A DNA stretch of 64,000 nt from a virus (lineage: Duplodnaviria > Caudoviricetes): the IMG/VR virus record IMGVR_UViG_3300026549_000036, one strand, 5' to 3'. Of the stretch, positions 1 through 64,000 are shown one piece after another (the first letter of the stretch is position 1; each line of letters opens with the position of its first letter). The notes beneath the pieces were generated by a model. It was not told the origin of the DNA and made no database searches. It was given only the letters and a program-made list of their open reading frames with translations. The translations under genes and the position numbers were made by a program.

Positions 1-20113: not shown

Positions 20114-21992
20114 AGGTGGAAATGCTAAAGCCAAAAATGGTGCTGAAGCTTCAAAAGTAAACATTAAGGCTTTTACAGATAAACAATACGAATCATACAA
20201 GTTAGACATTATTAACCTGGTTCTTGCTATCAACAAGAAGTTTGAAGAAGCTTATGACGAACCTTTGTTTCCTTCAAACGATTTAATCACCAGTGCTAAA
20301 ATCTTCTCAGGTTCCGCTAATACATTCTTCAAGAAATCAAAAGAAGAATATACAGCTATTAAATCTGCTTTAGGTGACATTGACGTCCAAGTAAATAAAA
20401 ACAAGAAAGATAAAGTTAAAGAGTTCCTCGTCAATAACGAAGGAACTAATTTTGCTGGCTTTACCTTGTTGGGAACTCAGTTCGGTATGGATTTCTTTAA
20501 CATTTTCCAAGCTCCAAAGAAATACAATCCTGCCGCTACAAACATTCAAATTGACTTTGAATTTGTCTTGTATAATGACAATGGCGACATTGACGAATTG
20601 GATGTTTATATTAGAAATTCCGACTGGGACGATTTGAAAGAAGGCATTAAAGGTTTTGCTAAACAGCGTCTTATTCCTTCTATCTACAAAGCCATCTATG
20701 GTGTTCCAGGTGTTGTATTCCAAAATAAGAAAGACTTGCCTTCTAAGGGTTATAAGAAAGACGAAGTTTCTTACAAAACATTCGGTCCTATGGGTTCAAG
20801 AGTAAAATATAACCAGGTAAAGGACGAAAATGGTAACCCTGTAAATTACGAAGGTAAACCAGCATTTAGAGAAATTCCAACTTCTCAGTCTACATTTAAC
20901 AGAAACTTAGACAACGCATTTGAAGAAATGTTTGGAAAGAAACCTACTGGTGCGGAAAAACAAAAAATGTATTCATTCATTGGTGTTCTTTCTCTTATGA
21001 AAAAATACTTGAATGAAAACCAGATTAAGAGAACATATAAGTTCTTCTACGAAGATATTACAGAAATTACTGACGATGAAACAGTTTTAAATGCTATCTT
21101 TAATAAGTTTAAAGAAGTGTTCCCATTCATAAACGAATCCTTGTCCTTTGAAAAATATGCTCAAAAAATGATGTTGGGCGAAGCATTTAGTAAAGGACTT
21201 GCACCTAAATTTAGTTTGGGAACAATAAATGTTTTCAACAAATACGATTGGAAGATTGGTAATCTACTTGGAGAAGCAAATGAAGTTGCTGGCTCCGAAG
21301 AAAATATGATGTATATTGCCAAGACCATTGTAGATAACATTGAAACTGGTAACGATGGCAAGCCAGCTAAGGTTTGGATGTGTGGTGGTGCTGTAAGAGA
21401 CGAAATCCTTGGCAAACAAAGTAATGACATAGATTTAATGACTAACTGTGATGTCAAAGAAGTAGCACAATTATTTGACAGATGTGAAGTTGCTAGAACA
21501 GGAAATGCTAGATTAGCAAGAGTTTATATTGACAATGACTTGTTTGAATTGGGTTGTCTAGAAGTTGGTGATACCATTGAACATAACCTTGATAGTAGAG
21601 ATTTGACCTGTAATGCTATCTTGAAGGATTTGTCTACTGGAGAATACTTTGACCCTATCGGTGGTATGAAGGATATCCGAGCAAAACGAATTCGTTTTAC
21701 AACGGCTGCTAGAGAAAAAATTTCAGCAGGTAAAGACCCAGCAGAATTGTTGAGAGCCTTCCGCTTTATGGCTCAGCTTGGTTGGAATTTTGCTCCGGAC
21801 ACAGCTAAAGCAATTCAGTCATACTCTAACATTACCGGTGGTAAGATTAAGATTCAGCTCAAAGCAGCATTAGGACCTGCTAACTGGAAGAAACTTATCA
21901 AGGGCAAATACAAAGATAAAGCACTAGCCGCTTTGGAACAATATGGCTTTATGGATTGGGCTAAATCAACATTCCCAGAAGATTTTCAATAA
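20097..21992 (+). CDS. two-domain nucleotidyltransferase: N-terminal NTase-like plus C-terminal CCA-adding/poly(A) polymerase head
   Basis: SGS..GDIDVQ; GGAVRD, DIDL, RDLTCNA, LLRAFRF. Confidence 0.75.
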   Translation: MNFLFEGGNAKAKNGAEASKVNIKAFTDKQYESYKLDIINLVLAINKKFEEAYDEPLFPSNDLITSAKIFSGSANTFFKKSKEEYTAIKSALGDIDVQVNKNKKDKVKEFLVNNEGTNFAGFTLLGTQFGMDFFNIFQAPKKYNPAATNIQIDFEFVLYNDNGDIDELDVYIRNSDWDDLKEGIKGFAKQRLIPSIYKAIYGVPGVVFQNKKDLPSKGYKKDEVSYKTFGPMGSRVKYNQVKDENGNPVNYEGKPAFREIPTSQSTFNRNLDNAFEEMFGKKPTGAEKQKMYSFIGVLSLMKKYLNENQIKRTYKFFYEDITEITDDETVLNAIFNKFKEVFPFINESLSFEKYAQKMMLGEAFSKGLAPKFSLGTINVFNKYDWKIGNLLGEANEVAGSEENMMYIAKTIVDNIETGNDGKPAKVWMCGGAVRDEILGKQSNDIDLMTNCDVKEVAQLFDRCEVARTGNARLARVYIDNDLFELGCLEVGDTIEHNLDSRDLTCNAILKDLSTGEYFDPIGGMKDIRAKRIRFTTAAREKISAGKDPAELLRAFRFMAQLGWNFAPDTAKAIQSYSNITGGKIKIQLKAALGPANWKKLIKGKYKDKALAALEQYGFMDWAKSTFPEDFQ

Positions 21993-22001
21993 GGATTTAA
22001 A

Positions 22002-23819
22002 ATGCCTACAAAATTAGTTACGATTAAGTCTAAAAGAAAAGAAAATTTTGGTGAACCTGTAGAAGTTAGTGCTTACTACTGGACACCAAAGAATAAATTG
22101 CTCGGCGTTCTTTTCGGTCATTTTGCCCCATTCACAGGAAAATATGGGCATGCCCGCTTGATTTATGAAGCACAAAAACACGGGATTGAAGATTTCGTAG
22201 TTGTTATGCCTACAAATACTTCACCTTTGGATGACAACAGAAATTTATTTACTGACGAACAGAAAATAAAAATTGTCAAAGAAGGTTGTAAAGAATTAGG
22301 AATTAACCTTCTTGATTGCTGGGTTGAAAATTTCAGAGTACCAAATGCTGTAATGGGTATGGTTCAAAGAAAGTACCAAGATTACAGAATTGTTGTTTGT
22401 TGTGGACCAGATAGAGCCAAGCAATATACAAGACTAGCTGTTCCATTTGACATTAACAATACTCCATTTTTAGACCCCGAAGACCCTAACTTTAGAAAAC
22501 AAGAAATGCTTGTTTGCGAAGACAGAGGTGAAAAAGAAATTTCAGGAACTAAAATCAGAGACATTTTGAAAAATGGAACTGTTAGTGAATTTACAAAAGA
22601 AACAGGTTACTCATCTAAAATGTGGGTAATGATGAGAAACTTCATTAAAAAGAACGGAATTGTTGAAATAAATGAATCCTTCTTTGAAAAGTATAACAAA
22701 GAAAAATACTTGAATGAAGAAATGGTAGATACCCCTAAGGTCCATATCAAACACTTGTATAACCCAGGTAACTCAATGCAGTTGAAACCAAATGAATTTT
22801 TGGAAATTATTGACTGGTTGAAAGCACAGAATGGTAAATTAGACGATAACATAAATGTTTCTTATTCCGAGAAATGTGATGGATTGCCTTGTAGATTTGG
22901 ATTGGATAGTAACGGTAGATTCTTCCTAGAACAAGGTAAATCTGGTCCAATTTTTGACGCTGAAGAGTTCACTAACCGAGACATTGAACGTGTTGGTTTC
23001 AAGACTAGAATTAACACAGCTTGGAAAAAGGTCTTTAGAAAACTTGAAAGCGATAAAAAGATTATGAACATTCTCAAAAAATATAATACTGAGAGTGGTC
23101 TAAAGGTTATTGGTGAAGTTTTTATCAACTCAGTAGCTTTCAAAGGAAGAACAGACGATTTAATTCGTTACATTGGTACTGAGTATTATAAGTCCAAAAT
23201 GGGTACTTTCTGTTCATTTGTTCTCATAAATGCTATTGATGGCGAGAACAATGACCTTGAAAATTTTGAACAGTTGAAAAATGCTTTGATAAAAGTTTCC
23301 AGTCCTGAAATTATGTTTGACGATACGAATTACAAAAATAAATTCGGCGCCATAGATTTCAATGACGAAATTAAAGAATTGGACGATGTAATTAAGGGTC
23401 TTGAAAAAGAATTTGGTTCTGATGTCAAGAGCATTTTGGCAAATCCTTCAAGAAAGAAGGACGATTTGTCAAAGAAAAAACGCATTAAAGAACTCATTGA
23501 AGAATACCAAGGTAAGTTTGACAGAAAGATACAAAATCTTTTCAATAAGACAGATGGTAAGTGGGGACCTGAAAGAGAAGGTGTAGTTTTGAAATTAGCA
23601 AACAACATAATGCTAAAAATTACATCAGATAGTTTCAAGAAGTTCCAAGCTAACAATAAAAAAGAAAATGATATTTACGGCTTCCAAAAGCACCGCGAAT
23701 GGATTTTTGGACCAGCTGACGAAGAAGATGAACAAAATGAAAGTCTTTCTACAGTTGTAAATAATTTTTCTAAAATTGTTGGTGAGTTTATTACTGAAAG
23801 CAAACAGTTTAATAAATAG
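22002..23819 (+). CDS. HIGH-type cytidylyl/adenylyltransferase fused to RNA-ligase-like nucleotidyltransferase domain
   Basis: FGHFAPFT..GH, CGPDR, ISGTKIR; EKCDG, GEVF, EGVV, LKI. Confidence 0.6.
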   Translation: MPTKLVTIKSKRKENFGEPVEVSAYYWTPKNKLLGVLFGHFAPFTGKYGHARLIYEAQKHGIEDFVVVMPTNTSPLDDNRNLFTDEQKIKIVKEGCKELGINLLDCWVENFRVPNAVMGMVQRKYQDYRIVVCCGPDRAKQYTRLAVPFDINNTPFLDPEDPNFRKQEMLVCEDRGEKEISGTKIRDILKNGTVSEFTKETGYSSKMWVMMRNFIKKNGIVEINESFFEKYNKEKYLNEEMVDTPKVHIKHLYNPGNSMQLKPNEFLEIIDWLKAQNGKLDDNINVSYSEKCDGLPCRFGLDSNGRFFLEQGKSGPIFDAEEFTNRDIERVGFKTRINTAWKKVFRKLESDKKIMNILKKYNTESGLKVIGEVFINSVAFKGRTDDLIRYIGTEYYKSKMGTFCSFVLINAIDGENNDLENFEQLKNALIKVSSPEIMFDDTNYKNKFGAIDFNDEIKELDDVIKGLEKEFGSDVKSILANPSRKKDDLSKKKRIKELIEEYQGKFDRKIQNLFNKTDGKWGPEREGVVLKLANNIMLKITSDSFKKFQANNKKENDIYGFQKHREWIFGPADEEDEQNESLSTVVNNFSKIVGEFITESKQFNK

Positions 23820-23837
23820 TATATTAGGAGAATTTCT

Positions 23838-25169
23838 ATGATTGGAAAGTTTACAGAATGGGTTAATGCTAATAATATACTAGACGAAGCAAATTTTATT
23901 GTTGATGTAAACAAGACTAAAGCTACTGACCACCATTCACCAACTTATTTTGAGATAACATATCTTGATAAAATTAAGAAGATTTTGTTAGATGGAAAGC
24001 CAATTTTTCTTGACGTTCCAAAGAACATTACAATAAATGATGTTACTACTGAAAAATATGATTATTTGACAATTAAAGATTTCAAAGCAAAAGATTTGGA
24101 AAAAGCAAAAACATATACTGATTTTTGTAATTCTTTAAATATGAAATCACAAAAGGTCAGAGCATTACATCTAAATCAAAGTAATTTCGTAAGTCATATT
24201 TGGAAAGGTTCTTTCAGTAATCGTGGTAATAGTTCATCTAAAGGTGGTGTTTTTGAAGTATTGCTTACTAGAGCACTTGAACAATACCAACAAGACCCAA
24301 AGAAAGTAGAAGCACGATATAAGACTGCTATTGAAAAAATCCTTAAAATTATTGGACTAAAAGACAAGTCTAAATTTAAGAAATGGGATGTTAAGAACAA
24401 TGGTAACAACCGTTCTAAACGATTGAATTCTTTGTATGCTAATTTGGAATCAATATCTGATATTACCAAATTGGAATTTGAAGAAGAAGAGCATAACATT
24501 GGTAAGACAGTTTCCGATTTGATTATTACTGCCCCAAATGGTACTGAATTTTATTTGTCTTTGAAACACGGTAGCACAAATGAAATTGTAAACTTTGGCG
24601 CAGCTAAAATTAGAAAATCACTTGAACAACTTTACAATGACTATGTGGCTAAAGGCGAAAAACCAAATTCTATTAACTCATTAGCTTCAACATTCTTAAA
24701 GAATTATTGTAAGGTATTTAACCTTAATCTTGCTAAATTGTTAGCAAGTTATGATTTGGTTAGTAATGATAAAGAGCCACAACTAAAAACATTTGATAAA
24801 TTAAAGAACACTAAGTGCAGTAACAGTGGTGTTATTTCCGAACAATTATCTAAACTAATTGCTTATTGTATCGGCTATGGTTACATTTATGTTCACGATA
24901 CTGGTAAAGAAATTGAAGTCATTGACATAATGGAAAATGAAGATTTGGCAGAAATGATTAGAAAATACTCTGGTAACTATAATGTAAAATATGCTTGTGA
25001 TACTGGTGCTAAAACTGTATTTGATTTTGACTTGTGCGACAAGAAAGATAAAAAAGACATTTTCATTCCACAGTCAAGATTTGAATTAAGACCAAATGCT
25101 GGTGCTGAAATTAACTTGTTCTCATTGAAGTTAAATATAAACGCCTCCGAAATGGGTAATAATGGCTGA
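23838..25169 (+). CDS. putative PD-(D/E)XK (restriction-like) endonuclease
   Basis: GGVFE...SDLII...LSLK; overlaps the adjacent MTase gene. Confidence 0.5.
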   Translation: MIGKFTEWVNANNILDEANFIVDVNKTKATDHHSPTYFEITYLDKIKKILLDGKPIFLDVPKNITINDVTTEKYDYLTIKDFKAKDLEKAKTYTDFCNSLNMKSQKVRALHLNQSNFVSHIWKGSFSNRGNSSSKGGVFEVLLTRALEQYQQDPKKVEARYKTAIEKILKIIGLKDKSKFKKWDVKNNGNNRSKRLNSLYANLESISDITKLEFEEEEHNIGKTVSDLIITAPNGTEFYLSLKHGSTNEIVNFGAAKIRKSLEQLYNDYVAKGEKPNSINSLASTFLKNYCKVFNLNLAKLLASYDLVSNDKEPQLKTFDKLKNTKCSNSGVISEQLSKLIAYCIGYGYIYVHDTGKEIEVIDIMENEDLAEMIRKYSGNYNVKYACDTGAKTVFDFDLCDKKDKKDIFIPQSRFELRPNAGAEINLFSLKLNINASEMGNNG

Positions 25170-26034
25170 ATTAGATAAATTTTATACAAACAAAAATATA
25201 GCAAAAAATTGTGTAGAAACCCTACACAATTTTCTTGTCATTGACACAAACGATTGTTTTCTTGAACCTACGGCAGGTGACGGTGCGTTCCTTGATTATT
25301 TGACTAACTACGAAGCATACGATTTAAAACCCGAAGACCCTAGAGTTATTGAACAAGACATTTTTAAGTTCGTTCCTAATAGAACAAATTATATTACGAT
25401 TGGAAACCCTCCATTCGGTAAGAGAAGCAAACTTGCTATTGATGTATTCAATACAGTAGCAAAGTATTCTGATGTAATTGCTTTCATTGTTCCAGTATCT
25501 TTCTTGAAATATAATGTTCAAAAAGAATTAGATAAAGATTTTAAACTTATACACAATTACATTCTTCCTGAAAATTCTTTCTTGGATAGAGGAAAAGTTT
25601 ATGATGTGAACTGTGTATTCCAAATTTGGGTTAAGAGTGGAACAAAGTTTGATACTCACCCAAACATTAGATTGCTAGAAAGACCAAAGATTTCCTGTGA
25701 CGATTTTAAGATATGGCAGTACAATGCGACAGAAAGTCAATTTAAAGTAGTCAATGAAGACTGGACTATTGCTGTGTATCGTCAAGGTTATAAAGATTAC
25801 AAAAAGATTTTCACTCAAAAAGATAAAGCAACTGTGATTAGTGAAATGGATGGAAGTTCTACTGGCAAAAAAATTCAATTCTTTTTCATTAAGCCACTGA
25901 ATGATACGGCAAAATCCATTATAAATAAAATTGATTTTGAGAAGTTGGCTAACCGAAATACAAGTACTCCTGGGTTCGGAAAAGCCGATTTCGTAGATTA
26001 TTATAATGAATTAAAACAGGAACTTGGTTCCTGA
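25162..26034 (+). CDS. N6-adenine DNA methyltransferase, gamma class
   Basis: DKFYT, EPTAGDG, GNPPF. Confidence 0.85.
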   Translation: MAELDKFYTNKNIAKNCVETLHNFLVIDTNDCFLEPTAGDGAFLDYLTNYEAYDLKPEDPRVIEQDIFKFVPNRTNYITIGNPPFGKRSKLAIDVFNTVAKYSDVIAFIVPVSFLKYNVQKELDKDFKLIHNYILPENSFLDRGKVYDVNCVFQIWVKSGTKFDTHPNIRLLERPKISCDDFKIWQYNATESQFKVVNEDWTIAVYRQGYKDYKKIFTQKDKATVISEMDGSSTGKKIQFFFIKPLNDTAKSIINKIDFEKLANRNTSTPGFGKADFVDYYNELKQELGS

Positions 26035-26053
26035 AAATTTTTGAGGTGAATTT

Positions 26054-26849
26054 ATGATTAAACCAGATGTACATATAGAACTTTGGAACGCATTTAATGA
26101 TATTAGTTTTAATGAACCAGACCACAAATATACAGATTCTAAAGGAACTTTGTATCAGTCCGCTACCGGTTGGATAAAACAATTTGAAGCAGATACCGAT
26201 TGGGAAGAAATTAAGAAAAATAAAGCACAAAAACTTGGTATTCCCGTAGAACAATTATCTAAAGAGTGGGAACGCAAAGGTGATTATGCAACTCATCTTC
26301 GGTACTCAAGTTCACGCAGTAATGGAATATGGGTGGCAGAAAAAGAACTATAATTTTGACAAGCGATTGAACAAAGATTTTCCTGAAATGGAAGAAGATT
26401 TCAACTACCGCAAAGGTGTATGTAAAGACATTATGAATAAGATGAAAAAGATTTATGTACCTATTGCGAATGAATTTATTGTGTATGACCAGGAAAATGC
26501 TATATGTGGCACAATAGATGCAATAATGTATAACACTAAAAAAGATGTATTTAGTATCATTGACTGGAAAACATCAAAAAAATTTGACACCGGGAATCAA
26601 TGGTCTGAATATATGAAAGACCCATTCAATCATGTTATTAACTGTAATACTTCACATTATTCTCTTCAGTTGTCATTGTACAAATACATTTTGGAAAAAT
26701 ATACTTCAATAAAAATTGGTGAACTTGTTTTATTTCAAATTCCTGGTAAAGAAAATCCAATGCCTCAAGTATTTCGCTGTTTAGATTTTAGTTCTCAAAT
26801 TGCTAAATACTTTAATGATAAGAAAAAAGAGAAAGGACAGATAGGTTAA
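26054..26849 (+). CDS. PD-(D/E)XK exonuclease (RecB/Cas4-like); +1 frameshift at CGGT 26300-26303 (264 aa joined)
   Basis: SATGWI, L-GTQVH, GTIDAI, IIDWKT, QLSLY; GAGGTG RBS. Confidence 0.85.
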
Positions 26850-26949
26850 TAATCTCACCTATTTGGGATAGTGTTTCCACCACTATCCCTAACTTTTATA
26901 AATATATTAGTCTATGTGGAAATGGACTATAAACTATAAAGGAGATTAT
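26832..26949 (+). promoter_or_regulatory. structured cis-regulatory leader with late promoter (HEG 2)
   Basis: three hairpins, TATAAATA 26897-26904, loop-loop and loop-RBS complementarity. Confidence 0.7.
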
Positions 26950-27867
26950 ATGTTTCATTGTGAAATTTGTCATAATGATTTTGTGAACATTCAATCATTT
27001 GCTCAGCATTTTAAGAAACACCATAATATAACATACGAACAGTATTTTGATGATTATATAGAACCAAATACTGACCATATTTGCCCGATATGTAAATTAC
27101 ACAAAAGAAAATTCTTTAAAGGTAAATATAGACAAACTTGTGGAAATCCAAATTGTCGTGCTAAGTGTATAACAAAAACTTGTATAGAACAAAATGGTGT
27201 TAATAATAATTTTTTGGTTAAAAATGAATGTGGTAAATGTAAAAGAGATATAACTAATAAAAAGAATACTGGTTATGAACATCCATTTCAAAACCCAAAA
27301 ATACAAAATAAAGTAAAGAAATACAATAATGAAAAATATGGAACTGATTATCCATTAGAATCAAAAAAATATTGGGAAGAAAATAAATTATCAAATCCAA
27401 TGCATAATCCTGATATAGTCAAAAAACTTATAGAAACAAGAAGAAAAAATGGGAATATAAGTAATAGTAAACGAATTTATTATAAAAATGAAAAATTTGA
27501 TAGTAAATGGGAATTGGCATATTATATTTGGTTAGAAGATCATAACATTAAATTTACAAGAGAACCTTTATCTTTTGAATATAGTTATGACGATAAAATA
27601 CATTATTATGTACCAGATTTTAAAATTGAAGATAAAATAATAGAAATTAAAGGTCTGCAATTTTTTGAAAATAATGACCCAACTAAAAGAATGATAAATC
27701 CCTATGACAGAACACAAGACGATTTATATGAAGCAAAACATCAATGTATGCTCAAAAATGAGGTAGAAATAATAACAGATTGTACTGAATATATAAATTA
27801 TGTAGAAACTGTATATGGTAAAAATTATCTAGACCAATTCATTAAAAGAAAAAGATTGAAAAAATAA
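26950..27867 (+). CDS. free-standing homing-endonuclease-like protein 2
   Basis: C2H2/CxxC fingers, FDSKWE...YVPDF...EIKG. Confidence 0.7.
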   Translation: MFHCEICHNDFVNIQSFAQHFKKHHNITYEQYFDDYIEPNTDHICPICKLHKRKFFKGKYRQTCGNPNCRAKCITKTCIEQNGVNNNFLVKNECGKCKRDITNKKNTGYEHPFQNPKIQNKVKKYNNEKYGTDYPLESKKYWEENKLSNPMHNPDIVKKLIETRRKNGNISNSKRIYYKNEKFDSKWELAYYIWLEDHNIKFTREPLSFEYSYDDKIHYYVPDFKIEDKIIEIKGLQFFENNDPTKRMINPYDRTQDDLYEAKHQCMLKNEVEIITDCTEYINYVETVYGKNYLDQFIKRKRLKK

Positions 27868-27888
27868 AGTACAATTTAAAATAATTAT

Positions 27889-27930
27889 AAATGGCGGTGT
27901 ATTGACATCGCCATTTTCTTTTTGTATATT
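27889..27930 (+). terminator. terminator fused to sigma70-like promoter
   Basis: AAATGGCGGTGT-ATTG-ACATCGCCATTT; TTGACA 27902-N17-TATATT 27925. Confidence 0.75.
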
Positions 27931-27937
27931 AGATATT

Positions 27938-28297
27938 ATGGAACTAAAAATTTATTATAAAACAGAAGATAGCGAAGCGTTCTATAAACGAACTTTGCCA
28001 GATGAAATTACTTCAATTAACTTGTATTTAAATGATTCTGGTGGTGGTCAGATTGAATACTTATATCCACACCCGAATGATGGCAAAAAGATTTCAAGAA
28101 GTGATTGTTTGAGCTTTGCCGATGATGGTGTTACCTATGTTGAAGTAAATGGAAAAGATAAATTCGTCCTCCGTAATAGAAAAGATTTTATAGCATTTTA
28201 TAAGTATTTAACAGATTTTGATGTAGATAAGTTTATAAAAGATTTTAAGGCTTTTGATAAAGAACAAAATATAAACGAGGACTTTGATGAAGATTGA
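27938..28297 (+). CDS. hypothetical protein, DF-tail family
   Basis: ends KEQNINEDFDED. Confidence 0.7.
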   Translation: MELKIYYKTEDSEAFYKRTLPDEITSINLYLNDSGGGQIEYLYPHPNDGKKISRSDCLSFADDGVTYVEVNGKDKFVLRNRKDFIAFYKYLTDFDVDKFIKDFKAFDKEQNINEDFDED

Positions 28298-28648
28298 ACA
28301 AATTATAACTGACACAACTAAACAATGGTCAGGCATTAACTCCCTAATTATACCAGACAGAATCAATAAAATAAATTTATTTTTCTTCGGGATGATAATA
28401 AAGACACACTAGCACGATTGTTATTCTGCTATCCGATGATATGGAACCGTGGTGTTGGGAATAATACTGAAACAATAGACATTATGAAAGGTAGTTACAT
28501 TGTTGTCAATGACAATAAGACATTTTATATGACTGACAAACAAGATGTAACTGAACTATACAGTTGGTTGACTGGTACTGATTTCAATAAACGAGTCAAA
28601 GAACTTAAAGAGTTCGGAAAGAAACAAAAGATTGCTAAGGATTTCTAA
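28287..28648 (+). pseudogene. DF-tail paralog of 27938, frameshifted in a T-run near 28380
   Basis: MKIEQ...INKINLF joins LRDDNK...KIAKDF only with a -1/+2 shift. Confidence 0.55.
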
Positions 28649-29073
28649 TGAAAGATTGTAGATTTCTGTTGCCATTTGTAGATGAATTGCGTAAACTGTA
28701 TCCTGACCATAAGATTGAATGGGTCAGAGATGATACCAATACTGAATACGAAAAGATAAACATTGATGATAAACCTTTCATTTATACAGAAATCGGCCAT
28801 ACAATAGATGAACTTGGTAAAGATAAAGTTGTTTCAGCAAGTATCGTTGTTGAATTTCAAAACTTATCTTCAGTTTCGGAATTTATGGGTTGGAGTATTG
28901 ATGACCCCTATTCAGTTATGAATGAAAGAACTGTACGATTATCATTGTTCAGTAATCATAAATGTTTAAGGGAAATCTTCAAATTTATTTTAACTGATAG
29001 TCCTGAATTAGTCCATAAGCAGATGGAAAATATATACAGACTGAGTGAAATGGAAAGAGACTTTTATGAATAA
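28648..29073 (+). CDS. hypothetical protein, DF-tail family
   Basis: ends RLSEMERDFYE. Confidence 0.7.
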   Translation: MKDCRFLLPFVDELRKLYPDHKIEWVRDDTNTEYEKINIDDKPFIYTEIGHTIDELGKDKVVSASIVVEFQNLSSVSEFMGWSIDDPYSVMNERTVRLSLFSNHKCLREIFKFILTDSPELVHKQMENIYRLSEMERDFYE

Positions 29074-29446
29074 AGAAGATTTATTTGCGAAAATGAAGTA
29101 TAGATTAGGAGCTGCATATCCACAATTTACATTCACTATTAAAGAAAATGCTTTAGTAATGAATAATAAAACTGCTGGTACTTTTATGGAAGCTCTTTCT
29201 GTACCAATACTTAGATATAATAAAGAAAGCGACAAAATGATATTGTCCTTTCCCAAGATTGTTAGCCCAGGTAAAAACACAAGTTCTCCTGGAAAAGAAT
29301 ATATAACACCCACTATTGACACCTACACCTTAGATTACTATAATGTTAGTGAGAATCACATTGACTACATTGTAGAAAATTTGTTGTCAGGTGTTATCCA
29401 AAAAGAAGTTACAAAATACGAAAGTATGAAAAAGGATTTTGAATGA
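29066..29446 (+). CDS. hypothetical protein, DF-tail family
   Basis: ends KYESMKKDFE. Confidence 0.7.
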   Translation: MNKEDLFAKMKYRLGAAYPQFTFTIKENALVMNNKTAGTFMEALSVPILRYNKESDKMILSFPKIVSPGKNTSSPGKEYITPTIDTYTLDYYNVSENHIDYIVENLLSGVIQKEVTKYESMKKDFE

Positions 29447-30315
29447 TAGAAGATTTTATTGATGAACAGAAAACTACGAAGGAAAAGGTTCTTTTGGTGG
29501 ACCTTCATAATCTGAGTATGCGACATCTGTTCGCTCAAATTCCTGACCCAACTGACATATCTTACTCTGAATATAAAGTCGGGATGCTTATGAGTATTCG
29601 TAAACTGGCAAGAACATTTCAACCGGACAGAATTATTTTCTGCCGAGAATCACACGATGGTAACTGGCGAAAATCTATCTACGCAGATTACAAAGGTAAT
29701 CGTGCTGCGGCTAGAGAATCGTCAGTTATTGACTTTAATTCGTTTTTCCCAATTAACGAAAAATTTATTGAAGGACTTGAGAAATGTATGAAGAACTCTC
29801 AATTCTTGACTGTTCCACATTTAGAGGCAGATGATTTGATTGCTCTAACTGTAATGAACGAACCTAATTGGGATATTACTTTAGTTTCAACAGATAAAGA
29901 TTTCTACCAACTTCACGCTTACAAGAATTTCCATCAGTGGGACCCGATTAAGGAAGAATACATACAAGTTATGAATCCTGAAGCCGCACTAATGGAAAAG
30001 ATTGTTTTGGGCGACCGTGGTGATAACATTCCTTCATTAAAGAAAGGTGTTGGTACGAAAACCTTCGCTAAAATTTATAGTGAGGGCTTGAATGAATGGT
30101 TATCACTCAATATGCTTCAGGAATCATTTGACAGAAACACAAAACTCATTTCGTTTAGATGTATTCCTGAAGAATATAAATCTCAGGTCAAGAATATAAT
30201 TGAAGACTTTGAGAAACAACCATTTGACGCCAGAGAATTTTTCAATTTCATTATTGGAGAAGGTCTCGGTGCGTTTATGGATAAAGCAACTGATTTTATT
30301 AACACTATGAAATAA
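29443..30315 (+). CDS. rnh: 5'-3' exonuclease / T4 RNase H (FEN family)
   Basis: WRKSIYADYKGNR, EADD, STDKDFYQL, GDRGDNIP. Confidence 0.9.
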   Translation: MIEDFIDEQKTTKEKVLLVDLHNLSMRHLFAQIPDPTDISYSEYKVGMLMSIRKLARTFQPDRIIFCRESHDGNWRKSIYADYKGNRAAARESSVIDFNSFFPINEKFIEGLEKCMKNSQFLTVPHLEADDLIALTVMNEPNWDITLVSTDKDFYQLHAYKNFHQWDPIKEEYIQVMNPEAALMEKIVLGDRGDNIPSLKKGVGTKTFAKIYSEGLNEWLSLNMLQESFDRNTKLISFRCIPEEYKSQVKNIIEDFEKQPFDAREFFNFIIGEGLGAFMDKATDFINTMK

Positions 30316-30327
30316 GGAGACCAGAAT

Positions 30328-31431
30328 ATGGCTTACTATTACACTAAAACAAGTATCAAAATGACAAATCTCACCATCGCTTATAATATGGGCGGCTTAT
30401 TTGACCAGGAAGGACAGAGGGGCATTTCTCACCTGATGGAACATTTGGTATGCGAAACTTTTAAAGACGAATATCCTGAATTGGCAAAGTACAATGTAGA
30501 ATGGAATGCTTGTACTGGTTATGATGTAGTAAAGGTCTATTTCACAGGTTTGGATAAGTATTTCACTCCTGAATGGAAGCGTAGACTTGTGAACAAACTC
30601 ACTGGTGGTTTGAAAATGAGCAAGGAACGATTTGAAGCAGAAAAGAAGATTGTGCTTCAAGAATATATGGATTGCTTTAATGAACCAGCAAATTCCGAAA
30701 ACACAGTAAGACAGAAGTTTGGTTTCTACTCTCCGATTGGCAAGCGTGAAGACATTGAAGCATTCACATACGAAGATATGCAGGCATATTACGAAAAGCA
30801 CATGCGTAAGCCAGCAAAGATTGTTGAAGTTGGTCCGACAAAGACTGATTTCTCTGCTATCCCAATGCAGGAAGAATATGTTGTTCAACCAATGAAGCCA
30901 AAGTATAAGAAGGATTGGAAACTCCCACTTGAACCAACACCTGAAAACCAAAAGTGCGATGTTTCTTTCCTTTCCAAGAAGGCAGTAAATAAAGCCGATT
31001 ATCCAGCACTCGCTATCGCAATAAATATGCTTGTGAATGGACTTGAATCTCCAATGACCCACGAAATTCGTGAAGTCCGTCATTTGACTTATGGTGTATC
31101 TGGTGGCACAATTAAATTCATTTCTTACGCTTATCCAACCTTTGGTGCTACAACTGATAAGGAAAATAAGGATAATCTTGTGGACGCTTTCAAGTTCTTC
31201 TTTGATGACATTGAAAAGCATCTGGACAAGAAGCGTTTTGAAGATATGATTTGTAAGATTGAAGTTGACCGCGAACACGATAAGATTTTCAAGTACGCAA
31301 ATGTAGATAAAATCATCAACAAGGGTAAAATTCAGATTGGTAATGCCTATAATAAGTTGACCTTTGAAAAGGTGGTTGAAATCGCAAAGAAATACTTGAA
31401 GACCGAAAATTTTGAAATTATTATTGAATAA
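30328..31431 (+). CDS. M16 (insulinase-family) zinc peptidase
   Basis: HLMEH inverted zincin motif, EIRE...LTY. Confidence 0.85.
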   Translation: MAYYYTKTSIKMTNLTIAYNMGGLFDQEGQRGISHLMEHLVCETFKDEYPELAKYNVEWNACTGYDVVKVYFTGLDKYFTPEWKRRLVNKLTGGLKMSKERFEAEKKIVLQEYMDCFNEPANSENTVRQKFGFYSPIGKREDIEAFTYEDMQAYYEKHMRKPAKIVEVGPTKTDFSAIPMQEEYVVQPMKPKYKKDWKLPLEPTPENQKCDVSFLSKKAVNKADYPALAIAINMLVNGLESPMTHEIREVRHLTYGVSGGTIKFISYAYPTFGATTDKENKDNLVDAFKFFFDDIEKHLDKKRFEDMICKIEVDREHDKIFKYANVDKIINKGKIQIGNAYNKLTFEKVVEIAKKYLKTENFEIIIE

Positions 31432-31961
31432 TGATTGATGGAAGTTATACATTAAAACCACACGAATTGTGTTTTAGGCGTATCGGTGAATACGCCGAAA
31501 CACTCGGTTGTAATGTTGTTTATTATGATAAATCATTTCACATCTTTTATTGTGGTAAACAACTTTGCCATATTTGGTATAATGACCAGGATATAATGGA
31601 GAACTATGGTTCTATTCTTGACAGAGAAATTTACTATGTAGATTTAGCAGACCAATATATCCCTTATACTAAATGGGAGAAAGTTTGGTATAACATAAAA
31701 AGATTTTTCGGAAAAGCCGAAAATAATAAAGTGCTTATACATAAGAGGTGTCCTGGTGCTGTAACTAGACGTTTAATTCCTGACCACTATGGATGGGATA
31801 AGGAAACAATGGATAGTTATTTAAACAAAGGCACCGGAAATTATTACTTAAGCGAAGAAAAACTAAAAAATCTAATTAAGTTCTATGTTACAGAAAATAC
31901 AGTGAATGAAAAGCTATATTTGAATGGACTTAGAATCAAACAAATTAACGAGGATTTTTAA
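31431..31961 (+). CDS. hypothetical protein, DF-tail family
   Basis: ends RIKQINEDF. Confidence 0.7.
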
Positions 31962-32395
31962 TGGCAAAAACAATTATAGTCCAGTATTTGAATGATACGA
32001 TTGAAAAGTTGCAGAAGATTGACAAGGGTGACTGGATTGACCTTCGTGCGGCTCACGATTACACAATTAAGAAGGGTGAGTTTGTACTAATTCATTTGGG
32101 AGTTGCTATGAAGCTACCAGACGGATATGAAGCTCATTTGGCTCCTCGCTCTTCTACATATTCCAAGTATGGTGTAATTCAGGCAAATTCTGTTGGTGTT
32201 GTAGATAACAGTTATTGCGGACCAAGTGACTGGTGGTATTTCCCTGCTATCGCATTGGAAAAAGATGTTGAAATTAAGAAGGGTGATAGAATCTGTCAGT
32301 TCCGCATTATGGAAAAGCAACCAGCTATCAAGTTCGTTGAAGGCAAAATGACCGACAAAGATAGAGGTGGTTTCGGCTCTACAGGAACTAAGTAA
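31961..32395 (+). CDS. dut: trimeric dUTPase
   Basis: [27 protein letters not shown]. Confidence 0.93.
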
Positions 32396-32397
32396 TT

Positions 32398-32652
32398 ATG
32401 AATAAAATCCGCCGCGACATTGACAAATTGGACGATAAAATTTTTAAGCTGCTAAAGGCTCGTTTGAGCAAAGCAAAGAAAATAGCAGCTCTTAAAAAGT
32501 ATATGAAAGTCCAAGTCAATGACGATGAGCGAGAACAAGAAATTTTAGACAAATTAGATTGTGAAGATTACAAACCTTATAAAGAACAAATGACTGCAAT
32601 ATACAAAGAAATCTTCCAACAAATGAAGGATTTAGAAAGTGGAGAAGACTAA
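32398..32652 (+). CDS. chorismate mutase type II (AroQ-like)
   Basis: R..IDKLDDKI..LL..R..K...D.ERE..IL pattern. Confidence 0.7.
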   Translation: MNKIRRDIDKLDDKIFKLLKARLSKAKKIAALKKYMKVQVNDDEREQEILDKLDCEDYKPYKEQMTAIYKEIFQQMKDLESGED

Positions 32653-32818
32653 CACTTATATTTTTCTTATCAGTTATTTGGATGACATTTGGAGTGAATC
32701 ACTTACGGAAAAGAACGAAGTAGTGAAAGCAGAAAATATAAACGAAGCGATGAAACAAATACAAACGAAATATGGGCATAAAAAGAAGCTCGTTATTCGC
32801 TCTGTTTATTGCGAATAA
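32639..32818 (+). CDS. small hypothetical protein (59 aa, GTG start)
   Basis: Open frame filling the gap; AAGGA upstream. Confidence 0.5.
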   Translation: MEKTNTYIFLISYLDDIWSESLTEKNEVVKAENINEAMKQIQTKYGHKKKLVIRSVYCE

Positions 32819-32903
32819 GTTCCAAAAAATAAAAATGTTTCACAACCAAACTAAAATTAACTATATTTGTTTGTAACAATTTAAAACAAAAAGGATGATA
32901 AAA

Positions 32904-33675
32904 ATGATTAAAGAAATGAAATACAATAACCGGATTCATTGAACTTATGAGTGAATTGGCTGCTATTAACCCACAGCTAATTTTCAAGAAGAAAGAAGGT
33001 GATGATGATACTTTGTCTGTAAAGGCTATTGCCGCTGACAAGTCAGTTGTCTATTTCTTGGAAGCTCCAAAGGACTACTTCGCATTTGAAAGTAACTCCC
33101 TTTCTGTAATTGACTTCAACCGTTTGGTTAGTTATTACAATGTTTTCAATAACCCAAATTCCGACCCAAAGAAGAATGAAGTTCCTGAAATGAGCATTGA
33201 ATACAACAATGACCAGTGCGATGAATCAGTTATTCTTCATATTAAGAGTTCTTTGAGAAATGCTAATTTGAAGCATAGATTGGCAAATGAAGATGTTATT
33301 ACTAAGCCAACCTTCTCTAAGGTCAAATTCCCATCTGTTGATGCTATCGTCAATTTGACTGAAGACCAGCAGAAGACCATAAATGCTCGTTTGAAGCTAA
33401 TTGGTGCTGACCGAATGAAGTATGCGTTCTCTGGTGATACATTGACATTGACTTTGTTCACCACAAAGACTGGTGATACCTATGCTGAAGATTACAAGTT
33501 GGACGAAGCCGTAACAGAAGATTTTGAATTGGTAACTCCTGCTACAGGTTTCTCGCTTCTCCCAGTTGGTAATTTCAAGGTCAGTGTTTCCAAAGCTGGT
33601 ATTATGGAATTCAAGCAGTTGCGTGATGACGCAGTTGATTTGAGTCTTTATATCGCTAAGGCAAAGAATGACTAA
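32904..33675 (+). CDS. 45: sliding clamp (T4 gp45-like); +1 frameshift at CGGA 32931-32934 (256 aa joined)
   Basis: MIKEMKYNN-GFIELMSELAAINPQLIFK resembles the gp45 N-terminus; F..LPVGNFKVSVSK..LYIA C-terminus; AAGGA RBS. Confidence 0.7.
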
Positions 33676-33759
33676 TAAATAGTTATTAGAAGCTACTTTT
33701 ATAGTAGCTTCTTTTATACCTTTTTTAATTTGTTTAGAAAATATATAAGAGAAGTTATT

Positions 33760-34083
33760 ATGGCATACGTTGTAAAATATCATCAGCAGAATAGAGTTAA
33801 AGACCTTCCTAGTGTATTCAATGACGAATCCACAGGTTTGGAGATTTTCGTTAGAACAATTATTAAAGAAAAACTTGAGAAGGGTGTTTCTAAAGAAGAA
33901 ATCCTTAAAGAATTAAAGGTCTTGGAAATAAATGAAGCAAACAAATTAAAATGCGAACAAGCTATTAAAGAAGAACTTGGTTTGGATGCAAAGGTTTCAT
34001 TAGAAAATTATTTTGATTTTAATACAACAACTTGGAAATCAAACAACGAAGATGTAGGGTCATTTGAGGACTTCTTTGTATGA
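33760..34083 (+). CDS. hypothetical protein with clamp-like tail
   Basis: ends GSFEDFFV. Confidence 0.6.
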   Translation: MAYVVKYHQQNRVKDLPSVFNDESTGLEIFVRTIIKEKLEKGVSKEEILKELKVLEINEANKLKCEQAIKEELGLDAKVSLENYFDFNTTTWKSNNEDVGSFEDFFV

Positions 34084-34265
34084 CAGAAAAAGACACTTTC
34101 ATTAAATGGATGAATGAATCAGGACTGGAAAAGGTCTATGAAGAATTGGAAAAAACTTTGGAAATTCAGTTAATGGAATTACAAACAAAGAAACCAAACA
34201 AATACAAGGAATTAGTTGAATGGGAAAAGATTGTAAACTCACAAAAGAACAATGTGAGATGCTAG
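34080..34265 (+). CDS. hypothetical protein
   Basis: GAGGA RBS, ATGA overlap. Confidence 0.55.
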   Translation: MTEKDTFIKWMNESGLEKVYEELEKTLEIQLMELQTKKPNKYKELVEWEKIVNSQKNNVRC

Positions 34266-34504
34266 ACATTGAATTTGAAACCGACCCGGAAGTTCAAAAA
34301 GAAATGGACTTACTCGCCGCTCTTAATAAGAAATATGCGAATGAAATAACTGATGAAGATACTGACCAAGTTGACATTGAAGCATTGTATAAAAAGAAAC
34401 AAAAAGAAATGGATAAAATGGTCAGTATGTATCGTGACTTTGACCCCGAAGACATTATAATAACTAAAAACGAAACCGGACTTGAAGATGTCCAATTCTT
34501 TTAA
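34259..34504 (+). CDS. hypothetical acidic protein
   Basis: ends GLEDVQFF. Confidence 0.6.
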   Translation: MLDIEFETDPEVQKEMDLLAALNKKYANEITDEDTDQVDIEALYKKKQKEMDKMVSMYRDFDPEDIIITKNETGLEDVQFF

Positions 34505-34516
34505 GGAGAAATAATT

Positions 34517-34630
34517 ATGGCAGTTATATTTTGTGTGATAGCAATTACGGCAGCATTAGTTTATGCTAGTCACGTACAGGTTCACGAACTGGATAGAGAT
34601 ACTAGAAAAGACCTGAAAGACGAAGTTTAA
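34517..34630 (+). CDS. small membrane peptide (37 aa)
   Basis: AAGGAG RBS; hydrophobic N-terminus. Confidence 0.55.
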   Translation: MAVIFCVIAITAALVYASHVQVHELDRDTRKDLKDEV

Positions 34631-34652
34631 TCAAAAACATCTTTTTGTTTTG

Positions 34653-34686
34653 TGGGGTTGCTTGCAGCCCCATTTTTTATTATATT
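34653..34686 (+). terminator. terminator fused to sigma70-like promoter
   Basis: TGGGGTTGC-TT-GCAGCCCCA-TTTTTT; TTGCTT-N17-TATATT. Confidence 0.7.
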
Positions 34687-34692
34687 ATCATT

Positions 34693-35242
34693 ATGAATTT
34701 AGTTTTACCCGATATTACAAACAGCAGAAAATCAAATTATATTGACTTAAATAATTCATTCCCGAGATACTATCGGACCCATTGTTGATACTTCCGATTT
34801 GGAGAATGGTATCAGATATATTGGAATGATAGATAATGCTTATAACAGAATCCAAGTAGATAATATGAGCATTAAGATTATCTACGAAATTGGAGACCGA
34901 AAAGTCACATTTCATTTTAAAGTAGATGGATTTAATTTATACGATGGATATACTGACGAAGCAAACATTTATATGGAATACTTCTATTCTTGTTGGTTGT
35001 ATAGTGTAACTGATGATGGAGAAGGTTTTAACTATAATTGGAACTTGCCAAATTGTAGAGATTATTTCAGACAACCTTTACAAATAAGAGATATGACTTT
35101 CTTGACAGATTTGATTTTGGAAGTAAGATATTTTGGCAACCCTAGAGGTATTACAGACGAACAAATCTGTGATAATAAATTCCTAAATAAACTTCGTGAT
35201 GCTTACAGAAAAGAACAAAACTTACAGGAAGATTTTAAATGA
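34693..35242 (+). CDS. hypothetical DF-tail protein; +1 frameshift at CGGA 34774-34777 (182 aa joined)
   Basis: MNLVLP...PRYY-GPIVDTSDLENG; ends KEQNLQEDFK. Confidence 0.65.
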
Positions 35243-35595
35243 CCGGACGATATGATTATGAAAGGTTTATAAGTTATTTCCAACACATCACTCAAGAATT
35301 TGTAGATGATTGGTGGTTTGGAATTAAATACAGAATCATAGATGATACTTGTGAAGGTTGTATTGTTCCAAAAACGGATTTTAAGGACCAAAAAGTTTAT
35401 TTGTATAAACCACAGTTACTTTATAGTGAATTAGACCCATATAAAGAAAGCATTTATTACTTTATTCCACTTAAAACATTACAAAATATGAAACCTGAAC
35501 AAGTTCGCAACACAATGAAGGTTTTTGCAGACGATGTTTTAATAAAGAAATGTAAGGCAGAAAGAAAACTTAGAGATATAGAGAAGGACTTTTAA
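35239..35595 (+). CDS. hypothetical protein, DF-tail family
   Basis: ends KLRDIEKDF. Confidence 0.7.
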   Translation: MTGRYDYERFISYFQHITQEFVDDWWFGIKYRIIDDTCEGCIVPKTDFKDQKVYLYKPQLLYSELDPYKESIYYFIPLKTLQNMKPEQVRNTMKVFADDVLIKKCKAERKLRDIEKDF

Positions 35596-35939
35596 TGCGT
35601 ATTGAACCGCTAAATGGTATAAAAAGATTTTTCAAAAATACCACTGAAGAAGACGAAGATGAATACGCACTCGGCTTGAATTGCCGAGTGGACAGTGAAT
35701 ATATTGGTCCTTGTTTTTATGGTAAAGGTTGGCTTCAAAAACACGAAATAAATCCACTGGATAATCAGTTCTATTTGATTAACGATGGTGACGGCTATGA
35801 CGTCGTTCTGTTTTTGCCACTGTATATCCTACATAATTTGACTGAAGAAATGTATAGTGAAATAATTAAAAAGTTTGAATTGAATTTAAAGAAAGCAAAA
35901 GAACAATTAAAATTAGAAGATTTACAGAATGACTTTTAA
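35595..35939 (+). CDS. hypothetical protein, DF-tail family
   Basis: ends KLEDLQNDF. Confidence 0.7.
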   Translation: MRIEPLNGIKRFFKNTTEEDEDEYALGLNCRVDSEYIGPCFYGKGWLQKHEINPLDNQFYLINDGDGYDVVLFLPLYILHNLTEEMYSEIIKKFELNLKKAKEQLKLEDLQNDF

Positions 35940-36207
35940 TGAATTTAAAACAGAATTTTTGGCAACAGTTCATTTAGACGAATATAAGAAAGAAGATTCA
36001 TATATTCAAAAAATGTGGGAATCTGGGAGACTAGCGGCTATCGCAACAAGTATAAAGGGCAAATACATTCATTCAGTATTGAATGATTTAACAATACAAG
36101 ATGTTACACTAGAAGAATACAGAGAATTGAAAGCATTAACTTTGAAATGTGTAAAAGAAGATATATTAGATAGCCGACTAAAAGAACTTGAAGAGGATTT
36201 CCAATGA
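35929..36207 (+). CDS. hypothetical protein, DF-tail family
   Basis: ends RLKELEEDFQ. Confidence 0.7.
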   Translation: MTFNEFKTEFLATVHLDEYKKEDSYIQKMWESGRLAAIATSIKGKYIHSVLNDLTIQDVTLEEYRELKALTLKCVKEDILDSRLKELEEDFQ

Positions 36208-36575
36208 TACGCAGAATAGATTTTGAAACCGTAAAAAAGTATTTGAAAGATGAATTAAAAGAGCCAAATAATTTTGAGCCAGATGGTAAAATAAGAGATA
36301 TATTTTGTATTTGGATTGCTGTAACTGAAGATAAAATGCTAGGTAGCAATCTTCCTGATGTAGCTGGTCCTGCTATTACGGTTGGAAGTTCTGTTAAAAG
36401 ATTTCATACAGATGACCCGTGGATGAGAATTCACGCAGACTATCATTTCAAAACAAAAAGTGAAATGCAGCATTTTACTGAAAAAGATTATGACCGAATT
36501 TGTTCTATGCTTGAAATGGAATACAAAACAAAAATCCTAAACGAAAAAGAAAACAAAATAAACGAGGATTTTTAA
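36204..36575 (+). CDS. hypothetical protein, DF-tail family
   Basis: ends KENKINEDF. Confidence 0.7.
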   Translation: MIRRIDFETVKKYLKDELKEPNNFEPDGKIRDIFCIWIAVTEDKMLGSNLPDVAGPAITVGSSVKRFHTDDPWMRIHADYHFKTKSEMQHFTEKDYDRICSMLEMEYKTKILNEKENKINEDF

Positions 36576-36946
36576 TGAATATACCTTCATTAACAGTAGC
36601 TTTAGGATGGTTAAATTACTATTGTAAAAGTTATGAAGTATTTACCAAAAAAGGTAAATTTAAACGCCGATATACAGCATATTTGTATTTATCAGAATAT
36701 ACTGGTAAACTACCAGGTAATGATAGAATATCTGTTATGGCAGGAACAGGATTTGATATGGATAAATATGGTTTCCGAGCTGCCAATACAAAATTATATG
36801 GAATTTACTTTTTTAAAGACAAAAAAGAAATTGACAATTTAACTGAAACACGATATAATGAAATTATATCAGATTTACAAAAACAATATAAAGATTATTT
36901 GGTAAACGAAAGAGAAAACAAACTAAAAGAAGATTTTAATGACTAA
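36575..36946 (+). CDS. hypothetical protein, DF-tail family
   Basis: ends RENKLKEDFND. Confidence 0.7.
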   Translation: MNIPSLTVALGWLNYYCKSYEVFTKKGKFKRRYTAYLYLSEYTGKLPGNDRISVMAGTGFDMDKYGFRAANTKLYGIYFFKDKKEIDNLTETRYNEIISDLQKQYKDYLVNERENKLKEDFND

Positions 36947-37241
36947 AGAAGAATTTGATCAGTTAGGTAGGTCATACGGATTTTTCACTTACAGAGATAG
37001 TAATAAATTATTTCTAAAACCACAGTATATGTGGGGAGATATACCTGTAATGACTTTTGAAAATGGCAAAGTTCATATCAGCATTAAATTAAATGAAAAT
37101 GGTGATTTGTATAGATATGGGACTGATAGAATTATTGTTAGTGAAGTCGCTACAGCACGATTTTTCTTAAATGAAATGATGAAACAAAGAAAAAAGATTT
37201 TGGAAAATAAGAAACTTGCTAAAATTCAAGAAGATTTTTAG
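36939..37241 (+). CDS. hypothetical protein, DF-tail family
   Basis: ends KLAKIQEDF. Confidence 0.7.
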   Translation: MTKEEFDQLGRSYGFFTYRDSNKLFLKPQYMWGDIPVMTFENGKVHISIKLNENGDLYRYGTDRIIVSEVATARFFLNEMMKQRKKILENKKLAKIQEDF

Positions 37242-37244
37242 ATT

Positions 37245-37321
37245 TGTAAACAAAATTTTACAAAAAATATAACTAAAACTGCGTATTTGGTATTGACAAA
37301 TGGCAGTTTATTTGTTATATT
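37245..37321 (+). promoter_or_regulatory. TGTAAA-N6-TTTACA box plus sigma70-like promoter
   Basis: box 37245-37262; TTGACA 37293-N17-TATATT 37316. Confidence 0.75.
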
Positions 37322-37353
37322 TACTATGTAAAAATAAGAAAAGAGGTTTAACT

Positions 37354-37932
37354 ATGAACAAAAAAATCACTCTCCGTCCGTGGCAAGCAAAAGCAGTCAA
37401 AACTATTGCTCAGGCATTATGTGTTCCACATTCCCTTGTAGCAGTAAATGCTTGTGTTGGTAGCGGAAAGACATTTGTTCCTTTTGAAGCTATTGTGAAT
37501 TTCATTAAGAAGCATAAGAACGAAAAAACATTCCATACATTTGTGTGCCCGAGAATTAAGTTGTGTAAACAACAGAAAAGAGAAGCAGAAAAACTTTTTG
37601 CAGATCGTGGATTGAATGTTTCTGTTAAAATCTGGAACAGTGATTCGGATGATGTTGGTCAGCGTTATGTAAATGGAAATGAATTTTGGGATAGCACTGC
37701 TAAACATATTGTGTGCGTTATTTGTGATGAATCTCTCTGGGGCATTTCGGTTTCAAAGAATACTGATGGCTCGCAGGAAGAAAAATTCCGTTTTGAACGT
37801 TTCGTTAAAATGCTTCAAAATAATGTAAAATACAACCGCATTAATGGCATTATTGCGTATGACGAAGCCCACAATTACAAAACAAAACAGAAATTTATGT
37901 TTGGCGAAAAGAAGTGCCTGGAGGTTAAGTAA
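37354..37932 (+). CDS. SF2 helicase N-terminal (DEAH) half
   Basis: LRPWQ, VGSGKT, VCPRI, DEAH. Confidence 0.8.
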   Translation: MNKKITLRPWQAKAVKTIAQALCVPHSLVAVNACVGSGKTFVPFEAIVNFIKKHKNEKTFHTFVCPRIKLCKQQKREAEKLFADRGLNVSVKIWNSDSDDVGQRYVNGNEFWDSTAKHIVCVICDESLWGISVSKNTDGSQEEKFRFERFVKMLQNNVKYNRINGIIAYDEAHNYKTKQKFMFGEKKCLEVK

Positions 37933-38711
37933 TGAAAAAGAATTATATGGAAACGATTGACAGCTCTTACAAGAGCTTGATAACATTTGCTCATAGTGGA
38001 AAGCGTGGAACTAATTTAGATGATACACCCATTCGCAACACAACACTAAAAAAGTTGTATAAGGAATTTTTCACCCAATTAGTTAATTGGAAGTTTCCGG
38101 TTCACAATAATAAATTTATTAAGAATTTCTGCGGTGAATGGGTTAAATTTAATAACAAATTCAAAACAACTTTTGAAAAGAAATTTAGAAAACTCGTTGA
38201 TACCGATGAACAATGTTTTAATTGTTGGCTTAAATTCAAAGGTAATTGTGGAGAAATTTTTGCTGAATGGTTTTTTAGATATGGCGACTGTTCTATGATT
38301 GAACAAAGTACATATACTACAGTTGACCCGAATAACGAAAACTTTACTGACGCAAGTGCGGAATCTAGCGAAGATAGTTATCCGATTGGTATTCAGATTA
38401 AGAATTGGGTTAATGAAATTTCATTTGATGTGTTCAAAGCAGCAGGTGCTCAGATTACACAGACTGCTATGAAAATGAAAATTCAGGACCCAAATTTTGA
38501 TTTGAATGCTTTTATGAAACCGGATAGTTGCCGACAGATTGTATTTTCCATAACTGATCGTATTTGGAACAAAGCTATGGATGTGGATGGCTGGCTTAAA
38601 ACTGGTTTGATTGAGTTCATTGGACCTGAACAAATTGATAAGTATTTACTTTCGTTTACAAAGGACAAATTTACTAAACAAATCACCGATAAAATCATTA
38701 AAAAGTTGTAA
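37932..38711 (+). CDS. putative PD-(D/E)XK-type endonuclease
   Basis: GNCGEIFAE...TDA...IQIK. Confidence 0.5.
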   Translation: MKKNYMETIDSSYKSLITFAHSGKRGTNLDDTPIRNTTLKKLYKEFFTQLVNWKFPVHNNKFIKNFCGEWVKFNNKFKTTFEKKFRKLVDTDEQCFNCWLKFKGNCGEIFAEWFFRYGDCSMIEQSTYTTVDPNNENFTDASAESSEDSYPIGIQIKNWVNEISFDVFKAAGAQITQTAMKMKIQDPNFDLNAFMKPDSCRQIVFSITDRIWNKAMDVDGWLKTGLIEFIGPEQIDKYLLSFTKDKFTKQITDKIIKKL

Positions 38712-38712
38712 T

Positions 38713-38778
38713 TGTAAACACAATTTTACATAAATTTGAGCCAAAATTATTGACAGTTTTGGTTCAATTTACTATATT
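38713..38778 (+). promoter_or_regulatory. TGTAAA-N6-TTTACA box plus sigma70-like promoter
   Basis: box 38713-38730; TTGACA 38750-N17-TATATT 38773. Confidence 0.75.
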
Positions 38779-38814
38779 TTACTTGTAAACGAAAAACAAT
38801 GGAGATTAAAAATT

Positions 38815-40233
38815 ATGACTAATTCACTCGCCGATTTCTTCCAAACTTCTATTTTTATGACTGGCACTCCTGCCGAATTTCAAAAGGTAATTACTGAAGA
38901 ATCCTTCCATTGTGACTGTCCGATTTATGAAGCCGTTGAGAAGGGTTATGTTACTCGTCCGACATTGAACTTGATTAAGTGCTATGAACACCAATACAAT
39001 AGTGCTGTGTTGGCTGTATATAAGAATGAATTGGAAATTTACAAAACTAGCAAGGTTAAGTGGCCGATTCATATTATCGCAAACTGCTCTAGCATTGACG
39101 AAGTTGATAGTCTTTACACTAATTGCTGGAATAGTTTTGCCAAGGTTGAAAATATCCATCTGATTTCTGTTCACTCTAAAAAGAGCATTGAAAATAAGAA
39201 AACTTTGGTTGAAACCGATATTGTTCCTCGTCTTGATAATGAAACTGACTTGAATAAAATCATTGAAAAATACAGAAAAGAAATTGACAAGTGGATTTCT
39301 AAGGACGAAGATAATAAAGAACCAACCTGTATGATGGATATTTTGGAACTTATTGACGCTGGCGTAATTCTTAAGGGTGAACCGGTTGTATTGTTCCAGG
39401 TTGATATGATTTCAGAAGGAATTAATTTGTGTTCCTTCAATGCTGGCATTATCAAATCTAAAGCAGATGTAAAATCCACCCAGCAGATTGGTCGCATTAT
39501 TCGTGATTACACTATCACTGATAAGAATGGCGAACACCACAAGAAGATTGACGGCCACGCAAACATTTACTCTATCATTGAAAACGAAAACGATATTTGT
39601 AACTTGCTTGAACGTCTTGAACAATTTGAATTGACCGCTGATAGTTTTGACTGGGGTAGAAAGGTGGATGTTTCTAATGGTGGCACTGCCGACCCAGATG
39701 AAGATAAGGTTCCGACTCTTTCTGATTTCGTTTGGGATGACATTATTAATGTTGAAATTCAGGAATACCGAGCACTGTTCGTTTCTAACCAAAACGATAA
39801 GGATGCACGTCATATCCCGTCTAATGAATTGGCAAATCTTTCTGCTGATGATATGGCAATTTTGGCTGAAGCACTCAACTGTAATGTTGGTAAAATCAAG
39901 TCCAATGTTGAAAAGCTGAAGAATACTCACAAAGACATTGAAAAGGAAAATAAGAAGAAGAATAAGGACGAAAAGAAAATTAACGAAAAGAAAGCGGAAG
40001 CAAAAAAGAGCAAGATTTCTGTTCAGTTCTTGATTAACAATTTGCGTAGAACTATTATTCATAACCAGTTGAAGGAAAACCAGCCGCACGGTTGGGTTGA
40101 ATGGACTAAGTTCAATGAAGATTTCATTTTCCGTTATTTGGCAAATGGTAACGAAAAGTACGCAACTGCTATCACTAATGTTTTGAATGTTTTGAAGAAT
40201 TACCTTCATTTGGAAGTAAATCCGAATAAGTAA
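38815..40233 (+). CDS. SF2 helicase C-terminal half
   Basis: MTGTP (motif III), VDMISEGIN (V), QQIGRIIR (VI). Confidence 0.8.
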   Translation: MTNSLADFFQTSIFMTGTPAEFQKVITEESFHCDCPIYEAVEKGYVTRPTLNLIKCYEHQYNSAVLAVYKNELEIYKTSKVKWPIHIIANCSSIDEVDSLYTNCWNSFAKVENIHLISVHSKKSIENKKTLVETDIVPRLDNETDLNKIIEKYRKEIDKWISKDEDNKEPTCMMDILELIDAGVILKGEPVVLFQVDMISEGINLCSFNAGIIKSKADVKSTQQIGRIIRDYTITDKNGEHHKKIDGHANIYSIIENENDICNLLERLEQFELTADSFDWGRKVDVSNGGTADPDEDKVPTLSDFVWDDIINVEIQEYRALFVSNQNDKDARHIPSNELANLSADDMAILAEALNCNVGKIKSNVEKLKNTHKDIEKENKKKNKDEKKINEKKAEAKKSKISVQFLINNLRRTIIHNQLKENQPHGWVEWTKFNEDFIFRYLANGNEKYATAITNVLNVLKNYLHLEVNPNK

Positions 40234-40294
40234 ACAAAATTTTACATATTTTTACATTAAATAGGTTGACAAAACTGCATTAAAATTCTATATT
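40229..40294 (+). promoter_or_regulatory. AGTAAA-N6-TTTACA box plus sigma70-like promoter
   Basis: box 40229-40246; TTGACA 40266-N17-TATATT 40289. Confidence 0.75.
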
Positions 40295-40322
40295 ATTAAT
40301 GTAAAAATTGGAGATACTAACT

Positions 40323-51473: not shown

Positions 51474-52583
51474 ATGAATGGCACAATAATATGTAAAATT
51501 TGTGGTCAGCCCTTTAAAACATATTGGGCTTTAAGTAAACATATAACAGATAAACACAATATATCAAAACAAGAATATTACGATAAATATTTTAAAAAAC
51601 CTGGTGAAGGACTTTGTTATATATGTGGTAATACAACAAAATTTTTAGGCAAAATTAATTATGGATATAATAAATTTTGTTGTAAAGAATGTTATAAACT
51701 TTATATGTCAAAAACAAATAGTAGTGAAACGTATAAACAAAAAGTAAGAAAAACATTAAAAGAAAAATATGGTGAAGATGTAGAAAATGCTTTTCAATTA
51801 AAAATTGTTAAAGAAAAAATTGAAAATACATGTTTACAAAAATTTGGTGTAAAATATGCAACTCAATCTGATAAAATGAAAGAAAATAGTAAAAAAACTA
51901 AACTAGAAAAATATAATAATGAAAATTATACAAATCGTGAAAAAGCATTAAAAACTTGTGAAGAAAAATATGGAAACAAATATTGGAATAATAGTGAACA
52001 AAATAAAATAACTTGTTTTGAAAAATATGGTGAAACAAATCCAATGAAAGTTCAAGAAATAAAAGAAAATTTCTTTAAAAAATATAAAGAAAAAACAGGA
52101 TATGATACACCATTTAATAATCCTAAAGTTATAGAAAAACGAAAAGAAAATTATTATAATAAAACAGGATATTATTATAATTCACAAAATCCAGAAGTTC
52201 ATAAAAAACAAATGTGTTGTCGTTATACAGCACCTAATGGTAAAAATTATGATAGTAGCTGGGAATATAAATTTGAACAATATTTAATTGAAAGTAAGAT
52301 ACAATATGAATATCAACCAAATATAACTTTTAAATGGATTGATTTCGAAGGTATTGAAAGAACTTATCTACCAGATTTTAAATTAATATATCCAGATGGT
52401 AAAGTAGAAATTGTTGAAATAAAAGGAGACCAATTTTTTGATAAAGAAAATAATTATATAGATCCGCACGATAAAACTGAAATAGGACTATTTAATGCCA
52501 AACAAAAATATAATTGTATGATTGATAATGGTATTAAAATACTTAGAAGAACAGATCTTAAATTATTAGGAATAAAATTATAA
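51474..52583 (+). CDS. free-standing homing-endonuclease-like protein 3
   Basis: C2H2, KYG repeats, YDSSWE...YLPDF...EIKG. Confidence 0.7.
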   Translation: MNGTIICKICGQPFKTYWALSKHITDKHNISKQEYYDKYFKKPGEGLCYICGNTTKFLGKINYGYNKFCCKECYKLYMSKTNSSETYKQKVRKTLKEKYGEDVENAFQLKIVKEKIENTCLQKFGVKYATQSDKMKENSKKTKLEKYNNENYTNREKALKTCEEKYGNKYWNNSEQNKITCFEKYGETNPMKVQEIKENFFKKYKEKTGYDTPFNNPKVIEKRKENYYNKTGYYYNSQNPEVHKKQMCCRYTAPNGKNYDSSWEYKFEQYLIESKIQYEYQPNITFKWIDFEGIERTYLPDFKLIYPDGKVEIVEIKGDQFFDKENNYIDPHDKTEIGLFNAKQKYNCMIDNGIKILRRTDLKLLGIKL

Positions 52584-52666
52584 GTTTGGTTTAAAACCAT
52601 TTCATTCTATGTGGGTATTAACAAACTCAATACCCATTTTTATATTATAACTAAGGAGATTAAACT

Positions 52667-52894
52667 ATGAATAATTATCTTATTGTAACTACTAAAGATT
52701 CAACTGGAACTTTCATTGACTACATCAAATTGAAGTATGTAGAAAGTTTCTCTATTTCAGGTGATGGTGAACGAATTGTTGTTACTATGCGAAGTGGCAG
52801 ACAACATTTCATTAGCAATAAGTTCTCTACTTGCGAACAAAATAGCCAGAATGTTCCTTGGGAAGAACTTCCACGTATCATTTGTAATGGGTAA
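52667..52894 (+). CDS. hypothetical protein
   Basis: AAGGAG RBS after terminator-promoter 52612-52646. Confidence 0.65.
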   Translation: MNNYLIVTTKDSTGTFIDYIKLKYVESFSISGDGERIVVTMRSGRQHFISNKFSTCEQNSQNVPWEELPRIICNG

Positions 52895-52897
52895 ACT

Positions 52898-54070
52898 ATG
52901 CTTATAAACCAGCAAATCACAGACGAATTAAAAAGTCATATTTGGGCGCTTGATTGGCAAAATTGTTGCGATGAAAAGACCAAATATACAACAGACGCAA
53001 CATATCGTGAACAAATTAAAAATGATTGGTTCACAAAACTAGAAGCAGAAATTGATGATTATAAAGACAAAGTAATTAGTCAATTTACTTCCAATGGATT
53101 TTTAGTAGATTACAATGACCAGTGTTATTCTAGTCTAAGGGCGAACATTTGCCGATTGACATATAAACTACGATTCTCAAAGAACGAAAAAACAAATCCT
53201 TTTGAGGCGGACATTAAAATTTGTGTTAATCTTGAAGATGAAGGTGTTTCTTATAACTGGTATATTGACAACCCAGTCCGAATTTATTACAAGAAATACT
53301 TGAATTGGGGTAACAGAAATGCCTGTAATCACATGCTGTTCACAAGACGAGGATTTGCCCGTAGATATGGTTACAGTAGTTATCGCTGGGTAGGCACGAT
53401 TGACGAATGGGCAGAAGGCACAAAGGCCAAAGACATTTGTAAGAAACTAAAGAAAACTATTACTGATATGGAATGTGAACACGAAAAATTACAGAAAGGT
53501 GTTCAGCAGAAAAAGAAAGAACTCCATATTCAGGAAGATGATGTTTTCGGAATGTTGACTGATTTGAATACAGAATTTAAAAATGCGAATGTTAAGTTCT
53601 TATTCAATGGCGAATGTAATTTTGATTATGTTGATTCACCAATACGCTTCAATATAGTTTGTTCTAACAACCCAAGTCAAGATGACGAAAACTTGTATGT
53701 AAAAGAAGGTGTAGACATCGCATTTGAAGATGGTCCTTGGCCTGATGGAACAGCGGAAGAACGTGCTCAGTGGCAAAAGACACTTGAAAGCCATAAAATG
53801 AGATTGTTCTCAGATAACATAAATCCACAAACAGGTTATTACAGAAACCATATTACTATTTCATTGGTTTACAGACCAGATGTTCCTACTCATTGGCACT
53901 GTGAAATTTCCCATCCAATTTCTAACAAAATAATTAAAAATATGCTTGGTTGTGAAACCTATTATGATTGTGGAACATTGGATGAAATAAAAGAACAATT
54001 AACTACTATATTCAGACGAGATAATAGTCTGTATAATACTATTGAGGAATGGAAAAATGGCCTTAATTGA
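52898..54070 (+). CDS. hypothetical protein
   Basis: 390-aa ORF. Confidence 0.7.
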   Translation: MLINQQITDELKSHIWALDWQNCCDEKTKYTTDATYREQIKNDWFTKLEAEIDDYKDKVISQFTSNGFLVDYNDQCYSSLRANICRLTYKLRFSKNEKTNPFEADIKICVNLEDEGVSYNWYIDNPVRIYYKKYLNWGNRNACNHMLFTRRGFARRYGYSSYRWVGTIDEWAEGTKAKDICKKLKKTITDMECEHEKLQKGVQQKKKELHIQEDDVFGMLTDLNTEFKNANVKFLFNGECNFDYVDSPIRFNIVCSNNPSQDDENLYVKEGVDIAFEDGPWPDGTAEERAQWQKTLESHKMRLFSDNINPQTGYYRNHITISLVYRPDVPTHWHCEISHPISNKIIKNMLGCETYYDCGTLDEIKEQLTTIFRRDNSLYNTIEEWKNGLN

Positions 54071-54557
54071 GATACCACAAGAAAAGTTAGATGAGATTAA
54101 AAAAGACCGAAAGTACAGTTTTATAACTCCACAACAGGTTAGAAATCGTATTCAGGTCTGGGCAAGTAAACTCGGATGTAATCGCTGTCCAAAGGATATG
54201 CACGAAATTTCACAAAACTATCTTTTCTGTGTAACTTTAAATGGGGCTGAATATGAATCCTTTGTTGGAACTAATGGTAATGTTCCACAAACAACATCTT
54301 ACTGGAATTTTAACATTACTGTAATCAGACGAGAAGATATGCGTGAAGAAAGGCGAAAAGATTATATAATCTATGACAGACATTATCACGCACATCTGTT
54401 CTTTGAAATTCCAGTAATTGATTCTTTCTCAGACGAGAAAATAGAAAAATGGGAAGATTTCTGTTTGAGATTTTTAGCCAAACAGGTTTTCATTAACAAA
54501 AAGAAAGCTAAAAATTGGCTGAAAATGAAAAAATTAAATTCCGATTTTGAAGATTAA
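54057..54557 (+). CDS. hypothetical protein, DF-tail family
   Basis: ends KMKKLNSDFED. Confidence 0.7.
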   Translation: MALIEIPQEKLDEIKKDRKYSFITPQQVRNRIQVWASKLGCNRCPKDMHEISQNYLFCVTLNGAEYESFVGTNGNVPQTTSYWNFNITVIRREDMREERRKDYIIYDRHYHAHLFFEIPVIDSFSDEKIEKWEDFCLRFLAKQVFINKKKAKNWLKMKKLNSDFED

Positions 54558-54585
54558 AAAAGGACGATTAAAAATCGTCCTTTTC
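54557..54585. terminator. bidirectional terminator between convergent genes
   Basis: AAAAGGACGATT-AAA-AATCGTCCTTTT. Confidence 0.75.
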
Positions 54586-54586
54586 T

Positions 54587-55132
54587 TTATTCACCCAAAG
54601 CCATCGCTTTTTCGGCTGGATATTGGTAATCAGGTGCTTTCTTCAACCAAGATAACAGTTGACGAAGAACAGTGATTAACTGATATGCATTCCATTTGAC
54701 TGTCCCTATATCTTCAGTGAAAATACGAGCTGGGTCATAACCGTCCACACCGTAAGTATATAATTGTTCCATTGGTGTTAAGTGGTAGAAGTGGAACTTG
54801 TTATTTGTCAAATCAGATATAGTTCTCTCAATTTCTTTTTTCGCATTTACTTTATCGTGACAAAGTTCTCGCTTGATAATCTGTAAAATCGGACACCAAG
54901 TTGTTTTGTTCTTGTCATTTTCAAAATGAGCATAAGTATCCATCATTTCGTCAATTTCAATAAATCGGTTCATATTCAAAACGAGCCATAATCTTAACAA
55001 CTGCGGAATGAGTCTTACGTTCTCACCTCTCCCAAATTCGTCAAGTTGTTCAGGTGTGAACTTTGTTTTAAAATGCGACATTCTTTTATTATACAGTTCT
55101 AATCGTTCTGCGTAGGTTTTCTTTTGTTTCAT
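54587..55132 (-). CDS. hypothetical protein (only convincing minus-strand gene)
   Basis: GGAG RBS on minus strand; no overlapping plus ORF. Confidence 0.7.
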   Translation of the reverse strand: MKQKKTYAERLELYNKRMSHFKTKFTPEQLDEFGRGENVRLIPQLLRLWLVLNMNRFIEIDEMMDTYAHFENDKNKTTWCPILQIIKRELCHDKVNAKKEIERTISDLTNNKFHFYHLTPMEQLYTYGVDGYDPARIFTEDIGTVKWNAYQLITVLRQLLSWLKKAPDYQYPAEKAMALGE

Positions 55133-55254
55133 ATTTTTTCTCCATTAAAATATCAGCTAGATTTTGTCTAACTGGCGTGAATTATTGAAGTTCTAGTTGA
55201 AACAAAAGTGTAAATTAACTATTGCGAACTAGAACATTTTTTGCTATATTAAAT

Positions 55255-55638
55255 ATGTATAAACTTAGAGATTTAAATACTATGGGCTACAAAGAAATTA
55301 TAAAGTATCTTGACGATTTTCCATTCCTTCACAAGCAAGAATATAGTGAAGGTTCAGTTGCGTATGAAATCGTAACTAAAACTATGTATCCTGAAGACGA
55401 TGATTTACCGACAGAAAACACAGCTAGAGCAATTACCATTGACCGATATGGACTTACTTGTCGCAGACTTATGGTTATGAATGGTCTGATTTATGCTAGA
55501 GAAGAACTTGAAGTAAATAATCTTACAGAACTGAAAAATTATTTGGTTGAAGTTGAAGAAGAAATTAAACGATATAGTAAACTGTATAAACAGGCTATGG
55601 TTGATTATAAACTAAACAAAATGAAGGAAGATTTTTAA
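55255..55638 (+). CDS. hypothetical protein, DF-tail family
   Basis: ends KLNKMKEDF. Confidence 0.7.
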   Translation: MYKLRDLNTMGYKEIIKYLDDFPFLHKQEYSEGSVAYEIVTKTMYPEDDDLPTENTARAITIDRYGLTCRRLMVMNGLIYAREELEVNNLTELKNYLVEVEEEIKRYSKLYKQAMVDYKLNKMKEDF

Positions 55639-56111
55639 TGATTTATATTGACTTTTTCATAAAAGAATCACAAGAAAGACATTTTTATAAGTTTGAAGGC
55701 GATAGTTTTGAGATTACAGAACTTCATATCGGCAGAAACAATTATGAATGGACTGGTAGTGAACGAAACGAAACTCACACAATTCCAATAAGGTTTACAA
55801 TGAAAACTAATCTTGGTGAAATCCATAGTTTTGAAATTGACTGTTGTTATACAGAAGGAACAGATTGGAATCATAAAAAATACAGAAATTACAAAATGAC
55901 CCATTTTTGTATATTGGACGAAAAAGATGGTTTGTATGTTGTAGCTGACGAATATGACGAAGAAAGTCACGAATGGAAAACAGACTATGAGTTCCAAAAT
56001 AAAATTGCAGAATACTTTAATAGTAAAATCCAAAACGATACAGATTTAATTAAAAAACGATATAAAGAAATAAAGAAATTGGATAAAATGCATTCAGATT
56101 TTGCAGATTAG
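55638..56111 (+). CDS. hypothetical protein, DF-tail family
   Basis: ends KLDKMHSDFAD. Confidence 0.7.
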   Translation: MIYIDFFIKESQERHFYKFEGDSFEITELHIGRNNYEWTGSERNETHTIPIRFTMKTNLGEIHSFEIDCCYTEGTDWNHKKYRNYKMTHFCILDEKDGLYVVADEYDEESHEWKTDYEFQNKIAEYFNSKIQNDTDLIKKRYKEIKKLDKMHSDFAD

Positions 56112-56159
56112 AAAAAATAAAAAATTTAATACAAATTAAGAATGATTGCTATATTTGAT

Positions 56160-56483
56160 ACTGACATTAGTGAAAAGTCCCGTTCCTCGGAGCGAACAGC
56201 AACTCAATGTGAGTATCGGTAGAGGGCGGGCCATTCTATAAATCCAAGGTTGTTTATAGATTAAGAGAATCGTTCTTATGAAACCGAATGATGAGCGAGT
56301 AGCGACCGCTCAATATGCCGTCATGCGTTTTATTGAATAAAGCCCAGGTACAGGATGACCGCCTGGTAAGTCAATTTGTAAAATCGCCTGCAAACCGACG
56401 AGCGACAGTCAAAACAAAAATGATTGTCAAACAGAAGTTCGTGCTTGTCTAAAATAGGCAAGCACCCTCCGAAGCTCCATATC
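56160..56483 (+). ncRNA. candidate structured non-coding RNA
   Basis: ORF-free, GC-elevated, at least 8 hairpins with + strand G-U pairs, TATATT at 56150. Confidence 0.55.
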
Positions 56484-56580
56484 AAACAAAAATTAAATCA
56501 TCAATAAAATAATTGTTTCCGAAGGAAACAACGAAATTTCAAAGAAATTTCGTTATAACTTTCAAAAAAGAGATTATCAA

Positions 56581-58176
56581 ATGGATCCTAGAATTAAATT
56601 TCTTGAAGATAAATTAAAATACTTACAAGGACAACTTACAGCTAATCTATTCAATAGACAGACACAAACATTAGTTTATCATAATTTAAATGATGAAGTT
56701 AATCATGTGACTAATAGAATAAGACATTATCTAGTTCATTTACATACAAAATGTGAATCAATGGATGATTTTATTAAATACTGTAAAGAAGTAGATAATG
56801 AATTTGAAGATGCAGGACAAGAACATTTATTTTGTACTGAATTTGACATTCCATATACAGGTAAATTAGACAAAAGTGTTTTAATACATTTTAAGACTGG
56901 AATGGCAACTAGAATTAGAGAGATAAATTCATTACATATTGAAAAGAACAGACTGTATATTAACGGGCAGAAAGTAGCACAGGACATTCGTAGATTTATC
57001 TTTGTAGATAAAGCATTTGAATTGGATAAAAACGATGAAACAGAATTTAATGAACTGATTGAACATTTTAAGTCTCTTAAAGAAAGACTTAAGTTACAGA
57101 ACATTGGAGAAGATTTCAAATGACATTTTGTCAATATGCGCTTATAAAAGCACAATATGAAATGGTAGAACAACACGATAATTTACAGTTATGTTTTTGT
57201 GCGGATAGAGATTGTACTGACCACGTTTGGCAAGCTCCATTGAGCATTAAAGAAGAACCAAAGGCTAGTAATGCATTTTATGTTTTAATGATTCCAAAGG
57301 GACTTGATTTCACAGAAGAAACATACGAAACTTATAAAGGATTTTTTGAAAGATATATAAAGCGTGAAAAAGAAAAAGAAAAACTTGAGCGAATAAAGAA
57401 GGACTTTGTATGAGATTACTATTTGAAAATGACGAACTTGATAATTTGATACGCAAGTATCATTTGATGGTTTATTTTAGTTATGGTAATGATTATTGTT
57501 TATGTTTTGAAGGAGATGGTCCTTCTAGTTTCATAGGAGCATATAGTAGATACGGTGGTAAAGTATATTTGTTTGACAGTATACATTTAAAACACGATAA
57601 AATAGTAGGTGATAAAAATAAAAGACACACTTATATAGAAGTTGAACCATTTGAAAAACATTTAAATAAACTTATAATACAGCGTAAGAGAATACTTGCG
57701 GAACAAAGAGAACGCAAAATGAAAAAGGATTTCAAATGACTTTTGATGAAGTAGATAAAATAATTTGTTCGTATGGATTTTATAAGTATTGTTATGACCA
57801 GGAAGAAAGTAGCACAGCTAAGTATTATATGTACCCTGGAATAGATAGATTAGCAGTTTATACTGAAAATTTATGCGAACAAAATTATAATAGTTTAGAT
57901 AAAAAACATTTCAGTGAAAAAGATTTGAACCGAGTAGATTTAGTTACATTTTCGCCGATTGTATTATGGAGTACTGGTGAGATTGGTATAAATTATGCTA
58001 TTGAATCATTAAGATTGTGGAGAAAAAATATACACACTACATCTTTTAAATTGACTGAAGAACGATTACACAAAGAACTAAAAAATTTTAAATTAAGTCT
58101 TGAATCTTTGTTACAAGAACAAAAAGTTGCTAAAATGAATAAGAAATTAGAAAATATGGAGAATGATTTTGACTGA
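56581..58176 (+). CDS. four coupled DF-tail genes (starts 56581, 57120, 57410, 57736)
   Basis: Tails KLQNIGEDFK, KLERIKKDFV, RERKMKKDFK, KLENMENDFD. Confidence 0.72.
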
Positions 58177-58585
58177 AGACGAATTAAAACAAACATTTGC
58201 GAATTTTAAGTCTACTGATGATAAGTGGACTTTTTTAATAAATTTGGCTAAAAATCATAAATGTTCGGAAAACATTAGAGAAGACAAATATCTGATTAAG
58301 GGGTGTTCTACAAAATTATGGTTAAAACCAGTCTTTGTAAACAATAATTTACATTTTGAAGTAGATGCCGAGATTGGCTTACTCTCATTGGGATTGGGAA
58401 TTTTAGCCACAATGCTCTATAATGGCAGGACTTGCCAGGAAATGGCTCAAGTAGACCAGAATGTGTTTATAGAGATTGGTTTATTGTATGGGCTAAGTGC
58501 GACCAGGAATAACGGCTTTGCGAGCATTTTGAAACAAATAGATTTGTATATAAAATTTTACAATAAAATTCTTTACAACCATTGA
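58163..58585 (+). CDS. sufE: SufE-like sulfur-acceptor protein
   Basis: LIKGCSTKLWL, F.VDAE, LSATRNNGF. Confidence 0.7.
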   Translation: MILTEDELKQTFANFKSTDDKWTFLINLAKNHKCSENIREDKYLIKGCSTKLWLKPVFVNNNLHFEVDAEIGLLSLGLGILATMLYNGRTCQEMAQVDQNVFIEIGLLYGLSATRNNGFASILKQIDLYIKFYNKILYNH

Positions 58586-58610
58586 CAAAACTGCGATAAA
58601 TTAGTATATT
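58545..58610 (+). promoter_or_regulatory. TGTATA-N6-TTTACA box plus sigma70-like promoter
   Basis: TTGACA 58582-N17-TATATT 58605. Confidence 0.7.
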
Positions 58611-58638
58611 TGTTATGTAACAAAAAAGAGGTAACACT

Positions 58639-59433
58639 ATGAAAAAATCGCAGCTCACCAAAATCACCACAATTCTCCCGTTTGATTCTAACTATATCAA
58701 GGTGGGTAAGAACCGCAACAAGCTTTGGAATTTGATGGATTCCGAAGGCAATTTGATTAGTGAAACCTGGTTTGAAAACATTGAAAAGACAACTGACGGT
58801 GCGATTATTACGAAGGCCGAAAAGAAGGAAATGCGTTTCGTGAATGTTGGTTCTTTCAAGAAATTTAATTCTGTTCGTGAACTGGTTCCTGTTAGTGTGG
58901 TTGGTCTGATTGACATTGACACTATTGAACCGACCGAATGCTCTGGTTATGTTGCTAAGGCCTACTTCTTTGGTAAGAGAATTTACATTAAGGCTGACGG
59001 ACGAATTTTTGATAGTAACGATAATGAACTTCGCATTATGTTCAACTGTGTTGATACTCTCCGATTGAACAAGGCACTCTTGGATTTGAACAAGAAGCTC
59101 CACTATGATGGCAATTACGATTGCGAACACGGTTGGCAGGAAACTATTGACAACAAGGTTAGCATTTTCGGATTCTATTGGATTGACGATGACGAATGTT
59201 CCGTTAGCATTGGATATAACAAAGTTGATATGGATTCCGATACAAAGAAATGGACAGATGAATTAAAAATCCGTGCTACTCTCAATATGCCGAAGCGTGT
59301 TCGTGAACAACTGACCGAAAAGTGGGGTAAACCGGAATCTGGTAAAGTCGGTGAATTTAACGAAAACTACACCTGGTCTTTCACGAAGGACAAGCTTGAA
59401 TTTATCATTGACACCCTCAATAACATTGACTAA
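58639..59433 (+). CDS. hypothetical protein with WG-repeat-like N-terminus
   Basis: WNLMDSEGNLISETWFENI; AGAGG RBS. Confidence 0.65.
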   Translation: MKKSQLTKITTILPFDSNYIKVGKNRNKLWNLMDSEGNLISETWFENIEKTTDGAIITKAEKKEMRFVNVGSFKKFNSVRELVPVSVVGLIDIDTIEPTECSGYVAKAYFFGKRIYIKADGRIFDSNDNELRIMFNCVDTLRLNKALLDLNKKLHYDGNYDCEHGWQETIDNKVSIFGFYWIDDDECSVSIGYNKVDMDSDTKKWTDELKIRATLNMPKRVREQLTEKWGKPESGKVGEFNENYTWSFTKDKLEFIIDTLNNID

Positions 59434-59447
59434 TTGGAGAAAATGAA

Positions 59448-59774
59448 ATGGCTGAATGGAATGTAGATAAGTTAAAAACTATGTTGGCTCCGCTCGGTTT
59501 CTCCTGTATAGAACATACTTGGGCTTGTGAGGACAAGCCGAGAAGTTGGCTATTCAAACTTCCTCATTCAGTTCTATTGGAGTATTTCATTGTGTTGGAT
59601 AAGTATACAGGTGAAATGGGCTGTGGTGATACATTTATGGGTCACGGCAAATATATTACCTGTAACATTAATGCTATAAATTTTGATGTTATGGAGTTCG
59701 CAAGAAATTATGTTCGTACTTATAAAGAGTATTATTTTAACGAAATGAAAAAGCATTTAGACGAGGATTTTTAA
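59448..59774 (+). CDS. hypothetical protein, DF-tail family
   Basis: ends MKKHLDEDF. Confidence 0.7.
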   Translation: MAEWNVDKLKTMLAPLGFSCIEHTWACEDKPRSWLFKLPHSVLLEYFIVLDKYTGEMGCGDTFMGHGKYITCNINAINFDVMEFARNYVRTYKEYYFNEMKKHLDEDF

Positions 59775-59775
59775 A

Positions 59776-59994
59776 ATGGCTGAAGAACTTGTAACAACCT
59801 GTCCTTTCTGTGGACAGAAATTTACCGGACCAGGAAATTCAACCCGTGGTTACTGGGAAGCAAATGGAAAAACCAAAGAAGAAGATGCCAAGTTTGGCGA
59901 AACATTCCGTTGCTGTGATGATTGTAATATGAACAAAGTCATTCCAGCACGATTGATTCTTATGAGGCAGTATGATAAGCATAGAAAGAATTAG
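59776..59994 (+). CDS. small zinc-finger protein
   Basis: CPFCG...RCCDDCN. Confidence 0.7.
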   Translation: MAEELVTTCPFCGQKFTGPGNSTRGYWEANGKTKEEDAKFGETFRCCDDCNMNKVIPARLILMRQYDKHRKN

Positions 59995-60331
59995 AGAAAT
60001 TTTTGAAGCCGAAGGATTTGATGTCTTTTCAGCAAATGGTGGTTCTGTTGAATTGGTTTATCTGCCGGATAGTATGAAATATCAAGGCCGACTGATGACT
60101 ATTTCATTTGACAATTTTCAAGATGGAAAATGCATTTTTCCGAAATTCAAGATTGCTTCAAAGAACTACCACCCAAATATGAGTTACGATTATGGCGATG
60201 TTGTGGATTTGAAGATTATCAGTGAAAGTGATTTGCATCAGAAGGTTCACGATTTAATGCAAGATGCCATACTGATTAACAAACAAATTATTCAGGCAAA
60301 ACGCACAAATAAGATTAAAAAGGATTTCTAA
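59972..60331 (+). CDS. hypothetical protein, DF-tail family
   Basis: ends RTNKIKKDF. Confidence 0.7.
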   Translation: MISIERIREIFEAEGFDVFSANGGSVELVYLPDSMKYQGRLMTISFDNFQDGKCIFPKFKIASKNYHPNMSYDYGDVVDLKIISESDLHQKVHDLMQDAILINKQIIQAKRTNKIKKDF

Positions 60332-60762
60332 TGGAATTAACTAGAGATATACTTAAAGAACTAATTAAGACAAAAAATCTTGCTTGGCAGCTCCCAGTTA
60401 ATCTGAATAAGGGTGTGGTTGTAATGAAAACCATAAAGCAGTTGGAAAAGTTGGTTAAGGACCGAGTAGATGAATACGATTTTGATAACCACGAAATTTT
60501 TACATACTGGAATATGGATAAAAACAAGCCACTCTTTGACATTATCGTTACTTATGACGAAAACATAACAGGTAGTCATTTTACATACGAATTAAGTGAT
60601 TGTTCATTGTTTGGAATGTATTTGTTCCAGGATAATTCACTTTCTGTTGGAATGGAAAATGTAATTGCGCAGTTGAAGTTGGATGTTCCGAATGGTCTTG
60701 ATTATGCCAAATATGCCAAAGAGAACTTCAAAATCGCACTTGGTGATACAGATTTCGTATAA
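60331..60762 (+). CDS. hypothetical protein (weak DF tail)
   Basis: ends ALGDTDFV. Confidence 0.65.
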   Translation: MELTRDILKELIKTKNLAWQLPVNLNKGVVVMKTIKQLEKLVKDRVDEYDFDNHEIFTYWNMDKNKPLFDIIVTYDENITGSHFTYELSDCSLFGMYLFQDNSLSVGMENVIAQLKLDVPNGLDYAKYAKENFKIALGDTDFV

Positions 60763-60784
60763 ATTTTATTCATTACTGCTCCTT

Positions 60785-60824
60785 CTAGGGTCCCCTTCTT
60801 GGGGACCCTAGTTTTTTATAAATA
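60785..60824 (+). terminator. terminator abutting a T4-type late promoter
   Basis: CTAGGGTCCCC-TTCTT-GGGGACCCTAG-TTTTT-TATAAATA. Confidence 0.8.
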
Positions 60825-60850
60825 CATTATAGAATTTAATGAGGTTTTTA

Positions 60851-64000: not shown

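Follow-up and report, generated by a model that had tools for sequence, protein, structure and literature searches.

A covarying three-hairpin RNA leader carried by phage homing endonuclease cassettes: a candidate cis-regulatory RNA family

Introduction

Homing endonucleases must remain silent as long as double-strand breaks would be too costly for the phage. In the T-even scheme, read-through RNA of the early and middle periods has its ribosome site masked by a hairpin, and an internal late promoter gives rise to unmasked RNA, as documented for I-TevI, I-TevII, I-TevIII, segB, Aeh1 mobE and the T4 genes e and soc (PMC2988022). To our knowledge, no RNA solution other than this simple hairpin over the ribosome site has been described in T4-like phages.

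The leader of the endonuclease gene HEG 2, in a tailed phage represented by the stretch analysed here (hereafter the window, 64,000 nucleotides in all), raises the question of whether such control can be exerted by a more elaborate RNA. A preliminary description, made from the sequence alone, had proposed a covarying 'double kissing-loop' leader around a late promoter, with the same architecture before a second endonuclease gene, HEG 3, and had regarded it as a pseudoknotted relative of the T4-type control and possibly an undescribed RNA motif. We examined the structure of this leader, its occurrence in other genomes, the evidence for each pairing, and the modes of regulation that could account for it.

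Results

Organization of the HEG 2 leader

The leader of HEG 2 (26832-26952, plus strand) is about 120 nt long and consists of three hairpins, H1, H2 and H3, together with the ribosome-binding site. Its parts, and those of the HEG 3 leader, are as follows.

26832-26840 (+): 5' motif, AAAGGACAG, purine-rich
26832-26837 (+): single-stranded purine-rich 5' element AAAGGA (SD-like), unpaired in every fold
26838-26865 (+): H1, 9-bp stem and 10-nt loop (26847-56), of which bases 26849-56 are the anti-RBS
26866-26889 (+): H2, stem of 8-9 bp, usually G+C-rich, arms 26866-73 and 26881-88, 7-nt loop 26874-80
26890-26907 (+): conserved linker with the putative T4-type late-promoter box TATAAATA at 26897-26904
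26908-26929 (+): H3, 8-bp stem with one G-U, arms 26908-15 and 26922-29, 6-nt loop 26916-21
26940-26952 (+): ribosome-binding region, SD AGGAG at 26940-44, target of the H1 loop at 26942-49, ATG at 26950-52
51363-51476 (+): HEG 3 leader, H1 51369-92, anti-RBS 51379-84, its target 51462-67
51363-51476 (+): HEG 3 leader, continued, H2 51393-51413 (loop 51400-05), TATAAATA 51421-28, H3 51432-49 (loop 51438-43), ATG from 51474

The 5' motif, H1, H2, linker and H3 of the preliminary description were all found where it had placed them, with one correction concerning the limits of H1, given there as 26841-26862. The inner arms of H1 lie at 26841-46 and 26857-62, and three more pairs (C-G, A-U and G-U) are formed between CAG in the 5' motif and an invariant TTG on the 3' side of H1. 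Since these pairs form the base of H1, the hairpin extends from 26838 to 26865 and abuts H2 without any linker, and only AAAGGA is left single-stranded on its 5' side. The start of the gene was also corrected, the real ATG being that at 26950 and not the ATG at 26914 chosen by the open reading frame list.

Both complementarities noted previously were confirmed. The stretch 26942-49, between the SD and the ATG, is matched exactly by the complementary bases 26849-56 of the H1 loop, and the H3 loop with the next A (26916-22) is an exact 7-nt complement of the H2 loop. The term 'double kissing-loop' holds only in part: the H2-H3 contact is a true kissing loop, and the H1-RBS contact, which joins a hairpin loop with a single strand, is a pseudoknot. 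The HEG 3 leader follows the plan of the HEG 2 leader with other stems and loops, as had been claimed, and matches the covariance model with 46.6 bits. Its 21-nt A+T-rich linker is identical to that at 26888-26908, and this stretch occurs in the window only at the HEG 2 and HEG 3 leaders (0.01 expected).

All three hairpins were recovered when the window leader was folded with RNAfold (minimum free energy -33.4 kcal/mol; z-score -2.6). A helix between the T-run of the linker and the A-rich sequence before the SD is also present in this minimum-energy fold, yet by eye it is missing from most other copies and was not retained. The 5' AAAGG could pair with CTTTT of the linker in the window, but the two segments are both invariant, and no compensating change accompanies the altered linker found in two copies.

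The leader is part of a mobile cassette

Comparison with the nearest relative, G001, indicates that the leader and its gene were inserted together. The features concerned are the following.

26793-27877 (+): HEG 2 cassette (leader and endonuclease gene), present in the window, absent from G001
26950-27867 (+): HEG 2, 305 aa, zinc-finger and DUF7487 / endonuclease-I-like, free-standing homing endonuclease
27889-27925 (+): intrinsic terminator of the upstream operon, 12-bp stem and T-run; in G001 it follows the upstream gene directly
51474-52583 (+): HEG 3, 369 aa, C2H2 zinc-finger and DUF7487 endonuclease by Pfam
about 52612-52645 (+): terminator-like hairpin and T-run in the sequence downstream of HEG 3

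The flanks 24500-26792 and 27878-30500 match G001 at 95% identity, and between them lie 42 nt in G001 and 1085 nt in the window. The insertion separates the 3' end of a PD-(D/E)XK nuclease gene from its own terminator. Thus the HEG 2 leader and gene constitute a mobile cassette inserted 3' of another gene. The product of HEG 2 matches Pfam PF24308 and PF05367 and PHROG 3339 ('homing endonuclease'), and its paralogues in the window are encoded at 449-1570 and 51474-52583.

The same position relative to an upstream gene was found for the other leaders described below: 21 of the 22 have next to them the stop of a co-oriented frame, 60 codons long or longer, and begin between -22 and +18 nt from it, and in most copies the 5' element lies 0-22 nt past the stop codon of the upstream gene. 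As the leader is situated at the stop of a co-oriented gene and ahead of its terminator, transcripts of the upstream gene are expected to carry the leader into the endonuclease gene.

Distribution and variants of the leader

The search for other copies began with sequence patterns, scanned against collections of viral, metagenomic and genomic sequences, and continued with two covariance models, R1 and R2. Loosened DNA patterns gave mostly chance matches, and only hits confirmed by a model were kept. About 22 sequence-distinct leaders, together with near-identical variants, were thus collected from viral, metagenome and MAG contigs, with up to four model matches per large contig, some of them partial or decayed. 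Searches of GenBank phages, near and distant and at the protein level, detected neither the leader nor a close homologue of the endonuclease.

Most of the genes flanking these leaders have no match to the phage of the window, and a few contigs share replication genes with it at 40-57% identity. Three contigs of 266, 191 and 173 kb (L036, L050 and L066), assigned to 'Bacilli' and 'Methanobrevibacter' MAGs, each carry 3-4 copies of the leader and genes similar to those of the window phage. These are likely to be giant phage genomes mis-binned into cellular MAGs, and the MAG names are therefore unreliable as to the host. Apart from the leaders, the window contains a full-length match to cow-rumen-2 RNA (Rfam RF02947) at 56286-56391 (+). 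The match scores 78.3 bits, above the gathering score of 66, and fits a rumen origin for the phage.

Every intact copy precedes an endonuclease of the DUF7487 type, with the exception of L033, which precedes an HNH/NUMOD3 endonuclease. In the 5' element, GGA is invariant and its flanks are almost so among the 22 copies; AAGGA reads GCGGA in L226 and GAGGA in L221. Wherever two or more leaders reside together (the window, L026, G002, G003 and G005), their loop words always differ.

Some leaders depart from the common plan. At L220:1501-2244 (+), a DUF5662 gene, which does not encode an endonuclease, is located behind H1, H2 and the promoter box without a separate H3, and the complement of the ribosome site is found in the loop of H2; such a leader might be a reduced or recombinant version of the lock proposed below. 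A relic at L227:1501-1660 (+) contains H1 and H2 only, with no promoter box, H3 or gene, and L228:1501-1620 (+) contains the promoter box, H3 and the endonuclease without H1 or H2. We regard these two as decayed or recombined copies.

Two peculiarities of the genes behind these leaders were also observed. The leader-linked endonuclease genes at L019:4434-4526 (-) and L084:1606-1788 (+) are interrupted after 30 and 60 codons, respectively, and resume in the +1 frame; the break in L019 is CGG followed by T, consistent with +1 recoding at CGG. At L010:662-2434 (-), L036:5030-6802 (+) and L219:1614-3113 (+), the same leader is followed by endonucleases of 500-590 aa in which the DUF7487 nuclease is fused to an N6/N4 DNA methylase domain. 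This domain may serve the cassette for self-protection.

Covariation of the three stems

An initial MAFFT alignment of the leaders (A1) was dropped because the variable stems were misaligned, and it was replaced by a covariance-model alignment of 20 sequences (A5) and by an alignment-free partner-swap test. A5 is fitted to the structure, so that the figures derived from it are somewhat inflated, and controls in which the partners are slid share this bias.

In A5, standard pairs occupy 95.4% of the cells (65% in shuffles), and changes on both sides are seen in 21 of 25 pairs; none of 500 shuffles reached any of the observed measures. Sliding the partners by 1-3 columns lowered the pairing to 35-44%. 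All three stems contribute, with both-side changes in 6/9 pairs of H1, 8/8 of H2 and 7/8 of H3; the cells of H2 are paired to 100%, and the three basal pairs of H1 never vary. Individual comparisons are in agreement: H3 of L002 has U-A where the window has U-G, and L017 and L129 differ by matched substitutions at two pairs of H2 and one pair of H3.

The alignment includes 30 G-U cells, with one G-U pair being invariant, and the covariance model scored 157-161 bits on the forward strand but only 31-40 bits on the reverse strand. Because of these G-U pairs and the far lower reverse-strand scores, the conserved entity is identified as RNA of the sense strand and not as a DNA feature.

Covariation of the two long-range pairings

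The partner-swap test was performed with 22 copies. Each segment was folded separately to define the loops, thereby avoiding the bias of alignment, and the score was the longest Watson-Crick match of a segment with its own partner or with the partners of the other 21 copies. The apical region of H2 was compared with that of H3, and the apical region of H1 with the last 22 nt before the gene. The mean matches were as follows.

H2 loop with H3 loop: own partner 6.41 nt, swapped 2.98 nt; observed sum reached in 0/100,000 permutations
H1 loop with RBS: own partner 7.41 nt, swapped 3.89 nt; observed sum reached in 0/100,000 permutations
H1 with H3 (control): own partner 3.00 nt, swapped 3.06 nt; 67,849/100,000 permutations, at background
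H2 with RBS (control): own partner 3.45 nt, swapped 3.02 nt; 544/100,000 permutations, slightly above background

Both long-range pairings thus track the sequence of each individual copy. The evidence is comparative only, and no probing was carried out. In all but one of the 22 copies the loops of H2 and H3 match over 6-8 nt, and the target of H1 lies within -12 to +1 of the AUG in every copy. The duplex energy averages -9.2 kcal/mol in the kissing contact and -10.7 kcal/mol in H1:RBS. Two comparisons illustrate the constraint. L005 and L010 have a common H3 stem and one matched substitution in each of the kissing loops, and L119 has lost the stem of H3 and retains a 6-nt complement of its own H2 loop.

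The folds contained no conserved local hairpin over the RBS, and any masking would be by the distant hairpin loop and the kissing contact. In a nested-model fold the accessibility of the RBS was 0.37 on the long transcript and 0.52 on the late one, a modest drop, obtained with a model in which pseudoknots cannot be scored.

Taken as a whole, the three-hairpin pattern is real and far beyond chance, and it is the comparative tests, not the z-score of a single copy, that are decisive. The covariation claimed in the preliminary description is upheld for all three stems and for both long-range pairings over the roughly 22 distinct copies; the collection of leaders of homologous endonuclease genes, which that description had called for, did not give the absence of covariation that it had named as part of what would refute it.

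A promoter-like box between H2 and H3

Of the 22 copies, 21 have the box TATAAATA between H2 and H3; the remaining copy has CATAAATA and also the weakest kiss. In the window TATAAATA occurs nine times, all on the coding strand (strand bias 9:0), and five of the nine are intergenic as against 16% for 8-mers of the same composition. In G001, 10 of 21 are intergenic against 19%. Thus TATAAATA has the properties of an oriented signal between genes; its activity as a promoter and the site of the start are inferred.

T4 late promoters consist of an 8-bp TATA box with its first base at -13 and without a -35 element (PMC2988020; PMC7892883). From the position of the first base at -13 (PMC2988020), a late start is predicted near 26910, 1-3 nt inside the 5' arm of H3, which begins 3-5 nt past the box. 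A transcript starting near 26910 would lack H1 and H2. The window encodes a T4-like replication module with gp32 and UvsX. Searches for the late sigma factor, with T4 gp55 and PHROG 234, gave no match in G001, which is a 56%-complete fragment.

A related layout was observed at 60790-60840 (+), where a G+C-rich terminator hairpin (60790-60824) and T-run lead straight into TATAAATA (60817), followed by the SD and ATG of a 584-aa open reading frame that is not an endonuclease. The arrangement resembles H2 and the linker, without complementary loops.

H2 as a possible terminator

The consensus scan flags H2 as terminator-like, with the tail TAACTTTTAT. TAAC lies between the stem of H2 and only 4-5 U residues, and H2 of L050 is weak and made of A+T only, H1 and H2 of this copy together giving -8.2 kcal/mol. 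A conserved terminator was rejected as the main role of H2 because some of the H2 stems are weak.

Discussion

A cis-acting translational lock as the favoured reading

The structure of the leader, both long-range pairings, the insertion of the cassette and the conserved geometry are established by the comparisons described above. As to function, our best reading, held with moderate confidence, is a cis-acting lock that would keep read-through transcripts untranslated and from which late transcripts would be free; the block of translation, promoter activity and the start point are all inferred, and no expression data are available. According to this model, transcripts of the upstream gene would run on into the endonuclease gene, and on the long RNA H1 and H2 would fold first, side by side. 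Once H3 and the ribosome site have emerged, the loop of H2 would kiss the loop of H3 (6-8 bp), and this contact would bring the loop of H1 onto the SD-to-AUG stretch (6-10 bp). The 30S subunit would then be blocked and no early nuclease made. With TATAAATA between H2 and H3 acting as a putative T4-type late promoter, late transcripts would begin at about the base of H3, without H1 and H2, and would be translated.

The geometry fits this regulatory reading, as judged from the placement of TATAAATA, the location of the leader at a co-oriented stop and the H1 target within -12 to +1, but the reading remains an inference in the absence of transcript ends, translation data and an identified late sigma factor. 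Two further weak points should be noted. Efficient termination at H2 would leave few long transcripts on which the lock could act in cis, and the conserved AAGGA element has no role in the model.

Alternative explanations

The most serious rival, which we nevertheless consider improbable, is a private antisense RNA acting in trans. Here H2 and its U-rich tail would end the upstream transcript and free a 3' fragment consisting of AAGGA, H1 and H2, which would bind the late endonuclease mRNA, kissing first and then pairing with the RBS, and would limit the nuclease even late. Several observations speak for it: H2 is flagged as terminator-like and is usually the most G+C-rich stem, a terminator directly before TATAAATA is also present at 60790-60824 ahead of a non-endonuclease gene, and co-resident leaders always differ in their loop words. 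Two-step recognition, by a kiss and then extended pairing, is moreover the mode of known antisense RNAs. Against it, TAAC intervenes between the stem of H2 and its U-tract, which is short, and H2 of L050 is weak and A+T-only. About 16 loop words exist among the 22 copies, so that co-residents would differ by chance anyway, and on any read-through RNA the pairing in cis is always kinetically favoured. A bolder version, likewise doubtful, takes each cassette to carry an addressable two-point lock, with a docking word and a ribosome-site word, in which AAGGA-H1-H2, freed as a 3'-end RNA of the upstream gene, also acts in trans on the late mRNA and different loop words keep co-resident cassettes orthogonal.

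Readings without any switch by loop pairing fare worse. In an insulation or stability module, H2 would be a terminator, H3 a 5' stabilizer and H1 a guard of the upstream 3' end, in agreement with the terminator-plus-promoter layout elsewhere in the window and with the position of H3 close to where the late RNA is expected to begin. Such a module leaves unexplained the H2-H3 and H1-RBS loop matches that every copy keeps despite sequence change and the complement kept by L119 without an H3 stem; the partner-swap test disfavours it, and we hold it very unlikely. There is just as little to recommend a protein-operated leader, in which AAGGA and the TAAC-T-rich-TATAAATA stretch would bind the endonuclease or another phage protein, the loop pairings serving only as a scaffold. 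I-TevI provides a precedent by repressing its own late promoter through an overlapping operator (PMC2988022), and the primary sequence of both stretches is conserved far past the needs of pairing. Both stretches, however, precede two unrelated nuclease families and one DUF5662 gene, which makes a nuclease-specific operator unlikely, and TATAAATA is already accounted for as a promoter box. A DNA-level mobility feature, in which recombination would make use of hairpins or cruciforms or a nuclease would target them, is suggested only by the position of the leader at the 5' edge of the mobile cassette. This explanation can practically be dismissed: the G-U cells, including the invariant pair, would turn into A-C mismatches in a cruciform or on the opposite strand, the model scores collapse on the reverse strand as given above, and one pairing partner is always the ribosome-binding site.

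Relation to known systems

The cis lock, as the preferred reading, shares with the T-even leaders an endonuclease gene within a longer transcription unit, a ribosome site paired with upstream RNA (here on comparative evidence only) and a TATAAATA-type box, of inferred promoter activity, between the mask and the ribosome site. It differs in that the T-even mask is one local hairpin enclosing the RBS, whereas here the masking segment is a loop that belongs to another hairpin, about 85 nt upstream, forming a pseudoknot. Moreover, unlike in the T-even leaders, a second, covarying kissing-loop contact bridges the promoter box, and the 5' AAGGA and three hairpins make up a portable module found in about 22 cassettes with two nuclease families.

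In ColE1 RNA I/RNA II and R1 CopA/CopT, transcription of opposite strands yields the two partners, which find each other in trans. The leader resembles these systems in its fully complementary loops of 6-7 nt and in a kiss followed by a second pairing on the ribosome site or primer, and differs from them in that both loops are on one strand of one leader and most likely act in cis, although action in trans, which is not needed, is not excluded.

Closer at hand, the leader of the first endonuclease gene of the window, at 314-448 (+), precedes a protein of the same family and has the TATAAATA box and both loop-loop and loop-RBS complementarity, in the order TATAAATA, hairpin, 16-nt palindrome and strong terminator hairpin. 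A 9-nt word in the loop of its first hairpin recurs right before the ATG at 449, and the complement is in the loop of the terminator. Thus one word is used twice there, in contrast to the two independent pairings of the HEG 2-type leader. This leader lacks AAGGACAG and the TAAC linker and was not detected by models R1 and R2.

In the Rfam scan that the preliminary description had proposed, no family of Rfam 15 matched the leader. Only cow-rumen-2, away from the leader, reached its gathering score in the window, and the best match of the leader by E-value scored 21 bits against a threshold of 45 bits. The full-text literature searched contained no kissing or loop-loop control of homing endonucleases or of phage late genes. 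The motif therefore appears to be undescribed, as had been suspected, with nothing alike in Rfam 15 or in the literature searched, and the structural part of its description as a pseudoknotted, more elaborate relative of the T4 hairpin and late-promoter control is strongly supported. We conclude that the leader has good support as a candidate for a new family of cis-regulatory RNAs and is a variant of a documented T4-type control, its function being inferred.

Implications

The comparative evidence for the pseudoknot and the kissing contact is unusually clean. Models R1 and R2 provide a sequence handle on endonuclease cassettes in uncultured giant gut phages, and the two short address words, which vary freely on a fixed scaffold, offer an attractive design for synthetic translational locks. 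The leader is modular and moves with its cassette between phages and between nuclease families. If the bolder reading with action in trans were true, it would represent a natural, portable and reprogrammable family of riboregulators spread by selfish genes.
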